Virus record (IMG/VR): IMGVR_UViG_3300020439_000005
Span: 1-64,000 of that record
Source: a virus
Reading direction: 5' to 3' (one strand)
DNA length: 64,000 nucleotides
Part shown: in pieces, positions 1 through 64,000 of the stretch
How positions within the stretch are numbered: the stretch's first letter is position 1
How the letters are laid out: each line of letters starts with the position of its first letter
The notes under the pieces: model-generated
Seen by the model: only the letters and a program-made list of their open reading frames with translations
Told to the model about the DNA's origin: nothing
Database searches by the model: none
Position numbers and translations under genes: made by a program

Positions 1-2639
<2,639 letters not shown>

Positions 2640-2678
2640 AGCATCCTTGCGGTAGTCCTTTTTTCTCTTTTTAACCAT

Positions 2679-2981
2679 TCACCGCACCGTCCATACATCG
2701 AAGGCCGAGCCTCTTTCGTGGTCTATGAACCGAATGTAGGGTTTATCCTCATTACGATTCAAGACCGCCGAGCCACCGAGCATGGAAATAAGAAAATCAC
2801 GTGCCGCTTCTTCTGTTCCGGTCCTGTCCGGCATGACGTATTCTTCTCCGTCATGAAAGACAACCCACATGCCGTCGTCTCTTTTTGAAAGGTGGATTCC
2901 TTCGTGAGTTCCCTTAGATGCTTGAGCCGAGAATGCCAATAGTTCACGTCGACCGTTAGGTCCCTTCTGTGACCACGTCAT
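2679..2981 (-). CDS. Hypothetical protein (~100 aa)
   Basis: ORF; ATG at 2981 overlaps the upstream stop (ATGA). Confidence 0.6.
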   Translation of the reverse strand: MTWSQKGPNGRRELLAFSAQASKGTHEGIHLSKRDDGMWVVFHDGEEYVMPDRTGTEEAARDFLISMLGGSAVLNRNEDKPYIRFIDHERGSAFDVWTVR

Positions 2982-3322
2982 GACCATTCTTGTGACCACC
3001 CATCATCCCAAGATACCCAATTAGGGTCGAAGTCCGCTTTATCGACTTGAGGAGAAAACTGTCGCATGCTACTCTGATTCATCAACTCGGGGTCAATGAA
3101 ATGATTTCTAAGAATCTCGACCATGTGTAATGGGTTGTAATCACAACCATTCCCGACCTGTATTGTACCACGACCGCCATATCCGGGGAACATGAAAGTC
3201 CATGTTCCGTCTGACGTACAAACTACTGTCGCTACGTGTTCTCCTTGAAGGGTTGAGCCGTGTAATTCCATACCGAAGGCTCCACCCACCGTCCACACTA
3301 GGTCGGCTTCTACGGCGTCCAT
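2978..3322 (-). CDS. Hypothetical protein (114 aa)
   Basis: ORF with a class-B-like promoter variant upstream. Confidence 0.6.
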   Translation of the reverse strand: MDAVEADLVWTVGGAFGMELHGSTLQGEHVATVVCTSDGTWTFMFPGYGGRGTIQVGNGCDYNPLHMVEILRNHFIDPELMNQSSMRQFSPQVDKADFDPNWVSWDDGWSQEWS

Positions 3323-3359
3323 TTCGATACTCAGTCCCCCACGTGGCTAATATGCGTGT

Positions 3360-3557
3360 TTATTGTTTCATCACGGGAGACGTCGTCTGCCACGCTTCTT
3401 CTATTACACGAACCACGTTGACGGACACGGGGTTAGTCCTTCTATCGAGTGCAAGTTCATACGCCTTTCTAAGGGCTACACCGACGTTTTTAGCGTCAAT
3501 TTCAACCTGCTCAACGCCTTCATTACCGAAGTCCACATTGACTCTGTATTGAGGCAT
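3360..3557 (-). CDS. Hypothetical protein (65 aa)
   Basis: ATG at 3557 lies 16 nt downstream of a GGTGGG promoter element. Confidence 0.6.
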   Translation of the reverse strand: MPQYRVNVDFGNEGVEQVEIDAKNVGVALRKAYELALDRRTNPVSVNVVRVIEEAWQTTSPVMKQ

Positions 3558-3573
3558 AGTTGAAGGAGGCATC

Positions 3574-3587
3574 CCCACCTACTTAAC
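3574..3587 (-). promoter_or_regulatory. Class B promoter (TATA-like + GGTGGG)
   Basis: GTTAAGTAGGTGGG, 16 nt to ATG 3557. Confidence 0.6.
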
Positions 3588-4415
3588 GTGTAAGCATTGA
3601 TAGATTTTCTCTGCCGTCTTTTTCCCAATGCCTTCTATCTCCATCAAGTCGTCGACTGACGCAGTACAGAGGTCTGCGATACTCGGGTAGACTGCTATTA
3701 TCTTTCTACGGGTTTTCGTACCTATCTTAGGTAAAGACTCCACGATTGCATTTCTGAAATCTGTTGCTTTGGCACCTTTCGGTCTAGGAACGTAAACTCT
3801 AGGGTCATCGTCCTCGACCTTCTCAACTATCCGACTAATTAACTCGGCGGCATCATGCTTGTCGGGGATGAATAGGGGAGGGTAGCCCACGGCGCATAGA
3901 GATGCGATATATCCTAGAAGGACTCGCTCGTTTACGTCTCGCATCATCATGTCGGCTTTGATTTCATTATACGACTTCGTGACTAGAAGATAGGAAAACT
4001 CGGCTTCTTCTCTCATCGACCCTAATTGTCTCAATCTTCGGTCATCAAACAAACTCGGAAGAAAGTCATCTTCCTTTCTTTCGACGGAGACCCGTCGAGT
4101 CGAGATGTCTCCCTTCCCTGTTTCGAGATGGACGATTTCAAAACCGAGATTGTTGAGATACTCGGCGATAACCCAATGCTCCCTGTGGTCAACCTTCTGT
4201 TGTCGGTCAAGGAGTTCCTGTATGATAGCCCTACCGAGCCACTCGCACCGTTCTTCGTGTCCGGTGGGTATTTCGCCCACTTCGATGTTTGCTCCGCTTA
4301 GGAGACGCAACAGAGCCAATTTTCGGCCAAGCCCGCCTGTGCTAGCGGCTTCAACAAAAGCCTCGGGGTTCTCTAGTATCTCTTTAGCCTTGAATGTCTT
4401 ATTGGCGGGTACCAT
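3579..4415 (-). CDS. ERCC4/XPF-family structure-specific nuclease with C-terminal HhH motifs
   Basis: GDISTRRVSVERKEDD matches the GDxnERKx3D motif; LPKIG and IEGIGKKTA helix-hairpin-helix motifs. Confidence 0.9.
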   Translation of the reverse strand: MVPANKTFKAKEILENPEAFVEAASTGGLGRKLALLRLLSGANIEVGEIPTGHEERCEWLGRAIIQELLDRQQKVDHREHWVIAEYLNNLGFEIVHLETGKGDISTRRVSVERKEDDFLPSLFDDRRLRQLGSMREEAEFSYLLVTKSYNEIKADMMMRDVNERVLLGYIASLCAVGYPPLFIPDKHDAAELISRIVEKVEDDDPRVYVPRPKGAKATDFRNAIVESLPKIGTKTRRKIIAVYPSIADLCTASVDDLMEIEGIGKKTAEKIYQCLHVK

Positions 4416-5580
4416 CTATCTTCCTCCATTTTCTCTTTACTGTTTTCTTTTTGGGGAATGCCTCAATGTACTTCGGGCATGCCTCTCCAATGCAACAACG
4501 GTCTCTCTTTAGTGTCGTGCAGTTAGCGTTCGTGTGGTATCTATCGTTATGGAATATCGACTCCAATTGATGACGCCTGTACTTATGATTCTCCACATCG
4601 ACATAACCACGTTCATGTGCTAACTCGACCCAAAGAGAGTCGAATGTGTCTATGTCTATGCCTATACTCTTAGCGTACATGGCGGTGTGGACTCTTGACT
4701 TATGATACGGGTTCATCGAACGAAGTTCATTGACCACACCCGGACATCGTACTTCTAGTGAAGCGAGGAACTGTCCTAATCCCGTCTCGACGTCCACTTT
4801 GATTTCAGATGGGATAATCGGTCTTAGTTCCACATCGTCTTTGTTTATCTTCAAGTCGAGGAACCTAATCAGTTCCTTAAGTGTTAATTTCTTTGACCCG
4901 ATTATGAAAGGTCCCTCGTTCTTAGGACGGTATGAATGTGCGACGATATTATCGTGGCCGGAATACAACATGTCTCTAGTCAGAGGCATAGCCATTCGAC
5001 CGCTTTTCTCCCCATGTCTGTTCACATGGGTTGTGAAGGGGAACCTACACAATCGCTTAGGGTCGCCTGTGGTTTGCACATCGAGAGTATTTAATCCATG
5101 CAAAATCTTGAGTTGTGTTTGGGTCTGATTGACGATTCTCCGTAGTGCATCAGCAGTTCCGTCTGTATGCTTGAACTTGAAAAGTGTCGGTGTGTGAAGA
5201 ATGAAAAGATGGTAGCCTTTCGAGCCGGAATACTGAACCCAATGTGCTACGTCATGCTCCTCAAGATACTGAGACAACTTGACCGCATCTGCATAGGCGT
5301 TCTCCGGCTTCGTATCATGGTCGAAGTCAAAGAAGGTCAAGCGGTACTGAATCTGTGTCGGCAGTTGTTTGCCTCCACCATCATAGCCTAGTCCATCGTA
5401 GCCCTGTGTACTGATGAAGCATGAGTTATAGCCGTCCCAATCAGAGAAGGATGAATATGCTTCTTCGGGTGTGAAGATGAAGTGTTGCCTAGGGTTGCCT
5501 ACTGAACGTGGATAATGCGTGAACCCGAGTTCTTCGCATAACTCCTCAAACTCAGTAAACTCAAGTCTCATCATTCTCAT
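4399..5580 (-). CDS. Archaeo-eukaryotic DNA primase, PriS catalytic domain fused to a PriL-like Fe-S domain
   Basis: FFDFDHD (DxD), YSGSKGYHLF, DPKRLCRFP; C-terminal Cys cluster CPG...CTTLKRDRCCIGEAC. Confidence 0.85.
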   Translation of the reverse strand: MRMMRLEFTEFEELCEELGFTHYPRSVGNPRQHFIFTPEEAYSSFSDWDGYNSCFISTQGYDGLGYDGGGKQLPTQIQYRLTFFDFDHDTKPENAYADAVKLSQYLEEHDVAHWVQYSGSKGYHLFILHTPTLFKFKHTDGTADALRRIVNQTQTQLKILHGLNTLDVQTTGDPKRLCRFPFTTHVNRHGEKSGRMAMPLTRDMLYSGHDNIVAHSYRPKNEGPFIIGSKKLTLKELIRFLDLKINKDDVELRPIIPSEIKVDVETGLGQFLASLEVRCPGVVNELRSMNPYHKSRVHTAMYAKSIGIDIDTFDSLWVELAHERGYVDVENHKYRRHQLESIFHNDRYHTNANCTTLKRDRCCIGEACPKYIEAFPKKKTVKRKWRKIDGTRQ

Positions 5581-5777
5581 TCCAATAGTTTACTCAGAGT
5601 ATCAATCACGTTCTGCAACTCTTTCTTGATTCTCTGCTCGTATGCTAGGTCGACTTGACTGTCGGTGATACCCATAGCCGACTTTAGTAAATCCAAAGTG
5701 ACTAGGTTCCTCAATGCCTCTGCGTCCTCCTCGGTGAACCCGAGTTTTTCTTCTATCTCTCGTATCTGTTTGCTCAT
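5577..5777 (-). CDS. Hypothetical helical protein (66 aa)
   Basis: ORF overlapping both neighbours by ATGA. Confidence 0.6.
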   Translation of the reverse strand: MSKQIREIEEKLGFTEEDAEALRNLVTLDLLKSAMGITDSQVDLAYEQRIKKELQNVIDTLSKLLE

Positions 5778-6595
5778 TCTCTCACGGCCTCTGTTGCTAA
5801 TACCGATGTAAACTCTCCATCGGTGGAATCTATGATGACGAATTGACCGTCACGATGTTTTGAAATCGTCACGGTTTCCGTAGCAGGGTCAAACCTTCTT
5901 ATGATTGTGCGTAGGTTGTCGGTGAATCTGATTGACCAATTGTCTGCCCCTTTCACGGCGACAAAGTCAACGTCTGACCATGAGCGAGAAGTTTTGCTAG
6001 TCCAATGTCCGGCTTCGCACTTTGCTTCTCCGCTACTCCAAGTGTATTCTATGTACGGAGCCTTAGCAGTAGTCATGTCCTTCAAGCCTCGTCGTAGTTG
6101 GTCTATGCTCATTGTAATAACATGGTCGGCGGGTTCATTTCTAAACATAGGGAATGTCCTCACACCATCCACGATAGGAAGAACCCATCTGTCCGGTATG
6201 GTGAGGCACTCATCCTCGTCAGACGGCATGATAGATACTCCACCCGACGATTCTCCCGAGATTTCTATTGGTTTGTGAACGTCAGTCTGTATTCTGACCA
6301 ATTCGTCTCGACCAAACTTATTCTTGAGCATGTCTGAGAGTTCTTTCGGGTTGACTAGCATAACGCATACACCACTAGGCAAAGCCTCGACCACGTCCCA
6401 CCTGTCGATGAAGACCTGCAAGGTACGTGTCTGATTCGTCGTCCATATCGACGCACCATCCGTAGCAAATAGAACCCGTACAGGCGTCGCAGGGTCGTCA
6501 ACGGTACCTGCGTCAAGGAAGGTGCAAAAGCGACCCGCATTGACTGATACGTCGACCCGTCGTGGTACTTCTGAGGACGGGGTGTACTCTCTCAT
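5774..6595 (-). CDS. Putative divergent PCNA-like sliding clamp
   Basis: 273 aa, clamp-like size; VRVLFATDGASIWTTNQTRTLQV and MLVNPKELSDMLK resemble the PCNA N-domain pattern; replication context; RFC-like gene and PIP boxes elsewhere in the window. Confidence 0.55.
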   Translation of the reverse strand: MREYTPSSEVPRRVDVSVNAGRFCTFLDAGTVDDPATPVRVLFATDGASIWTTNQTRTLQVFIDRWDVVEALPSGVCVMLVNPKELSDMLKNKFGRDELVRIQTDVHKPIEISGESSGGVSIMPSDEDECLTIPDRWVLPIVDGVRTFPMFRNEPADHVITMSIDQLRRGLKDMTTAKAPYIEYTWSSGEAKCEAGHWTSKTSRSWSDVDFVAVKGADNWSIRFTDNLRTIIRRFDPATETVTISKHRDGQFVIIDSTDGEFTSVLATEAVRE

Positions 6596-6611
6596 GTGCT
6601 AAAGCACAAAC

Positions 6612-6625
6612 CCCACCGTCTTAAG
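6612..6625 (-). promoter_or_regulatory. Class B promoter
   Basis: CTTAAGACGGTGGG, 16 nt to ATG 6595. Confidence 0.6.
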
Positions 6626-6633
6626 GAGAAAGG

Positions 6634-6858
6634 TCATTCTTTTTCCAATAATTCTTGATAGTGTCGCACTACCTGTTCTTTGGGTAGGTGCATGCTTAGT
6701 GAGAGGATTAGTTCGTTAGTGAGTTGTTGTATTTCAAGAACGGTTTGCGAAGTGTCGAACCGCCCTTTACTTTCGATTTCTGATTCGCAAAGGTCGGCTA
6801 TTTGATTGAGGGTACTTCTCACTCTTTTAACTTCGGTTTCAAGATTTGTCGCTTCCAT
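6634..6858 (-). CDS. Hypothetical helical protein (74 aa, MEATNLE...)
   Basis: Likely start 6858, just after the upstream stop, preceded by a G-rich SD-like GGAGGGGTGA. Confidence 0.6.
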   Translation of the reverse strand: MEATNLETEVKRVRSTLNQIADLCESEIESKGRFDTSQTVLEIQQLTNELILSLSMHLPKEQVVRHYQELLEKE

Positions 6859-6860
6859 TT

Positions 6861-7280
6861 TCACCCCTCCGCCACTAAGATGTCGTAGTTCTCCGGTGAA
6901 GCGAAGCCAACTGTGATAGTGACTGTGCCGTCGTCGTTGTTGTCGACACCCAAAATAATTTCTTTGATGCCCCTTTCTCTCATGAGAGTCGAAGGTGGAG
7001 TCAAGTTGCCTCTGACTGCCTCGATAATGTCGTAGCCCAATGTGTACGGACTCAAGATGTGATACATGGTGATGCCCGATGGGTTCTCGCCGTCCCAATA
7101 GGCGTTCTCGGGAGATTCACCGGCCTTGATGAGGTCGATAGCAACCCTCTGCCTGTTTTCGTCGATACCAACTAAACCTGCGGAGAACTCGGGGCTGAGA
7201 GTCACGTACCCTCTACGTCCCTCTTGTATTGCGTCGTTCCATGTGTTCGTGTCTGTTAGGTCCGCGCCGTGTGCGTTCAT
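6861..7280 (-). CDS. Hypothetical protein (class A promoter)
   Basis: ATG 7280 is 21 nt from a class A TATA box. Confidence 0.65.
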   Translation of the reverse strand: MNAHGADLTDTNTWNDAIQEGRRGYVTLSPEFSAGLVGIDENRQRVAIDLIKAGESPENAYWDGENPSGITMYHILSPYTLGYDIIEAVRGNLTPPSTLMRERGIKEIILGVDNNDDGTVTITVGFASPENYDILVAEG

Positions 7281-7300
7281 GTTTGTGGGTAGGTACATTA

Positions 7301-7324
7301 CTATATGAAGCCTTCCCTTTGTGA
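7301..7324 (-). promoter_or_regulatory. Class A promoter variant
   Basis: TCACAAAGGGAAGGCTTCATATAG. Confidence 0.5.
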
Positions 7325-7325
7325 T

Positions 7326-7661
7326 TTACAAATCATAGGCGTCGGGAAGTGCTAGCCACGTTTTCTGCGGATATTTGCTCCTACCGTCGACGCTAGAAAT
7401 CTTCTCACTACCTACGCAGGTGAATAGGTGTGGTTTTTTCGCTAGGTGGTTAGACAAGCGGTTCATCTCGAAAGGTTGGTTTTCAAGAGCGGCAATTTCT
7501 CCGGTGGTCAATGGTTTACCATCGGGATGAATTGCTCCGGCCTTTATCATGGCGTTCCAAAGACGTTTGACGTTCCGACCGTCAGACTTGCCTAGCCTAC
7601 CTTTGCGGCGTTGGCCGTATTTGCTACTCGGTACGTACTTATCTTCGGTGCTATCAGTCAT
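7326..7661 (-). CDS. Winged-helix DNA-binding protein, DUF3860-like
   Basis: PLTTGEIAA...NRLSNHLAKKPHLFTCVG...YPQKTW resembles the euryarchaeal wHTH family DUF3860. Confidence 0.5.
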   Translation of the reverse strand: MTDSTEDKYVPSSKYGQRRKGRLGKSDGRNVKRLWNAMIKAGAIHPDGKPLTTGEIAALENQPFEMNRLSNHLAKKPHLFTCVGSEKISSVDGRSKYPQKTWLALPDAYDL

Positions 7662-8850
7662 TTATCTTCGATTCCTTTTTCTTGATGTTCATTCGGCGTT
7701 GCGGCTTCACGATAGCAGTCTTGCGTATCTCTGTCGCTACATCATCCGGCAGAACGGGAAGAACTTTCTCGACGGCGGTCTTAGACAGGCTCACCATCTG
7801 ACCAAAGACGGCAGGTGGTACTAACTCCTGTACCAAAGATGGGACGTACTCGGTACGTGTGGTCTCGCCCCATACTATCGACCAATCTTGAGTCTCCTCG
7901 ACACAGTCTTCGACTTTCATTTGTCTATCGAATACGTTGTTCTTGAGATGAGCGTCAATAGCACGTGCCCTACGGTCTAGCATTTGCTTTGATGCTTTGA
8001 TAGTGGCTAGTTCGTTTAGCATTTCATTTAGGTCGTTATCAGCAGTTGGGTCTAGTAGGTCCCATGCTCCCTTCTGCATTAGTTCCTGTGCCCTAGGGCA
8101 AATGTCGGAATAGGCACACCACTTACACCCGTCACCGATTGTTGGGTTTGGTTCTTCGATTGATTGAATCCACTCGTACTGAGCCTTTAGCCAATCCTTG
8201 AACTCGTCGATTTTCTTATCGGTCCATGAAGTAGTCACTACGCCGTAGCGTAGCAAATCGAATGAGAACTTAATCTCCTTATCCGGCCACCACTCCCGAG
8301 CAACGGCGAGATAGATTCCGGCCTGTATCGAATTATCAGCCTCGGCTTGAGTCATGTTTGCTCGAATGGTTTTGTAGTCAACTAACTCAATTGTACCATC
8401 TCGATGTTCGAGTATTGCGTCGATGAATCCAAAGACAGGTACGCCATTACTTAGAATGTAGGGGCTTCTATGCGTTCCGAACCCTCTTTCGGTGTCGATT
8501 ATTCTAACCGGAGGCCGTCCTCGGCGGTCGAACCAACGGGTCAGCATAGTTTTGCCATCTTGATAAAATTGGAAATCAACTTCTGAAATTGCGTTTTCTT
8601 TTTCGTACAATTCCATTAGACGGTCGAATGTTAGTTTGCCCGTTTTGCCATCTTTATCGGGCTTTCGCCAATGCTCTAGTGCATTGTGTACGTTCGTTCC
8701 GACCCGAGCGGCCTGTCCCGAGTCTCGGTGGTTTGCTTTGTGTTTTAGGGTCACTTCATCATCCGACTTTGGGTCGTAATGATACTGATACTGCTGAGTG
8801 CAGTTCTTCGCCATTTTGAGTCTTGACGCAGACAGATAAGGTACTTTCAT
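7654..8850 (-). CDS. Cas4/RecB-like PD-(D/E)XK exonuclease with Fe-S cysteines
   Basis: LSASRLKMAKNC, GTNVHNALE, GFIDAI, LVDYKT, QAGIY, CKWCAYSDIC. Confidence 0.85.
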   Translation of the reverse strand: MKVPYLSASRLKMAKNCTQQYQYHYDPKSDDEVTLKHKANHRDSGQAARVGTNVHNALEHWRKPDKDGKTGKLTFDRLMELYEKENAISEVDFQFYQDGKTMLTRWFDRRGRPPVRIIDTERGFGTHRSPYILSNGVPVFGFIDAILEHRDGTIELVDYKTIRANMTQAEADNSIQAGIYLAVAREWWPDKEIKFSFDLLRYGVVTTSWTDKKIDEFKDWLKAQYEWIQSIEEPNPTIGDGCKWCAYSDICPRAQELMQKGAWDLLDPTADNDLNEMLNELATIKASKQMLDRRARAIDAHLKNNVFDRQMKVEDCVEETQDWSIVWGETTRTEYVPSLVQELVPPAVFGQMVSLSKTAVEKVLPVLPDDVATEIRKTAIVKPQRRMNIKKKESKIND

Positions 8851-8914
8851 AATGAAAGCGACCACTAATCACACTATTAAGCAGTCGGTCTATTGAAGAC
8901 CTATGGTCTATTTT

Positions 8915-9481
8915 CTATCGCCATCGTGGGCCTTCGAGCCATCCTACTAAAGAACGACGGGAACCCTTTGAAATCGGGGTCACGAAATGTTCGTGGTACG
9001 ATGGGAATACTATGATTGAGCCTTTCTTCGCTAGGTCAATCGGAGGCGGAGATGCGGTGTGTGCGAAGCCCAACTCTCCACCCTCGTATTCATCGGGGTC
9101 AGTTAGTTGAATGACTACGCTCAGTTTGCGGTGTCGTCCATCCTGTCGCATCCAATCTATATCGTGGTGAGAATCGTACTTATGTCCGGCCTCAGCGTAC
9201 TCTGTGAATTGAAGCGGTGGTAATGTGCTAACGGCTACATCGAAGTGTTGGTTCGCCGCCATAGCGTATTCCCAAACGACGTTATGCAATTCTCTGTACA
9301 CGTCGTCATTAGGCACCCATCGAATGTCCGTTTTGCGGTGTGAGTCTTCTTCATCGGTGCCTCCGGTTCTGAATGTCGATGCTTTTTGCACCGGAAGTTT
9401 TTGCATCTTCTCGACCCAACCATCAATGGTCTTAGTGTCGATTGCTCCCTCCCACATCAGCCATGCGGGGTGTTCCATCAT
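8915..9481 (-). CDS. 2OG-Fe(II) oxygenase (PKHD/prolyl-hydroxylase-like)
   Basis: YDSHHD (HxD), RKLSVVIQL, YEGGEL, HFVTPISKGSRRSLVGW. Confidence 0.9.
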   Translation of the reverse strand: MMEHPAWLMWEGAIDTKTIDGWVEKMQKLPVQKASTFRTGGTDEEDSHRKTDIRWVPNDDVYRELHNVVWEYAMAANQHFDVAVSTLPPLQFTEYAEAGHKYDSHHDIDWMRQDGRHRKLSVVIQLTDPDEYEGGELGFAHTASPPPIDLAKKGSIIVFPSYHEHFVTPISKGSRRSLVGWLEGPRWR

Positions 9482-10377
9482 CAGTTCATCCCCTGCTTCT
9501 TAGCCGCATTCCAAAACCGCTCGGGAGTTGGGTTCTCAATCTTGAACGGTTTGCATGCTCTTGACTTCTTGACGTGTGCGGTGTGTCTGACTTGAGTCTC
9601 TCCACCCTTCGTCCTCTGTTGCTGAGATAACTCGATAATCCAATCGAATAGAGGGTCTGTTTGGTCCGGTCGACCTGCGGCGGCAGTCACCTGCTTTTCG
9701 TTAGCCGTACCGAAGTCCTGTGTGTACTGTCTGAGAAGGACGGTGGAAATGAAGTGATAGTTATACAGTTCCCCGCCAATCTTGAGCCTCTCGTATGGTT
9801 GGAAGAATAGTTTGTTAATCACTTTGTAGGAGTGCATCTGACCCTCAGCAAAAGCAGGGAGGGTCTTTTTGCCCTCTGCTACTGCCTGTTGCTGACGTGC
9901 TAGCAATAACTCTCCTTCGGATTTACCATGGACTTCTTGAGAATAGAAGTCACGGCATGCTAGATAGTATGCACCTTCGTTCTCCATCACCATTACACGT
10001 ACACCCTCGGGGTGTTCTTCGGCGTGTTGCCTGTGTAGGTCAATGAATGCTAGAACCATATCGTTGACTTCTGTTGGATTACGACATACCTTTCGGAATA
10101 GGCGAGAGCGGAGGCTGAGAGGCATTATGTCCTCCCGAGCCACTAAGTCTGCTTGACCTTCTAGGTCGCAGTCAATGATAGTCATAAGACACTCAGCAGG
10201 GTCTCGTCCCTCTGATAGGTGAGCAAAGTGCCGTAGTGCGAAGGTGGATTTACCACTCCCACTAAAGCCCTGCAACTTCATGTGCCTCGGACGTACTCTG
10301 ACCATGGAGTCCCCCGTGTCGCATGATGCGATTAGATTAGCATAATTTTCAGCCTTTTTCTTAGCGGATTTAGCCAT
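9481..10377 (-). CDS. P-loop ATPase, AAA_24/Sak4-like recombination protein
   Basis: Walker A GFSGSGKST, IIDCDLEG; lies between SSB and exonuclease genes. Confidence 0.6.
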   Translation of the reverse strand: MAKSAKKKAENYANLIASCDTGDSMVRVRPRHMKLQGFSGSGKSTFALRHFAHLSEGRDPAECLMTIIDCDLEGQADLVAREDIMPLSLRSRLFRKVCRNPTEVNDMVLAFIDLHRQHAEEHPEGVRVMVMENEGAYYLACRDFYSQEVHGKSEGELLLARQQQAVAEGKKTLPAFAEGQMHSYKVINKLFFQPYERLKIGGELYNYHFISTVLLRQYTQDFGTANEKQVTAAAGRPDQTDPLFDWIIELSQQQRTKGGETQVRHTAHVKKSRACKPFKIENPTPERFWNAAKKQGMN

Positions 10378-10410
10378 GAATCAAACCTCCTTTCTCCACC
10401 TATAACCCGA

Positions 10411-11553
10411 TTACTCCCAATCGTCCCAATCGTCGTCTGTCGATGGGGCTTTGTGAGCCTCGGTCTCCTTATCTCCATCGGTGCCGGTCGCCTCCTCAGA
10501 GCCGTCATCTTCAGAAGAAGCGTCGGCGGAGTCACCGGAGTTGGAGTCGTCATCATCGTCGTCTGCGAAATAGTCGGCGGCGTCATCTGCGCCATCGTCA
10601 CCCGCTACACTCTCGGGTACTTCGGGCTTAGGTGGCTCAACGACCACTAGGCCGACTGCGATTTCTAGGTTTGCGGATAGTCCGTATTCACCATTGACTT
10701 TCGTCGTGACCAATGCTAGGATTTTGGAATAGCGACCGTAGCGTGATGCTATGTCGGGTGTAGTAATGCAGTTGAGCATTAGATTCTCGCCACTCTCGAT
10801 AGCGTCCATAGTCATAGTCGAGTCGTCCTTTAGGAGGACCTTTCCAAATTGATTTCCGGTTCGTGAAGTCTGTACACCTGCATACGATACAGTAGCCTCA
10901 ACTAGGCGGTAGTCGTTAGGTGTGCGGGATATGTCGTCCTCTAGGTCAGCGATTTGAGTCACGTCGTATAGAGAGCGTAGTACGTCCTCTGAGGAACCGT
11001 GTTCGTAGTCTTCTTCTGCGAATGCAGTTAGACCGGATAGTGGCCTCAAGTCGAGCATTTCAGCGTCAAGATTTCTGCATGATACGGCGGCTCTCCATGT
11101 TCCCCTTTGTAGGTCGTCTGCGAGTGCGGCGTCATCGTCCCATAGGGACATGCTGAACATAGCAGGTTCCATGACTGCGTCTCCGTCTTCAACAACGGCT
11201 TGACCATAGATGAAGCATACAGGGCGTGGATTGCCCTTAGCGATTCCAACGGTGCGGTGTGCTACTTCCCAAACGTCCATGTGGGCGGTGTAGGATTTTT
11301 GCCTTAGAATGTTAGAAAGGTCAGTCAGTACGCAGTCGGTGACGAAGCCTTGTGCGGCAGGTGATTTCATTCCACCTAGGGATTGAATCGTCTCACGTAG
11401 GTTAGGGTCATTCGTCTTACGAACGAATAAATCGAGAACAGGAGTCTCGTCAACAAAGATTCCGTTCTGCACCCCACGGTCAATGTACGGTTGCAGACGG
11501 CTCTGTACGGCTTTCGGCAGTTTGGTCTTCTTACTAGCGGTCTTCGACGGCAT
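10411..11553 (-). CDS. Single-stranded DNA-binding protein (tandem OB folds, RPA-like) with acidic tail
   Basis: Beta-rich OB-like segments (FSMSLWDD, FGKVLLKDDS); very acidic C-terminus ending DDDWDDWE. Confidence 0.65.
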   Translation of the reverse strand: MPSKTASKKTKLPKAVQSRLQPYIDRGVQNGIFVDETPVLDLFVRKTNDPNLRETIQSLGGMKSPAAQGFVTDCVLTDLSNILRQKSYTAHMDVWEVAHRTVGIAKGNPRPVCFIYGQAVVEDGDAVMEPAMFSMSLWDDDAALADDLQRGTWRAAVSCRNLDAEMLDLRPLSGLTAFAEEDYEHGSSEDVLRSLYDVTQIADLEDDISRTPNDYRLVEATVSYAGVQTSRTGNQFGKVLLKDDSTMTMDAIESGENLMLNCITTPDIASRYGRYSKILALVTTKVNGEYGLSANLEIAVGLVVVEPPKPEVPESVAGDDGADDAADYFADDDDDDSNSGDSADASSEDDGSEEATGTDGDKETEAHKAPSTDDDWDDWE

Positions 11554-11569
11554 GATTCACCCTAGAATC

Positions 11570-11584
11570 CCCACCCTTATGAAG
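11570..11584 (-). promoter_or_regulatory. Class B promoter
   Basis: CTTCATAAGGGTGGG, 16 nt to ATG 11553. Confidence 0.6.
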
Positions 11585-11606
11585 GGAATACATAGGACTT
11601 CATATC

Positions 11607-13562
11607 TCATTCAACGTCCTCTAAGTGGGATTCCATTAGCGATTCCCAAAGGGAGTCATTATCCACGTCTGCTGTTTTCAGCATAGTCGTCTTCATCTCC
11701 TCTCGTACTTCTCGCTTCGACGCCAACTTCTCAGTAGCGGTTGATTCCCATGTCTTATCGAACCATGCTTTGCCCGAGAACATTTGCGGTCGGTGTTCGC
11801 TATCCCCTGTGACTTTCCACAACAGGGAAGTCTTGCGGGCGATTGGACGGAAGTACGTAGGAAGGAACAGACTTCTCCAAACTTTCGATTCATCTTTCGT
11901 TCGACAACCGATTGAACGGAGCATGGCTCCTTCGCTCTTACTTAGTGAGCGAACTGAAATCGGAGAGTTGGAGGAAGACAGAACGTCATTGAAGTCAGAG
12001 ATAACGGCAGGTAGGTTATCACGTACGGCCTCTATGAATAGTGGCGTGAGTGCGTATGTATCTAACAGACCTTCTCTTGACTTGACGATTCGATATGTCT
12101 TGCGACCACCACCTCGACCACCACCTCGACTAGCGACTTCAATCAGACCTGCGTCTTCTAATGTCGGCAGGTGCTTATCCTTGATTTGAGATTTAGATAC
12201 TGAGTACGCATGTAGGTTCAGCCATTGTTGGATAGCGTCGATAGTCAGACGCCTCTTTGAGTCGGCCATATTCTGCATTTGGAGAAATGTATTCCATGCG
12301 TCATCGGGCACACCCGATAGGGACGCTCTCAATACTATGTCGCATAATAGAAGTCCAATCACATTATCCTCGATGGACGATAGAATGTATGTACCTGTGT
12401 CGTCGGTCTGTGTTGGTCGTTGCCTACTGTGAAGTAAAGTGACTGCGTCGATTACAGACAGAACCTTAGTGACGTCCCTCTGATGTTGAGCGTTCCGAGC
12501 CGGAAAGAAGTCCGCTAATAAAGGGGCAAATATGTTCCTCACTTTTTGCTTTCTAAGGGAGAGCATAGATGCTTGAAGAATATCTAGTTCGGGATTGACT
12601 GTGAAAGTCTCCGGTCGGGCTTTCGCTATGAGATGATTTTTGACTACATTACCGACCTTATCCGAATTGGACTGTGGAGTCATCAGTAGTTGTCTAGTCA
12701 CCTGCTCCTGTTCTTTTGGATTGCGTGTAGTTAGAGTGATGAATGCAGGTCGACCTCTGATGATGAAATCTCTAGTCTCAATCTCTCCGGTCATCTCGTT
12801 CTTCATCGGAGTTTTCCAAACCAACTCCTTATCGTCGCCGGACATGAGCGGCTTCATGCGCTGAATGAATGCGAACGATTCGTCCTTCTCTAAGACGATG
12901 ATACATTTCCCATCCACATTAACGATGAAGTTCCCATCCTCGTCGACCTCGTCGTAGTCGTACTTGAGAGCCTCACGGGATGCACCCGCTAGTACCATGC
13001 ACATAGATTTGGGGAACCCATTACGTGCGGTTAGAGTCATGTATGTTTTACCGGATGCAGATTGACCAATCATCTCAAGATTGAGCGGTGCATCTGTTTT
13101 ACATGATAGCATGACTAGGAATGTGAGAATGAGATTGGCGTCATCACCGACGAACGGCATGTCTCTTGATTCGTGAAGTATTTTGTTGACTCTGTCGAGC
13201 AACAACTCATCAGCCAATAGAGAATCGACGTCCCTATCTTCTATGTCTGCGTATAGAGTCTCGGCTTCTTTCTTCTCTGCTGAGACAAACTCTCCCGGTT
13301 CGTAATCCCCATCCTTGAGAATGATGCCCGCCTTGAGCATATCCAAAGCGAACGATTCGCTCTTGATTTTACAGTCCTTGGTCAGACGGTTGATACTATA
13401 CTGAGATAGAATGTTCACTTTGCCCCGTGGTTCACCATCGACTGATACGGTGAAGTCCATTCTCCCCTTTGTAGCAGATAGAAAGGTCAACACTACTTCG
13501 TGGTCTAGTTCCTCGATGTGATACACCATGGCGTTCTCTGATGACTGTCTAACGTGTACCAT
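11607..13562 (-). CDS. MCM-like AAA+ replicative helicase with C-terminal winged helix
   Basis: Walker A GQSASGKT, Walker B-like CIIVLEKDE, sensor-1 PAFITLTT, Arg finger VTRQ, sensor-2 QRDVTKVL; wHTH LEDAGLIEV...RKTYRI. Confidence 0.65.
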   Translation of the reverse strand: MVHVRQSSENAMVYHIEELDHEVVLTFLSATKGRMDFTVSVDGEPRGKVNILSQYSINRLTKDCKIKSESFALDMLKAGIILKDGDYEPGEFVSAEKKEAETLYADIEDRDVDSLLADELLLDRVNKILHESRDMPFVGDDANLILTFLVMLSCKTDAPLNLEMIGQSASGKTYMTLTARNGFPKSMCMVLAGASREALKYDYDEVDEDGNFIVNVDGKCIIVLEKDESFAFIQRMKPLMSGDDKELVWKTPMKNEMTGEIETRDFIIRGRPAFITLTTRNPKEQEQVTRQLLMTPQSNSDKVGNVVKNHLIAKARPETFTVNPELDILQASMLSLRKQKVRNIFAPLLADFFPARNAQHQRDVTKVLSVIDAVTLLHSRQRPTQTDDTGTYILSSIEDNVIGLLLCDIVLRASLSGVPDDAWNTFLQMQNMADSKRRLTIDAIQQWLNLHAYSVSKSQIKDKHLPTLEDAGLIEVASRGGGRGGGRKTYRIVKSREGLLDTYALTPLFIEAVRDNLPAVISDFNDVLSSSNSPISVRSLSKSEGAMLRSIGCRTKDESKVWRSLFLPTYFRPIARKTSLLWKVTGDSEHRPQMFSGKAWFDKTWESTATEKLASKREVREEMKTTMLKTADVDNDSLWESLMESHLEDVE

Positions 13563-13580
13563 GACTCTCCTCTCCTTCCC

Positions 13581-13594
13581 CCCACCGTATTAAG
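13581..13594 (-). promoter_or_regulatory. Class B promoter
   Basis: CTTAATACGGTGGG, 18 nt to ATG 13562. Confidence 0.55.
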
Positions 13595-13868
13595 GACTGA
13601 CGTCAGACCTCCACTTAGTCTCCGGTGGGAATTGTGATACTAGGGACCAATACAACCCGCAGTCATTGTCTCCACATATTACTACTGAGTTCGGCCACAT
13701 ATTGCCGGGTCCGAGAGCCATGGCGTCGACCGGACCTTTGCGTTTACAGTTAGGACACTCGGGTAGAGTGTACAGACCTACTACATCACACTCACGTGCG
13801 GGTTGTTGGTCAGTTGAAGGAGCCAATACCTTGTTTGGTATCGTCCTATTCAGAAGATAGCGAGTCAT
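13590..13868 (-). CDS. Small zinc-ribbon protein
   Basis: CPNC...CGDNDC. Confidence 0.6.
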   Translation of the reverse strand: MTRYLLNRTIPNKVLAPSTDQQPARECDVVGLYTLPECPNCKRKGPVDAMALGPGNMWPNSVVICGDNDCGLYWSLVSQFPPETKWRSDVSP

Positions 13869-14239
13869 TTCTCATCCTCCTCGGTGAAGTTCTCGTAGAA
13901 CCATTTGTCTAGTTCACTACGGGTGCGCTTACTTACCGAAGAATAATCTCGGGTATGCTCAGTTCTTTTGGAATACCAATCATCATGATTTTGCTTCAAC
14001 TGTTCGTAGTATCTATCATGGAACAGAATCCACTTAGTCATCAGAGAATCATGAACGAATCCTAGTTTTTGATATTGATTATTTACCCTATTCCAAAGAC
14101 TTTCAGCGTTTTTGTAAACAGGTTCCCCCTCGGGATGCAATACAAAACACATGACGGCTTTTGCTGATTTCAACTCCTTCTCAAAGTTAGGATGCCGCAA
14201 CTCGAATCGTGTTCGTTTTGCTATCATGGCCCTACTCAT
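13865..14239 (-). CDS. Hypothetical protein
   Basis: ORF; ATG 14239 overlaps the helicase stop. Confidence 0.6.
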   Translation of the reverse strand: MSRAMIAKRTRFELRHPNFEKELKSAKAVMCFVLHPEGEPVYKNAESLWNRVNNQYQKLGFVHDSLMTKWILFHDRYYEQLKQNHDDWYSKRTEHTRDYSSVSKRTRSELDKWFYENFTEEDEK

Positions 14240-15975
14240 GCTACGTGCCTCCTTAACCAACTAGGCATTTCCTTGATGTTCTGTCGGAACCACGAAGGAA
14301 GAAGCCCTGCATTCATTCGTTGAAATCTAGCCCACGATGAATCGAGAATGAAGATGTGTCCTTTGTCTGTTGGTGAACGAACGATACGACCTGCACCTTG
14401 TACAATAGTCAAGGCGGTTTGGAGATTGTACCACTTCTTACAGGGAGCGGGACAACCGAACGAGCCACACATGCCGTTGCTATACTTACTCGGGGGTTCG
14501 TACGGACAGTCGGGTCCTCCTTCGTGTTTGGCCCTCCACGCATGCTCGTCCTCCATTAGTCGTGTCGAGATAACAGGGTCGACCACGGGTAGGTATGGCA
14601 CTTTACAGAGAACCAACCACTCGGCTAGTTTGCCTTTGAAGTCGAATCCCTCGTTAACGTATGTTGAGATGAGGACTAGGTCGTCACGCTCGCTAGTCAT
14701 GAAATAATCGAGAGCGGCGTCGCGTCCCCCTGCATCCGAGTCATGCGTCACTATTCTATCCTCAAAGCCCGCCGCCTTGAGTCCTTCGACTAATGCCTTG
14801 CGTATGTAATGAGAATGTGGGAGTACGACTCCACGCTTGTTTGGAAATCTCTCCATGATTCCCTTAATGGCTTTGACTTGTTTTGGTATGGTCGTGTCTC
14901 TTTTGGAATACGACATAGAACCAACGGGGCAATAGTGAATGTTGAAGCAGTCTTTCGGGAATGGACTTTCAGTCACGTTGATGTACAGAGTCTTTTGATT
15001 CTCTAGTCCCATCGACTGTACGAACGTATCGACATCGAGTATAGTAGCCGAGAGGAAGATTCTCTTTCGGGCCACTCGCTCCAACATTTCTTCTGCATAG
15101 TCCTTCACACGAACGGGGTTGAACTCAACATACCTACCCGCTCTATTCGAGTCGAGTTTGACGACTAGATTTTTGGCGTTTTGAAGCAGAGTGAGAACCA
15201 TGCTTCCTTTCTCTAGTAAACTACGGAATGCCTTAATGTTGGAGTCATTCTCCTCGTCTTCGGCAAGTTTGAGATGTGCTTCGGCTGAGTTAACGAAGTC
15301 CTTGATGTCGTCCAACCAATCTGCGGCATGGTAGTGCATAGGGAAGTTCCACTTTGGACCATGGACCTTAGCCCAATCCCTCTGAGTTATTCTAGTTCCG
15401 AGAAGGTCGAGGAGAAATTGCTCCATCCTATGAGCCTCGTCGATGATTGCGAAGTCCCTTTGCTCAAACCGTGGGTCTCCCTGTATGACTCTAAAGAGAT
15501 AAGCCGGATTGGATAGCGTCACCCGTGAGTCGGCGGCGGCGAACTTCTGCTCGTAGTACGGACAGGGGTCGGCCTCCTTTGAGTGAGGACAGGAGCCGCC
15601 TCGCTTCGTCCAACAGGGGGCACCGTCGGCGGTCCCGCTCTTTATCCAACAGGGGAAGTTGGAGCGACCTCTTACCTCCTTTACCACGTGCCCGTAGTCA
15701 GCCATATACTGAGAAGCGAGACCGAGGCTTGGAGTTAGAAGGTAGGCGGATTGGAACTGTGCTTGAACGGTCATGGCTATGGCTGATTTCCCTATTCCGG
15801 TAGGTGCCTGTATCACGATGTTATCGAAGTCATCCCGCTCTAAGGCATGATAGATGACGGATAGTGTCTCCGACTGATATTTTCTAGGAGAGGGCATTGG
15901 GAAGTCTTCTCGTATCTCATCCCACTTATCCGGCAGTTTAGCCTTGGTTGGAATGTTGATGCGGACGACGGCCAT
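14236..15975 (-). CDS. SF2 DinG/XPD(Rad3)-family Fe-S helicase
   Basis: QAPTGIGKS, GRSNFPC..C..C..CPY, IIDEAH, LSATI, EGFDF, QGAGRIVRS; ATG 15975 is 16 nt from a class B element. Confidence 0.9.
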   Translation of the reverse strand: MAVVRINIPTKAKLPDKWDEIREDFPMPSPRKYQSETLSVIYHALERDDFDNIVIQAPTGIGKSAIAMTVQAQFQSAYLLTPSLGLASQYMADYGHVVKEVRGRSNFPCWIKSGTADGAPCWTKRGGSCPHSKEADPCPYYEQKFAAADSRVTLSNPAYLFRVIQGDPRFEQRDFAIIDEAHRMEQFLLDLLGTRITQRDWAKVHGPKWNFPMHYHAADWLDDIKDFVNSAEAHLKLAEDEENDSNIKAFRSLLEKGSMVLTLLQNAKNLVVKLDSNRAGRYVEFNPVRVKDYAEEMLERVARKRIFLSATILDVDTFVQSMGLENQKTLYINVTESPFPKDCFNIHYCPVGSMSYSKRDTTIPKQVKAIKGIMERFPNKRGVVLPHSHYIRKALVEGLKAAGFEDRIVTHDSDAGGRDAALDYFMTSERDDLVLISTYVNEGFDFKGKLAEWLVLCKVPYLPVVDPVISTRLMEDEHAWRAKHEGGPDCPYEPPSKYSNGMCGSFGCPAPCKKWYNLQTALTIVQGAGRIVRSPTDKGHIFILDSSWARFQRMNAGLLPSWFRQNIKEMPSWLRRHVA

Positions 15976-15991
15976 GATACTCAGTCGTGTC

Positions 15992-16006
15992 CTCACCTTC
16001 TTAATG
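15992..16006 (-). promoter_or_regulatory. Class B promoter (helicase)
   Basis: CATTAAGAAGGTGAG, 16 nt to ATG 15975. Confidence 0.6.
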
Positions 16007-16109
16007 TGGTGCGTCAGAGGAGGGGCCTATGAACGGGAAAAGATGTTAACAAAACCCACCGAGACAAACCCCTCCTCCGACGACTTGTTGAAGGTAATAA
16101 TGCCTCGGC
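16006..16109 (-). ncRNA. Putative pseudoknotted small RNA, copy 1
   Basis: S1 GCCGAGGCA/UGUCUCGGU and S2 CGUCGGAGGAGGGG/CCCCUCCUCUGACG; G-U wobbles only on the minus strand; own promoter 16 nt upstream. Confidence 0.7.
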
Positions 16110-16125
16110 AAATTGACCTATCACT

Positions 16126-16140
16126 CTCACCTATCTAAAG
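16126..16140 (-). promoter_or_regulatory. Class B promoter for ncRNA copy 1
   Basis: CTTTAGATAGGTGAG, exactly 16 nt before G16109. Confidence 0.55.
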
Positions 16141-16158
16141 GGAGCGGTATGATTTCGA

Positions 16159-16257
16159 GTGTTGCGCCGGAGGATGGGCGATATGTCGGGCAAATACACG
16201 AAACCCCACCAACGGGCACCCATCCTCCGACGACTTGCGAAGGTAAACCCCGTTGGC
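16159..16257 (-). ncRNA. Putative pseudoknotted small RNA, copy 2
   Basis: S1 GCCAACGGG/CCCGUUGGU and S2 CGUCGGAGGAUGGG/CCCAUCCUCCGGCG; compensatory changes relative to copy 1. Confidence 0.7.
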
Positions 16258-16273
16258 GAGTCGTCCTCTGACT

Positions 16274-16287
16274 CCCACCTATTTTAC
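16274..16287 (-). promoter_or_regulatory. Class B promoter for ncRNA copy 2
   Basis: GTAAAATAGGTGGG, exactly 16 nt before G16257. Confidence 0.55.
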
Positions 16288-16288
16288 T

Positions 16289-16672
16289 TCAACGGTTAGC
16301 CCAATAGGTACGACAGTCGTACTGAGCGGTCAGACCGACTTCGGTGGCCGCTCTTTCTAGTTCGCTGAGAAGGTCAATACAACCACATTCACATGAATGG
16401 CTACCGAGACTCGTCACGTGAGGGACTTCGATTTTAGCGATATAGAATGTGTCCGGCCAAGATTGGCGAGTGTTATTTCTCCATACAGTCTGCTTCTCAA
16501 TTAGTCCTCTGTCGATTCCCTTAGCGACCATTGGTCTAACTGTTTGGTTGTTGATGCGACACCATGAGTACGTAGCGTTGTCCGGTACGTACGTCCATGG
16601 TAGTTCGATTTGCTCCGTGGTAGGTAAAGATTGGATTTCCTCTATGATTTCTGCGATTGGTCTTGTTGCCAT
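16289..16672 (-). CDS. Hypothetical protein (class A promoter)
   Basis: ATG 22 nt downstream of the TATA box. Confidence 0.7.
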   Translation of the reverse strand: MATRPIAEIIEEIQSLPTTEQIELPWTYVPDNATYSWCRINNQTVRPMVAKGIDRGLIEKQTVWRNNTRQSWPDTFYIAKIEVPHVTSLGSHSCECGCIDLLSELERAATEVGLTAQYDCRTYWANR

Positions 16673-16694
16673 GTTTAAGCGGAGGGGGTTCCAC

Positions 16695-16718
16695 TATATA
16701 ACATGTATGTTTTGTGAA
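16695..16718 (-). promoter_or_regulatory. Class A promoter
   Basis: TTCACAAAACATACATGTTATATA, identical to 21047-21070. Confidence 0.8.
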
Positions 16719-16898
16719 ATGAATTATGATTATGACCAATATCTTGTACTACATACAGAGTTCTTGTGTGTGTGTGCCTGTAAGGGGTATTGAATTGGTT
16801 TTATTTCCGGTAGCCCCGTAGGGGCTAATGATGAGGGCTTTTCTTCGACGTATGACTTTCTAACTATATATCGGTGCAAAACCAATATGAAAAGTCAA

Positions 16899-18710
16899 TC
16901 AATTCAGACTCGAATTAGTCGCCATTCTGATAGTCGATGCTATGTCCGGCGGTGCCCTTCCAACTGTTATCGTCATAACAGAATCCATGACTCCGAAGTC
17001 CCAACCGATTGAGAATATCTCCTGTCGTCCGGCGAGACCACCATCAACAGATGCAAAGTCGATTATATCTCCGACTCTCATATCGAATCTCTCGGGCAAG
17101 CCCTCAACTATCCATTGACTGTATGCGATACCCTGTCGCATCAATATCTGTCGTGCTAGAGTCTCGGCATGTGCTTGAGTTGAGACGTTCTCATCCTTGA
17201 AGTATTTAGAGACCGCTCGACCTTGGTGGTTCAGAGATACTGTGGCCGTTATCGTTCCGTCTTTATTCTCGACAGTCACCGTGTTAAAGAAATCACTATC
17301 ATTGGTCACACGTTCTACCATGGTTGGGTAGAAATCCTGTGGTACTGATGTTCTCGGTATTCGACCTGCAACATAAGGAGTCAAAGTCGAATCGTGGAGT
17401 TCCCGCTTTTCTGCCACGTTGATGTACCCGTACGCATCTGCGTAGATTTGATATTGCCTCGGTGCTGAGTTTACGTAATTCAAAACACTTTGAATTGCTT
17501 GTAGTCTAGTCTTGCCTTTGTACTTCAAACCGACAGGAATAGTGAACGGAAGTTCGGCCATCATTCTACCTATTGGTGGTTTGTAGGATGAGTCGGCTAC
17601 TATCTCTTTGATTAGTGAGGCTATGTTGCCTACACCTGCTGAAAGTTCCTCTGTAATGTATTCGTTCGCCAAGAATCCTAGGGCGTCCATGCAAGTCAGT
17701 TTGATTTCATCAGACGTCTCCTCGATGCCCGATACAAAGCCGGTGAATATCAATGGAGGGTTCGACCACATTCTCGGGGCCAAGTAAACTTGGATTGTTT
17801 CACCTAACGATGCTACGCCGCTCCTTCGACCTGCAACAGAAGATACAGTTATCGACAAAGTTCGAGGTGAGTTCATTTCCTCCTTTGAGGTGATTTTCCT
17901 AACTCCATGTAAGGGCCTACTTCCATTCAGCATTACAGTTGGTTGCCTTGGTGTTGCTTCATCTTCGGCTATTTGACCGTAGATTGTACGACCCATTACC
18001 TGTCGTGAACGTACGAAGAATACCTTGTGAGGCCAATTATTCCTTAGATTGCCTAGTTGGAATTGTCTAGGTCTGTTCATCCATTGGAGACCCTCGGGGT
18101 TCCAACCACCATTCGAGTACCCTAACTTGCCTAGGTTGAAGGTCGGGTTTGGAAGGACGCTCGTAGGATAGTTCCCTTCGGTGGGTCCGGTGGTGAATGC
18201 AAAACCCCCACGTGGACCACCACCACGACGAGAAGTCAAATCGTATTGGTCGGGGAAGATGCTAGCCGTTGTATAGAGATAGCCGAACCCATCGTCTGCT
18301 CCTGTGTACCCATCATGTAGGTGCGGGTCGAATGGCTTAGGTGATGCTAGGTTAGTGTAGCAGTACGTCTTAGGTCCGGTGGTTCTCCATATATCAGTCC
18401 CTTGGTTGGGGTGGAGAATCAACCCTAGACCGAAGTCATTTGGATAGTGTGCGGGTCGGTTGATGTCTTCCTTATCTTGAGGGGTCATAGCGTGTTCGAC
18501 TTCTGCATCTTTACTGCGGAAGTTCATCCATTGTACTTCGGCCCACGTCCTAGATACAAAACGTGCTATTGCGGTCCTAGGACGACGTGGGTCCTCGGAT
18601 AATTCGTCAACATAAGATGCTAAACTCTCGGGTGGCGTGATGACGTATTCATCGTCGTTAGGGTGCCTAACAATGCGAGTATATCGCTCATTCTCGTCGC
18701 TCACGTCCAA
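16899..18710 (-). CDS. Tail/baseplate hub-like structural protein
   Basis: IFTGFVSGIEE..IKLTCMDALG and C-terminal VGDIIDF...QEIFSIGW are typical of tail hub proteins; at the end of the tail gene cluster. Confidence 0.6.
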   Translation of the reverse strand: MDVSDENERYTRIVRHPNDDEYVITPPESLASYVDELSEDPRRPRTAIARFVSRTWAEVQWMNFRSKDAEVEHAMTPQDKEDINRPAHYPNDFGLGLILHPNQGTDIWRTTGPKTYCYTNLASPKPFDPHLHDGYTGADDGFGYLYTTASIFPDQYDLTSRRGGGPRGGFAFTTGPTEGNYPTSVLPNPTFNLGKLGYSNGGWNPEGLQWMNRPRQFQLGNLRNNWPHKVFFVRSRQVMGRTIYGQIAEDEATPRQPTVMLNGSRPLHGVRKITSKEEMNSPRTLSITVSSVAGRRSGVASLGETIQVYLAPRMWSNPPLIFTGFVSGIEETSDEIKLTCMDALGFLANEYITEELSAGVGNIASLIKEIVADSSYKPPIGRMMAELPFTIPVGLKYKGKTRLQAIQSVLNYVNSAPRQYQIYADAYGYINVAEKRELHDSTLTPYVAGRIPRTSVPQDFYPTMVERVTNDSDFFNTVTVENKDGTITATVSLNHQGRAVSKYFKDENVSTQAHAETLARQILMRQGIAYSQWIVEGLPERFDMRVGDIIDFASVDGGLAGRQEIFSIGWDFGVMDSVMTITVGRAPPDIASTIRMATNSSLN

Positions 18711-18772
18711 TCCACGTCATTAACAGGCTATTGACCGTATGCTTCATAGGGCGTGTCGGTATCGAACCGTTT

Positions 18773-19045
18773 GTGAGAGTTCTCAAGCCGGAGAAGGGAT
18801 ATTGCTTAGTTAGACGATGGGTACCCGAACAGACTACTACATCGGGTGTGATAATACAGGATGACGCCGCCTCATACGGCTTCGGTGTTATTGATGCAAT
18901 TAACCCCGATGGAGGCCGAGAATACGACGTAGGCACCATTGTTTTGATAGCAAGTGATAAAGGAACTCCCGTTCAATGGAACGGTAATGTATGTCTCATG
19001 GTTAAGATATACGACATAATAGGAACCGTGGAGGAATCAGAATGA
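18773..19045 (+). CDS. groES: Co-chaperonin GroES (Cpn10)
   Basis: LKPEKGYCLV..EQTTTSGVII..VGTIV..DIIGTVE; overlaps groEL start; likely GTG start at 18773. Confidence 0.8.
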   Translation: MRVLKPEKGYCLVRRWVPEQTTTSGVIIQDDAASYGFGVIDAINPDGGREYDVGTIVLIASDKGTPVQWNGNVCLMVKIYDIIGTVEESE

Positions 19046-20616
19046 AGCGTTCGATATTTGGAGAAGAAGCAAGAGAAGCATTGATGCGAGGAATAGACGA
19101 AGTCGCTAACTCAGTAAAACCAACACTAGGACCTGCGGCTCGTACTGTTATACTAGAGAGGCAGTATGGTTCTCCTATCGTCATCAACGACGGTGTGACT
19201 ATTGCCAAGGACATAGATATGAAAGAGGACCCGTATGCTAATCTCGGTGTTCGCTTGATTCAAGAAGCCGCAAGCAAGGCTCAAGATAACGCAGGTGATG
19301 GTACTACTACTGCGTCGATACTAACTCAGTCTCTATGTACGAAGGGGTTAGCCGAGATGAAGACAGGTAGGAATCCAATCCATATCAAAAAGGGATTCGA
19401 TAAGGCGGTCGAAATTGCAGTAAAGGCGATTGAAGACGCATCTCAAGATGTCGACGACGAATCTTTGGTACACGTTGCTACTATCGCCGCCAACAATGAT
19501 GAGATGATTGGTGGTTTGATTGCCGAGGCTTTCGGCAAGGTCGGTCGAGATGGAATCGTCTCGATTGAAGAATCGAACGGTCTCGATACGACGCTCGAAG
19601 TTGTAGATGGTTTGGAGTTTACTAAGGGTCTCCTTAGCCCACACTTCCTCACCGATGAGGAAAAACAAATCTCGATTTTGAAGAATCCGTTGATTTTGAT
19701 TACAGATGAACACATCAAACACGCTCAAGAGATTGTTGATGTTCTGAATTATTCTGCTGAGATGAAAAGACCATTACTCATCGTAGCGGCTAAACTCGAA
19801 GGAGAAGCACTTGCTACACTCGCTTTGAATGCCACACGTGGCGTCCTTGAAGTCGCCGCAGTTGAGGCTCCTTCCTTTGGTAATTCACGTGAAGAAATCC
19901 TCACCGATATTGCTACGGTCGTTGGTGCAGTTCCTATTTTTGCTAGCAAGGGAATGTCGACACAACGGAACGGCATAGAGTCGCTAGGTCGTGCTAGTAC
20001 GGTCAAATGCTCCATGAAGCGAACTACAATAGTCGGTGGAGCAGGTGTTGATTCTGATATTAAGAAAAGACAGGAGGCTTTGATTGCTCAGTCGAAAGAG
20101 GCTGAGACTGATTGGGAAGCCGAGGCTCTGCGAGCAAGAGCGGGCAAGATTTCCGGTGGAGTAGCGGTACTACATATCGGTGGTAAAACAGAAGCCGAGA
20201 TGAGGGAGCGTGTGGCACGTGTCGACGATTCTCTGAATGCTACTAGAGCGGCCCTGCAAGAGGGAATAGTGCCGGGTGGTTCTATCATGTACCTACGTGC
20301 TAGGGATGAGATTCTTGATGCCTCAGATGATGCCGAAGGGGACGTTTGGTTGGGTATGATGATGGTTCACGATGCCTTGAGCGAACCGTTCCATCAGTTA
20401 TGCTACAATGCAGGTGTCGACGGCTCAGAGGCTTTGGATAAGGTCGTCGAGATGAACGACCCTACATACGGTCTGAATGCTAAGACGCTAGAGTACGGAG
20501 ACCTGCTAGAACAGGGAGTCATAGACCCTGCGAAGGTCGTCAAGAACTCACTAGAGACTGCGGCGTCAATAGCGGGTCTCGTATTGACCACCGAAGTTCT
20601 AGTCGCTGAGGACTAG
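19042..20616 (+). CDS. groEL: Group I chaperonin GroEL (Cpn60)
   Basis: TLGP, NDGVTIAK, AGDGTTT, EGIVPGG, GVIDPAKV motifs. Confidence 0.97.
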   Translation: MKRSIFGEEAREALMRGIDEVANSVKPTLGPAARTVILERQYGSPIVINDGVTIAKDIDMKEDPYANLGVRLIQEAASKAQDNAGDGTTTASILTQSLCTKGLAEMKTGRNPIHIKKGFDKAVEIAVKAIEDASQDVDDESLVHVATIAANNDEMIGGLIAEAFGKVGRDGIVSIEESNGLDTTLEVVDGLEFTKGLLSPHFLTDEEKQISILKNPLILITDEHIKHAQEIVDVLNYSAEMKRPLLIVAAKLEGEALATLALNATRGVLEVAAVEAPSFGNSREEILTDIATVVGAVPIFASKGMSTQRNGIESLGRASTVKCSMKRTTIVGGAGVDSDIKKRQEALIAQSKEAETDWEAEALRARAGKISGGVAVLHIGGKTEAEMRERVARVDDSLNATRAALQEGIVPGGSIMYLRARDEILDASDDAEGDVWLGMMMVHDALSEPFHQLCYNAGVDGSEALDKVVEMNDPTYGLNAKTLEYGDLLEQGVIDPAKVVKNSLETAASIAGLVLTTEVLVAED

Positions 20617-21024
20617 CCAACTGTACCAATTCTCTCGGTGCCATGAAGTCGGATTTCCGTTGAAGACCCATGCTCCTTCGTTTCGGTAGTCTCCGGTCCA
20701 AGGAACATTCTCCTTAGTGCAGAGTGTACTGACTACAAAGTTAGCCCACTTGTTTACACTACCGGACCACTTCTCGCCTTCGTGTGAGGGGTGTTGGGTG
20801 ACGACAGTCTCGTTTGGGTTGTTGTGGTCGGTGCATACCCACGCCCAAGGACGCTCGTCGTCGTATGCCGGTGCAGTATAACGTCCATAGACAACCGTAA
20901 AGCCCTCAAAATATAGTGCCCCGTCTCGCATTTCCATGCGTTCGGACCGGCCTACTTCTTCAAGAAGGCCGTTTATTTCAGTCATGATTTCTTCCCGAGT
21001 TGTCGCAAATAACTGTCTGCTCAT
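20599..21024 (-). CDS. Hypothetical Trp-rich protein (class A promoter)
   Basis: ATG 22 nt from the TATA box. Confidence 0.7.
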   Translation of the reverse strand: MSRQLFATTREEIMTEINGLLEEVGRSERMEMRDGALYFEGFTVVYGRYTAPAYDDERPWAWVCTDHNNPNETVVTQHPSHEGEKWSGSVNKWANFVVSTLCTKENVPWTGDYRNEGAWVFNGNPTSWHRENWYSWLVLSD

Positions 21025-21046
21025 GTTTAACCGTAGGGGGTTGGGG

Positions 21047-21070
21047 TATATAACATGTATGTTTTGTGAA
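21047..21070 (-). promoter_or_regulatory. Class A promoter
   Basis: TTCACAAAACATACATGTTATATA. Confidence 0.8.
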
Positions 21071-24000
21071 TCAGAACCCGAACCTGTTGCTCGAACCTGC
21101 TAGAGCGTCTTGGTCTCCTATCCTTGTGATTAGGGCACCCGACCACGGCCAATACAATGTCGAGCCTCCGTGTGGTGTTCTATACCAACATAGAGGATTG
21201 GCCGACCACGCTAGGTCTAGGTCCGAAGCATTACTGCCCCAAAATCTCTGATACCTTAACTGCGGTTGGTCGTGACTGAAATCCTCTGACCCCGCCATTG
21301 TCTCGGCGGCACCCATTATGTCGAACTTACTTGTGCTAGCGTTCCATTTTATCGACGGAACAGACAACCAACGGACGTTCATAGAACGGATAACATTCTC
21401 AGATGCAGTAGCGGCGTCAAACTCGAACGAAGGAATCCACACTTCCATGAAGTGAGAGCGAGCAGTCCATATTCCGGTAGCGTCTCCGTATGAGAACCCA
21501 ACCGATGAAAGAGTCGCACTATCCGGCACACCGGGCCATGCTAGAGGGTATGGGTCATCGTCTTCGGGTGTAGGCACCGTACTAAACTCGGATGCACTTC
21601 TCCATCTTGCTACAATATGCAATTGACCCTTTCCATTCGTAGTCATTGTTAGGGCTGAGATGTCGAATGGATTTCCTGTTATTGGATGGAATATGTGTTT
21701 GGTTGTTTTGTTGGCTTCTGCTAAGTCACGCTTCGCATCCATGGCTACTATCTTAACGTCATAGACTGTGGTTGAGTAAACGAGCATCAGTCTATCTTCC
21801 TCATTGATTAAAGCATCCCAATAGATTACATTATCAGAAGCCGTACTAATTATGATTGGTGAGTTAAACGAATGAGCGGTGCCACTTGAGAATACACCTT
21901 GGGCTACGAAGATGTCTGAGTCTGCCTCGCTGTTATCAGACTCACGATACAAAATGTACGGCAGGTCATCTCCTCTAAGGCATATCTTAGGTAGGTCAAT
22001 ATCATGGTCAGATGTAGCAGTTCTGACGACTACCCAACGGCCATCATCCCAAGTTCCGGTCTGACCACTAGGCATAGCAACCCATGATTGATTTACTTCT
22101 TTCATAGTATATACTACTGAATATTCATCTGCTGAATCTACGTAGTGTATCGCCGCTAGGTGAAGCCTGTCCTTCGAGTCACAAACCAAAGACGGTTGCA
22201 TTAGATTGTCTCCGGTGCTGAACGGATTGAGAGAACCCGAGATGTTGACGGGCGTCACGGCTGACCAATCCCACTTGTAAACGTGGTCGGGACTACTTGC
22301 CACCATGACTCTATGTGCGTACGTATAGAACAGGCGTCGGTTAGGAACTCCGCTAACCGAAGCGTCACCATCTCTAGCCACTTCGATGACTGCATGAATG
22401 GTTCCGAAAGAGTCGGATGCGAATGCGGCACCGTATATTTTATCGTTAGAATCGAGGGACTGCGAGCCTATTTCACTAATTAACAATACTTCGTCGAGTC
22501 CACTACCCCCACCATTGTTCTCAGAATGTCTGTTCCAAAACAAATCACTTCCCGGTGGCTTGGTATAATGGACGTACGTAGGTTGGTTCCCACGTGATGT
22601 TTTCGTCGAAGGTCCCAAATTGAAATGATGAAGTGTTCCATCTTCGGTTCTCAAGATTCTCTGACCTTTGCCAAGGTACCCACTATGAGCAGAAGTAGCA
22701 TTTGCAGTCGAGTTAGATTCGTCAGTATTAGAAGTTGCATTACTAGCAGTTGGTTTTATGCCACGTGCGTTAACTATGCTTCCACTATCCCAATACGGAC
22801 GAACATGATTGGAGACATGTACTTCAACAGAAGACTTGAGTTGCTCTCCGACTGCTACCCAATCTTTCTTGCTTAGTTCTTGTGTTCTTGCCAACGTCAC
22901 ATGTGGATAACCTGCCGTGTAGACCTTATCCCAATCATAGTCAGACCCCGTCATAATAGGTACTGCACCTGCATGAAAGTGGTCGGTGGGGTGGTTGACC
23001 CAAAAGGCGGATAATGAGTTGCCGCTAACGAATGGTCCACCTATGAGTTCGTCGTCTAGTAGAATGTCGTTGTAAAGCACGTTCCCCGAGTTCGTGGCCC
23101 TTCTTGTAGAACCATCCTTCCATAAGTTAGTCCGTAGGTACGACTGTCCTATGGTGTTTCCATCACCTGCTAAATCAAATCCGCTCAACAAATCAGATGC
23201 TCCCTCAAGATGCAAAGTATCTGTTCGTGAGAATGGAGTTTCTAATTCTAGGTCAAGTGAGCCTTTACCACCTGCTCTAGCCCTCACATGAACTTGCCCC
23301 GGTGCTAAGAGATGCAACGGAATGTCGTAGCCTAGACCACCGTGTACCATCTTCCAAGTTCTGTCTGTTCTGTATGGATGAGTGTTGGTAGACAGCCCAA
23401 AGTGCAAAGGCCCGAAGTGAGAAAACCCACCGAGAGGTCCGACCAATTGTCGACCAACATGTGCCCCACCAACTAAAGAAGCGAATGGTGCGTCAATTGA
23501 CCCTTCGCTATACGAAGTGGTGTCGTAGGAACGTGTGTTGTACAAAGATTCGGGGAAGGCCCATCCCGACCATCCATATTCACAAAACGGACTTGCCGAA
23601 GAACCGAAGTCAGCAAACCCAACCGTAGTCGGTATGAACCTAGTCTTGCGTAGGTGTTGGTATCTATCCACAGCCCATGCGTCTACACCTGCCTTCTCAG
23701 TTGTAATATCATCATAACCATGGTAGTCGACCCTGTCGCACATTTGACGGTATGGGTAGCCATAAAGAATCGTACCATCACTTAGAATATGAGGTAGGCA
23801 CTTTGGTAGTACGGCATGAGAGCAACGTCCTTCGGGGTATGAGCCATAGGTTATCGGTATCGCCCTCTGAGCGGATTCGGGGTACCAATAAGCGATACGT
23901 GAACCGCTCCACCACGTATCTTCTTCAACCCAATTCTGAGTTCCCTTGCTTGCTCCATCAATGGTTGAGTAAGTTATCTCAAACTTGGCTTTGCCCTCTC

Positions 24001-26539
24001 TAACCCTGCCGTTTCTTGCGGGTGTATCGGACCAAAGAAGGACTAGACTTCTTGCACTAGAGTTGGCTACCATCTGACTCCATGTTGGTACATCTCCAAA
24101 GTTAGAACCACCGAATGCGTTGGTAGGGTCGAAGTAATCGTCGTAATTCAGAGCCGTTGGAACTTGGAAATGCCCCGCCGTCTCTGTGCCACTAAGAGGG
24201 TCAGAAGGTGGGGTCTCTCCTTCCCCTTGGTCTATTGCTACACATACTTTCGTAGTAGCGTTGTAATAATATCCCGGAGGACATGGATTAGAGAACCCGT
24301 CGGGGTTGAACGGCCATGCGTTAATGTCGGGTGTTGGATAGTCACCCGAGTTGCTAATCATATCTCGGTGAATAGCGGCCATCATCATTTTTCCATCTTC
24401 CATGATTCGTAGAGATGAACAATGAATAGTTGGATGAAGTAAAGATTCTGCGTAGGAAGTGTGGTCGGGGTGTCTTGCTCTGTCCTTCCTCTCTTGACCT
24501 ATGTATCTCATTAGTTCGACTTGCGGGAATACCCAATCGTGGATAGTCCATTGATACGCTGAATTGGAGATTGTTATTCCTGTTCGGGAGTCAAGGCTCT
24601 CGCTTTTTCCTACTAACAGATTGTACAATGGGTTGTCTGTTGGTGTTGTACTGTCCGTCGTGTACAGAGCGTCATTGTTAGCGGTCCACTTGAAGATGAG
24701 TAGTTCACTCCCTCTCGGATTACCTGCCGCTCCGCTTCCACCATCGGGCCACACCTGCCCTGTGCCCCAAACTTCTGAGTTGAAGTCGCTCGCATCTATC
24801 GCATCTGCTCCAACTAATAATTCTCCACCGTACGCATCTGCGTCCCAAAGGTGACTGATTCCTCCTCTTTGGTAGAATCCTCCCGACTCTACGGTGCCGC
24901 ATAGTTTGGGTATGCGAGTCCAATTTGGATTAGCAAGAGGTCTGAATGGTGTTATCTGATGTAGACCCCATGAGGTCTGACTGACTGCGAAAGTCTGAGC
25001 GGTCGTTCCCAACTTCACACCTGTTAGCGTTGGGTCTAGTCTGAATACTGCATGATAGATAGTCACGCTGTCTTGTGAGTAGTCTGCGTCGATAAATGGT
25101 TCATCCAAAGTGGGGTCATTACGGCTTGTGTAGTCTGCGGTTCCTCCTTCCGATACCGTCTTTGGTGTTGGTACTACGGAGACTAATACGTGATAGTCTA
25201 CTATCGGCTTTCTGAATGATACTCCCTCTACTGTGACGTTCTCATATCGAATCAAAGATGGGACGACTCGAACTCGGGTCGGCACCTTGTCTGCTAGGAA
25301 AGTGGAGGAGATTGCAGTCGTACCATTCCACGCTCCCGTACCCGTAGTATCTCCATAGATACGTCCACCTGCTAGTGAGTAGGTTGACTTCAAACTGTTA
25401 GTGGTGGTGGTGCCTGTATTGTATGATGCCGAAGTATCGACATTTCTTCCGGTTATGAATCTAGTTTGGTTGTCGTTCGTATCTCCTGTGTACCCCGACC
25501 TACGAGCCGCCGTACCTAGAGAATCTTGTAGAGGATGTATTGCACTTCCGTTTGTGTAGTTGTATCGAGAACCTGTGGCTAAGGTATGGTCTGCATACCA
25601 CTTGCCATTTCTCAAAAGGCTTTGACCGGAATGAACCTGTACGTTCAGCCCCGAGTATGTTCCTTTAGTCTCGTCCGTAGGTACGTTGTGAAATGCTGAT
25701 ACTACGAATACGCCATCGTAGCCAATCAAACCACAGGTGTCTAGTACCATGTGGTTTCCCTGTTCAACTCTACCTAGGTCATAAGTTGAGGAACCGTCTA
25801 CAACTAGAGGAACTTGTATCGTCTCATAGTTGGTTAGAATGTTAGAAGTCTCAGTAGCACTCTCTGTACTCAGAGGAGAACCTAATGTTGTACCGGACGC
25901 CAATACAGTTTGACGTGCCCCTAGATTGATTCCCCAAAGAGATGAGCATGCTGTTCCTTGGTTAGTCCTGTTAGTAAGTCCTGTTGTTGTGATGTCGGAC
26001 TTATCCGACACGAATCCTACTGTTGAATATGCGGTGTTGTGAAAAGAACCGAACGATATTCCGAGTCCGTTGGAAGCAATATCAGTAGAAGTGTAGAATG
26101 CTATATTCAACGGAGACCCGTTGGTTGAGGTTCTGCCGAGAGTGAGTTGGTTATCTTGTGCGGGGATTTCAGTTGTGTCTCTCTTGACTGAGAATGTATG
26201 ATTCGCAGGTACGTTGCCTGTGTCTGTTCTTCTCTTGTGTGCCCCGAACCTACCCGGTTCTGTGATGGTCATTACTGTCCCCGATACTGATACCGAGGTA
26301 GCAGATGATGAATGCAGAGAACCTACGACGCTCGCACTTTCTATTTGGCTAGTCTCCAACCAACCGAGGTCGCTGTTCAGACGTGGTGGGGACACGTTGA
26401 GAAGAAGGTCGTATGCGGTGGGGTTTGTTGTTGGGTTCCAAGCATACCGATAAGTCGCTTCGTCATTTACAATAGAGGTTAGAGGAAGACCCGCTTCTGC
26501 ACCCACAGGTGGCTTCATATCAACGGGTGTTCGAGGCAT
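21071..26539 (-). CDS. Large virion tail protein (1822 aa), C-terminal beta-propeller-like repeats
   Basis: S/T/G-rich; repeated xDSxxxlHl motifs (ASDSFGTIHAV, CDSKDRLHLA, TNGKGQLHIV); in tail cluster. Confidence 0.65.
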   Translation of the reverse strand: MPRTPVDMKPPVGAEAGLPLTSIVNDEATYRYAWNPTTNPTAYDLLLNVSPPRLNSDLGWLETSQIESASVVGSLHSSSATSVSVSGTVMTITEPGRFGAHKRRTDTGNVPANHTFSVKRDTTEIPAQDNQLTLGRTSTNGSPLNIAFYTSTDIASNGLGISFGSFHNTAYSTVGFVSDKSDITTTGLTNRTNQGTACSSLWGINLGARQTVLASGTTLGSPLSTESATETSNILTNYETIQVPLVVDGSSTYDLGRVEQGNHMVLDTCGLIGYDGVFVVSAFHNVPTDETKGTYSGLNVQVHSGQSLLRNGKWYADHTLATGSRYNYTNGSAIHPLQDSLGTAARRSGYTGDTNDNQTRFITGRNVDTSASYNTGTTTTNSLKSTYSLAGGRIYGDTTGTGAWNGTTAISSTFLADKVPTRVRVVPSLIRYENVTVEGVSFRKPIVDYHVLVSVVPTPKTVSEGGTADYTSRNDPTLDEPFIDADYSQDSVTIYHAVFRLDPTLTGVKLGTTAQTFAVSQTSWGLHQITPFRPLANPNWTRIPKLCGTVESGGFYQRGGISHLWDADAYGGELLVGADAIDASDFNSEVWGTGQVWPDGGSGAAGNPRGSELLIFKWTANNDALYTTDSTTPTDNPLYNLLVGKSESLDSRTGITISNSAYQWTIHDWVFPQVELMRYIGQERKDRARHPDHTSYAESLLHPTIHCSSLRIMEDGKMMMAAIHRDMISNSGDYPTPDINAWPFNPDGFSNPCPPGYYYNATTKVCVAIDQGEGETPPSDPLSGTETAGHFQVPTALNYDDYFDPTNAFGGSNFGDVPTWSQMVANSSARSLVLLWSDTPARNGRVREGKAKFEITYSTIDGASKGTQNWVEEDTWWSGSRIAYWYPESAQRAIPITYGSYPEGRCSHAVLPKCLPHILSDGTILYGYPYRQMCDRVDYHGYDDITTEKAGVDAWAVDRYQHLRKTRFIPTTVGFADFGSSASPFCEYGWSGWAFPESLYNTRSYDTTSYSEGSIDAPFASLVGGAHVGRQLVGPLGGFSHFGPLHFGLSTNTHPYRTDRTWKMVHGGLGYDIPLHLLAPGQVHVRARAGGKGSLDLELETPFSRTDTLHLEGASDLLSGFDLAGDGNTIGQSYLRTNLWKDGSTRRATNSGNVLYNDILLDDELIGGPFVSGNSLSAFWVNHPTDHFHAGAVPIMTGSDYDWDKVYTAGYPHVTLARTQELSKKDWVAVGEQLKSSVEVHVSNHVRPYWDSGSIVNARGIKPTASNATSNTDESNSTANATSAHSGYLGKGQRILRTEDGTLHHFNLGPSTKTSRGNQPTYVHYTKPPGSDLFWNRHSENNGGGSGLDEVLLISEIGSQSLDSNDKIYGAAFASDSFGTIHAVIEVARDGDASVSGVPNRRLFYTYAHRVMVASSPDHVYKWDWSAVTPVNISGSLNPFSTGDNLMQPSLVCDSKDRLHLAAIHYVDSADEYSVVYTMKEVNQSWVAMPSGQTGTWDDGRWVVVRTATSDHDIDLPKICLRGDDLPYILYRESDNSEADSDIFVAQGVFSSGTAHSFNSPIIISTASDNVIYWDALINEEDRLMLVYSTTVYDVKIVAMDAKRDLAEANKTTKHIFHPITGNPFDISALTMTTNGKGQLHIVARWRSASEFSTVPTPEDDDPYPLAWPGVPDSATLSSVGFSYGDATGIWTARSHFMEVWIPSFEFDAATASENVIRSMNVRWLSVPSIKWNASTSKFDIMGAAETMAGSEDFSHDQPQLRYQRFWGSNASDLDLAWSANPLCWYRTPHGGSTLYWPWSGALITRIGDQDALAGSSNRFGF

Positions 26540-26542
26540 GTA

Positions 26543-29500
26543 TCAAGCCCCCAACCCCGCCTCTCGGACGAAGACTGCGGTGTATGGGGTCTGTCCGACT
26601 TCCCCACCTTGTCTCTGATAGTTGAAAGAAATCATACGGCCTACGAAGGTCTTGTTTGTTGCAGTACCCGAGTAGTTCACGGCCTCGTACTCGAACTCAA
26701 CCAATGCTCCGCTCTGCAACAACTCCTCCATGAACTCAATGTCTGTGTTCTCAGTCTCCTTTAGGAATATACCCGCCATCTCGAACTCATCAGTTCTCTG
26801 ACCCTTGTCTGTGACTTCGGGATATACTGCATCGAGTACAGGAGTCTGAGTGAAGTTTGCTGACCTTCTCCTGTTGAAAGACGAAGGTCTAGTGTTCAGA
26901 GTCAGAGGTACAATAAGCGTCGCAGGTAGAACCTTGACTACAACCTTAACGGTAGGCGACGCAGTTCCGTTAGAATCGGTCACTATCAGAGTGGCTTGGT
27001 ACTCTCCGGCTTCTGCATAGGTGTGGTCATTGTATGCAGTTGAACCGCTAACGTCGGAAGACCCGTCACCAAACGAGAATGCGTAGGTACTCAGAGATGC
27101 TGAGGTATTGATGCTGTAAGATGAGGTACCATCGAATCTGATTGCTTGACCTGCTCTAACCATAGTTGGTATCGCACGTAGTACGGCGACAGGAGCGGCG
27201 TTCGTGATAGTGTATGTGATAGTGGGGTCTGATGCAACAGACTCAACGTCGTTATCATCTTTGACGTAAGCCTTGACGTTCCTAGTCCCCGACGTTGTAC
27301 TATACACGTGCGAGATGTCTTGAGTTATCGAATTAGCCGGTGTCTTGACTTCGACCCAACCACTATCTGTACCGTCTCCATACTCGACCTTGATTTCCTT
27401 AATCTTCCTGTCTGCGTCGGTGCTAGAGCCTGTGACTCTGAAGGTCACTACATGCCCTACCTTGGTTGTGAATGATGTATCACTTGAGCCTACGCTTGTT
27501 GCCGTACTAGCGTCGTATGAGTTGCTAACCACGGCTACATCAGCGTCCGGCTTGACGTTGTATTCTATGTCCCATTGTGTTATGGTTGGAATAGCGGACC
27601 AATCAATCGGATGATGCAGGGTATCAGAGACGGAGGGGATGTAGAAAAGATACCTAATGACGAATCCGTCTGTTATGGCTGTCGTGTCGAGGTCTGTTAG
27701 GTCTAGGGTACCAAACCCACCTGTGAATGTAATAGTCCTCTCCTCGTAGCCCGGAATGACCGTAGAAGCCTCTTGGTCTATGGTGGCTACCGTTGGTGGT
27801 CGTAGTAGTGTGACTCTCAAGTCCATTCCCCTAGATGTATCGACGTTTTCTGCATAGATGTTGAGCGACGTGTACTTCCCGACGTTTGTTGCGGGTTGTT
27901 GTTTGATTGTATCTACGGTGAAAGGTAGCATGTTTGCGGTAGGCAACTGACGGAGAGTCATAGAGTCGATTTGTAAGTCTTGGTTAGACTTCTGCAAAGT
28001 TGGGTTAGTCAATCGAGTTATCTCGCCCTTCGAGTCAAGGTGTTCCGTAGGTGAAGCGGGTACATGTGCAAGAGTTCTTGCCGGATAGTAAAACCAATCT
28101 CGGTTTCCGTCGCTACCATCATACCCGCCGAGTACGCTCGTCTCTATCGCATCTCGATAGATTGGTTCACTTTCCATGGCTACTAGAACATGGAATGTGT
28201 CTCCATTATTTGATGAAGAAAGCGAAGGGGTGAAGTTTGCATCAATCCATGTGAAGTTTGAAATTATTAACTGATTACTTGTGACTGAGAATGTTCCTTT
28301 TCCAATATACACATTACTTGTCTTGAGGTTCGCTAGTGATGTTGCTACAACAAAATACTGATTGTTTGCCTCGTCCAACCCCGTTATCTTAGTCCAATCT
28401 GCACTTGCGTCTGTTGATGAATTGAAGTTGATTATTGTTGGACTTGTAGTGTGGGTGTAAGTCATAGGACCTACGTAGTAATTGTAGCGGGCACCCTCAT
28501 ACGAGCCATGACTTAGTCTATCATCTCGATTGTAGTCTCTTAGCCCTGTGTTCATTACTGCGGGGTCTCCTTCCAACCAAAAGTCCGCCCATTCTTCAGT
28601 ACCGGCTGATGGATATGCAATAGGGGTTCTAATTGGGAATGTTGCTATGTCGCACATCTTGATGCTCATAGCCCAAACGGGGATTCGACATGACCTGTCG
28701 GTACCGACTACTTCGCCGTTCCACATGAACGTCATTCCTTTCTCATTGAAGATTGTCCGTAGGGTGTTGGTTCCTTGAGCGAATGAAAAATAGTTGGAGG
28801 TTCCAAATCCACTTCCTAATTTTCCGAATCCTCCTGTGCCGGGTATGTCGAACTTGTCGTTGCCGTCGACGTCGACAAAGCCCGTCCATGTCCCATCAGT
28901 TGTAAGGTGTGGTGCCCCACCCGTCATCCATACTGCGGGTCTGTTGAAGGTCGAGAGTGGAGGGAATGATACTGTGCTTTTGCTGTTGGCTAGTGGGTTG
29001 TAGGCATTAGTAGTAATAACGGTGTTCTGAGCGTTAGGCGTATGATTCCAAAACAACCTACGCATGTTGTGTAAACCGGGTACCTGCCTGTAAGTACCCG
29101 AAGTAATATCGGTATTGTCTGCGGTTGGTGTTGTACCAAAGAATCCGCCCCTCCTATAACCGAGATTGGTTCCGCTATGTTGGAAGGAACTCATAGCAAG
29201 TGAGAATACTCCGACTTCTCCATCTGTGCCTATTGTGCTAGACCCAAACTTCGAGTCTCCGAAGAACTCAAGGTCATTCGATGTACCACCCAATGAAGTT
29301 CCACTAACTGATAGTGGTGCCCTGTATTGAGTCACACCATCTATGTCTACACCATCCCATATCGGCTCTATTCCCATGCCGTAGTTCTGAGCCGGTGTGT
29401 CTACGACCATAGAGTGTCGACCGAATACAGGATGGGATTCGTTGCCGTCGAACTCGATTAATACCATGCGGTTCGCTTGGCTCGGGAAGTGTGCGGTCAA

Positions 29501-32149
29501 TTCCATATCGAGATAGATTGGCGAGCAAGCCATCTCTGAAAGTCCGTACTTAGTAGTGGATTCTCTAGCCGTGACTTGGTTTCCACTTGCGGAGGAAGTC
29601 CACGTTGAGGAATGGTCGGTGCTACGGAGTAGCGTAGGAGACATGGAAAGTCTAGTTCCTAATCGCTCATGTCCGGGCCAAGGTCTGTTCCTTCCATAGG
29701 TCCATGTTCCACTAACTCCGGTTGGTTTGATGTAGTCCCATGCTCGACGACCTGTGTTGGTGTCGGTGAAAGACCAAAACGGCGTACTAACACCACGGAA
29801 TAACCACTTATCATGACCGTACTCACCATTCATTCTAGGGAAGCCACTATCGGCTCTAAGGACTATTTCACCATCTGATGTTGCTATGTATCTATCACAT
29901 AGGTCGTAGCCTAATGGCGGTGGTATTCGTAATGCACCTTCACCTTCTCCGTAGATGTTAGGAGATAAGTAGTTGTTATCTGTGCCATCAATTGATACTA
30001 TCGAGATGCCCCGAAGGACGACTTTACCATCACGATGTTTACCATCAACCGAAGGTAAGGAGCGTTCACCAATCGTAGGTCTACCGGGATAAGTTGCGTC
30101 TGCTGACGAACGAGCCGGTACGTTGCTATCCATCTGAGATACTCCGGCTTGGAAGCCTGTTCCGAGTTGGTCGTGAGATGGGTCGCCCTGTGCGTTGGCG
30201 TCCCTCTTTGATACTGAGAATATGGAGTTGCTTGCGGCGGTGCTACTAGCGTCGGCAGTATGATAGTAGCCCTGTTCAGACCCACCAATCATACCTATTC
30301 TGAAATAAACTGTTCCACGTGAATAATGATAAAACCCTTCATCACCTGTAAGGCCATTCTCGAATATGCTACCATGACTGAGTGTTAACTTGCATACTGT
30401 TCTATCAGAGCCACTTTGACCACTATTGCCATAGGCTGTCGTACCTGCACTTGGATTACCTAGTGCGGTGCCCCAAGCCGTAGCGTTTCCTGTGGTAGTG
30501 ACTGAATCCGAAGACAATAACCACCATCCATTCCAATTTCTACCTACGACGGATGAGTCCTCTGCTTCTTCATTAGTACCGTCTGTGTTCCCTCTAAGAC
30601 CCCATCTGTCCGGCCATAGCCTGTGTACGTTGGATGGGAATGTTGCGTCTTTACCTGTTCCTATAACTCCTGTAATACCTTCAAGATATATCGGCGTACC
30701 TGCGGGCAGTTCTTGTATCTCGGTGGTAGTCATACAGTCAACGTATATTCGTAGACCACCACTACTATTCTTTTCGATAGCAAGAACGGCTCCCCTGTGA
30801 GGCGGGGGAGCAAGTGCATACTTATGCACACCACCGTTGGTCTGAGAGTCTGTGGTATGCCTATCCGTCATTTGCTCGTTGAGCCAATTGTTGCTCTGAG
30901 CCGAAGGTGCAAGTGGACCCTGTGTGAAGTCAAAGAATGGGAATACTTGAGCGGAACAGTCTTTGGTCTCGTCATAATTGGTTGAGACATAGGTACTGTC
31001 GTCTTCACTACCATATCCTTGTAGTCCATCCCATATTGAGTATAGAGTCGATGTGACCGTACCGCCGATGTGTCTTGTTTGGTCGTAGACGTATGGTATG
31101 ATTACACCGTCGTTAAGGCTGTACGTACCATCTTTCAAAAAGCAAGCAAGAGCCATCTTCATTCTATACTTGGGTCCTTGGACTGCTGTGCTGTCGAAGG
31201 ACATGTGGAAGTTGCTCATTGGTAAAGCGTCAACTGTGTTAGCGTGAAGAAGGCCGGTTAGGTGGTCTCCCGATTTACCGAATATCTTGTACTTGATAGT
31301 AGCCGAGTCTGCACCTTCGGGGTCCGGCTCGTATCTCGTTATTCCATTGGCATAGTAGGCCGATGCGGGATAGCCCTTTGCTATCTTAGTCGTGGCACTT
31401 GTTATCTCCTTGTGAAATTGATTTACGTCAAGGAGCATAGGATGGAAGACAGTCGCTCTGTAAGGAGAATCGTTAGGTAGTGCGTCATATCCAAAGTCAC
31501 TCTCGCTGTTGGTATCGACCATCCATGTTATTCTTGTATCTGCGGTGTGAGTCGGAAGTGCAGTTGACGAAGACGCTTCTCTACCTTGTACGCCGTGAGG
31601 CAACCATGCGGGTTTGTCTGCGTTGGATTCTCCGACGTGTCGATAGTCGTCGATGAACTCGGCGAGTTCCTGTATGGTCATGAAGACAGGGTATGGACCG
31701 TTATCACGAACTGACTCGGTCACTTCTGTTTGTAAGGGGCTACTTCGCTTCGCAGGTTCGTAGGTGGCAGAATACTCAGAGAATGAATCGGCGGTCTGTG
31801 CCGTTGGAGCGATAAGGAATACCGACGTCTTAGAAGAAGCCGAATGATTCAAAGTGCAAATTGGCTTGAAGCCACCCGACCCCGAGATAGTGATGGTTCG
31901 CTCGGTTCCGGTGGGTGTAGTACCGTCGTCCATTATCGCCTCGACTCTGATACCGGGCGTACGTGCGACGTCGTCCACGCCTCCTAAATCTGCGGCGGTG
32001 TTAGGTCCGAAAGTAGAACGAAATACTTGAGGGTCGACAGTTAGACCACCCTCACCTTTGACGTAAGCGGGCCACATTGGTTGGAGTTCAGCGAGACCAT
32101 TCTTCACACGTGAGAACGGCTTGTCTATGTTCTGTGTACTCCTCGCCAT
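26543..32149 (-). CDS. Large tail protein (1868 aa) with PKD domains
   Basis: YGDGTDS..SHVYS and FSFGDGS..HTYAEAGEYQATLIVTDSNG PKD motifs; directly follows the tape measure gene. Confidence 0.75.
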   Translation of the reverse strand: MARSTQNIDKPFSRVKNGLAELQPMWPAYVKGEGGLTVDPQVFRSTFGPNTAADLGGVDDVARTPGIRVEAIMDDGTTPTGTERTITISGSGGFKPICTLNHSASSKTSVFLIAPTAQTADSFSEYSATYEPAKRSSPLQTEVTESVRDNGPYPVFMTIQELAEFIDDYRHVGESNADKPAWLPHGVQGREASSSTALPTHTADTRITWMVDTNSESDFGYDALPNDSPYRATVFHPMLLDVNQFHKEITSATTKIAKGYPASAYYANGITRYEPDPEGADSATIKYKIFGKSGDHLTGLLHANTVDALPMSNFHMSFDSTAVQGPKYRMKMALACFLKDGTYSLNDGVIIPYVYDQTRHIGGTVTSTLYSIWDGLQGYGSEDDSTYVSTNYDETKDCSAQVFPFFDFTQGPLAPSAQSNNWLNEQMTDRHTTDSQTNGGVHKYALAPPPHRGAVLAIEKNSSGGLRIYVDCMTTTEIQELPAGTPIYLEGITGVIGTGKDATFPSNVHRLWPDRWGLRGNTDGTNEEAEDSSVVGRNWNGWWLLSSDSVTTTGNATAWGTALGNPSAGTTAYGNSGQSGSDRTVCKLTLSHGSIFENGLTGDEGFYHYSRGTVYFRIGMIGGSEQGYYHTADASSTAASNSIFSVSKRDANAQGDPSHDQLGTGFQAGVSQMDSNVPARSSADATYPGRPTIGERSLPSVDGKHRDGKVVLRGISIVSIDGTDNNYLSPNIYGEGEGALRIPPPLGYDLCDRYIATSDGEIVLRADSGFPRMNGEYGHDKWLFRGVSTPFWSFTDTNTGRRAWDYIKPTGVSGTWTYGRNRPWPGHERLGTRLSMSPTLLRSTDHSSTWTSSASGNQVTARESTTKYGLSEMACSPIYLDMELTAHFPSQANRMVLIEFDGNESHPVFGRHSMVVDTPAQNYGMGIEPIWDGVDIDGVTQYRAPLSVSGTSLGGTSNDLEFFGDSKFGSSTIGTDGEVGVFSLAMSSFQHSGTNLGYRRGGFFGTTPTADNTDITSGTYRQVPGLHNMRRLFWNHTPNAQNTVITTNAYNPLANSKSTVSFPPLSTFNRPAVWMTGGAPHLTTDGTWTGFVDVDGNDKFDIPGTGGFGKLGSGFGTSNYFSFAQGTNTLRTIFNEKGMTFMWNGEVVGTDRSCRIPVWAMSIKMCDIATFPIRTPIAYPSAGTEEWADFWLEGDPAVMNTGLRDYNRDDRLSHGSYEGARYNYYVGPMTYTHTTSPTIINFNSSTDASADWTKITGLDEANNQYFVVATSLANLKTSNVYIGKGTFSVTSNQLIISNFTWIDANFTPSLSSSNNGDTFHVLVAMESEPIYRDAIETSVLGGYDGSDGNRDWFYYPARTLAHVPASPTEHLDSKGEITRLTNPTLQKSNQDLQIDSMTLRQLPTANMLPFTVDTIKQQPATNVGKYTSLNIYAENVDTSRGMDLRVTLLRPPTVATIDQEASTVIPGYEERTITFTGGFGTLDLTDLDTTAITDGFVIRYLFYIPSVSDTLHHPIDWSAIPTITQWDIEYNVKPDADVAVVSNSYDASTATSVGSSDTSFTTKVGHVVTFRVTGSSTDADRKIKEIKVEYGDGTDSGWVEVKTPANSITQDISHVYSTTSGTRNVKAYVKDDNDVESVASDPTITYTITNAAPVAVLRAIPTMVRAGQAIRFDGTSSYSINTSASLSTYAFSFGDGSSDVSGSTAYNDHTYAEAGEYQATLIVTDSNGTASPTVKVVVKVLPATLIVPLTLNTRPSSFNRRRSANFTQTPVLDAVYPEVTDKGQRTDEFEMAGIFLKETENTDIEFMEELLQSGALVEFEYEAVNYSGTATNKTFVGRMISFNYQRQGGEVGQTPYTAVFVREAGLGA

Positions 32150-34746
32150 TATATCGTCCCCGATGCTCCACTTCTAACCGACCTTGAGATTATCCTTGGT
32201 AATTCTCTCTCCATCATTCTCTTGATTGAGGCTGAATCTTGATTATCTCCTGTTATATTGATGTCTCCTAAGTTGACGTTAATTACGGTGTCTGAACTCT
32301 TAGCCCTATTATCCGGTTGATTGATTGTTATTCCTTCTCCTATTCTATTGAGTACAGTTGAAGTCAAAGGTATGACTGCCTCTGCCCCTGCCTCACCAAC
32401 CAAAGAAAAGGTTGGAGACGTCACCACACCACCCTTAGCCAATTTTGTTATTGGTCCACCTTCTATGCCTGTGATTCTTCCGAACTCATCTCTCGGTGCG
32501 TCACGCATTCTCCTTGCTCTTTCGTTTGCTAGTTTTATCTGTTGACTGCTACGTGGGTCCTTCAGTTTGTCTCTAAAGCCTCGTAGTTGTTTGATGATTG
32601 GAAGATTCCTTAGTGCGTCCTTTACTCGGTCGGCGGTTCGTATTATGCCCTTCAATGCGTCATCGAATAACTTAGTTGCCTTTTGTACTATCTTTAGTTC
32701 GCCAACCATCCTTCTCAAACCGGGGAATCTTGTGAATGCCTTGCTTATACCTTTACCTAATCCAACGACTATCTTCGTTAGACCCTTTGCGATACCTGCG
32801 AAGTCGGCTACGGTATGGAAAAGGTTGCTGAGTTTTTCGTTTGTGCCTTCAAAGTAAACACCTAGCACACGGAATATGTACCCTACACCGGAGAATACAA
32901 CCATGGCTTCCAATACTAGATTTATGAACGTCGAGAAGATGTTTACTAGACTGCCAAAACTACCATCGAAGTCTGCAATTGCTTGAGCGAACTCAATGAA
33001 TAAACCGAACAGTCTAACAAACGGAGTCACTAATGCAACCATTACTTTTCCTACTTTAGCAAGTGCAGGGAGTATGTTTGCTATCGCCGTAAGGACTTCA
33101 ATGAATAGAGGTATGGTAGTCACTAGAGTGTCTATGGCTTGTGGTAGGTTTTCTTTCAGAGTCTTAGCCAACTGAATTACTTGCGGAGTCAACTGTTCGA
33201 CTAAGCCGCCGGGTTCGTTGAGAGTTTTACCAAAGTCGCTTATGACTCCGTTAGTTTTCTCTCCTTGATACTCCATATCGAATAAGGCTCGGACGAAGTG
33301 AACCCCTAGTGCTAGGGACGCTTCTTCGACCTGTGATTTGAAAACACGCATGGCCTCGAAGGACGATTTTTGCAGAGTCTCAGCGAATCGTATAGTTCGG
33401 CCCTCGGCTTGGAAATTAGCGGCGGCTAATTTATCGAAAGCGTCCACTTGCGACATTAGGCTAAGGACAGCCGTACCACCACGCACACCGAATATCTCCA
33501 ACGCTTGTGCCGCCGTGATATTCGCATCTCGCATCTGATGAAGTAAGTCCGTAAGTGAAGTGAGACCGGTCGTTTGCATCTCTACTGTTTTCAATAATTC
33601 ATCTCCCGATGATTTCAGTTCTGATTGTCTAGCCTCTGCTCTTTTCATGGCAGTTGTTGTCTCCATCAATTCGATATTACGCTTCTGCGTAGTTATGTTG
33701 AGGTTCTCATTCGCAAGTTCTAGTCTTCGTATTTGGTCTAACTCCGATTCATTCAACTCTCTATTTTGTTGAGCGGCTCGGAACCTAATCTCAGAGATTG
33801 CTAGGCTGTTTTTCCTTTCTTGTATGGCGAGGTCGTTGAGTTCACTCTGTAAGCCTTTGACTTCCATGCTAAGGCGTTCCGTAATACGAGTAGTAATTGC
33901 CATCTGATTCATTGTTGCTTTCAATGCTTGATTCGCAGACATACCTGCGTCTGAAAGTACGAAAACGTCGAGATTTAGGTCATTGATTACTTTCCTTGCA
34001 TCGAATGTCGGCTTCAACAACTTGTTGATAGCCATACGCAGACCTGTACCTGCTACGGTACCCCTTAGACCCGCATTACCTAATGCACCAATCGCCGCCG
34101 CCGTCTCCTCAATGCCAACACCTGCGGCGGCGGCAACCGGAGCAACGAACTTCATGGCTTCTCCAAGTGTGACGATGTCGACGTTAGCACTCGTAAACGT
34201 CTGAACGAGAACGTCAGTCGCCTTGTCTAAGTCTCCTATCTCCATACGGAATGCCTTAACTGACGCTACACCAATTGTAGTAGCAGTTTGAATATCGACA
34301 CCACCTGCGATAGCGAACTTAACCAACTTGTCGATTACTTCGTCATCAACCATCTCATTGAAGGACACACCTGCGATAGCCAATACTTCGGCGGCTTGAG
34401 CGGCTTGAGTCGCAGTAAATCTTGTGTTGGCTCCAATGTCCCTAATGGTCTTCTCAAGAACCATAGCCTCACCTGCGGTAGTATTCATAACCGCTTGAGT
34501 ACGCACTAGCGTATCGTTAAACTCAATGAATAGTTCAGAAGATTGTTTGAGGAACCCTGCGGTTAAACCTGCTCCTACTGCTGAAGCACCAAGGGTTATC
34601 GCTCGGAAGTTTGCGTTCATGGCTGTACCGAACCGAGATACCTTCCCACCGGCCATCAAAAGCGACCGACCAACGTCGGACATTCCCTTCTTGAATCCCC
34701 GTGTATCGGCTGTGACTCGGGTCATTATTTCCGTAGTCTCAGCCAT
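32149..34746 (-). CDS. Tail tape measure protein (TP901 type)
   Basis: TRFTATQAAQA, LGEAMKFVAPVA, GLRGTVAGTGLR, IFGVRG, AKGGVV..VGEAGAEAVIPL. Confidence 0.92.
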   Translation of the reverse strand: MAETTEIMTRVTADTRGFKKGMSDVGRSLLMAGGKVSRFGTAMNANFRAITLGASAVGAGLTAGFLKQSSELFIEFNDTLVRTQAVMNTTAGEAMVLEKTIRDIGANTRFTATQAAQAAEVLAIAGVSFNEMVDDEVIDKLVKFAIAGGVDIQTATTIGVASVKAFRMEIGDLDKATDVLVQTFTSANVDIVTLGEAMKFVAPVAAAAGVGIEETAAAIGALGNAGLRGTVAGTGLRMAINKLLKPTFDARKVINDLNLDVFVLSDAGMSANQALKATMNQMAITTRITERLSMEVKGLQSELNDLAIQERKNSLAISEIRFRAAQQNRELNESELDQIRRLELANENLNITTQKRNIELMETTTAMKRAEARQSELKSSGDELLKTVEMQTTGLTSLTDLLHQMRDANITAAQALEIFGVRGGTAVLSLMSQVDAFDKLAAANFQAEGRTIRFAETLQKSSFEAMRVFKSQVEEASLALGVHFVRALFDMEYQGEKTNGVISDFGKTLNEPGGLVEQLTPQVIQLAKTLKENLPQAIDTLVTTIPLFIEVLTAIANILPALAKVGKVMVALVTPFVRLFGLFIEFAQAIADFDGSFGSLVNIFSTFINLVLEAMVVFSGVGYIFRVLGVYFEGTNEKLSNLFHTVADFAGIAKGLTKIVVGLGKGISKAFTRFPGLRRMVGELKIVQKATKLFDDALKGIIRTADRVKDALRNLPIIKQLRGFRDKLKDPRSSQQIKLANERARRMRDAPRDEFGRITGIEGGPITKLAKGGVVTSPTFSLVGEAGAEAVIPLTSTVLNRIGEGITINQPDNRAKSSDTVINVNLGDINITGDNQDSASIKRMMERELPRIISRSVRSGASGTI

Positions 34747-34747
34747 T

Positions 34748-34957
34748 TTATCTCCTCACCATTTGGTTCGCTCTCGCTTTCTGCTCCGCTCGCCTATGTT
34801 GCTCTGCTTCCCTACGGTTTTTCACGGAGAAGGCTGTTGCGAGGAAATGAGCCTCTCTAGGGTCTAATTCTAACCATTGAGGGAGGCCCATGCCAAGATA
34901 GGCGAGCAACTCGAATAAGAACTGACCTTCGTCCGAGGAGGCGTACTCGGACATCAC
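34748..34957 (-). CDS. Tail assembly chaperone, frameshift (GT-type) extension
   Basis: In the -1 frame of the upstream chaperone, directly before the tape measure gene. Confidence 0.75.
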   Translation of the reverse strand: MMSEYASSDEGQFLFELLAYLGMGLPQWLELDPREAHFLATAFSVKNRREAEQHRRAEQKARANQMVRR

Positions 34958-34966
34958 TCTAAAGGG
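34931..34966 (-). other. Programmed -1 ribosomal frameshift signal
   Basis: Slippery C CCU UUA (34960-34966), 7-nt spacer, hairpin GUCCGAG/CUCGGAC (34931-34952). Confidence 0.75.
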
Positions 34967-35271
34967 GTGTTAACTGCATCCATTATCGCTGATGTTAACT
35001 CGGCTATCAAAGAGAGAGGTAGTTGTTGGAACTTGCCCCATGTGAGCGTTCCGTCGCATTTCTGCATCATCTCGAAGACCATGAGCATACCTAGTTTCTC
35101 AGCCTTGTCTTCTTCGCTTAGTCCCGTTAGTTCGGGGTTCGATTTGAGACCGTTGTACTCTCTCATTGAAAGAGGTAAAACTTGAATCTCATCGACACCC
35201 ATTTTCAAGGGTTTTACATCTACTGTTATGGGTTCTGAAGCCCGTTCTATTGCTGTATCAAGCCAACTCAT
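34954..35271 (-). CDS. Tail assembly chaperone (G-type)
   Basis: Between tail tube and tape measure; ends in a slippery site. Confidence 0.75.
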   Translation of the reverse strand: MSWLDTAIERASEPITVDVKPLKMGVDEIQVLPLSMREYNGLKSNPELTGLSEEDKAEKLGMLMVFEMMQKCDGTLTWGKFQQLPLSLIAELTSAIMDAVNTPLE

Positions 35272-35283
35272 TTTTTATCACCA

Positions 35284-35721
35284 TCAGGAGTCAGTAGCGG
35301 TGTAGGTCCATGTTAACGCTTCAAAAGATGCGTTTATCATTAACGGTCCCTCTCCTCCCGCTTCTAGTCCTTCGATTGCTAAATCGGTAAAGACGCAATT
35401 ACTCAATTTGAAAACTTTGGTACCTGTCGTGGTACCTACTGCCTGTGTTCCGGCGGCGGCGAATCGAATCTCAAACTCCTCATCGTTAGTGAACATGTCG
35501 TGAAGTTCCGAGGATTTGATACCCCATGAAGCGGTAAGAGAACCCGATGCGGATTTTAGTCCACGGGTGTTAGCAGTTGCATAGGACGAGCCTAGTTCGA
35601 CGTATTTTCCGGTAGCGGCGGCAAGGGTAAAATCACCTTGCACATAGCCTACTAAGGCACTTGTTGAAGTACCGCTAGTGCGGATAGAACCCGTGACTCC
35701 TGTAAACTCATGTAAAGCCAT
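35284..35721 (-). CDS. Major tail tube protein
   Basis: 145 aa beta-rich; RGLKSASGSLT, FKLSNCVF, SFEAL; position. Confidence 0.7.
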   Translation of the reverse strand: MALHEFTGVTGSIRTSGTSTSALVGYVQGDFTLAAATGKYVELGSSYATANTRGLKSASGSLTASWGIKSSELHDMFTNDEEFEIRFAAAGTQAVGTTTGTKVFKLSNCVFTDLAIEGLEAGGEGPLMINASFEALTWTYTATDS

Positions 35722-35743
35722 TAAGCAAAACGGAGTCAGAGGA

Positions 35744-35753
35744 GGGTATTAAC
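35744..35753 (-). promoter_or_regulatory. Class C (structural gene) promoter
   Basis: GTTAATACCC, 22 nt to ATG 35721. Confidence 0.65.
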
Positions 35754-35761
35754 TGACTCGG

Positions 35762-36106
35762 TTAGGCTTCAACCACTTCTGCGTCCTGTTCGGGCATAGC
35801 GGTTGCGTCTAAGGCCAACCGTACGGCCCTTTCGAGGCAGTCAGAGCAGTTGTCTCTGTCGGTCACGTATGACCAAAGGGAAGTGGATTCTTCGGTGTTA
35901 GGGGTACCCCACCAATGGTCTCTACCGATGCAGGTTAAGGCTCCCTTGAATGAGTTGTTTTGGTCCACGATTTGCTCACCGCATAGGGTCAAGCGATAGC
36001 CGTAGGAGTCAGTACCCCTTCGGACGATATGCGTCTTGCGAGACGTCATGTCGTAGTCGGAACAATAGTGGGTCGTGTGCTGTTGTACATATTCAATGTC
36101 TTCCAT
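35762..36106 (-). CDS. Hypothetical Cys/His protein (class A promoter)
   Basis: H...CGE...CSDC possible zinc site; ATG 22 nt from the TATA box. Confidence 0.65.
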   Translation of the reverse strand: MEDIEYVQQHTTHYCSDYDMTSRKTHIVRRGTDSYGYRLTLCGEQIVDQNNSFKGALTCIGRDHWWGTPNTEESTSLWSYVTDRDNCSDCLERAVRLALDATAMPEQDAEVVEA

Positions 36107-36128
36107 GTTTAAGCGGAAGGGGTTGGCC

Positions 36129-36152
36129 TATATAATATGTTCGTTTTGTGAA
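36129..36152 (-). promoter_or_regulatory. Class A promoter
   Basis: TTCACAAAACGAACATATTATATA. Confidence 0.8.
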
Positions 36153-36437
36153 TTAGTAGTATCTTCTATTATCCCAACGCCGAGATACTTGATTAGACAA
36201 CACCTTGCGTGGTTTTATCTTACCATCGAACGGGTCGATACAGTACCAACCCGGTTCCCTGTCCTCATCCCTTTCTTTGATGCACAGGTCGCACATGTGC
36301 TTGGAGTATTTGTTGTGCTTGTCTGCTTCCGGTACTAACTTTCTAAGCCTCTCAATCGTCTCGTCTCGGGAGTCACCAAACTTCAATTGAATGTCGCAGG
36401 TTCGCCCGTGAACTTTGCATCTATGTTTGCACTTCAC
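36153..36437 (-). CDS. Small basic Cys/His-rich protein
   Basis: CKHRCKVH..C..HMCDLC. Confidence 0.55.
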   Translation of the reverse strand: MKCKHRCKVHGRTCDIQLKFGDSRDETIERLRKLVPEADKHNKYSKHMCDLCIKERDEDREPGWYCIDPFDGKIKPRKVLSNQVSRRWDNRRYY

Positions 36438-37768
36438 AGTCCAACCCTCGAATTATTACCTAGAGGATGAGGAGACTTTGAGGCGTCCCTTAGTATTCCC
36501 TCGACTTGAGTTGTTATGTCGTTCCAATCGAAGTTTTCGAGTGCAAACTCTCTTGCGTTCTTGCTCATGGTCTGACGCAGTTCCGTATCTAGCGAGATGT
36601 CTAACATGGCTTGTGCCTGTTTCACAACGTCGACCAAACCCATGTTTACTCCCCACTTTGGTCCTGTGATGAATGTCGAACATGGAATTAGGAATCCTCT
36701 TTCGTTATCGCCAATCAATTCCGGTCCTGTCGAGTTATCGGGTAGGATGCAAGGTAGGCCGCAAGCCATGGCTTCGGCAGTTGGAATGCCAAATCCTTCT
36801 CCACCTGTTGCTAGTATGTGTACGTCCGATAATTGGTACAATGCGGCCATTTGCTCGGTCGATAACCCATGTAAAGGATTAGCAGAGGAGTCACTAAACA
36901 TGACGTTCTCTCGTAGTCCTAGTTGCTCGACTAGGACAGGCAAGTCCCAACCACCCATGCCGTAGGAATCAGTTGGGTCTCCACAATGAATAATCAGACC
37001 CACCGATGATGGGTCGGGATGACGGTCTAGCATAAGTCGGAACGATTCTAACAATCGAGGTTGCTGTTTCCTATTTGTGTTCTTACCTACGGATAGGAAT
37101 ACAAACTCCCAAGGTATGTTCATTTGCTGTCGCATCAAAAGTTTGTCTGCAACTGAAATAGGTTTGAATGTCTTGAGTTCAACACCATGATACAATACGT
37201 CTCCATAGTTCTCATTGTATCTGTCTAACATAGGGTCTCTGAGAGATTCGGGAGCGGTTCCTTCGCTACCTAGCCAATTGATGTATGACTCGAATTGCTC
37301 ACGACCATAGTTAGCCATCCATAGGGGCGTGTGTAGCAGTTTGAATATGTCCTTCCACTTGTATGATAGGGGATAGCCGTCAACGGGCATATACGCAACG
37401 TATGGGGTGCCTCTGAGGTTAGTTGCTATTACGTTCTTACCTATGAACCAAGGGTCGATTAGGCTAATCACAACGTCCGGCTTTAGGCGGTCAATCGTGG
37501 CACCAATAACAGTCTCTCCGTCTTGATTGAGTTTCTCTCCTCCGAACTCACCTATTCCGGCGTGTACCATAGTCCAACCTTCGGGGTGTTTGAAGTCCTC
37601 TCCGTTGTAGTCCCACCCCATGACGTACACTTCATGGCCTCTCTTGACTAATCTCTTGCAGATGGCTCTAGTGACTACGGCGTACCCTGTCGGTCGTGTG
37701 GGTTGCTCACTCATCCATAGAATCTTCAATCGCTTGCCCTTGGGTTTTGACTTTCGCTTCTTCCCCAT
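36434..37768 (-). CDS. Glycosyltransferase family 4 (GT-B fold)
   Basis: PTGYA, YHGVE, VGKNTNRK, GEGFGIPTAEAMACGLP, FDW. Confidence 0.92.
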   Translation of the reverse strand: MGKKRKSKPKGKRLKILWMSEQPTRPTGYAVVTRAICKRLVKRGHEVYVMGWDYNGEDFKHPEGWTMVHAGIGEFGGEKLNQDGETVIGATIDRLKPDVVISLIDPWFIGKNVIATNLRGTPYVAYMPVDGYPLSYKWKDIFKLLHTPLWMANYGREQFESYINWLGSEGTAPESLRDPMLDRYNENYGDVLYHGVELKTFKPISVADKLLMRQQMNIPWEFVFLSVGKNTNRKQQPRLLESFRLMLDRHPDPSSVGLIIHCGDPTDSYGMGGWDLPVLVEQLGLRENVMFSDSSANPLHGLSTEQMAALYQLSDVHILATGGEGFGIPTAEAMACGLPCILPDNSTGPELIGDNERGFLIPCSTFITGPKWGVNMGLVDVVKQAQAMLDISLDTELRQTMSKNAREFALENFDWNDITTQVEGILRDASKSPHPLGNNSRVGL

Positions 37769-37824
37769 GAGTTAATGCGGGAAGTGACGGGTTTTGAACC
37801 AATCGCTCGAACTTAAGATTCGGC

Positions 37825-38214
37825 TTAGATAACAAAACGAGACCTAAGCGTCGCCGTAGGTCGAGAGTCTAGCCCGTGTTGCAGAGTTCCCGAGCCACCG
37901 AATGTCTTGTACTTCTCATCATCAAGCAAAAGTCGATTTCCACTTGTAGTTAGTTTGGGTGTTATCGAGTCACTTTGGTCAGTCGACCAACCGGCTCTAA
38001 TTACACCAACCAAGCCCGGTCTAGTCGATAGCACGTTTGTACCACTAATTGCATACTTAGCAGTAGGTGTGCCAACTCCTGTGCCGTCTAGGAAGTCAGA
38101 GAGGCTGTCGATTAGAGTCTCGGCAGTCGAGGTCTCTGAGGACCACGTAGCGAGACCATACCATACGGGATTACGGAATATCAGTCGAATAGTCTCGTAC
38201 CGTTGACGTTCCAT
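37825..38214 (-). CDS. Hypothetical, possibly virion-associated protein
   Basis: 129 aa ORF, S/T/G-rich. Confidence 0.55.
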   Translation of the reverse strand: MERQRYETIRLIFRNPVWYGLATWSSETSTAETLIDSLSDFLDGTGVGTPTAKYAISGTNVLSTRPGLVGVIRAGWSTDQSDSITPKLTTSGNRLLLDDEKYKTFGGSGTLQHGLDSRPTATLRSRFVI

Positions 38215-38217
38215 GTG

Positions 38218-38556
38218 CTATGAATAGCGATTCGGTTTAATTGAATAGTCCTTGAGAAAGATTGACTTAGGTTTACTCTGAGATGGTTTACGTTGTGTTT
38301 GAGAGTCAACTAGATTCGTTCTTATGAAGATGCGATACCACTTGTCGTAATTATTCCAAGCGTCTCCATACTTCTCTTTGAGATACTCGTCCCACCCTTT
38401 GAGAGTCGGGTCTAACTTCTTGCACTTAGGACAGGCTTTGATTTCATGTAAATGCCTTTCAGTAGCAACGTACTTCTCGGGCCAACCTTTCTTTTCAGTA
38501 CCGCATAGGTACTTGTATTGACTACTGTCTCTATGCAACAAAGGAGCCTTCGGCAT
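38218..38556 (-). CDS. Hypothetical basic protein with putative zinc site
   Basis: H..LCG..CPKC. Confidence 0.55.
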   Translation of the reverse strand: MPKAPLLHRDSSQYKYLCGTEKKGWPEKYVATERHLHEIKACPKCKKLDPTLKGWDEYLKEKYGDAWNNYDKWYRIFIRTNLVDSQTQRKPSQSKPKSIFLKDYSIKPNRYS

Positions 38557-38765
38557 TACAACGCCTCATGTCCTTCGGGAAGATGCTTGACCCTGCGGTC
38601 TTGCATGTTCTCTAGTAGTTTGCATATTTGGGCTGATGCTTTGTCGAAGCGGTCTTGACTATGCTTGTCTGTGACTAAGTCACGCTTCACGTCTGTTAGG
38701 TCTATTGAAGTGAGAATGTGTTGTAGTATTTCCCACTCGGCATGTTTGATACTTGCGGCTCTCAT
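38556..38765 (-). CDS. Hypothetical protein (~69 aa)
   Basis: Likely start MRAASIK at 38765, which avoids overlap with the HNH gene. Confidence 0.5.
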   Translation of the reverse strand: MRAASIKHAEWEILQHILTSIDLTDVKRDLVTDKHSQDRFDKASAQICKLLENMQDRRVKHLPEGHEAL

Positions 38766-38797
38766 ACACCTAAGAGGGGCTTTGTGTATTTCAACCT

Positions 38798-39160
38798 TTA
38801 GTACATTTTTCTTCTGCCTTGTTGCTTCGCAGTCTCCATTCTGTGATGATTGGCACAGAGAGGGCGGCACTTGGCTACTTCTTCCATGATGCGCTTCCAA
38901 CTGTACCCATTAGCCACCATCTCAGAGATTGCGAACTCCTTTGTATTGGGGTCTAAATGATGGAAGTCGATGACGTCGGGGTCTCCCTTGAACCCACATA
39001 CGTCACACGCTACTTGTGACTTGTACTGTGCCCATTTGTACCTAATTTGGGCCTTCCTTTCCTTCACACGTTTACGGTGATAATCTCGGTTCCTATGGTA
39101 GTATGCCTTCTGATACTCCCTATTGTATGCCCTGCGTTTAGCGGGGTCCTTGTAAGGCAT
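38798..39160 (-). CDS. HNH endonuclease
   Basis: CDVCG..IDFHHLDP..K..EVAKCRPLCANHHR. Confidence 0.85.
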   Translation of the reverse strand: MPYKDPAKRRAYNREYQKAYYHRNRDYHRKRVKERKAQIRYKWAQYKSQVACDVCGFKGDPDVIDFHHLDPNTKEFAISEMVANGYSWKRIMEEVAKCRPLCANHHRMETAKQQGRRKMY

Positions 39161-39181
39161 TGAACCGTCAGTCGAATAGGA

Positions 39182-39191
39182 GGGTATTAAC
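39182..39191 (-). promoter_or_regulatory. Class C promoter
   Basis: GTTAATACCC, 21 nt to ATG 39160. Confidence 0.65.
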
Positions 39192-39564
39192 TGTGCTTTT
39201 CTTTGTACTCATCAGAGGCTAGTAATGTGTCTAGCATTCCTTGGCGAGTAAGACTACCTAGAGGGTTGATTGCTCGTAGGTAGTGCTTCCTACCACCTAT
39301 GTCCGCCTCTCTGCCTAGGATGGCTTGATAAGCGGCTTCTACGAAGTCCTCTGCGGACATAGCCATTGGGTCTGTGTTGGGGAGATTCATGTTGCCTTTC
39401 GAGACTTTGACTTTCTCCTCAACAACTTCTTCGGTAGTCTCCTCAGAATATAGGTGGTCATTGATTCTTTCAATCAAGACGGACTTAGTACCGTTAGTCT
39501 TCAGACCATGCTCCTCGCATAGTGATATTAGTTCGGCTTTCAATAGAGACGAAAGGTCATCCAT
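39187..39564 (-). CDS. SAP domain + DUF4214-like domain protein
   Basis: LSSLLKAELISLCEEHGLKTNGTKSVLIERI (SAP); FVEAAYQAILGREAD..G..HY..LLASDEY (DUF4214). Confidence 0.75.
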   Translation of the reverse strand: MDDLSSLLKAELISLCEEHGLKTNGTKSVLIERINDHLYSEETTEEVVEEKVKVSKGNMNLPNTDPMAMSAEDFVEAAYQAILGREADIGGRKHYLRAINPLGSLTRQGMLDTLLASDEYKEKHS

Positions 39565-39597
39565 ACAAAAGCCTCGGTGATTCGTGGTTTATGACTA

Positions 39598-39990
39598 TCA
39601 CGGTTCAAGACCGCCGTAGTTCAGTAGTTTTACCGTACCGTTTGCTAAGGCGTCCCGTAGAGTTATACTATCGCAGACTTCAGACTCGTAGTAGGTCCCA
39701 TTCGGAATTGTGAGATACATTAGACGGGAACCTGCGATTTCTGCTAAGTATGGTGTTTCATTATCGACCGTTCCATTGATTAGAAATAGATAATAGAAAT
39801 CATCTCCTTCAATGTATATCCGTTTGTCTTCAACTGTACCACCAACCCAATAGCATTCTCCATCGAGCCATGGGAAGTGAGCGGTTGGGTATGTGGCAGG
39901 GGACGTTATCACGAATCCCATAGAAAAGGTACTAACGAATACCATTAGCACTACGGCAAGGGGCATCCCTCGACCCACCTTTTCAGACAC
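39598..39990 (-). CDS. Membrane-anchored hypothetical protein
   Basis: N-terminal hydrophobic helix LAVVLMVFVSTFSMGFVI. Confidence 0.6.
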   Translation of the reverse strand: MSEKVGRGMPLAVVLMVFVSTFSMGFVITSPATYPTAHFPWLDGECYWVGGTVEDKRIYIEGDDFYYLFLINGTVDNETPYLAEIAGSRLMYLTIPNGTYYESEVCDSITLRDALANGTVKLLNYGGLEP

Positions 39991-40036
39991 AAACCGCCGA
40001 GTGTTTGGTGGTTTATGCCTGTGAGTTTTGAACCGC

Positions 40037-40375
40037 TCAAACTGCTTCGACTTCGGTTATACCGTGAACGGCTCTGTAAACCCACTCTGATACGCAGATT
40101 GCGTCGCAACCACTTCCGATTCCTTGGTGAACGATTATGTTCTCCTGTCCGTATGTGTCGTGCAATTCGTCAGCAGTAAGTCCGACTCCTAGGCCATATA
40201 CCCCATAGAAGCCTCTAGGTCCTACTCCGTTCTCGTCGTTTAGGTCGTGGCGGTTGCCATTGTATGAACCCAATAGAGGGACTGTAATGTGGTCAAACCA
40301 CCCTAGGAATACGAATGATTCCGAATAGTTGTGTCCGATTGAGCGTAGTATTTGGTCTGTCGTTAGTGTGGTCAT
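40037..40375 (-). CDS. Hypothetical protein (class A promoter, short leader with GGAG SD)
   Basis: ORF plus promoter at 40411-40434. Confidence 0.65.
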   Translation of the reverse strand: MTTLTTDQILRSIGHNYSESFVFLGWFDHITVPLLGSYNGNRHDLNDENGVGPRGFYGVYGLGVGLTADELHDTYGQENIIVHQGIGSGCDAICVSEWVYRAVHGITEVEAV

Positions 40376-40410
40376 GTTGGTTGTCTCCGCTTTATGGGAG
40401 CAAGCATGAC

Positions 40411-40434
40411 TATATGAATGTATTGTTTTGTGAA
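40411..40434 (-). promoter_or_regulatory. Class A promoter
   Basis: TTCACAAAACAATACATTCATATA. Confidence 0.75.
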
Positions 40435-40944
40435 CTACTCATTCCAACGAACCATTACGGTGTGCTGAGATTGGTAGCCGATGCAATCACCCTCTGCATC
40501 TCCACCCATTCCTTTCTTCGGCGACATCATATCGACGGCTTTCGTTTCTTCAGAACGAACCACTTTGATGAAATGGTAAGGAGTTCCGTCAACTCCCTCA
40601 CCTGTTAAGTCCGGTCGGGTGAGTGACCCTTTGTTCATGAGAGCGGTAAACACACGATACAACTTCCAATGCTTCGCTCGGGTATCGGCATAAAGTGTGA
40701 CTATCATGAATTGAGTTCCTCGCCTAGGCATAGTATCGCTATCACCTGCAAGATGAGTGTCTTCGGCCATACCATAACCCGGCATGATTGAGATTTGGAA
40801 TGTCTTTTGTTGCTTGAAGTTGAGCCACCCTGTATTGACTACGACAGTCCATGAGCCGTCGGGTGAATCCATGTGGTCCGTGATTAGGGTCGAGAGCATT
40901 GTATGAGGGTCCGTAGTTGGTACTCCTGTATCAGCAATCGCCAT
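40435..40944 (-). CDS. Putative tail terminator/completion protein
   Basis: Position after the adaptor; size and alpha/beta pattern; likely start MAIAD at 40944. Confidence 0.5.
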   Translation of the reverse strand: MAIADTGVPTTDPHTMLSTLITDHMDSPDGSWTVVVNTGWLNFKQQKTFQISIMPGYGMAEDTHLAGDSDTMPRRGTQFMIVTLYADTRAKHWKLYRVFTALMNKGSLTRPDLTGEGVDGTPYHFIKVVRSEETKAVDMMSPKKGMGGDAEGDCIGYQSQHTVMVRWNE

Positions 40945-41021
40945 TGAATATGTCCTCCAAACATTTAGTGAACATTCGACACGTACTGTAAGCACGTGGA
41001 GTCTCTATGACTCGTATCGTC

Positions 41022-41669
41022 TTAATAGTAGTAGTGCGGTCTTTTGGCTTTGTATTGACCATACGACGCTACCTCCACTAATCCCATTTGTTTGACCCGC
41101 TCAAGCATCTCCATGTACTCCTTTTCAGTAGTAGCGAGAAGGGGTCTCCAAAACTCCTTCATTCGCTCGGTGCAGTTCTCGTCGTTGAGAGCCGCTCTCG
41201 CACATTGACGGACGACTAACATAATAGTTGCCATCTTAGCCTCGATAGGAGCCGAAGTCTCTCCATAGGTATATGTGACCTTTACATATTGCCTCAGAGA
41301 TTCAGCCCACGGAGCGTGGAAGCGAATAATACCTGCCTCTGCATCTTCAAGCCACCAATCATGGCTAGCCCGATTACGTCCTTCATTTAATGTGGTTTCA
41401 TTACCGGAACTATCGAGTGTGACTACTGATGATACAGATACGACAGGACGTTTACTGAGGCTAAGATGGTTAAGTGCGTAGTCAACGTCAAAATGTTCTG
41501 TTGCCGACGTAGTACCGGCTAACTGCCGACCTGCGTACGCATCAATCATTCTTGACGCATTGGTTATCATCGTCGCTATCTGAGCGTCGGTTGGACCGAT
41601 ACCGTCAGAGAAGTTTACCCCTGCGTATATCTCCACGTCTTCTAGTGTACAGTAGTCTACTGCGGCCAT
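41022..41669 (-). CDS. Head-tail adaptor (gp6/gp15-like)
   Basis: YCTLEDVE, ASRMIDAYAGR, PVVSVSSV, VKVTYTYG..P; follows the capsid gene. Confidence 0.8.
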   Translation of the reverse strand: MAAVDYCTLEDVEIYAGVNFSDGIGPTDAQIATMITNASRMIDAYAGRQLAGTTSATEHFDVDYALNHLSLSKRPVVSVSSVVTLDSSGNETTLNEGRNRASHDWWLEDAEAGIIRFHAPWAESLRQYVKVTYTYGETSAPIEAKMATIMLVVRQCARAALNDENCTERMKEFWRPLLATTEKEYMEMLERVKQMGLVEVASYGQYKAKRPHYYY

Positions 41670-41689
41670 AGAGATACCTCACGCTAAGT

Positions 41690-41699
41690 GGGTATTAAC
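41690..41699 (-). promoter_or_regulatory. Class C promoter
   Basis: GTTAATACCC, 20 nt to ATG 41669. Confidence 0.65.
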
Positions 41700-41704
41700 G
41701 GAGT

Positions 41705-41738
41705 CGTAGGGAAGGGGCGTTAGCCCCTATCCCCTGCG
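41705..41738 (-). terminator. GC-rich 3' hairpin after the capsid gene (terminator or stabiliser)
   Basis: CGCAGGGGAUAGGGGC-UAAC-GCCCCUUCCCUACG. Confidence 0.5.
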
Positions 41739-41753
41739 TCCCACCGTTCAGTC

Positions 41754-42821
41754 TCAGACTGTGTTTATACCAACAAGTTCGCAGATTGCTTCGCCGTATC
41801 GGACTGCAAATGCTACGTCTTGCTTTGGTATTAGTACGAATCTGTCCTTGGTAGGTTCATCGTAGAATCCGATGGAGAACCTTCTCTCAGCCACAGTTGA
41901 GTTGCCGACTAATGGGCTTCTCACGTGTGTTAGAATTGCTGATGTGTAGGTGTCGCTTGAACCTGCGTCGGATGTACCGTCTACTGCTTGATTAACAGGG
42001 ATAACTCCTGTTGCGTAAACTCTGATACCGTAGATTCTACCGATTTCTCCGTTTAGGATAGTAGCGGCAGGTCCGTACTTGTCGACGGTCTGCAACTCAG
42101 TTAGACCGAGTAGTTGAACCTCAAGGTTTCGTGGAACGATGAATGCTAGGTCTTCCCTGTTGTCTGCGTAGACACCTAGGTTAGAGATAGCAGTTCGGAG
42201 ATTGCTTAGAGCGAATGTTCCGCTAACAGTCACGTCAGATGCGGCGGCAGACTTTCTGATACCATCAAAGGATAGAAGGTAGTCGTTCTTTTCTGAACCG
42301 CTAGTGGTTGAAATACCACCTGTGTTAGTTGAAGCGTTGTAAGCACCCATGATGTTGTCGGCAAGAGTTGATTCTGTGTCTGCGTTAAGGAACAAGTTTG
42401 CCTCATTGAAGGCTAGTCTGCTTGCTATGTCTTCACGTAGAACAGACAACAATCCTTCCACACCGTATGCTACTAGGTAGTTTCCGATTGGAATGTTTGC
42501 CATCATGGTCTTTAGTTCCAAACTAATTTCGTTTGTAGTCTGTCGGCTCTCGGTTGGAGAGTCGCCGGACTCTGTGTTGGTCAAAGTTTGGCGGTGGAAA
42601 TCAATGCTACCTGTTAACTTTGGAACCTTTACGATTCTTCGGCTCATAGGCATGGCAGGGAGAAGACTTCGCATGAAGTTTCTCTCGTAAACCAATTCAA
42701 TGATTTCTTCGGCGGTCTCGGTTGGTAGGAACGTCGCACCTGTGGAGGAAGCGGCACCTGCTAGTGCGGCTTTCACACGCTCGACGACGTCCGTAAACTC
42801 TATTGTATCACTATCAGTCAT
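41754..42821 (-). CDS. Major capsid protein, HK97 fold
   Basis: GATFLPTETAEEII, GEIGRIYGIRV, FDGI; follows protease/scaffold. Confidence 0.9.
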   Translation of the reverse strand: MTDSDTIEFTDVVERVKAALAGAASSTGATFLPTETAEEIIELVYERNFMRSLLPAMPMSRRIVKVPKLTGSIDFHRQTLTNTESGDSPTESRQTTNEISLELKTMMANIPIGNYLVAYGVEGLLSVLREDIASRLAFNEANLFLNADTESTLADNIMGAYNASTNTGGISTTSGSEKNDYLLSFDGIRKSAAASDVTVSGTFALSNLRTAISNLGVYADNREDLAFIVPRNLEVQLLGLTELQTVDKYGPAATILNGEIGRIYGIRVYATGVIPVNQAVDGTSDAGSSDTYTSAILTHVRSPLVGNSTVAERRFSIGFYDEPTKDRFVLIPKQDVAFAVRYGEAICELVGINTV

Positions 42822-42847
42822 TTTCTTTCACTTCCATTTTTTAGGTC

Positions 42848-43522
42848 TCAGACCCCTTTCCTCTCAGACAAACGGGCTTCAAGCCAACCTGCTAGGCCAG
42901 CCATCCCATCAGTCACCTGTGGTTGTGGGTCGAGTTTGGTCACTCCCGTTTTCACTTTGGGGGTGGTTGATGCGGCGGAGAGTGATTTTCTCTCTGCCTT
43001 TGGTGTAGCGATAGGTGCATCACCTACACGCTCTGCGATTCTCTTAGCGACTTCAGCCTCAATCTCCGCTTCTTGCTCTGCGGCGGCTTTCTCCTCGGTA
43101 AGAGATTGAATGGTTGCGTCTCTCTCATTGAGAGCGGCTTTGAGTTCTTCTGTCTCATCTATACGTGCGGACATAGACTGAATGGATGCGTCCATGTCTG
43201 TTAGAGACTTTACGACCTGCATTAGAACTTCAACAGTTGAAGGAAGGGCGTCTTTTTCTTCGACTTCTTCCTCAGCGTCGTCTTCGACTGCTTCGTCTTC
43301 GACTTCTTCTTCGACTTCTTCCTCGGCTTCTTCCTCAACTAATTCGTCTTCGGCTTCTTCCTCAGCGTCGTCTTCGAGTGCTTCTTCGTCTTCTGCTTCA
43401 TCCTCAGACTTGACTTGCACGTCTTCCATAACAGGAGTAGTCTCAGGAACCTCATCTGCTTCCTCAAGGAGTGTCTTCTCCTCGATTTCTTCGGTGGTGT
43501 TCTCAATGTCCTCGGTGGTCAT
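42848..43522 (-). CDS. Nested in-frame scaffolding protein (224 aa, MTTEDIEN...)
   Basis: Internal class C promoter GTTAATACCC at 43546-43555, 23 nt before in-frame ATG 43522. Confidence 0.65.
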   Translation of the reverse strand: MTTEDIENTTEEIEEKTLLEEADEVPETTPVMEDVQVKSEDEAEDEEALEDDAEEEAEDELVEEEAEEEVEEEVEDEAVEDDAEEEVEEKDALPSTVEVLMQVVKSLTDMDASIQSMSARIDETEELKAALNERDATIQSLTEEKAAAEQEAEIEAEVAKRIAERVGDAPIATPKAERKSLSAASTTPKVKTGVTKLDPQPQVTDGMAGLAGWLEARLSERKGV

Positions 43523-44512
43523 TGTCTTCTCCGATGACGAGAGGGGGGTATTAACGGATTCGCTTAGGTTGCCCTTTTGTTCGAGAGCCTCGAATGTTGC
43601 TTCAATCAAACTTAATCTATCCAAAATCTGCGATAGTGCGTCCCTCATCTTCTCATCTTCCTCATCATGATAACCCATGTCTTCGTGCTTTGCGAAGGTC
43701 AAGTAGTAATTCTCCTCATCTTCCTCGATTGCTGAAATGTGCTTCTCCTCAACTTCGACAGTTTTCTTATCACCGCAAGTGCAACTCGAACCACCGTCAC
43801 ATGACTTCTCCTCACTACGTAGCACCGTAGCATGGACCTTGGGTTCTACCTCGAAGTTTCCGTATCGGTTTGAGTCGTAAACTTCGTCGATGCTGAAATC
43901 GACATTGGCTATGTCGGATGATAGCAAAGACTTCTCGACGGAGAATAATGCTCCGGGCGACGCAGGTACGTCAACTACCGAAGTCTCTAGCCACTCAATC
44001 TCTGTGAACTTCATGTAGCATGAATCTTCATCCTTGCATTCTTTCACGGCGGCTTTTGCTATGAATCCAATTGAGAATGCCCTTAGCATTCCCTTCTGTA
44101 TCTTGCGAGTTATGTCCTTCTCGCCACTATCAATACGTGCGACGCCTATGGGTACAGAGACAGTTGAGCCATCGGGCTTCTTGAACGAACCCATGCTAAC
44201 ATCTTCCATCACACCTATGACTCCGTATGTCTTAGAGTGGTTGTACAAAATTACAGGGTTCTTTCTGTACCCTTCCCATGCTTCTATGATTGCGTCGTTA
44301 TCCACCAACTCATTATGTCTGTCTAGCATGTCGTCGTCTCCGACGTAGACAGGACCTTTGATTCGTACATCGGAGTCTTCGTCCTTTGTTGCTGACTTCA
44401 TAGTCACGAATGGAGTCTCGACTCTGTACAGAATAACGGCTTCTGATTCGTCGCCCTCTAGTGAATCAAACAGTCGATGGTCACGGATGAGCGTTGCTGA
44501 TAGCGTGTCCAT
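42848..44512 (-). CDS. Prohead protease (HK97 type) fused to acidic scaffold domain
   Basis: DRHNELV, PVILYNH, LRAFSIGF, ETSVVDVPASP; acidic coiled-coil C-terminal half. Confidence 0.9.
   Translation of the reverse strand: MDTLSATLIRDHRLFDSLEGDESEAVILYRVETPFVTMKSATKDEDSDVRIKGPVYVGDDDMLDRHNELVDNDAIIEAWEGYRKNPVILYNHSKTYGVIGVMEDVSMGSFKKPDGSTVSVPIGVARIDSGEKDITRKIQKGMLRAFSIGFIAKAAVKECKDEDSCYMKFTEIEWLETSVVDVPASPGALFSVEKSLLSSDIANVDFSIDEVYDSNRYGNFEVEPKVHATVLRSEEKSCDGGSSCTCGDKKTVEVEEKHISAIEEDEENYYLTFAKHEDMGYHDEEDEKMRDALSQILDRLSLIEATFEALEQKGNLSESVNTPLSSSEKTMTTEDIENTTEEIEEKTLLEEADEVPETTPVMEDVQVKSEDEAEDEEALEDDAEEEAEDELVEEEAEEEVEEEVEDEAVEDDAEEEVEEKDALPSTVEVLMQVVKSLTDMDASIQSMSARIDETEELKAALNERDATIQSLTEEKAAAEQEAEIEAEVAKRIAERVGDAPIATPKAERKSLSAASTTPKVKTGVTKLDPQPQVTDGMAGLAGWLEARLSERKGV
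43546..43555 (-). promoter_or_regulatory. Class C promoter inside the protease gene
   Basis: Exact GTTAATACCC match with canonical spacing. Confidence 0.65.
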
Positions 44513-44551
44513 ATCAGCCCACTTCGTAAGATGTGGTTAATGACTGTTAAG

Positions 44552-44710
44552 TTAGCCGATGAAACCATTAGAGAAGCAGTCTTCGCAGACTAAGACCCCA
44601 AACCAACGTCCATTAACAAGTGATTTCTTTCTGAAAATTGCTAGTCTATTGGAGCCGCATGTACATGACGCTTCTCCGTTTTCATTCCACGTGATTTCGT
44701 TTTCGCCCAT
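44552..44710 (-). CDS. Small zinc-ribbon protein (52 aa), not in ORF track
   Basis: MGENEITWNENGEASCTCGS...VCEDCFSNGFIG; class A promoter 21 nt upstream. Confidence 0.6.
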   Translation of the reverse strand: MGENEITWNENGEASCTCGSNRLAIFRKKSLVNGRWFGVLVCEDCFSNGFIG

Positions 44711-44731
44711 GACCTTCCGAAGAAGTTGTAC

Positions 44732-44755
44732 TATATGAATTATTCGTTTTGTGAT
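44732..44755 (-). promoter_or_regulatory. Class A promoter overlapping the end of the upstream gene
   Basis: ATCACAAAACGAATAATTCATATA. Confidence 0.7.
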
Positions 44756-45858
44756 TTACGAAGTCTTGCTTTCTCGTCGGAGATTACTTTTCTCATGTGC
44801 GATAGTCCACGGCTACCGACCATGAGCCACTTAACCTGTGCAACCACACCTGCTAGCCTATGGTCTCGATAGTGTCGGGCCGACCACGCTTCTCTGAGAC
44901 GAACTGCCTTCTCATCTGTTGGAGTTTTGACTTCTCCCATTTGCCTATGAACTTTCGATAATCGAGTAAATTGTGTATTACCTAGAATGTTCCCACCCTT
45001 TCTCCATATCTGAGGCCATTCCTCTTTCAACTTCTCAGCCTCGGCAAGAGGGAATTGGTCATACTCAGAATTACGTAGACTGACTTTTTTATTGTCTCCT
45101 CTCTTTGGGAAGTTAGTCACATGGCTAGACTTTTCTTTGTCTGCACATGAAGTCTCACACATCGAGCGAGCGACTGCTATTGCTTGGTCTCTTTCGTACC
45201 CATCTTCGTCAATGAGTTCACCTATCTTACGACTGACGCATTCATCATAGGTCTCTGTTGCCTGTCTACATTTTGGACCCTTCTCAACTTTCTTCGACTT
45301 ACTAGACTGAGGGTGTCCGGCAGGTAGTAGGTCGGTGTCGTGCTTACCACCACGGAACCTTCCGTTCCTTAGAGCATAGAGAAAACTGTTTACCCTAGCG
45401 TAGGCCCATTGTTCAGCCGAAGTGACGGTTGGTCGGACACTACCCGGATTCGTCTGATACGCCCCAACTCCCCGGTCGAAGACGGCACTCAACGTACGTA
45501 CGTTGGTTCTCTTGCTCGCCACGTTGCCGACATCGGCGTTATGTTTCTCCGCTTTCTCCTTGAGGACTTTCTTTACTGCGGCACTTGCTTTCTCCTCACC
45601 TTTAGTCTCGGGCTTCTTGATTTTCCGTAGCATCTTCCTCCTCACCGCTACGTTCCTATCGCTACGGGTGTACGTACCATCTTCGTTATTGATGTAAACA
45701 CGAACGATACCAACCTGTTCTGTTTGAGAAGCCTCGATAGTTTCGGTACCACCACTAGAAGTCACGACTTGGTGTTTACCTGCATTATTCATGCTGACTA
45801 ATGAGCCAACGTAGCGTCCTTTTCTCGTCGCCCAACTTACGAAGTCACCTGCATTCAT
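44740..45858 (-). CDS. Multi-module basic head-associated protein
   Basis: N-terminal Tudor-like GDFVSW, SAEQWAYARVNSFL..HDTDLLP module, DQAIAVARSM module; between portal and protease. Confidence 0.55.
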   Translation of the reverse strand: MNAGDFVSWATRKGRYVGSLVSMNNAGKHQVVTSSGGTETIEASQTEQVGIVRVYINNEDGTYTRSDRNVAVRRKMLRKIKKPETKGEEKASAAVKKVLKEKAEKHNADVGNVASKRTNVRTLSAVFDRGVGAYQTNPGSVRPTVTSAEQWAYARVNSFLYALRNGRFRGGKHDTDLLPAGHPQSSKSKKVEKGPKCRQATETYDECVSRKIGELIDEDGYERDQAIAVARSMCETSCADKEKSSHVTNFPKRGDNKKVSLRNSEYDQFPLAEAEKLKEEWPQIWRKGGNILGNTQFTRLSKVHRQMGEVKTPTDEKAVRLREAWSARHYRDHRLAGVVAQVKWLMVGSRGLSHMRKVISDEKARLRKSQNE

Positions 45859-46286
45859 GGTATGTACACCTTCCTTATTCTTTTTCTTAATGCTAGAGTC
45901 ATCTGTCCTTTGCCCGAGAGTGCTTTTGTTTTCATTCTCAAATGAGTTTGGAATACGGCAGTACGTAGGTACGCTCTAGGAGGGAAGGGAGCGAAGTCAG
46001 TTCGACCATACTCCACGACACCTGCATACTGAACATTGAGATTACCATATCGGACTTCTTTTGCTCGACGGTATTTGCTGATTGCCCGTCTCGACATAAC
46101 GATGCGGCCCGACGCCTTTAGTGCCCCTGTCTGTACAGGCACTAGATGTTGAGAGCGTTTGAGAATCTCCTTTGCTATCTTATCGGTAAAAGGTTCGCTA
46201 AAGTCTTCATTGATAGAAGCCGAGAGCATCTCGAAGTCTTTGGCGGCCTTCCACATTCCGGTTTCGACTTTTGCATACTTTCTCAT
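45855..46286 (-). CDS. HK97 gp10-like neck/tail completion protein
   Basis: VPVQTGALKAS, YAGVVEYG, PRAYLRTA. Confidence 0.75.
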   Translation of the reverse strand: MRKYAKVETGMWKAAKDFEMLSASINEDFSEPFTDKIAKEILKRSQHLVPVQTGALKASGRIVMSRRAISKYRRAKEVRYGNLNVQYAGVVEYGRTDFAPFPPRAYLRTAVFQTHLRMKTKALSGKGQMTLALRKRIRKVYIP

Positions 46287-47770
46287 GCTAAGTCCTCGCC
46301 ATTCTCAATACCGAGAAGGCGGTAGTCGACTAATTCTTCCATGTCGAAAATAATACCTTCTTCTATCATATCTTGAGCCGCTTCTTCTGTTGACTGTTCT
46401 TCGGGTGCTTCACCGCCTCCGTCTTCAACACGTCCTTTGTTGATAGCCAACTTCGGGCTGAGATAGAATGGGTCGCTTGCATCATCATTGTCTAGTAATG
46501 GCTCAAGACCTAACACTTCTCTAGCCTCATTGATACTGATTGCTGATTCCTGTCTTAGGTTCGATATAGCCTGTGAGCGTAGGCGGAATGTGTCTGCTCT
46601 CTCACTCTCACGTGAAGGTCGTATTGTGTTGAACTTGACTCTCCAATCTGTGATACCTAGTAGGGGGAGTAGTTTGTTATTGATTGCTGAGGATAACCTG
46701 TGGTGATAAGATTCGACTACGTCATACCATGCGTCTAACTGTTGCTCGGGGTTAGCCAACTTGCCCGTCTGAACCCATCCTAGTTTCATTGGTGGAATAC
46801 CAAAGACTGCACAAATCTCCTCTCGGTAGTAGTATAGTAGGTCTAACTGTTGACCTTCTTTGGTCGAGTCGATAAGACGGTGCATATTGAATCCCGAGCC
46901 ACCGTTGATTGCTACTAGGCCAAATGGTGATTTGCCCGAAGTCAATTGTTGCTCAAGAAGTGAAAGCATGGCTTTCATTTCGCTATTTGATATGTCGCCT
47001 ACGTTAAGGATTGTCTTAGGTAGGGTGCCTGTATAGAGTTCGTTTAGGTAGTTGCTCAAGTTCATTTGACCTGCGATTGTATTCAATAACGGGATGAGTG
47101 GGGAAGTTCCGTAGCCACGACCATGTTTGAACTTCGAGATGTGCAGAATCTTATTGCTAGCGAACCTACGCTTCTCCTTTCGTATCTCTTGTATGTAGGC
47201 CATGGCCGGTGGGTCGGGTCGCTGATTGCCCGGTAGTAGTTTGATTGTCTCAGCAGGTACAGGCCATACGCTCACTAGGTCGCCGCCGAATATCCAATCT
47301 TGACCATTCGCTCTGCTTTTGTCTTCGCTACCATCTAACTCAAGGTATGCGTCTCCGAATAATGCTAGGTCATAGACTAGAGCCTCTAGCCATTCGTCGC
47401 CCATGTCGTCGGGATTAGGTTCTCTAAAGAACTCTTGAAGTCTCCTTAGTTGACCCTCATCTCCTTGCTCGATGCCGGAGGCTAGTCCGAACTCGTAGCC
47501 ATTTGCTAGAACGTCATCAACGGTCCTACGTAGGATTGCATTTACCACTTCGGACTTCATCGAAATGTCTCGAATCAAATGATATGATACATTGGTATCT
47601 GCACCGGAAGAAGCCGCTCTCTTTGCTGAGACTGTTGCTATCCGAGATAGAGATGCGAGGGTTTTACCGTCCCACGGCATGTCTGTCTTAGATGTTGGAG
47701 TTGCTACTGCCTCGGCCTTCACATCACGGCTCCGGCGGAAGAATGGAAATCGCCTACGCTCGTCAGCCAT
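46283..47770 (-). CDS. Portal protein (HK97 family)
   Basis: LALFGDAYLE, YGTSPL, EEICAVFGIPPMKLG, INEAREVLGLEP. Confidence 0.92.
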   Translation of the reverse strand: MADERRRFPFFRRSRDVKAEAVATPTSKTDMPWDGKTLASLSRIATVSAKRAASSGADTNVSYHLIRDISMKSEVVNAILRRTVDDVLANGYEFGLASGIEQGDEGQLRRLQEFFREPNPDDMGDEWLEALVYDLALFGDAYLELDGSEDKSRANGQDWIFGGDLVSVWPVPAETIKLLPGNQRPDPPAMAYIQEIRKEKRRFASNKILHISKFKHGRGYGTSPLIPLLNTIAGQMNLSNYLNELYTGTLPKTILNVGDISNSEMKAMLSLLEQQLTSGKSPFGLVAINGGSGFNMHRLIDSTKEGQQLDLLYYYREEICAVFGIPPMKLGWVQTGKLANPEQQLDAWYDVVESYHHRLSSAINNKLLPLLGITDWRVKFNTIRPSRESERADTFRLRSQAISNLRQESAISINEAREVLGLEPLLDNDDASDPFYLSPKLAINKGRVEDGGGEAPEEQSTEEAAQDMIEEGIIFDMEELVDYRLLGIENGEDLA

Positions 47771-47914
47771 GACCATTCCTCATGGGTCGTGGGTTTTCAC
47801 TTTGTCGCTTTAACAGTAATGGCGTCTATCTTACAACAGACGCACCATTCGGGGTGGGGTTCACCCAACGAAGCGCAAGAATCCACAGGTCCATTTAAGC
47901 AATACTTGAAGTGA

Positions 47915-48166
47915 TTACTCTTTGCCGTCATCTTTCTCAGATTCCTTTTTCGCCTTTCGCTCGTCGATGAGTTCGTCTATCTCATCCTTAGCGTCTTCGA
48001 CTTTGTCGACGGCTTCTTCGACTGCATCAAGAACTTCTCCGAGTTCTAATTTGCCGTCTGCTTTGAGTTGTTGGTACTTACGGGCACCCCATATTCCAAG
48101 GGGTACGAGTACGGCCAAAATACCTAGGACTAGAATCGCATCGTCGGTTGTTAGACCCTCAAGCAT
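47915..48166 (-). CDS. Small single-TM protein with EF-hand-like ADGKLELGE (holin-like?)
   Basis: N-terminal TM helix, charged tail. Confidence 0.55.
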   Translation of the reverse strand: MLEGLTTDDAILVLGILAVLVPLGIWGARKYQQLKADGKLELGEVLDAVEEAVDKVEDAKDEIDELIDERKAKKESEKDDGKE

Positions 48167-48207
48167 GTTAGTACCGTAGCGGTAGGTGGTATTTGACGAT
48201 GTTCCTT

Positions 48208-48500
48208 ATGAGAAATTGAGAAGATACCGACCAATCTCACCCCGAACAGGAGTGGACTTAGGGGCCTCCGCCCCCAACGAGGCACCCGAGGTCATCGGGC
48301 GTGTAGACCCTCGCAGGTCGGGTAAGTGCCACGTGCTTATTCCAAATAGGGACGACCCTTTGTCGAATGGTACTAACTACAACATTAGTCCTTCACACTA
48401 GGCTCAGAGAGGGATTTTCGTTATTTTGACCCCCGCATTTCAAGAGCAGGGACTCCGGCCTTCATGGTGGTGTGTGTTCAGTACACCACCGCACTTACAT
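48208..48500 (-). ncRNA. Putative ~290-nt highly structured non-coding RNA
   Basis: Class A promoter followed by ATG-TAA (no substantial ORF); about ten helices, with G-U pairs favouring the minus strand. Confidence 0.65.
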
Positions 48501-48520
48501 TTGAGCGGACAGGGTGTACC

Positions 48521-48543
48521 TATATGAAGTTATCGTTTTGTGT
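48521..48543 (-). promoter_or_regulatory. Class A promoter driving a non-coding region
   Basis: ACACAAAACGATAACTTCATATA. Confidence 0.7.
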
Positions 48544-48894
48544 TTATCTCTTTCCACCGAAGTATTCGGTAGCGTGTCCTTCGTCAATCAGAACCTTGTT
48601 GATATTACGACCGCTAGTAGTTTTGAGTTCGCCTAAGCATCTCCCGTACTTTCCTACCCCGTGTGACTTAACGATGATACGTCCGTCCTTACATAGTTCT
48701 TCCAATCTTTCCTTTGCGGCAAGACCACGGATTTTTTCTTCCTTGTCTCTAGTCCGAGATTCGGGAGCGTTGAGTCCGTACAAACGAACTCTCACGTTGA
48801 AGTGTACTTTGAATCCTAAGTCAACCCTTACGTCGACTGTGTCTCCGTCTACGACTCGCAATACGTCTGCGTAGTATTCCCACATGGAAATCAC
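48544..48894 (-). CDS. Thermonuclease (staphylococcal nuclease family)
   Basis: RVVDGDTVD, RVRLYGLNAPES, GKYGRCLG. Confidence 0.9.
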   Translation of the reverse strand: MISMWEYYADVLRVVDGDTVDVRVDLGFKVHFNVRVRLYGLNAPESRTRDKEEKIRGLAAKERLEELCKDGRIIVKSHGVGKYGRCLGELKTTSGRNINKVLIDEGHATEYFGGKR

Positions 48895-49352
48895 TTGTCG
48901 GATTTCTTCTTTGGTGGAGTTGCAGTTGGATTCGCTTTCGCTCCTGTTGCTACTGAGTTAGTTCCGGTCACACCAAACGCTTCCATGTTTAGTTCGTGAG
49001 CCTTAGCCATCTCCTCCATCTTTAGGTCATGCTCTAACTTAATCTTCTCAAGCATTCGGGAGTGTTCCTCGATTGCCTCAGCAGACTTTACATCTGAGTT
49101 TAATTGGTCGGGTAGAATGTTGATTTTAGCAGATTCTTTTCCTTTGAACAGGTCGAGTACAGAAGTTATGATTAGAAGGGCCGGACCACCTAGGAGACCA
49201 ATAACAGTCAACTGACTGTCTGTTATGTCCCTCTCTTGTACAATAGAGAAGTAGGAAGCGAGAGCCGCTATCATAACCCACATGATTACAACCATGAATC
49301 CGAATATCAACATCAATTTCTCATTCGGGTTGGTCATTTTAACGGATGCCAT
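48891..49352 (-). CDS. Two-TM membrane protein with coiled-coil tail
   Basis: Two hydrophobic helices; start MASVK at 49352 fits promoter spacing, but an upstream start is possible. Confidence 0.6.
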   Translation of the reverse strand: MASVKMTNPNEKLMLIFGFMVVIMWVMIAALASYFSIVQERDITDSQLTVIGLLGGPALLIITSVLDLFKGKESAKINILPDQLNSDVKSAEAIEEHSRMLEKIKLEHDLKMEEMAKAHELNMEAFGVTGTNSVATGAKANPTATPPKKKSDK

Positions 49353-49471
49353 GCCTTTGAACCGAAAAAGCAGGTTCTTTACGGATTGGGTGCAAAAGTA
49401 TATAGTCGTCCATCCCATATAGAAGGCCGCAGTCCCCAAACCGGCGAGGAATAAAACCGTCATCCATGTCC

Positions 49472-49618
49472 CTACGAATCCTTCCGTTTCAACCACCTCT
49501 GAAATCTGTAATTCAATCGGTAGACCAATTCGTTCAATCCTCCGAGAATGGCAATCCCACTTAGACAAAATAAAGTGGTCATTAGACCCATACCGCAAGC
49601 ATCGAAAATATCAGACAT
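49472..49618 (-). CDS. Possible 48-aa membrane peptide
   Basis: MSDIFDACGMGLMTTLFCLSGIAILGGL...; starts just after the upstream stop. Confidence 0.35.
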   Translation of the reverse strand: MSDIFDACGMGLMTTLFCLSGIAILGGLNELVYRLNYRFQRWLKRKDS

Positions 49619-49619
49619 A

Positions 49620-49859
49620 CTACATCATCATTGGAAGACCCATTGAAGCAACAATGAGACCCATGATGTAAAGTCCGTATTTCTTAAGGACGTCCTTAAT
49701 TTCAGATACAAAGGATTCTACATTTGAAAGCCGTTGGTCAATTGATTGCATCTCTAATTTCATTGTCGACATGTCTTTTTCGACATGGAAAAGGTGGTTA
49801 TCTCGGAGCGTCTTCACGTCGTCCACTAACACCTGCAACAAATCGGGGTCCTCACCCAT
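49620..49859 (-). CDS. Coiled-coil protein with C-terminal TM helix
   Basis: NHLFHVE..coiled coil..YGLYIMGLIVASMGL; start 49859 fits promoter spacing. Confidence 0.6.
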   Translation of the reverse strand: MGEDPDLLQVLVDDVKTLRDNHLFHVEKDMSTMKLEMQSIDQRLSNVESFVSEIKDVLKKYGLYIMGLIVASMGLPMMM

Positions 49860-49891
49860 GGAGACCACGAATGTTCTATGGTTATTGACTA

Positions 49892-51403
49892 TCATGCTCC
49901 GAAGACTCGAACCTCGGGCATGCCTATATCCTCGACTAACTCTGCCGCTAACCTTGCATAGAGCAAGGCGTGGAATGCGTGGTCATCTCCGTCACGTCCA
50001 TACTTAGTCAACTTCTGACCCCGAATCGGTCGAGTGTCTTTCTCATCTGTTTCTGCTGACGAGTTCAAACTGCACCACTCATGTAGGACCCACTCTAGTG
50101 AAGTATCTCCGTAGGGAAGTCGTATCTCGTTATTCTTGATTGCCTCAATCGTTTCTTCGACATAGGTCGTTCTGTCGACCACTAACATGTAAATCAGATT
50201 TCGATTATTGTCTCGTCTCTTGTACTCGAACGGAGTCATGGGCCGAGATGAATAGTAGCACGAACGGACACGCTCGCCGAACTCCTGTTGTAGTTCCTTG
50301 ACCTGCCTCGCTCCATATCCTATATCTGCGACCACCTGTGTACAGTTGTAGCGTAGCATTAGGTCTTTGATGACCGCTACCTCATCTGAGTCGTGGTCGG
50401 CCCTAGAATCGAGTTTCAGAGCGTTTAGAATAGTACCATCTTTCTTCATGATAACTACTGTCGTCTCGTTCCCCCAATCAATACCCATCACTGATTCATC
50501 CGGCGGGGTCAAACCTTTCTCGTTCTTCACCAACGTACCATCTGCGGCTTGTAATGCCACGTCGAATGTAAGGGGCTTCGTAGCACCTGCGAAGAACTCA
50601 CCCAAAACTTCGTTTGCGAATCTTCGTGGAGTGTATGTGTTCCTCTTGTATTCAATTTCCTCATCGTCAATATCGGGGTGCATGGCTTGGCTGATGTGAT
50701 AGCCGATTATGTCCGACTCTCCGTGAACCCACTTCTCACCATCCCACTCTCCCTTAGTTGACTTCTCCCATAGTTTCCAAAACTCTGAACCCTGCTCACG
50801 TGCAGTACCCGATACAACCACCCACTTATACTCGGACTGAGCAAGCATCTCAATCAACATCGGCAAAACATCAGCGTCGGAGTCTTGGTATTCGTCAATG
50901 CAACATAGGTCCGCTTCGACACCAAGCAACGCATGTGCGTCACCCCAATTGGAATAGGCATAGAAGTGATTGAGATTTCTTGCTCCAATATCGAATGTTT
51001 GGTGACTGACCGAAGTCTTGATTCTCGGCTTCATCAGACACCCATTATTGATTGACGACATTAAGGCTCCATTGAATCTCTCATCAACAAACCTAGTCAC
51101 CTGTGGTTGTCTAGGAGCGGTGTAAACTGCGTTGAAGTATGGTATGTTCATAAGGCCGTACATCAATAGATTACAGATAGTCTCAGTCTTCTCGACTTTA
51201 CGACTACACTTGAGAACGACCATCTTCGTTTTCTTAGATTTCTGAGTCGCTCCGAAATGTCGGTATATCTCAATCAGATAAGGACGCTCATGCAGTAGGA
51301 ATGGACCGCCGTTAATGGTACGGAAGTATTGCGACCACCTGTCGGGATAGAGAGCAATTTCTCTAGCCTGTTCCGGTGTGAGACGGGCGTCACCCTCGGC
51401 CAT
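49892..51403 (-). CDS. terL: Terminase large subunit
   Basis: KCSRKVEKTE (GpA-like Walker A), CCIDEYQD, VSGTA, MGIDWG, VADIGYG, DDHAFHA. Confidence 0.85.
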   Translation of the reverse strand: MAEGDARLTPEQAREIALYPDRWSQYFRTINGGPFLLHERPYLIEIYRHFGATQKSKKTKMVVLKCSRKVEKTETICNLLMYGLMNIPYFNAVYTAPRQPQVTRFVDERFNGALMSSINNGCLMKPRIKTSVSHQTFDIGARNLNHFYAYSNWGDAHALLGVEADLCCIDEYQDSDADVLPMLIEMLAQSEYKWVVVSGTAREQGSEFWKLWEKSTKGEWDGEKWVHGESDIIGYHISQAMHPDIDDEEIEYKRNTYTPRRFANEVLGEFFAGATKPLTFDVALQAADGTLVKNEKGLTPPDESVMGIDWGNETTVVIMKKDGTILNALKLDSRADHDSDEVAVIKDLMLRYNCTQVVADIGYGARQVKELQQEFGERVRSCYYSSRPMTPFEYKRRDNNRNLIYMLVVDRTTYVEETIEAIKNNEIRLPYGDTSLEWVLHEWCSLNSSAETDEKDTRPIRGQKLTKYGRDGDDHAFHALLYARLAAELVEDIGMPEVRVFGA

Positions 51404-51438
51404 GAGGGGGACTACGCCCCGTCATGGTATTTCACGGT

Positions 51439-52206
51439 TCAAGCCCTTTCAATGGTGCTGTATTGGTCAACCCACTCCTCGGCAGTCCTTCGGTCAGAGA
51501 CGGTCATGATGATGCCTCCTGTGTCCCTGTCGACGATGTTCCACCTGCCGCCGACCGCTTCATGAATGTCGACTCGTACGTTTTCGTACTGCTCCTCTTG
51601 AACCGCCCGTCCGGTCTTTGTCGACCATGGTAGTCCCCAATTCTTAGCACAGGTTGGACCGTAGCCATGTGCGGTGCTACGCTCGTCCTTCAATGGTAGG
51701 TGGCAGAAGCAACAGCGACCTGTCTTCGCTCCATAGTTAATGGCGGCATTTACAGGGTCGGCGTTTAGGTCGTCGATTAGTTGGGTGTACTGTGCATTCG
51801 TCGCTTCGTCCAATGAGCGAAGAAGTTGTAGCGAACCTCGGGATGATACTTTACCTACGTAGTCCCCTAGGTTGGCCTTGAGATAGATTGCTCCGGGATT
51901 GCGTCCTGTTGCAGGTGCTAGAGAGATTTGAAGTTCGGAAAAGTCGTTCATGAAAGTGACCTTTGGCTTCTTGAGATTTTCACCGGCTCGGGTCAACAGA
52001 GATACTAGAGGCATGTATGGGCCTTCGTCTAGGTTGGACTTATTGGTCGCCCCGTACTGAACGATTCGGTCAAGGATTGCTATTTGCCTGTCCGATAGGT
52101 GTTTGCCATTGGCTAACTGCTTCTCGATTGACTCGACGAAGCCCTTTTCCCACTCGTTCTTAGCGTTCTGCTTTGCGGTCTCTATGGTTGTTGCACTGTT
52201 GTTCAT
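51439..52206 (-). CDS. DUF6011-like zinc-finger protein (class A promoter)
   Basis: GRCCFCHLPLKDERSTAHGYGPTCA. Confidence 0.75.
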   Translation of the reverse strand: MNNSATTIETAKQNAKNEWEKGFVESIEKQLANGKHLSDRQIAILDRIVQYGATNKSNLDEGPYMPLVSLLTRAGENLKKPKVTFMNDFSELQISLAPATGRNPGAIYLKANLGDYVGKVSSRGSLQLLRSLDEATNAQYTQLIDDLNADPVNAAINYGAKTGRCCFCHLPLKDERSTAHGYGPTCAKNWGLPWSTKTGRAVQEEQYENVRVDIHEAVGGRWNIVDRDTGGIIMTVSDRRTAEEWVDQYSTIERA

Positions 52207-52228
52207 GTACCGTGGGACAGGCTACGCC

Positions 52229-52252
52229 TATATAACAACTTAGTTTTGTGAG
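52229..52252 (-). promoter_or_regulatory. Class A promoter overlapping the end of the upstream gene
   Basis: CTCACAAAACTAAGTTGTTATATA, 22 nt to ATG 52206. Confidence 0.75.
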
Positions 52253-52695
52253 TCTGTTTCTTGCTTGATTAGTCGTCTGAATACTGCACCCGGAGATTCC
52301 CCGTAGTCTTCTCTCATTTTTTGGAGATAGTTGAGTTCAGATTCTCCAACGATAACTGATAGCGTCTTACGGACGGGCTTAGGTTCGATAATGTCGGGGT
52401 CTTCGATTGCCTCGTTCATGGAAATTGAATAGCCGAGTTTTACTCTCGGGTTGCCGTGATGATTTACTCCGTTCTTCGATACAACTACGGTCTCGATTCC
52501 CGAGTTTTCGTCACGTGCTAGTTTCTTCAAGTCGAATGTTAACTGTCGTGCTGTCCTCTGCATGTTGTGAGGCAGGTCGGGGTCTGCGTTGAACCTCTCT
52601 GCTATTTCTGCCGACGTCAGTACGTCGTGACCCTGTCTCTTTGCAGTCAGTAGTGCTTTGCGTATTATTTTCTTCTGTGTCTTTTTCAAACTCAT
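52240..52695 (-). CDS. Putative transcription regulator (wHTH + ribbon-helix-helix)
   Basis: LTSAEIAERF..ARQLTFDLKKL; C-terminal RKTLSVIV..ELNYLQKM..SPGAVFRRLI. Confidence 0.55.
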   Translation of the reverse strand: MSLKKTQKKIIRKALLTAKRQGHDVLTSAEIAERFNADPDLPHNMQRTARQLTFDLKKLARDENSGIETVVVSKNGVNHHGNPRVKLGYSISMNEAIEDPDIIEPKPVRKTLSVIVGESELNYLQKMREDYGESPGAVFRRLIKQETDSQN

Positions 52696-54470
52696 GATTT
52701 AACCTCCTTAATTTGGATTTCTCCTTCGGCACAGTGAGGACACGGGCATACCTCTTGAGACCAACCTCTAGGCATGGTCAAGATAACTCGACCGTTGCAT
52801 GTCGTACACCGAGATTCACGGTGGTTGAAGCCTAGGGGAGGGGCACCGCCTAGGTTGACGGTGATAGGTGGCCTAGCGTCCTTCCATGAAGCGACGAATG
52901 TTGATTTGTGGGTCGGTCGTGGAACCGCCGACCCGTCTGTACCTGCTCGGGCCATTTCACTCCACATAGGAGCGGACGTTTTGGCTTGATAAAGCACTCG
53001 GAGCGGAGCGTGGTATTTCACTTCGGAAGGAAGCGAGTTCGTAGTCGAGTCCCATAAAGCCAACAACCCGTCTGTTTTGTATTTTCTACCCACTCGGTCC
53101 ATGCTACGGGTTGGAATAACTGCGTCTGCTACGGTTAGTTTACTTAGGACGGTGTGTTGTTTTAACTCAACAACCAAACCAACACAAATGCCGTATTTGA
53201 GTCTCGTAGCGAGAGTAAAGTCTTGAGCATTTTTACTACTGATTGGCACCGGCAAACGCCCGCTTCTAATTTCATGCTCTAAGGTGTTCATAGAACCTTT
53301 GTCGTCCGATTGCCACTTCACAATTTTAGGTTGGACTGCTCGCTCCCCATAATGCGGTCCTCTTTTGATTGTCTTCGGCAATTGTTCTATTGGAGATTCG
53401 ATAAGTTCGATTCTCTCGAATGGTAGTTGCTTTCGGAACATTTCTTTGAAATTATGCGTCCCCTTACCTAATGGCATTTCCACGTCAGCCTCCTTCCATA
53501 TTCGATTGAGACTCCTCATTTGGAAGAAGCCCAATTTCCGATGTATGAATAGCACCATTTCCCTACTGACTATTAGTGGGATTATGTCTGCATTACCGAA
53601 TACAGTACGACAGTCGTGGTACAACGGAATGTTGTCGTCGTCGTTCACATAGTAGTCTATGGTGGTGAAATATGGAGTGTATAGGTCATTGGATAATTTC
53701 TCCTTGACTGCGTCAGTAGCGAAGTATGTCGTCATAAGGTCGTAGGGTCTACCCTCGCCTGTGACTAATGGGACGACACTCCAAGGTCTGATTTCATGTC
53801 TGTTGATTACTCCGCATTTTTCGTGCTTGTATGGTCTGACGGGGTGTTGTGCGAAGTACCCGCTTAGGTACCCATTGGGTGTTCTGTCGGCTCCCGCTTG
53901 ATTCGACGCCATGGATTGAAAGAAATTGAAAACGTCGTTTGCCGGTACGAGTTGTCTCATTGTCTTAGCCATGACGTTCCCTAATTTGTCTCCCCACCAC
54001 CTGTGGCCCTTTCTAGCCGACTCATAGAGGCTGTATAGAGCCGTCTGAGCCTTCGCTAGGTCTTCGACCCTCGCTATTGGTTCTTCGTCGCTTGAGACGG
54101 CTCTAATGGCCCTTCTTGAGTCTGATAGGTTTCCGGTCGGATGGTACCGCCCGATTGGTTCGTTTGATACTTCTTTCATGTACAACCTACCGATTTCGGC
54201 TACGCCCTCTGCAAACTTCTGTTCGTTGGGGTCTAGTTCACTAGAAGATGAGTGAGGATGGCATAATTGATAGAAAGCGGCGGCGGCATTCGCCGATGAC
54301 TCGAATGCGTGAGCGGGCTTGAAGTCGCCGACCTTGAAGTCGCCGAGGATTTGGTCGAAGTATGGCATTTCCATGAGTTCGTGGACCTCTGCCATTTCGA
54401 CGAATAAGTTGTTCAACATTGATGCCGCCGTGTTTTCGCCCATTGTGCTTCTCTTTGGTGCCGCCTTCAT
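52692..54470 (-). CDS. Hypothetical protein (592 aa) with C-terminal zinc ribbon
   Basis: CTTC...CPHC; overlaps the vWA gene by ATGA. Confidence 0.6.
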   Translation of the reverse strand: MKAAPKRSTMGENTAASMLNNLFVEMAEVHELMEMPYFDQILGDFKVGDFKPAHAFESSANAAAAFYQLCHPHSSSSELDPNEQKFAEGVAEIGRLYMKEVSNEPIGRYHPTGNLSDSRRAIRAVSSDEEPIARVEDLAKAQTALYSLYESARKGHRWWGDKLGNVMAKTMRQLVPANDVFNFFQSMASNQAGADRTPNGYLSGYFAQHPVRPYKHEKCGVINRHEIRPWSVVPLVTGEGRPYDLMTTYFATDAVKEKLSNDLYTPYFTTIDYYVNDDDNIPLYHDCRTVFGNADIIPLIVSREMVLFIHRKLGFFQMRSLNRIWKEADVEMPLGKGTHNFKEMFRKQLPFERIELIESPIEQLPKTIKRGPHYGERAVQPKIVKWQSDDKGSMNTLEHEIRSGRLPVPISSKNAQDFTLATRLKYGICVGLVVELKQHTVLSKLTVADAVIPTRSMDRVGRKYKTDGLLALWDSTTNSLPSEVKYHAPLRVLYQAKTSAPMWSEMARAGTDGSAVPRPTHKSTFVASWKDARPPITVNLGGAPPLGFNHRESRCTTCNGRVILTMPRGWSQEVCPCPHCAEGEIQIKEVKS

Positions 54471-56764
54471 TGTACCACCCTGTTAGTTCTAACTCGGTCT
54501 AGCATGTCCTCGATGAGGAACAGACCTTTGTCGACGATTTGGTCGATGCCCGAGATTGATAGAGAATGTTCGTAGTACCTGTCGACCGGAGAACCGCAAA
54601 CGCCGAGAGCGAATACTTCGACTCCCCTTGGTGGGTTGGCGGCTACGTTCTTCAAGTCTTGACTGACTGATACGTTGGTTGGTGCAGGTCCGGCAGGTGC
54701 CCCGTCTGAGATAGTGAAGACCATGTTAGCCGCTACTTCTTTCGGCATTTCGGCTAGCCTGTTGTAGCACCAATTCAACGCACGTCCGTCAGAGTTCTCT
54801 GAGCCTGTGGAAGGCAGAGCGATTGCCGCTTTGGTTCGGTCGCATAGTGGGTTCGAGTAAAGTTTGTTGACTGCAATTTGAGTACCGCCGACGGTGCCTA
54901 TGTCGTAGTGGGATGAGAAGTCAACCACTTCGACGTTGAAGCCGAGCCTGTGGAAAACTTCGTGGAATACGATTGAAGCGTTAGCGGCGTGGTGTGCCCT
55001 AGAGCCACCTGTGACTCCCTCAGAATGACCACCCATGGAACCGGATGCGTCGACTAGAAGAATGACGTTAGCCGATGGGTCGTCCTGTATGTTCCTCTTT
55101 CTGAATAGGTTGCGAGAAGTGCCGTAGCGGGATAGTCTGCGTGTGTCTAGTCTGCCTCTGCGTAGGTGGGTGTTCCAACGGGTGTCTAGCCCTAGAAGTC
55201 GGCGTGTGTAAAGGTCGACTAGAGTCTGTATTGTGTCCTCGTATTTCTCGACGGTTGCTTCGTAGTGTTCGGCGGCGGCTTCGATGTTGTCGACCCTGCC
55301 GTCTAGCCTGTACCCGCTTCGGGTTTGGCGTGTGTCGAAGAAGTCAACCACTTTCATGTAGTGGCCTGTGTCGTCCGGTCCGTTGGTGACTAGGTCGATA
55401 CCTGCGTATGCCTCGGTTGCTTCGTACTCGTAGTCGGCTTCGTCGTTAAGAGCCTCGTAGTCCTCAACCTCCATGCACTCGATTGCTTCTCTCATGATGG
55501 TCTCCATGTCGAACATTTCTCCATTGGAAGTTATGATTGTGTTTTGACCGATTCCACCGTACCCTGCTAGGCCGTCGTCGTCAGCCTCAGTATTACCTGC
55601 GTCACCGGAGATTTCTGTCTCGTCGTATTCGCCGATGGTGCCGTCTAGTTCTCCACCTGCTACACCTTCGCCGACTTCTCCGTCTGCGTCTGCGTCGCCT
55701 GTGGTACTACCCATACCGTCTTCACCCTCTCCTGTACCCTCTGCGTCGCTCTCAGAGCCGTCTTCGGCGTCACCTAGGCCCAAACTACCTGTTGACTCTC
55801 CTTCGCCCTCAGATTCGCTCTCTGAGAGTTTGGATGCTTCTTCGGCGTCTTCTTTGGTTGGTGTGGTTCTCTCGTCGAAGCGAGTTGGACTAACGTCCTC
55901 GGCTTCTTCGCCGGTTTCGGCTTGATTCTTTGCTGACTCTGTGATTTCTCCTTTTGTGTGTGAGTCCATGGAGTCCATTGAGAAGCCCTCCATGCCCTCC
56001 ATAGGCAAACCTGCCTCGGACATGTCTCGGTCCATTTCACCCAATGGGAAATGTCGGCGGATTACTTCGATAACTCGGCGAGCCTGTCTAATGACCTCCA
56101 TAGTGTTAGGTTGATTGATTGCGTTTTGGTAAAGTGGGCGAGCCTCGTCGATACATGCTACTACTCCTTCGTCGTCGAAGAAGTGAGGGGTGTTGTTGAT
56201 GGTCTCGCACATGATAGCGGTCATGACTGCGGATAGTCTGTTTGACTCGTCAATGTCCTGTGTAGCCCAACGTGCCCTGTGCATGTTGGTGTAGTGGTTG
56301 TTGGTGAATGAGACCCTTTTACCGGAACCGGGGAAGTCCTGTCCGAGAAGATGGTTAATTCGAGTGTCCTCTAGTATGTTGACCATGTGGTGAATTAGTG
56401 GGTCGTCTTTGCCGTTCGCAACAGTCCTTCGTAGTGAGTCCCATGAACCAAAGTCTGTGTAGCGAAGGTGCCCTGCCGCTTCGTGGGCTAGGATTGCTTC
56501 TTGAGCCAAAAGGTTCGCCGCTTCGTCTCCCTCGATTGCAGTCTGAGGAACCCACACGGTTTTGCCGTCTGTGCATGCTCGACCGGATGGGTCGAGTACA
56601 ACCTTAGTTGCTGATGCTCCACCCTGTCCGTACTCGCCGGATAGAACCCTAGCGACCTGTGCTAGTCTGCGTTGTCTCGCTCTAAAGCGGAAGGCGTCGT
56701 CTTTTGGCTTGTTGATTATTCCCGCCATGGGGTTGTCGAAGTTGGCGTCGGCTAGCATGTCCAT
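54467..56764 (-). CDS. CobT-like vWA protein with N-terminal metallopeptidase-like domain and acidic linker
   Basis: ACTDGK, AHEAAGH, NILEDTRI; GRLDTRRL; MIDAS DASGS, TISDG. Confidence 0.85.
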   Translation of the reverse strand: MDMLADANFDNPMAGIINKPKDDAFRFRARQRRLAQVARVLSGEYGQGGASATKVVLDPSGRACTDGKTVWVPQTAIEGDEAANLLAQEAILAHEAAGHLRYTDFGSWDSLRRTVANGKDDPLIHHMVNILEDTRINHLLGQDFPGSGKRVSFTNNHYTNMHRARWATQDIDESNRLSAVMTAIMCETINNTPHFFDDEGVVACIDEARPLYQNAINQPNTMEVIRQARRVIEVIRRHFPLGEMDRDMSEAGLPMEGMEGFSMDSMDSHTKGEITESAKNQAETGEEAEDVSPTRFDERTTPTKEDAEEASKLSESESEGEGESTGSLGLGDAEDGSESDAEGTGEGEDGMGSTTGDADADGEVGEGVAGGELDGTIGEYDETEISGDAGNTEADDDGLAGYGGIGQNTIITSNGEMFDMETIMREAIECMEVEDYEALNDEADYEYEATEAYAGIDLVTNGPDDTGHYMKVVDFFDTRQTRSGYRLDGRVDNIEAAAEHYEATVEKYEDTIQTLVDLYTRRLLGLDTRWNTHLRRGRLDTRRLSRYGTSRNLFRKRNIQDDPSANVILLVDASGSMGGHSEGVTGGSRAHHAANASIVFHEVFHRLGFNVEVVDFSSHYDIGTVGGTQIAVNKLYSNPLCDRTKAAIALPSTGSENSDGRALNWCYNRLAEMPKEVAANMVFTISDGAPAGPAPTNVSVSQDLKNVAANPPRGVEVFALGVCGSPVDRYYEHSLSISGIDQIVDKGLFLIEDMLDRVRTNRVVQ

Positions 56765-56773
56765 CAGTCCCGC

Positions 56774-57520
56774 TCACCTAGTATGCCTATATGAACCTAG
56801 CGTTTTGTGGTACTGTGGTTTTCGGTATTGCTGAGTTCTGCTTCGTAGCAGTTTCACATTGTCCCATGATACCATGCTAAGGTCCTCCGTAGTCCATGCT
56901 CGACTGTGTAGTTCGTGAGCCTCCTGTACTCGGATTGGATTTTCGTTATTGTAAAGTGCAGATTTCAAAACTGCGATTGGATGGGTTGTTTGAGATGGAT
57001 GAGCAACTCCTGTGAGGATTGCCTTAGTCACGTCGGGTTCTGTGATTCCGTCTATTGTGTAGCCGTCTCCAAAAGTAATGAGTGAATTGTATGCCGTATT
57101 CCACGATTTGCATTGAGCCGCAACCTCTCTGATAATGTCCTCGTCCTCGTTGATGCCGAGATGGTGTGATAGGCTTAACAGATATTCAGTCAACTCCGCT
57201 TTAGATGGTGCGGGGTTGTATGTCGATTTTGCTACTCTGCGTATTGCGTATGGGACCGTTTCTAGGTGTTGGACCTCGATTACCATTTGAGGCGGCGAAG
57301 CCGTCAGAGCGGCTCTAACGGCATTCCATTCAGACTTCGTGAAATGCTCTGCCTCAAGCAGAGCGATTCGACCTTGACCAAAGAAGGACGGATGCCTAGA
57401 GTCCTGTATGATTTTCTTCGGGTTGTCTCCACGTACCACTTCAAGACCTAGGACCTCGGCCCTGTCTAGGATGGCAGTCGTTTTACCCGAGCCTGTTGGA
57501 CCGTGTATGATTTCAAGCAT
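56774..57520 (-). CDS. Replication factor C large-subunit-like AAA+ clamp loader
   Basis: IIHGPTGSGKT, LGLEVV, SFFGQGRIALLEAE, lid helix IIREVAAQC..AYNSL; likely start 57520. Confidence 0.6.
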   Translation of the reverse strand: MLEIIHGPTGSGKTTAILDRAEVLGLEVVRGDNPKKIIQDSRHPSFFGQGRIALLEAEHFTKSEWNAVRAALTASPPQMVIEVQHLETVPYAIRRVAKSTYNPAPSKAELTEYLLSLSHHLGINEDEDIIREVAAQCKSWNTAYNSLITFGDGYTIDGITEPDVTKAILTGVAHPSQTTHPIAVLKSALYNNENPIRVQEAHELHSRAWTTEDLSMVSWDNVKLLRSRTQQYRKPQYHKTLGSYRHTR

Positions 57521-57683
57521 GCTCAGAAGGGACGAAGGAGTCGATTGTCGTTTGACCCTCAGAGGGAGTCCATGCGGGTCTCCCTGCTTGAAGGATTGTG
57601 TCGACGATTCGCTCAAGATTCATCACCCTCTCATTCAACTCAATAATTCTCGCTTCTAGTTGTTCTCTAGTCTGTTCAACCAT
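57513..57683 (-). CDS. Small coiled-coil protein with PIP-box-like QTTIDSF
   Basis: MVEQTREQLEARIIELNERVMNLE...GQTTIDSF; class B promoter 16 nt upstream. Confidence 0.6.
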   Translation of the reverse strand: MVEQTREQLEARIIELNERVMNLERIVDTILQAGRPAWTPSEGQTTIDSFVPSEHA

Positions 57684-57699
57684 GCTCCTATTCGACAGT

Positions 57700-57713
57700 C
57701 CCACCTTTATGAA
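57700..57713 (-). promoter_or_regulatory. Class B promoter
   Basis: TTCATAAAGGTGGG, 16 nt to ATG 57683. Confidence 0.6.
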
Positions 57714-57722
57714 AGGTCGACT

Positions 57723-57802
57723 CTGAGGGGTGGTGGAGAAGGGGATGATTACAACAACCAATTGAGGGGGTTGCCGCCCCTTCTCCGTGGCTCCCCCCTC
57801 AG
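57723..57802 (-). other. Structured 3' element (pseudoknot or long hairpin) after the MoxR gene
   Basis: UGAGGGGG/CCCCCUCA and GGAGAAGGGG/CCCCUUCUCC stems. Confidence 0.55.
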
Positions 57803-59004
57803 TAGTCAGACAACCTCGCTCGGGCAGTCATTTTGACTGTCTCGATTTCTCTAGGGGTAAATTTCCCTAGGAATGATTCGTCGATTGCTTCTTGAATTGA
57901 GAAGCCGTCTCTTAGGTCCATGAGTATGTGGATGATAGAACGTGTTGAGACGTCCGATGTGATACCCTTTCGGTTGGCCTTGAGAGTACGAAGGTCGTTC
58001 GCTAGATTGACCAACTCTTGAGCAACTCTGTTATTCATGAAGCCGGATTGTTGTTGTACAACCTGCAACTCCTTCTCAGCAGGGAGATAGTCGACCGCAA
58101 AGGAGCGGCTGAACCTGTTGCGGAACGCTTCGTTCTGTTCGTTGGTTCCGGCATAACCCGGATTGTATGTACCAATGACCATGAAGCCCTCCTTTGCTCT
58201 AACTACTCTGTTAGCGTCGTCCGGCAATACTACGAAGCCGGAGTCCATAGCCGAGAACATAGCAATTTGAGTGTTGTCTCGCATGGCGTTGATTTCGTCG
58301 CAGATTAGAGGGATTCCGTTCTCCATAGCGTTTACTAGGATTCCGTCGATGTAGCGAGTCTCGCCGTCCGCTAGGTCTAGTCGACCGAGCAGAGTTTCTT
58401 CACTAACACCGTCGCTCATGTTGATTCTGAGTACGGGTGTGTTTAGGTGTGCGAAAAACTCTCTAGCCATTAGCGATTTACCGGAGCCTGTTGGTCCGAA
58501 TGCCGCTACGTGGCAGTTGACCGTGTCTCCGCCTAGAGAACGCCTTAGCATGGCACCTAAGTGCCTAAACTCATTTCTTGAAGATTCCATGTAGCCAACT
58601 ACGGATGGGATTTGTTGTTGAAGGTCCTCGGACCAACTCTCAGCGTCGCTTCTAGCGATACCATAGAATGTACCGTGGGGAGCGTCTTCGTCTGATACTG
58701 TGTTAGCGACCTTTACTTCGTACGAACCGATGCCGCCTAGTTCTCCGTTAGCCAATGACTCTGCCATTTCTGCTAGCCATATTTGCTTGTCTGTTCCGAT
58801 AGTGACTCTTTCGACACCTGCACCCGCTAGTCTTGAGCGAGTAAAGGCATTCTTCTTCAAGGAGTCTATGGATGCGGCGTTTTCTTCTCCCACGTTAGAG
58901 ACAATAATTTCTCTAACGGCTTCAATAAAGGTAGCCTCGTCTACCTTCCCGCCGTGTCGTTCGCATGCTTCTCTCATAGCCAATTGTGTGCTGTTTCGTG
59001 CCAT
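57799..59004 (-). CDS. MoxR/CbbQ/CobS-family AAA+ ATPase
   Basis: GPTGSGKS, LICDEIN, GTYNPGYAGT, EAFRNRF, STRSI. Confidence 0.9.
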   Translation of the reverse strand: MARNSTQLAMREACERHGGKVDEATFIEAVREIIVSNVGEENAASIDSLKKNAFTRSRLAGAGVERVTIGTDKQIWLAEMAESLANGELGGIGSYEVKVANTVSDEDAPHGTFYGIARSDAESWSEDLQQQIPSVVGYMESSRNEFRHLGAMLRRSLGGDTVNCHVAAFGPTGSGKSLMAREFFAHLNTPVLRINMSDGVSEETLLGRLDLADGETRYIDGILVNAMENGIPLICDEINAMRDNTQIAMFSAMDSGFVVLPDDANRVVRAKEGFMVIGTYNPGYAGTNEQNEAFRNRFSRSFAVDYLPAEKELQVVQQQSGFMNNRVAQELVNLANDLRTLKANRKGITSDVSTRSIIHILMDLRDGFSIQEAIDESFLGKFTPREIETVKMTARARLSDY

Positions 59005-59074
59005 TTTTTATTCCTCATTGGTTGTTCATTTGTTGGGTCCCGCTATCATGTCGGGCAGGTCGTCGTAGAAGATT

Positions 59075-59227
59075 CTACTTATCAATGTTTGCACGTATAG
59101 TGGTTCTCGGGTATATCCTACAACACTTTGCACAAGCCTTGATGTCTTTTCCATTCGTTCTCGGTATGACCTTCTTACACATAACACACACATACGTGGG
59201 TTTAGTGTGGTCCTTCCGCTTCGCCAT
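59075..59227 (-). CDS. Small zinc-finger protein (50 aa), not in ORF track
   Basis: MAKRKDHTKPTYVCVMCKK...ACAKCC...; class B promoter 18 nt upstream. Confidence 0.55.
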   Translation of the reverse strand: MAKRKDHTKPTYVCVMCKKVIPRTNGKDIKACAKCCRIYPRTTIRANIDK

Positions 59228-59245
59228 ACAACGAAAGAGCAGAGT

Positions 59246-59260
59246 CCCACCCTTATGAAG
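59246..59260 (-). promoter_or_regulatory. Class B promoter
   Basis: CTTCATAAGGGTGGG, identical to 11570-11584. Confidence 0.6.
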
Positions 59261-59266
59261 AACGAC

Positions 59267-59722
59267 CTATGATACCATAGTTAGGTACGTTGCTATGTGA
59301 CGTTCTTTGTATTCCCGTTTGGCTCTTGAGTTTTCAAATCTGAGAATCTTCTTCGGCTTGTACCAAAGTTTCTGCTTGTCTTTTGACTCAACGATACGGA
59401 GTGCCTTAGCAACCTTTCTTGTTGCATGGCTCGCTACGATGTACGGCAGTATCGGTCCTATGTCTCGGTCGGGATAATCCGGCCAACATGCGTTGAAGAT
59501 TCGGAGACTTGCTTCTTCGGGTGTTGGTGCCGAGACTGCTAGTGCTACTATTGCATCTATCTCCTCGGCGAAAGCCTCAGCCTCCTTTACTCCCTCATCA
59601 TGTAGAACGTCCTTGAAGTGATTGAACGAACCATAGTGGTCCAACATGATACGCCTAGCCTCATGGTGGGTGAACCCACACTTGAGTCTCAGAGTATTGT
59701 ATAGTTGATTTTTCCACGTCAT
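59267..59722 (-). CDS. Hypothetical protein
   Basis: ATG 59722 overlaps the polB stop (ATGA). Confidence 0.6.
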   Translation of the reverse strand: MTWKNQLYNTLRLKCGFTHHEARRIMLDHYGSFNHFKDVLHDEGVKEAEAFAEEIDAIVALAVSAPTPEEASLRIFNACWPDYPDRDIGPILPYIVASHATRKVAKALRIVESKDKQKLWYKPKKILRFENSRAKREYKERHIATYLTMVS

Positions 59723-62340
59723 GTAAACCACGTATCAAACGATTCGGTTCCTGTCCTGTTGATTGCTCTATCCCATGATGTACCCATGGCTCCTAGGATT
59801 TGCTCAAAGGAGTTTGACTCTCCTATGTATTTGGCTAGGCTCGCCTCCCTATCGACTACAATATCGAAGTCGTCGGGGTTCTCTCCCCATTCAACCGCAA
59901 CCCACCTGTTCTCCGGTAGTGGGTGCTTCGACTTTCTAGCAAGGTACAGACATGGCTTGTCTCCAATATCAAACTCGGTTCCCAAATATCGGTTCGACCA
60001 CATCGAAGCCTTGTGTGCCTGTGTTCCTTCTTTCTTCATACCCGACGGCTTTCCGTAGTGTGAGGAGGGAGTCTTGCTTTCATCGAGCAAGTTCTCGTTC
60101 CATGTTCTCAACAAATCATTCAACTTACTAGCGTCGCCTCCTTCTAAGATGCAAGCAAAGATAGCCTTCTGAATATCCTTGACTACCTGTGGAGTTGATG
60201 ACCTTCTAATCTCAACTCCTCTGAATCCGAAGTTATCATCGAAGTCAACGTATGCGTATCGCTTCTTTACTCCCCATTGGAAATATCGAGCGTAGTACGC
60301 ATCGGGCTTGATTCTGAAAAACTCATTCTTGTCGACATTCAGAGTTTCTTTCACGAAATCGTCGAAGGAATCATTCAACTCGTCGCAGAGTTGTAGAGCG
60401 AACGATTCGACGTCGCTCCGTAGGACGGGTGCTACTTTCCGTAAATCGGCAAGATTCGTGATACCAACTTTGCATGAATCAGTATCTTGATACAGAGTCT
60501 TGAATTGAACCTCCATTCCATTCCATTCTAGTGTTCGATTGTTAATGTAATTCTTATTCCAATCATTGTGTAGCCGAGCAACCTCTGTAATGTCTGAGCC
60601 TATTTCGGGGTCAGCCAAACGGAACGGGCGTCTCTTTGTCTTCTCAGTCATACCCGAGCCTAGTACGCCGTACCAACTATTCATGTTCTCTTTCATTACA
60701 CGCTGACGTCTATCCAAAGATAGGTATTCATCTGAACCATACTCAACGTCCTTCATGGCCCCACGTGTCGCCTCTCTCCCCTCTGCGAGGGTTCTGAGAA
60801 CCCGAGGCATGATACCCTCCACGTCACGTCGATAGTATCGACCACTCGGAGTTATGGTCACGGGGAACGGGAATCCGTCGGGATAGTCCTTCGGGTCAAT
60901 CTTAGTGTCCGGTGAGAAGTTGCCTGTTATCATAGCCGATGGGTATTCCATTGAGTTATCCACTTCAAAGGCACACTCGAATACACCTGTTGGTGCATCC
61001 ATCACGAAGCCTCCCGCTTCTATCGACCCTTCTATCTTAGAAGCAGTCAGAGATGCTGACGGCATGACCATGTTATCAGCCATGAGAAGGTGCCCCATCA
61101 TGTCCTCCACTAGCAACATATTGCTATGGCTATGGTGGAGAGTTGAGTTGTGATAAGCGGTCTTAGTGATATAGAACCGAAGGAGATTGAGTTTACTCAT
61201 ACAACGAGCGGCGCACACATTATCCCATGCGTTGTAAACTGCTAGCATTACGGGGTCACGTACCATTAGGTCTGTTATGCGTGTACGTGGGACTTTACCA
61301 TAGCCCAATGTCTGACCCGCCATCCATGCTAGGCTAGCGGCACCTGTTGTAGCGGCGGCACCTTGTACCTGTTCTGCGTATGCTATCTTCGTGTCGAAGT
61401 ATGGCATGTACTTGAGATACCGCATATTCGGCCAAGCGGTGTCGGTTCGTGAAAGAGAAGAAGTGTGATTTTTCACGTTCATTCGTTTGCATCTGTTGAT
61501 TACGTACGGGTGGTCGTAGCCTATTATGTTCTGACCGGCGATTACATCGGGGTCGTAATGCTTGATTCTATCATTGAACCACCACATCAACTGACGTTCT
61601 CTTTCTTCCTCGTCCTCGTCATCGAATACCTTGACTACAACCTTTGCAGGGTCGAGCGGGGGTATCGGCTCTGTGTGTTCAACAACTGACTCAAGGGCCT
61701 CCTGTGAGCCAAGGAATCGCTTTACTAGATTAGTAGCGGTAGGTACAGTCGTACCTATCTCATGTGTGTCTGTCTTCTCATCATAGATTGCGATAGAGAC
61801 AATTGGTTCCGGTGCGTTCTCCATATCCAAAGAGTCGGCGGTCTCAATATCATAGTACAACAAATCAAGGTCGAAGTCATCGACAGTCGTGACCGATGAA
61901 TGAATGTCTTTGTACGATACTACGTAGGAACCGTCTTCTGCCTTACGCAGATTTCCCAACGGCACTCTGATGACTGCGGTCCACGAATACCACCAACGAA
62001 CCAAAGAACCCCATTTTGCATCTGCACAATAGTGAGGGAAGAAATGGTCTCTCACTTCTCGAATGTGGCTCGGTCGTTCGCATCTTACCTCGTACAACTT
62101 CTTCCCTTCGATACTACGTATCTCCGTTGGTCGGATAGAAATGTGCTGAGAGATAAGTTCCTTGTCGAAGGTCGAATGTTCAGTCCAAAACTTAGGTACG
62201 CAGTCGGTGACTTTCAGAATTACAGTTTCACCATCGGTTGTTTTGCCTCTGATTTCAGTCCACCATCTCTTAGGCTCCTCGACGGCTCTAACGCTCACAA
62301 CTAGAAGGTCATGCCATACTCTCACGGACGTACCCTCCAT
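59719..62340 (-). CDS. polB: Family B DNA polymerase with 3'-5' exonuclease
   Basis: YYDIET, GQNIIGYD, YNAWD; DNSMEYPS, KENMNSWYG, YQDTDS, KKRY; PIP-like C-terminus ESFDTWF. Confidence 0.95.
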   Translation of the reverse strand: MEGTSVRVWHDLLVVSVRAVEEPKRWWTEIRGKTTDGETVILKVTDCVPKFWTEHSTFDKELISQHISIRPTEIRSIEGKKLYEVRCERPSHIREVRDHFFPHYCADAKWGSLVRWWYSWTAVIRVPLGNLRKAEDGSYVVSYKDIHSSVTTVDDFDLDLLYYDIETADSLDMENAPEPIVSIAIYDEKTDTHEIGTTVPTATNLVKRFLGSQEALESVVEHTEPIPPLDPAKVVVKVFDDEDEEERERQLMWWFNDRIKHYDPDVIAGQNIIGYDHPYVINRCKRMNVKNHTSSLSRTDTAWPNMRYLKYMPYFDTKIAYAEQVQGAAATTGAASLAWMAGQTLGYGKVPRTRITDLMVRDPVMLAVYNAWDNVCAARCMSKLNLLRFYITKTAYHNSTLHHSHSNMLLVEDMMGHLLMADNMVMPSASLTASKIEGSIEAGGFVMDAPTGVFECAFEVDNSMEYPSAMITGNFSPDTKIDPKDYPDGFPFPVTITPSGRYYRRDVEGIMPRVLRTLAEGREATRGAMKDVEYGSDEYLSLDRRQRVMKENMNSWYGVLGSGMTEKTKRRPFRLADPEIGSDITEVARLHNDWNKNYINNRTLEWNGMEVQFKTLYQDTDSCKVGITNLADLRKVAPVLRSDVESFALQLCDELNDSFDDFVKETLNVDKNEFFRIKPDAYYARYFQWGVKKRYAYVDFDDNFGFRGVEIRRSSTPQVVKDIQKAIFACILEGGDASKLNDLLRTWNENLLDESKTPSSHYGKPSGMKKEGTQAHKASMWSNRYLGTEFDIGDKPCLYLARKSKHPLPENRWVAVEWGENPDDFDIVVDREASLAKYIGESNSFEQILGAMGTSWDRAINRTGTESFDTWFT

Positions 62341-62639
62341 ATTGCTCCCCTGCTATTATCCTCCTTATCGAAGTGTCGCCGATGAGACTTTAGTATCTGA
62401 GATAGGGCCAATGGAGACCTAACGTGTAGGTTCTGAGTCACACCCAATCTCGGGCTTTTCCATTCATAGATAGGAGTCCCTTCAATTACCATGTTTTCCC
62501 ACATGTTCCTCACCGTTGAGGGTCCGTGTTCTTTCAGCCATTCATAGATTAAGGGGACTAAATACTCGTTGCGTATCGCAGACTTCTGCATCCGAGAAAG
62601 GCCACTAAGCCAACTCTTTCTATTCCTTCGCCTCGTCAT
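62322..62639 (-). CDS. Putative winged-helix protein
   Basis: IYEWLKEHGPSTVRNM...SPLALSQILK...IWRV. Confidence 0.5.
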   Translation of the reverse strand: MTRRRNRKSWLSGLSRMQKSAIRNEYLVPLIYEWLKEHGPSTVRNMWENMVIEGTPIYEWKSPRLGVTQNLHVRSPLALSQILKSHRRHFDKEDNSRGAIWRVRP

Positions 62640-62853
62640 CTAATCGCCTTATGATTTGAGCGGACAGATAAATTACTAGGTCTAGGATTTCTTCTAGTCC
62701 CATCTCCGTCCATGAATCCGTTTTGGTTCCGTACTGTGTAGTATCGTCCTGTATTCTCATTCCGTGTCCGTATCTTTCTTGACCCACTATCATTCTCTCT
62801 TTGATAGTATCAAGTATTCTCTGATTGTCGTCTGTAAACTCTATGTCCGTCAT
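62620..62853 (-). CDS. MazG-like all-alpha nucleotide pyrophosphatase
   Basis: R..GQERYG...W..GLEEILDLVIYL (EExxD motif). Confidence 0.6.
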   Translation of the reverse strand: MTDIEFTDDNQRILDTIKERMIVGQERYGHGMRIQDDTTQYGTKTDSWTEMGLEEILDLVIYLSAQIIRRLDDEAKE

Positions 62854-62854
62854 T

Positions 62855-63772
62855 TCATATCTCTCCGTGTAAATGTGCTAAGTAGCCCTGTTCGTCAAAG
62901 CCTTTCTTATCTAACTCAACTAACGTCATTCCGTAGTTGTCGATTTCTTCTCCTTCCCATTCGGATTTTTTTCCCAATGGAATATCTTTGAATGGTTTGT
63001 AATTAACATGGTGATGATGTCGATTGAATCTCCAAACGACTTTCGCTACATCGGGGTGCATGTCTTCTAACATCTTAGATTTCAGATAGGTTCCATCCTC
63101 AGAATAAAACTGTTCATGATTACCACCACCCATTCTTTGTGTAGTCACTTTGCCCTGTAAGAAGGCGTTGAATTGTAATGTAGCCCAACCGTCTTTCAAG
63201 ACTCTCAAGCATAAGTCCGTATCTTCATTGTATCTCCCTCTCCACCGATAAGGAATATCGTTCCGAATGAAAAGGCATGAGTAAATCCGTGTGTTCTTGA
63301 CGTACGGAGGCACACCGTCATTCGACTTAACAAATGAATAGTAGTTAGGTCCCGAGATTGCTATGTTGTCGTATCGAAGAACGAAATCCTCCATGGCTCT
63401 AAAGATTGTACCACTTGTGACTTCGGCTTTGATATTCTTATTGACTCTGTGAAAGGCATCCAAATTATCATCCATCACCCAATGATGAGAATATCCTCTT
63501 TCGATAGAATGGTCCCATGCAAAATTGCGAGCCGCTCCCGGTCCTATCCTTGGGTCGTCATCGTCCCAAAATACATCATATTCTTCATTGTATTTTTTGG
63601 GGGTGACTAGAATCTTATCGGGGTCGACCACCTTTGCATATTTTTCATACTCATGTTCTTCGACGATAAGGTGAAATGGAATCCTGTTCAGTTCCAAAGC
63701 CTTCACGGTGAGGCGACGTCGTTCATCCCAACGACCTTTTGAGACGACGTAAATTGGGAAGTTAGGATTCAT
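62855..63772 (-). CDS. GT-A glycosyltransferase, TET-associated/GREB1-like family (probable DNA base glycosylation)
   Basis: PIYVVSKGR, GAARNFAW, WVMDDN, IYSCLFI, RGRYNEDTDLCLR, MGGGN. Confidence 0.75.
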   Translation of the reverse strand: MNPNFPIYVVSKGRWDERRRLTVKALELNRIPFHLIVEEHEYEKYAKVVDPDKILVTPKKYNEEYDVFWDDDDPRIGPGAARNFAWDHSIERGYSHHWVMDDNLDAFHRVNKNIKAEVTSGTIFRAMEDFVLRYDNIAISGPNYYSFVKSNDGVPPYVKNTRIYSCLFIRNDIPYRWRGRYNEDTDLCLRVLKDGWATLQFNAFLQGKVTTQRMGGGNHEQFYSEDGTYLKSKMLEDMHPDVAKVVWRFNRHHHHVNYKPFKDIPLGKKSEWEGEEIDNYGMTLVELDKKGFDEQGYLAHLHGEI

Positions 63773-64000
63773 CTATCCATCTCCTTACATACGGTTTGAT
63801 ATGTGGCTTGTATGGGAACCACATACTCTTTGTTTTAGGAGTCAATTTTTGTCCTACTAATTCAGCAAACAACATCAAGTCCTCCTCTGTCTCGAATCGA
63901 ATGTTAATCATAGAGAAAGGCTCTTTTTTGGGTTGGTCAAACTCCGGCATACCTTTCCATTCTTCGCTAGGTGTTCCCTCTGTTATTTCTTCGTCCGTCA
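63762..64000 (-). CDS. Small protein typical of the same glycosyltransferase loci (5' end at window edge)
   Basis: EEWKGMPEFDQ..IRFETEEDL..FAELVGQKLTPKTKSMWFP; frame open to the window end. Confidence 0.6.
   Translation of the reverse strand, partial: TDEEITEGTPSEEWKGMPEFDQPKKEPFSMINIRFETEEDLMLFAELVGQKLTPKTKSMWFPYKPHIKPYVRRWIDES

Follow-up and report, generated by a model that had tools for sequence, protein, structure and literature searches.

Among described RNAs, those closest to the element reported here are the HDV-like ribozymes (HDV_ribozyme, CPEB3 and drz), the preQ1-II riboswitch, the 5' pseudoknot of phage T4 gene 32, the xrRNAs together with the 5' stabilizers of bacteria and phages, and the put RNAs of phage HK022 along with the pRNA of phage phi29. 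In HDV-like ribozymes, as in our element, the 5' nucleotide belongs to the first pair of a helix, often a G-U, that helix stacks on a P4-like hairpin, and a joining strand connects this hairpin with the 3' strand of another helix, which closes the pseudoknot. The resemblance to HDV ribozymes, which a preliminary description of the DNA had pointed out, does not extend further: P3/L3 is missing, with 14 of 15 family members leaving no room for it (0-2 nt between S2a and S1b), P1.1 has no partner, the strand corresponding to J4/2 has no conserved catalytic C and varies in its first five positions, the second helix (S2) is one continuous stem of 11-16 bp across the family, and no covariance-model match was obtained. 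The preQ1-II riboswitch has an identical strand order (S1a, loop, S2a, S1b, hairpin, joiner, S2b), and in some lineages our element is likewise found in a gene leader. However, the stems are two to three times longer here, S2b is pyrimidine-rich and is not a Shine-Dalgarno (SD) sequence, which, where present, lies downstream of S2b, there is neither a conserved binding-pocket sequence nor an Rfam match, and the carriers are archaeal viruses, whereas preQ1-II occurs in Lactobacillales.

The gene 32 pseudoknot, a translational operator of a replication protein, is also of the H-type and occupies the very 5' end of a viral replication-gene transcript, ahead of its ribosome-binding site. This likeness applies to two lineages (B and D) in which our element is a leader upstream of an SD, while a promoter motif intervenes in the lineage studied here; moreover, there is no sequence relation, our element is much larger, and in three lineages a promoter detaches it from the ORF. 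With xrRNAs and the bacterial and phage stabilizers it shares a compact pseudoknot or stem near the 5' end that, by analogy, could mechanically block 5'-to-3' decay, but a three-way-junction ring fold was not seen, the xrRNA models of Rfam gave no match, and the archaeal host has RNase J/aCPSF2-type enzymes and not Xrn1. The put RNAs and pRNA are, like our element, short structured RNAs directly after a viral promoter, with two copies per genome being possible, but their folds differ, there is no sequence relation, and no evidence of antitermination or DNA packaging was found at our locus.

The element was encountered in a 64,000-nucleotide stretch of viral DNA (positions 1 to 64,000 of IMG/VR record IMGVR_UViG_3300020439_000005, hereafter the window) and belongs to a previously undescribed RNA family of magroviruses, which infect Marine Group II archaea. 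Few archaeal viruses of surface oceans are as abundant as magroviruses, of which, to our knowledge, none has been cultured. A search of the magrovirus literature found no description of a non-coding RNA in these viruses. In line with the preliminary description, in which the family was not recognized, Rfam 15 gave no match to the whole window at the gathering score and none to positions 15700-16600 at E<=10 (cmscan), and ARAGORN identified no tRNA or tmRNA genes in the window. The tail of the element reads CA(A/C)C, with ACCA in copy 1 alone, which does not amount to a tRNA-like 3' end. An RNA family with covariation behind it, linked both to a replication module and to a virus-specific promoter class, provides a concrete handle on the organization of early transcription in magroviruses, an RNA marker for spotting certain magrovirus lineages in metatranscriptomes and, for RNA structural biology, a new pseudoknot architecture with the 5' end built into a coaxial stack of 26-30 bp. 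As a candidate for protecting the 5' end or controlling translation it is also open to testing, and as far as we know almost no such elements have been described from archaea.

Two tandem pseudoknots and their promoter-like motifs

Two copies of the element are found on the minus strand (Table 1). The order of their strands, S1a-S2a-S1b-S2b, makes them H-type pseudoknots, and the fold originally proposed, i.e. a 9-bp S1, a 14-bp S2 and a GGG/CCC hairpin (P4) in loop 3, was seen in both. The 14-nt arm pairs of S2 were also recovered in both copies as inverted repeats by a repeat search. Five S1 pairs differ between the copies, four of them by double compensatory changes and one by a change from G-C to G-U, so the S1 stems have indeed diverged with their pairing kept, as the preliminary description stated; pairing is likewise kept in all three changed pairs of S2. 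Compared with shuffled sequence, the nested part of the fold had z-scores of -3.1 and -5.05 on the minus strand, versus the weaker values of -0.37 and -3.14 on the plus strand. A covariance-model scan of the 80.7-kb genome returned copies 1 and 2 as the sole matches.

Each copy is preceded by a class-B promoter-like motif, whose GGTGGG (copy 2) or GGTGAG (copy 1) ends exactly 16 nt ahead of the 5' G of the pseudoknot. The spacing from motif to start is identical for the ATGs at 3557, 6595, 11553, 15975 and 57683, confirming at both copies and at these five genes what had been reported of the TATA-like box, the GGTG(G/A)G and their distance. Motif and spacing precede six leaderless-type ATGs in the window, as well as the helicase ATG in nearly all related loci. 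Within the family, the first S1 nucleotide lies 15-18 nt (mostly 16) after GGTGGG in 13 out of 15 members. Judged from the motif, the first nucleotide of the RNA is the predicted transcription start, and it would at the same time take part in the first base pair of the fold.

Table 1. Positions of the features at the locus, numbered as in the window
Feature	Position	Strand	Details
XPD/Rad3-like helicase gene, 579 aa	14236..15975	minus	Pfam Helicase_C_2, ResIII, DEAD
Class-B promoter-like motif of helicase gene	15992..16005	minus	TTAAGAA + GGTGAG 15997-15992; 16 nt before ATG 15975
Copy 1 pseudoknot core	16012..16109	minus	strand reading, folding, inverted repeats, pair counts, covariance-model matches
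Copy 1 S1, 9 bp	S1a 16109-16101 with S1b 16066-16058	minus	
Copy 1 S2, 14 bp	S2a 16082-16069 with S2b 16025-16012	minus	
Copy 1 P4, 3 bp, in loop 3	16057-16055 with 16037-16035	minus	
Copy 1 unpaired	L1 16100-16083; L2 16068-16067; J4/2 16034-16026	minus	
Copy 1 tail	16011-16006	minus	CACCAC
Class-B promoter-like motif of copy 1	16126..16140	minus	TATA-like box + GGTGAG 16131-16126
Copy 2 pseudoknot core	16165..16257	minus	strand reading, folding, inverted repeats, pair counts, covariance-model matches
Copy 2 S1, 9 bp	S1a 16257-16249 with S1b 16216-16208	minus	
Copy 2 S2, 14 bp	S2a 16232-16219 with S2b 16178-16165	minus	
Copy 2 P4, 3 bp, in loop 3	16207-16205 with 16190-16188	minus	
Copy 2 unpaired	L1 16248-16233; L2 16218-16217; J4/2 16187-16179	minus	
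Copy 2 conserved tail	16164-16163	minus	CA
Class-B promoter-like motif of copy 2	16274..16288	minus	TATA-like A/T-rich box 16288-16280 + GGTGGG 16279-16274
RNA-library contig, 155 nt	16106..16257	minus-strand coordinates	four runs, single marine sample

A covarying family among magroviruses

By employing the helicase gene as a handle (orthologs of 56-85% identity at about 100 loci), we traced this architecture through five magrovirus lineages, here called A-E, in 15-17 distinct sequences altogether. It occurs at one site per genome, upstream of the helicase and co-oriented with it in every case. Since MAFFT alignments of the elements misaligned the helices, 15 members were segmented by hand according to coordinates. 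In these, aligned with the structure in mind, 96.2% of the S1, 99.5% of the S2 and 100% of the P4 positions were paired, with up to 5-6 pair types per position, versus 57%, 54% and 80%, respectively, when partners were swapped between sequences. The model-derived alignment had 98.7% of its pairs formed versus 62.5% after shuffling, and changes on both sides in 15 out of 17 pairs, values reached by none of 500 shuffles. Covariation among homologs, the lack of which the preliminary description had named as grounds for abandoning its proposal, is thus strong, and we regard it as almost certain that the structured-RNA family is real. Its strand, previously deduced from G-U pairs in the two copies, is fixed by 33 such pairs among the members.

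The helix order S1a-S2a-S1b-P4-S2b is found in all 15 members, and in 14 of them the S1b-P4 junction is 0 nt. L2 is equally constrained, at 0-2 nt in 14 members, and the extra L2 nucleotides of L018 and L165 form an added helix, which covaries. Outside the helices, near-invariance is confined to three places: an AAG preceding S2a, a CA following S2b and the U-rich flanks of the P4 loop, where at least 10 of 14 members have a U. Consequently, of the loop ACCUUC..CAAGU formerly taken to be conserved, the AAG stands, but ACCUUC is kept merely as a CU-rich stretch; similarly, the 3' CA(C/A)CAC is reduced to its CA, with the other unpaired tail sequence falling outside the near-invariant set. L1 varies in sequence and retains its CU-rich composition, by which it resembles an anti-SD sequence. 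Lineage D also has a variant pseudoknot (PK'), and the second pseudoknot of this lineage is not at a transcription start.

That the locus holds short leaderless ORFs or chance inverted repeats and no functional RNA is a notion prompted by the transcripts of lineage B and of PK', which start with AUG and open an ORF of 39-47 codons up to the start of the next gene. Its probability is close to negligible, as +1 is not a start codon in the lineage A copies, L046 and L052 are offset by a 1-nt indel in L1 that shifts any reading frame, the frames of L046 and L020 differ relative to the RNA alignment, and compensatory substitutions occur in three helices.

Three covariance models were built, from the two copies in the window (R1), eight lineage-A sequences (R2) and 14 sequences (R3). 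Under default filters, R1 and R2 miss lineages C, D and E. R3 retrieved no convincing new member from 30 other magrovirus records or from 36 further metagenome loci; its weak matches at G015:5114 and at window position 63252 were inspected and discarded, as they do not have the fold. Either the element is not universal among magroviruses or the models are too narrow. L023 is missed by all three models, and lack of a match is hence not proof of absence. No match to the locus was found in a phage collection by blastn. An exact motif scan of viral contigs with the consensus of the loop and S2a gave 0 matches, the sequence being too variable, while a pseudoknot descriptor scan proved too loose (259 matches versus 122 in shuffled sequence) and was not used.

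Genomic setting and transcription

The helicase gene is the constant downstream neighbor of the RNA family. In lineages B and D, an SD and an ATG are found 13-24 nt beyond the pseudoknot, which makes the element an mRNA leader there; these belong to the helicase gene, at 13-14 nt, in L019 and L021 and to a small ORF, at about 21 nt, in L046, L052 and L020. Between the pseudoknot and the helicase ATG of lineages A, C and E there is a complete promoter motif, so that most helicase mRNA there may be leaderless and devoid of the pseudoknot. In the lineage of the window, the element has its own promoter motif, is duplicated and is parted from the helicase ORF by the promoter motif of the helicase itself, and its RNAs are therefore probably freed as small RNAs of about 100-150 nt. 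The two paralogous small RNA genes first proposed are accordingly retained as paralogous, strand-specific pseudoknots with a promoter-like motif, but not as a description of the whole family, since lineages B and D have the element as the leader of an mRNA that encodes a protein. Pfam found nothing in the 127-aa, zinc-finger-like ORF upstream; like the 69-aa ORF that follows the pseudoknot in lineage B, it is lineage-specific, and the gene neighborhood thus offers no conserved protein partner. A frameshift or readthrough signal was rejected, as the elements are intergenic, behind a promoter motif and without a slippery site.

The leader position in lineages B and D, the helix order of preQ1-II, the possible sequestration of the SD by L1 and the tandem copies, which recall tandem riboswitches, could all be accommodated by a riboswitch or another ligand- or temperature-sensing leader controlling the helicase operon. 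Such a leader is nevertheless highly improbable, considering that the highly conserved unpaired nucleotides typical of aptamers are missing, that long stable stems (14-16 bp) are ill-suited to switching, that a promoter parts the element from the gene in three lineages, and that Rfam gave no match. In many lineages, conserved palindromes and hairpins adjoin the element. Along with the adjoining helicase and other replication genes, and a weak local minimum of the cumulative GC skew near 16-18 kb, a signal confounded by gene orientation and uninformative on the origin, they might hint at a link to replication, where the transcript, or the same strand as ssDNA, would serve at a nearby origin as a primer, an R-loop former or a structure recognized by primase or helicase; phage T7 is a known case of tandem promoters at an origin. 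We consider this very unlikely, since both the leader context and the constant distance to the promoter motif speak for an RNA acting as RNA, and pseudoknots with so many G-U pairs would be unusual for DNA.

Metatranscriptome data contributed the 155-nt contig of Table 1, with one end at the predicted 5' G (16257) and the other 4 nt into copy 1. RNA-library contigs show presence and not strand or true ends, and a discrete RNA of about 150 nt is for that reason a weak hint; we take the element to be transcribed on correspondingly slight grounds. Of the 5' ends that were anticipated, the one at 16257 coincides with this contig end, in one metatranscriptome sample, while copy 1 (16006-16105) had no contig cover; the same applied to the promoter region 16258-16358, and no conclusion is drawn from either. 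The contig halts at the start of copy 1 without running into the helicase gene, which fits a stand-alone RNA better than a leader.

A stand-alone small RNA acting in trans would be a stable scaffold whose L1 or U-rich P4 loop has as its target either a protein (e.g. an Sm-like protein or a transcription factor) or the SD-like sequences of other mRNAs, and where it is part of a leader it would be cut out or have a dual function. This is possible, if rather unlikely. The discrete contig, the element's own promoter motif, the presence in lineages A, C and E of a separate promoter for the gene that follows, the tandem duplication in this genome, the anti-SD-like L1 and the conserved U flanks of P4 speak for it, but the element forms part of the mRNA itself, as its 5' UTR, in lineages B and D, no terminator-like T-run follows the pseudoknot, the RNA-contig depth at the element is not above that of the neighboring genes, and the L1 sequence is not conserved, which leaves no common trans target.

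A self-cleaving ribozyme, HDV-like or of a new class, with the cut at its 5' edge, would free itself from upstream RNA (e.g. copy 2, or PK' in lineage D). It would suit the contig end, which is no more than 4 nt away from the 5' edge of copy 1. The 5' nucleotide is paired, as G-U in five members and as the isosteric A.C in three, the S1/P4 stack with the 5' end and the joining strand at the junction has the topology of HDV P1/P4/J4-2, and the second pseudoknot of lineage D is away from a transcription start. Still, a ribozyme is extremely improbable: in addition to the 0-2-nt gap that excludes a P3/L3 hairpin and the lack of P1.1, J4/2 has no invariant C (and no C at all in L001, L003 and L046), no known ribozyme core shares the near-complete variability of the unpaired positions, none of the ribozyme models, HDV and CPEB3 included, matched even at E<=10, and a transcription start at +1 leaves nothing to cleave off.

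Proposed role and the pairing of L1

Our best reading, tentative as it is, is that the element constitutes a structural 5' RNA module of the replication-gene region, initiated at the transcription start, that would protect the 5' end, possibly gate translation and, in the genome studied here, release small RNAs. The mechanism is put forward with slightly more reserve. The RNA, presumably made from the class-B promoter (a TATA-like box, then GGTGGG), folds over about 95 nt into a rod-like H-type pseudoknot, in which one continuous strand, S2a-S1b-P4a with 0-2-nt junctions, pairs in turn with S2b, S1a and P4b. The 5'-triphosphate nucleotide would be buried at the S1/P4 junction, and the 5' end might in this manner be shielded from 5'-end-dependent decay. 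The CU-rich L1 can furthermore pair with a purine-rich element 10-35 nt downstream, which in lineages B and D is a genuine SD and in A, C and E the next GGTGRG motif; this putative pairing could gate translation or add a third helix. A more specific proposal, i.e. a new kind of 5'-terminal cap-like pseudoknot in an archaeal virus that forms at the first transcribed nucleotide and, as an archaeal counterpart of xrRNAs, buries the 5' triphosphate and blocks archaeal 5'-end-dependent decay, while its anti-SD-like loop holds back SD-dependent initiation and so favors leaderless replication-gene mRNAs, appears doubtful.

For the favored module, the pairing of L1 with downstream sequence extends over 6-10 bp in W1, L002, L010, L020 and L021, and is absent in L046, L052 and L009. 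For any given L1, the tail downstream of it is a better partner than the tails of other members (permutation p about 0.0008), both partners being compositionally biased (CU-rich versus G-rich). In the window, the helicase promoter motif contains GAAGGTGA, complementary over 8 bp to the L1 of copy 1 (UUACCUUC), and the CU-rich L1 of copy 2 has a complement in the motif of copy 1 read as RNA. L1 and S2 were also considered as partners in a major-groove triplex, which was dismissed, as L1 runs antiparallel to the purine-rich strand S2a. Lastly, L1 is also able to pair with S2a.

A pseudoknot pair upstream of the helicase gene

The full virus record is 80.7 kb, of which the window covers 64 kb, and the gene content of the window, with a thermosome-like chaperonin and an XPD/Rad3-like helicase, is consistent with a magrovirus, i.e. 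a virus of Marine Group II archaea. Nearly all of its genes are carried on the minus strand, as is the RNA pair, which is flanked by the helicase gene and a 127-aa ORF. The latter, situated directly upstream of the RNAs, contains a CxCxC motif and had no Pfam match; homologs sharing 35-45% identity are found at this position in the related loci L001 and L010 but not in the other lineages.

The two elements, copy 2 and copy 1, read on the minus strand exactly as given in the preliminary description and share a common layout of two stems (S1 and S2), a loop (L1), a hairpin in loop 3 (P4) and a joiner to S2b (J4/2). Because the strand order is S1a-S2a-S1b-S2b, each is an H-type pseudoknot. Both S2 arm pairs were recovered by a repeat search, and folding of the nested parts gave minus-strand z-scores of -3.1 and -5.05, compared to plus-strand values of -0.37 and -3.14. 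As had been claimed for S1, pairing is kept where the copies differ, i.e. at five pairs in S1 (four double-sided changes and one G-C to G-U) and at three in S2, every one of which is still paired.

Features of the window discussed in the text (paired segments separated by a slash)
Feature	Position (copy 2 where duplicated)	Copy 1	Strand	Remark
S1	16257-16249 / 16216-16208	16109-16101 / 16066-16058	-	9 bp
L1	16 nt	18 nt	-	
S2	16232-16219 / 16178-16165	16082-16069 / 16025-16012	-	14 bp
P4	16207-16205 / 16190-16188	16057-16055 / 16037-16035	-	3-bp GGG/CCC hairpin
J4/2 joiner	9 nt	9 nt	-	
XPD/Rad3-like helicase	14236-15975		-	gene content
127-aa ORF	16289-16672		-	CxCxC motif
Thermosome-like chaperonin	19042-20616		+	gene content
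Palindromes and hairpins	~16700-16850			
Smaller element	57723-57802		-	same strand order

Relatives, covariation and strand

With the helicase protein as query, 25 and then 75 viral loci were found, followed by 79 metagenome loci, and family members were identified by reading the upstream regions and by three successive covariance models (R1-R3). Members occur in five lineages: A (helicase 81-85% identical; the two window copies, L001, L002, L003/L004, L009, L010 and L123), B (62%; L046, L052 and L020), C (64%; L018 and L165), D (62%; L019 and L021) and E (61%; L023). All have one site per genome, upstream of the helicase and on its strand. A covariance-model search of 30 other magrovirus records yielded no convincing member, and the family is therefore either restricted or has diverged past models R1-R3; L023 is a real member that was overlooked by the models, so that they do miss members.

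MAFFT misaligned the helices, and 15 members were instead cut into segments by coordinates. In this alignment, which was built knowing the structure so that the percentage paired is inflated, standard pairs filled 128 of 133 cells in S1 (96.2%; up to five pair types per position), 207 of 208 in S2 (99.5%; up to six) and all 56 in P4 (100%), compared to 57%, 54% and 80%, respectively, when 3' strands were swapped between sequences. Swapped helices with at most one unpaired position numbered 15/182 for S1 and 5/182 for S2. P4 takes the forms GGG/CCC, GAG/CUC, GGAG/CUCC, GGGAU/AUCCU, GAGA/UCUC and CGGCGG/CCGCCG. A second, model-made alignment of S2 and P4 only (A8), subject to the same inflation, was 98.7% paired versus 62.5% when shuffled and 40-56% when registers were slid by 1-3 columns; changes were double-sided at 15 of 17 pairs, and the observed measures were reached by none of 500 shuffles. 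Structure-aware alignment does not account for the swapped and slid controls or for the many pair types. Covariation among homologs, on which the preliminary description had staked its proposal beforehand, is present in S1, S2 and P4, with lower values in the controls.

Of the 371 helix cells, 33 contain G-U pairs, which would turn into A.C mismatches on the opposite strand; the strand is thereby fixed as minus. Sequences newly found in the metagenome scan are consistent with the fold, e.g. L165, where three C-to-U changes give G-U pairs in a retained S1 and compensatory changes occur in an extra helix extending S1 in lineage C.

Start sites, transcripts and coding potential

Both RNAs are preceded by the class-B motif, a promoter-like sequence made of an A/T-rich box with GGTG(G/A)G immediately behind it, the end of which lies 16 nt ahead of the first G; the same spacing was verified for the minus-strand ATGs at 3557, 6595, 11553, 15975 and 57683, with 18 nt at 13562. 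The A/T box is therefore located at about -30 to -23, where the archaeal TATA box sits for a transcript starting at the ATG, and this spacing implies leaderless mRNAs for these six genes. In the ~75 related viral loci the helicase ATG is almost always preceded by this motif at this distance. As the first S1 nucleotide follows GGTGGG by 15-18 nt (mostly 16) in 13 of the 15 members, the fold begins at +1, provided that the motif acts as a promoter. Some related loci, L046 and L090 among them, show another promoter type, AAACCTTTATAT, ~26 nt ahead of ATGs.

RNA contigs over 14500-17500 came from four RNA-library runs of a single marine sample. All four runs contained the same 155-nt contig on 16106-16257, reaching from the predicted 5' G of copy 2 to 4 nt into copy 1, at a depth of 2-5, like contigs of the neighboring ORFs. 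Neither ends nor strand nor transcription can be proven from contigs, and the exact coincidence with the 5' end predicted at 16257 is a weak hint, in this one sample, of a discrete ~150-nt RNA starting there.

Small ORFs rather than RNA are a minor alternative. ORFs do begin at a 5' AUG in lineage B, in frames that differ relative to the RNA alignment; lineage A copies lack a start codon at +1, and the close relatives L046 and L052, with identical S1, are set apart by a 1-nt indel in L1 and by 2 nt in the P4 loop. The elements are not coding.

Known RNAs and possible functions

No Rfam 15 model matched the window at gathering score, or 15700-16600 at E<=10; the preliminary description had not recognised the family either. 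ARAGORN found nothing, similar DNA was not found in the phage collection, and neither the promoter motif nor a non-coding RNA is mentioned in the searchable magrovirus literature. The preliminary observation is upheld. This is a genuine RNA family, without prior description in Rfam or that literature. The abundant RNA Tan1 of Marine Group II, known from a Red Sea study, is not the window element, being a host RNA of 229 nt.

The S1b-P4a junction is 0 nt and L2 0-2 nt in 14 of 15 members each; one unbroken strand therefore spans S2, S1 and P4. Judging from these lengths, the three helices can stack as a ~26-30-bp rod in which the 5' nucleotide would lie where S1 meets P4, the point at which J4/2 also exits. 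The paired 5' nucleotide (first pair G-U in five members, G-C in four, A-U in three and A.C in three), the P1/P4-like stack and the joiner to the closing helix are shared with HDV-like ribozymes. This resemblance, raised earlier, did not hold up: P3/L3 and P1.1 are missing, as is the catalytic C, and none of the Rfam models matches; the family is not a member. The preQ1-II riboswitch has the same helix order and a defining sequence that is wholly absent here. Unpaired positions are largely variable, except for AAG before S2a and CA after S2b (13-14 of 14 each) and U-rich flanks of the P4 loop, a pattern that fits a shape-based or protein-binding RNA and not a ribozyme or small-molecule aptamer; ribozyme and riboswitch are minor alternatives. 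For lineages B and D the nearest functional analogy is the T4 gene 32 leader pseudoknot, and for the putative protective role it is xrRNAs and bacterial 5' stabilizers; the family is not counted as a member of any of these four groups.

The surroundings differ between lineages. In lineage D the helicase ATG follows the pseudoknot by 13-14 nt with AGGAG or GGUGA between, and in lineage B GGUGA and the ATG of a 69-aa ORF follow by ~21 nt, the helicase lying ~900 nt beyond. As a Shine-Dalgarno (SD)-like element and an ATG follow so closely, the pseudoknot is physically an mRNA leader in both. A complete class-B motif, serving the helicase ATG, lies 10-33 nt beyond the pseudoknot in lineages A, C and E. 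Our own reading, tentative and at somewhat less than even confidence, is a structural module of the replication-gene region that would begin at the transcription start and shield the 5' end, may gate translation through an anti-SD-like L1, and in this genome occurs as two copies, probably released as small RNAs. The main rival, a purely trans-acting small RNA, is somewhat less likely. A replication-linked role for the RNA in this region is a minor alternative.

L1 is CU-rich (ACCUUC, ACCUC, ACUCC, AUCACAUC, UCCACC), resembles the anti-SD sequence and is complementary to a purine-rich element 10-35 nt downstream, a possible third helix. It would comprise 8 bp in copy 1 (UUACCUUC with GAAGGUGA) and L002 (AUACCUCA with UGGGGUAU), 10 bp in L010 (UUAUCACAUC with GGUGUGGUGA, a variant motif), 7 bp in L021 (AAACUCC with GGAGUUU, its SD) and 6 bp in L020 (UAAAUC with GAUUUA). 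L1 paired with its own tail at a mean of -8.6 kcal/mol versus -6.3 with those of other members (permutation p ~0.0008). Since the partners are compositionally biased, the pairing is absent in L046, L052 and L009, and L1 can also pair with S2a, this helix is a lead only.

Further structured elements

Lineage D carries a variant pseudoknot upstream of the regular one (L021 ~3776-3870, L019 ~3760-3870), with an AUG at the predicted transcription start, S2a directly following S1a, a 12-nt CU-rich loop between S2a and S1b, and the tails GCAACAC and ACUAAC. Both stems differ between L019 and L021 yet are complementary. With this variant next to the regular pseudoknot, tandem pairs arose at least twice. 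The smaller element in the window, not detected by the covariance models of the family, extends from the stop codon of the upstream gene to ~29 nt short of the class-B motif that belongs to the gene at 57683. In the related complete genome L200 its counterpart has S2 arms that are entirely different yet still complementary, along with a similar tail, AACAC, and by sequence comparison the structure looks conserved.

Perfect palindromes of the type GCCCCC-TAAA-GGGGGC and CACACATA...TATGTGTG hairpins are conserved in the large intergenic region beside the replication genes, in the window and upstream of the helicase region in L003, L018, L019, L021, L023, L054, L059, L063, L069 and L095; these could be terminators or origin-related sites. 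Lastly, other lineages (L011-L017, L025, L125, L192, L137, L022 and L044) have a different structured element at the same site, 100-150 nt upstream of the helicase ATG. It consists of a long CCCAUAGAGCGCG-type stem, a loop rich in C and U and an internal GGGGG/CCCCC hairpin; as the stem is near-palindromic, a 19-nt core is found in opposite orientations in L011 and L022.

Follow-up and report, generated by a model that had tools for sequence, protein, structure and literature searches.

A probable structured RNA gene of a new family, carried as an accessory cassette by two largely unrelated viruses

Results and Discussion

The minus strand between the terminase and portal genes of an uncultured marine tailed virus very probably carries a real gene for a structured RNA of a new family. 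The DNA that we analyzed, referred to as the window, is a stretch of 64,000 nucleotides (positions 1 to 64,000 of IMG/VR virus record IMGVR_UViG_3300020439_000005). An initial annotation of it had proposed an uncharacterized large structured viral noncoding RNA (ncRNA) under a class A promoter, and this proposal is borne out by the lack of any Rfam match and by covariation with a homologous locus, L139, found in a second virus. Our broader reading is of a self-contained, horizontally exchanged gene whose product is a structured ncRNA of ~275 to 290 nt that belongs to no described family and probably acts in trans, and we lean toward this reading as a whole. That the RNA acts in trans specifically on a host factor is a more tentative suggestion.

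Locus, promoter, and predicted start

The minus strand of the window carries nearly all of its genes, as well as all nine copies of the class A promoter, which are spaced about 4 kb apart. The features of the locus are summarized in Table 1. As the initial annotation had noticed, the promoter copy studied here leads to ATG-TAA and then to a stretch, about 290 nt in that annotation and about 280 nt in our analysis, that holds no substantial minus-strand ORF: from 48498 to 48167, the sense strand has stops in every frame, and no open frame is conserved with the homologs. The distance from ATG-TAA to the ATG of orf83 (48166) is about 330 nt, and the RNA lies 60 nt upstream of orf83. The plus-strand ORF at 48186-48401, whose conservation and translation had been named as a possible refutation, has no protein counterpart in the homolog, where the BLASTP result (E 0.06) spanned just 9 residues. 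Neither strand has a frame, whichever of them is read, that the window and its homologs have in common, and the indels between homologs are not in multiples of three.

In motif and spacing, the promoter fits an archaeal BRE/TATA form, with an A-rich element, an 8-bp TATA box, and 22 nt from the box to G48498. From its place directly upstream of the TATA box, we interpret CACAAAAC as the BRE. In archaeal transcription, the TATA box is centered near −26 and leaderless mRNAs are common. The spacing read from the sequence of this virus centers the box near −26: in six of the seven protein-coding units, a distance of 21-23 nt separates the final A of the box from the A of the ATG, and the remaining unit has a box-to-ATG distance of 35 nt, with GGAG. 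The spacer of the RNA unit is 2 nt shorter, so that the modal +1 falls on G48498, which lies at the modal spacing of 22 nt after the TATA box. Judged by this spacing, transcription most likely starts at G48498. The RNA would then begin with P1. The leader-like bases that this unit shares with other genes would belong to the promoter, as would ATG-TAA, which is more likely left over from the promoter cassette than a mini-ORF that is transcribed. We also considered a leader helix, ACCCU/AGGGU, together with a functional start-stop mini-ORF and dropped both, since their bases lie upstream of the predicted start. The spacer block CCCTGTCCGCTNAAAT is identical in L058, L139, and L145-L151, and spacers similar to that of the RNA unit precede real ORFs at 36150 and 16716 in the window and at 1368 in L139.

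Metatranscriptome contigs identical to 48313-48498, 48332-48498, and 48313-48469 were found in three runs of one sample from a single study. The X7 and X8 contigs both end at 48498, each with three unmatched letters on that side, and short contigs in orf235 and in the portal gene have similar depth in the same RNA runs. These are contig data with possible DNA carry-over, and they give a weak hint of a minus-strand RNA starting at 48498; the 5′ end that had been predicted near 48500 gains two contig ends from one sample. Positions 48222-48312 are covered by none of the RNA-library contigs, which is uninformative. In an independent marine sample, two contigs of DNA run X3 end at 48319 and start at 48491, with flanks identical to the window. 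These breaks lie at the borders of the RNA 5′ domain and may reflect population variation inside it.

Table 1. Features of the RNA locus in window coordinates, in the order of minus-strand transcription
Feature	Position	Strand	Basis or remark
SNase-family nuclease gene, 116 aa	48544..48894	minus	Pfam PF00565, E 3.6e-12; TAA end adjoins promoter
Class A promoter motif, 23 nt	48520-48542	minus	CACAAAAC-N6-TT(C/A)ATATAG
A-rich BRE-like element CACAAAAC of class A promoter	48535..48542	minus	repeated motif, nine copies
TATA box TTCATATA of class A promoter	48521..48528	minus	box-to-ATG spacing of coding units
Spacer from TATA box to predicted start, with block CCCTGTCCGCTNAAAT and AT of ATG	48499..48520	minus	
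ATG-TAA	48500-48495	minus	19 nt after the 23-nt promoter motif
Predicted transcription start, G of ATG and first base of P1	G48498	minus	spacing and contig ends
P1, 5′ strand GUAAGUGC	48491..48498	minus	pairs with 48322-48329 in MFE and centroid folds
P2 hairpin GGUGGUGU/ACACCACC, 8-bp stem, 9-nt loop ACUGAACAC (48474-48482)	48466..48490	minus	
P3, 5′ strand GGC-CGGAG, preceded by invariant AUGAA	48453..48460	minus	pairs with 48401-48409
Variable insert inside P3: local hairpin CCCUGC/GCGGGG and A-rich stretch	48410..48452	minus	
P3, 3′ strand CUCUG-A-GCC	48401..48409	minus	L139 comparison
Junction region: invariant AGUG, AAAGGGU, UAUUU, AAGC and a window-only hairpin (48372-48389)	48335..48399	minus	
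P1, 3′ strand GCACUUAC	48322..48329	minus	MFE and centroid folds; L139 fold
3′ domain, four-way junction P5-P8	48227..48321	minus	model R1 and L139
P5 CCGACC/GGUCGG	48316-48321 with 48227-48232	minus	present in both viruses
P6 GCGAGG/CCUCGU, apical hairpin 48283-48301	48309-48314 with 48277-48282	minus	both viruses
P7 UGGGGGC/GCCCCUA	48259-48276	minus	supported by L139
P8 CACUCC/GGGGUG, loop UGUUC (48244-48248)	48238-48254	minus	supported by L139
U-rich tail and conserved CUCAUAA, 14 nt after P5	48206..48226	minus	
orf83, conserved small gene upstream of portal, first gene 3′ of the RNA	47915..48166	minus	83 codons; kept in relatives

Predicted fold and its comparative support

The minus strand of 48208-48520 folds at −116.1 kcal/mol, with a z-score of −2.79 and 1 of 100 shuffles as good, against a z-score of −0.87 for the plus strand. 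With the refined ends 48498-48222, the z-score improved to −3.73 and none of 200 shuffles was as good, confirming the expectation that the minus strand would fold better than shuffled controls. Folded alone from its inferred start, the L139 RNA adopts the same layout of P1, P2, and P5-P8 (z −2.27). With the promoter sequence included, the L139 fold reached a z-score of only −1.4 and the antisense strand scored the same; the L058-type variant region described below reached only −1.0.

In order to compare the two RNAs, we aligned the window and L139 by hand, anchored on identical blocks, over seven helices with 41 aligned pairs. In this single pairwise comparison, for which both the hand alignment and the model alignment below were fitted toward the structure, 28 pairs are unchanged, 12 carry double compensatory changes, one changes on one side (G-U to G-C), and none is broken. 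The anchored single-stranded blocks are identical at 44 of 44 positions versus 57 of 82 helix columns, and partner shuffles kept all pairs in 0 of 100,000 cases. As a less alignment-dependent check, we built a covariance model of the 3′ domain, R1, from the window sequence alone. R1 finds L139 with 47.6 bits (E 8.4e-11) and has no other match in about 1.05 Mb of related viral DNA. In its alignment, 13 pairs change on both sides and 100% of the cells pair, which 0 of 500 shuffles reached; controls with slid partners gave 34-50% pairing. Several helices keep G-U pairs on the sense strand only, with C-A mismatches on the other strand, as had been claimed for the many G-U pairs of the minus strand.

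At the level of predicted structure, this comparison shows a two-domain fold, in which a 5′ domain closed by P1 abuts the four-way junction P5-P8. The 7-bp helix GUAAGUG/CACUUAC of P1 was predicted independently in L139. P2 differs from its L139 counterpart by three compensatory pairs and has an identical loop, and this loop, ACUGAACAC, is also identical in the variant RNAs L058, L146, and L147. P3 shows one compensatory and one one-sided change; its insert is 43 nt long in the window versus 94 nt of different sequence in L139. The junction blocks AGUG, AAAGGGU, UAUUU, and AAGC are identical in L139, where the hairpin at 48372-48389 is absent. The only GNAR loop, GGAG on P7, is GUUU in L139. 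CUCAUAA occurs at the same distance after P5 in both viruses, and P5 is followed in L139 by a run of seven T, whereas the window has no T run longer than three. The P8 loop UGUUC is complementary to GAACA of the P2 loop, and both are invariant in the two viruses, making a P2-P8 loop-loop tertiary contact that ties the domains together plausible. We saw no enrichment in the window for sequence complementary to the P2 loop.

The comparison also sorts the eleven helices that had been drawn from the window alone. Five are supported by L139, namely P1, P2 (GGUGGUGU/ACACCACC), P3, UGGGGGC/GCCCCUA (P7), and CACUCC/GGGGUG (P8). Another three (CCCUGC/GCGGGG, ACUAAU/GUUAGU, and CGCCCGA/UCGGGUG) are variable or specific to the window. 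CGAC/GUCG, the GNRA hairpin GACCU-GCGA-GGGUC, and GAGAUUGG/UCAAUUUC are not conserved in L139; the GNRA hairpin and the terminal GAGAUUGG/UCAAUUUC give way to P5 and P6 in both viruses.

The RNA gene as an accessory cassette

Our comparison drew on 56 viral contigs carrying a gene for a related portal. Among the closest of them (portal 84% and terminase 92% identical), the gene order is orf255, terminase, orf91, orf235, orf83, portal, with 32 nt between the orf235 stop and the orf83 ATG. The SNase gene is absent from L001-L009, L036, and L053. Measured against the 32-nt gap of the relatives, the window carries an insertion of about 725 bp that consists of the SNase gene, the promoter, and the noncoding stretch. 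The only class A promoter in a 13-kb neighborhood of the close relative L036 stands before orf255, indicating that the promoter at 48542 came with the insertion. No copy of the RNA was found at the sequence level anywhere in the complete genomes of five relatives.

Searches of the region with nhmmer and blastn against the 56 portal-anchored relatives and 80 SNase loci returned only L058, and there only the promoter and the first hairpin. L058 has the same layout as the window and an SNase that is 89% identical. What it has in common with the window is limited to the promoter spacer, the first bases, and the first hairpin, which is P2 with the same loop; about 450 nt of different noncoding sequence come next, with no 3′ domain. 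Near its start, GUAGUU can pair with AACUAC at the far end of the noncoding region. A second class-A-like promoter, GGCAAAAC-N6-TTCATATAC, is located in L058 3770-3837, directly before orf83, where it overlaps a potential closing strand for P1 in the variant RNA.

Scanning with the shared spacer led to L139 and L140. L139 sits on G001, a complete viral genome of 69 kb, and its element aligns with that of the window from the TATA box to the CUCAUAA after the last helix. Both an SNase and any detectable homolog of the window's portal are missing from G001; it shares only about ten ORFs with the window's genome, G000, and the GC contents are 42.6% and 48.9%, respectively. At the RNA, the DNA homology between G000 and G001 begins inside the TATA box, and no downstream gene is shared. 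The G001 element lies among small ORFs in a 5-kb region that is mostly noncoding and repeat-rich. As judged from these alignments, the unit of promoter, RNA, and tail is shown to behave as an accessory cassette, shared with a largely unrelated virus in another context. The search for synteny and covariation proposed at the outset gave covariation with L139, in a different gene context.

These distributions also bear on two roles suggested earlier from the location of the RNA. A packaging RNA is contradicted by the absence of the element from relatives with an 84% identical portal and by its presence in G001 without a portal homolog. A partner of the adjacent thermonuclease fares no better, as G001 has the RNA without an SNase and 79 other SNase loci are without the RNA. 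The earlier idea of a host-takeover or anti-defense decoy, drawn from the promoter class, could still hold.

The RNA family is rare. It comprises two distinct full-length sequences, those of the window and L139, and the other L139-type matches are identical copies; the variant type is represented by L058 and L146 in full and by L145 and L147 in truncated form. Three contigs that match L139 exactly and three further L058-type contigs came from a scan of metagenomes. Our initial scan of genome contigs returned nothing, a scan with the L058-type core found only its own contig, and a phage collection searched with DNA gave no match. Scans with the patterns of other conserved blocks in viral and cellular genomes otherwise gave chance hits only, in coding DNA (L142-L144, L148, L152, L153, L159-L163). 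The ORF that precedes the RNA in L139 matched nothing except the identical contigs, and PHROGs and Pfam assigned no function to the L139 neighbor ORFs, orf83, or orf235. Many near-identical contigs of 79-81 kb exist, and ENA and Logan assemblies include close relatives with a portal at least 90% identical.

Several further observations concern the two genomes and their relatives. The palindrome CTACAAATTTGTAG occurs in 17 copies (ten exact, seven with one mismatch) at G001 47500-52400, covering L139 and L166, around the RNA; elsewhere in the 69-kb genome, there is only one copy, with one mismatch. By appearance, these copies could be operators, promoters, or terminators belonging to an early region. 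The orf235 product (window 48891-49598) is 62% identical over 122 aa to that of G001 59224-59658, with 73% DNA identity over 186 nt, and a GroEL-like gene (19042-20616, plus strand) is also common to G001, at 33%. In the relative L029, positions 3359-3600 directly after the terminase gene form a GC-rich stretch of ~240 nt with no plus-strand ORF of at least 60 codons, preceded by a TATA-like motif and apparently followed by a convergent gene; it may be another noncoding unit at an analogous place. On the minus strand of the window at 16006-16287, two similar units with complements of the GGAGG...CCUCC type are visible, and if they are real, the virus carries several small RNA genes. The minus strand of window positions 1-2700 has 9-nt-periodic repeats that encode collagen-like Gly-X-Y in an ORF of at least 892 codons.

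Affinity of the virus

The only near-full-length matches of the family B polymerase are to haloarchaeal tailed viruses. Further genes of this virus code for an XPD-like helicase, a primase-polymerase-like protein, and a TET-associated glycosyltransferase. From the form of the promoter and the affinity of the polymerase, the host is probably archaeal. Magroviruses, as described in PMC5434244, carry a fuller replisome than the window's virus, and we have therefore not assigned the virus to them.

Comparison with known RNAs and similar systems

Rfam 15 gave no matches at gathering thresholds over the whole window. With the threshold relaxed to E 10, the region and three homologous loci produced chance-level hits only (E 0.1-10), none of them shared between homologs, so the suggested Rfam check yielded nothing relevant. 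Models of SRP, RNase P, ribozymes, and introns had no match at E up to 10, in keeping with the earlier failure to find an RNase P or SRP motif. ARAGORN found no tRNA or tmRNA in the window, and the arm and loop sizes of P5-P8 do not fit a tRNA. Further candidates were tried and rejected. A group I or II intron does not suit an intergenic element with intact flanking genes and no intron model match. By eye, neither a CsrA-type GGA sponge, C/D or H/ACA boxes, a k-turn, a B12-box, nor a tRNA-like element fits. A riboswitch or cis-regulatory leader recognized by conserved position is at odds with downstream genes that differ among the window, L139, and L058.

Among described systems, GOLLD, ROOL, and similar orphan RNAs of phages and prophages resemble the window RNA in being long, multi-helix ncRNAs with invariant junction nucleotides. 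Like it, they are accessory genes of tailed viruses with a patchy distribution. Unlike GOLLD and ROOL, the window RNA has no Rfam match, is at most half as large, follows a BRE/TATA promoter of archaeal type, and is carried by few marine viral contigs. Archaeal SRP (7S) RNA and RNase P RNA are similar in size (about 300 nt), in their multiple domains, and in having ends paired in a closing helix, but no model match appeared at E 10 and the helix 8 and P4 signatures are absent from the window RNA.

The phi29-type pRNA is likewise a structured RNA encoded by a virus, and the window RNA shares with it a position beside packaging genes and potential loop-loop complementarity. The differences are considerable. 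There is no Rfam pRNA match, the window's virus encodes a standard large terminase, the RNA is missing from close relatives whose portal and terminase are the same, and G001 has it without a related portal and far from any such gene. In addition, the loops of pRNA pair between molecules to form a ring on the connector, whereas the complementarity seen in the window RNA is between loops of one molecule. Phage morons offer a parallel in organization, with their own promoter, a T-run terminator (as in L139), a place between conserved genes, absence from close relatives, and sharing across unrelated viruses; the cargo in the window is a structured RNA instead of a protein gene, and the promoter is archaeal-type. 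The antiterminator RNAs HK022 put and EAR are also folded RNAs that lie 3′ of a viral promoter and upstream of a long operon, but the window RNA is four times larger, its downstream context is not conserved, and its sequence and structure are unrelated to theirs.

Alternative explanations

Because the RNA lies only 60 nt upstream of orf83, because the minus strand shows neither a T run nor a terminator-like hairpin from P5 to orf83, and because no further class A promoter follows the one at 48542 until 44753, the element could be a cis-acting structured leader of the orf83-portal-head operon that works through ligand- or protein-dependent termination, processing, or stability. We consider such a leader unlikely. 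Close relatives express the same operon with neither this promoter nor the RNA, and no downstream gene is common to the window and L139. In L139, seven T come after the RNA, and the small ORFs beyond them are unrelated and have promoter-like elements of their own; the L058-type orf83 has its own class-A-like promoter after the RNA. A ribozyme or the remnant of a mobile element, meaning a self-cleaving or self-splicing RNA or a noncoding part that travels with the nuclease gene, appears still less probable. Such an origin would agree with the fact that, compared with its closest relatives, the virus has the RNA and the nuclease gene inserted together, with the occurrence of the RNA in two nearly unrelated viruses, with its two-domain fold and many invariant junction nucleotides, and with the breaks in the X3 DNA contigs at 48319 and 48491, which flank the 5′ domain. 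Against it, even a threshold of E 10 brought up no ribozyme or intron model of Rfam, and no gene is interrupted, with SNase and orf83 both at full length. Moreover, G001 carries the RNA without SNase, the 79 other SNase loci are without it, and contigs mapped onto the locus show no joints.

The remaining explanations dispense with a functional RNA. Inverted repeats could serve at the DNA level as a packaging or replication site near the terminase, as the position between the terminase and portal genes and the repeat-rich, mostly noncoding 5-kb surroundings in G001 might suggest. We regard this as highly improbable, since the G-U pairs that are kept would be C-A mismatches on the other strand, the compensatory changes keep pairing and not sequence, the element has a promoter at one border and, in L139, a T run at the other, and close relatives package without it. 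A decayed gene with a fortuitous fold would suit the modest folding z-scores of the homologs, of which the L058 type reaches only −1.0. This is scarcely credible given the lack of a shared reading frame on either strand, the indels that are not multiples of three, the 12 to 13 double changes with no broken pair, and the perfectly conserved single-stranded blocks.

Putative mechanism and implications

For the structured RNA gene that we favor, the following course of events is consistent with the evidence. The RNA polymerase of a probably archaeal host would transcribe the minus strand from the BRE/TATA promoter, and the transcript would start at G48498 and end after P5. It would then assume a compact tertiary fold held by the P2-P8 loop-loop contact and act in trans, the target being a component of the host or some widely shared factor. 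As its carriers share only the promoter type and presumably the host, we infer that any action in trans would most simply be on a host factor. The role might be that of a protein-binding decoy or scaffold, with a ribozyme less likely, and we do not see the RNA as partnering the portal, terminase, or nuclease. In support of an independent unit, the RNA has its own promoter, P5 of the L139 copy is followed by a T run and then by promoter-like palindromes, and orf83 in L058 has a class-A-like promoter to itself. Between P5 and orf83, the window has no T run and no second promoter; read-through into orf83 and portal is therefore likely there, and the RNA of this virus may be just the 5′ portion of the orf83-portal transcript.

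In its widest form, our proposal is a new class of large RNA in marine archaeal tailed viruses. A cassette of promoter, RNA, and terminator would move between unrelated viruses of the same host, and its product would target a host factor in trans, serving as a decoy for a defense or RNA-binding protein or as a ribozyme, with the L058 variant sharing only the start, P1, and P2. We hold this wider proposal to be possible, at somewhat less than an even chance. To our knowledge, no family of large structured ncRNAs has been described for marine archaeal viruses.

The locus is a complete small RNA transcription unit common to two viruses with almost nothing else in common, and such sharing points to an advantage in the host rather than in one virus's own machinery. 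At ~280 nt, the RNA is a short target for structure probing, cryo-EM, and pull-downs, and it provides a search model for marine metatranscriptomes. The spacing of the promoter is a testable rule for transcript starts in these uncultured viruses. Should the RNA turn out to work as a decoy or ribozyme, the conflict between viruses and their hosts in abundant planktonic archaea would gain an RNA-based participant.
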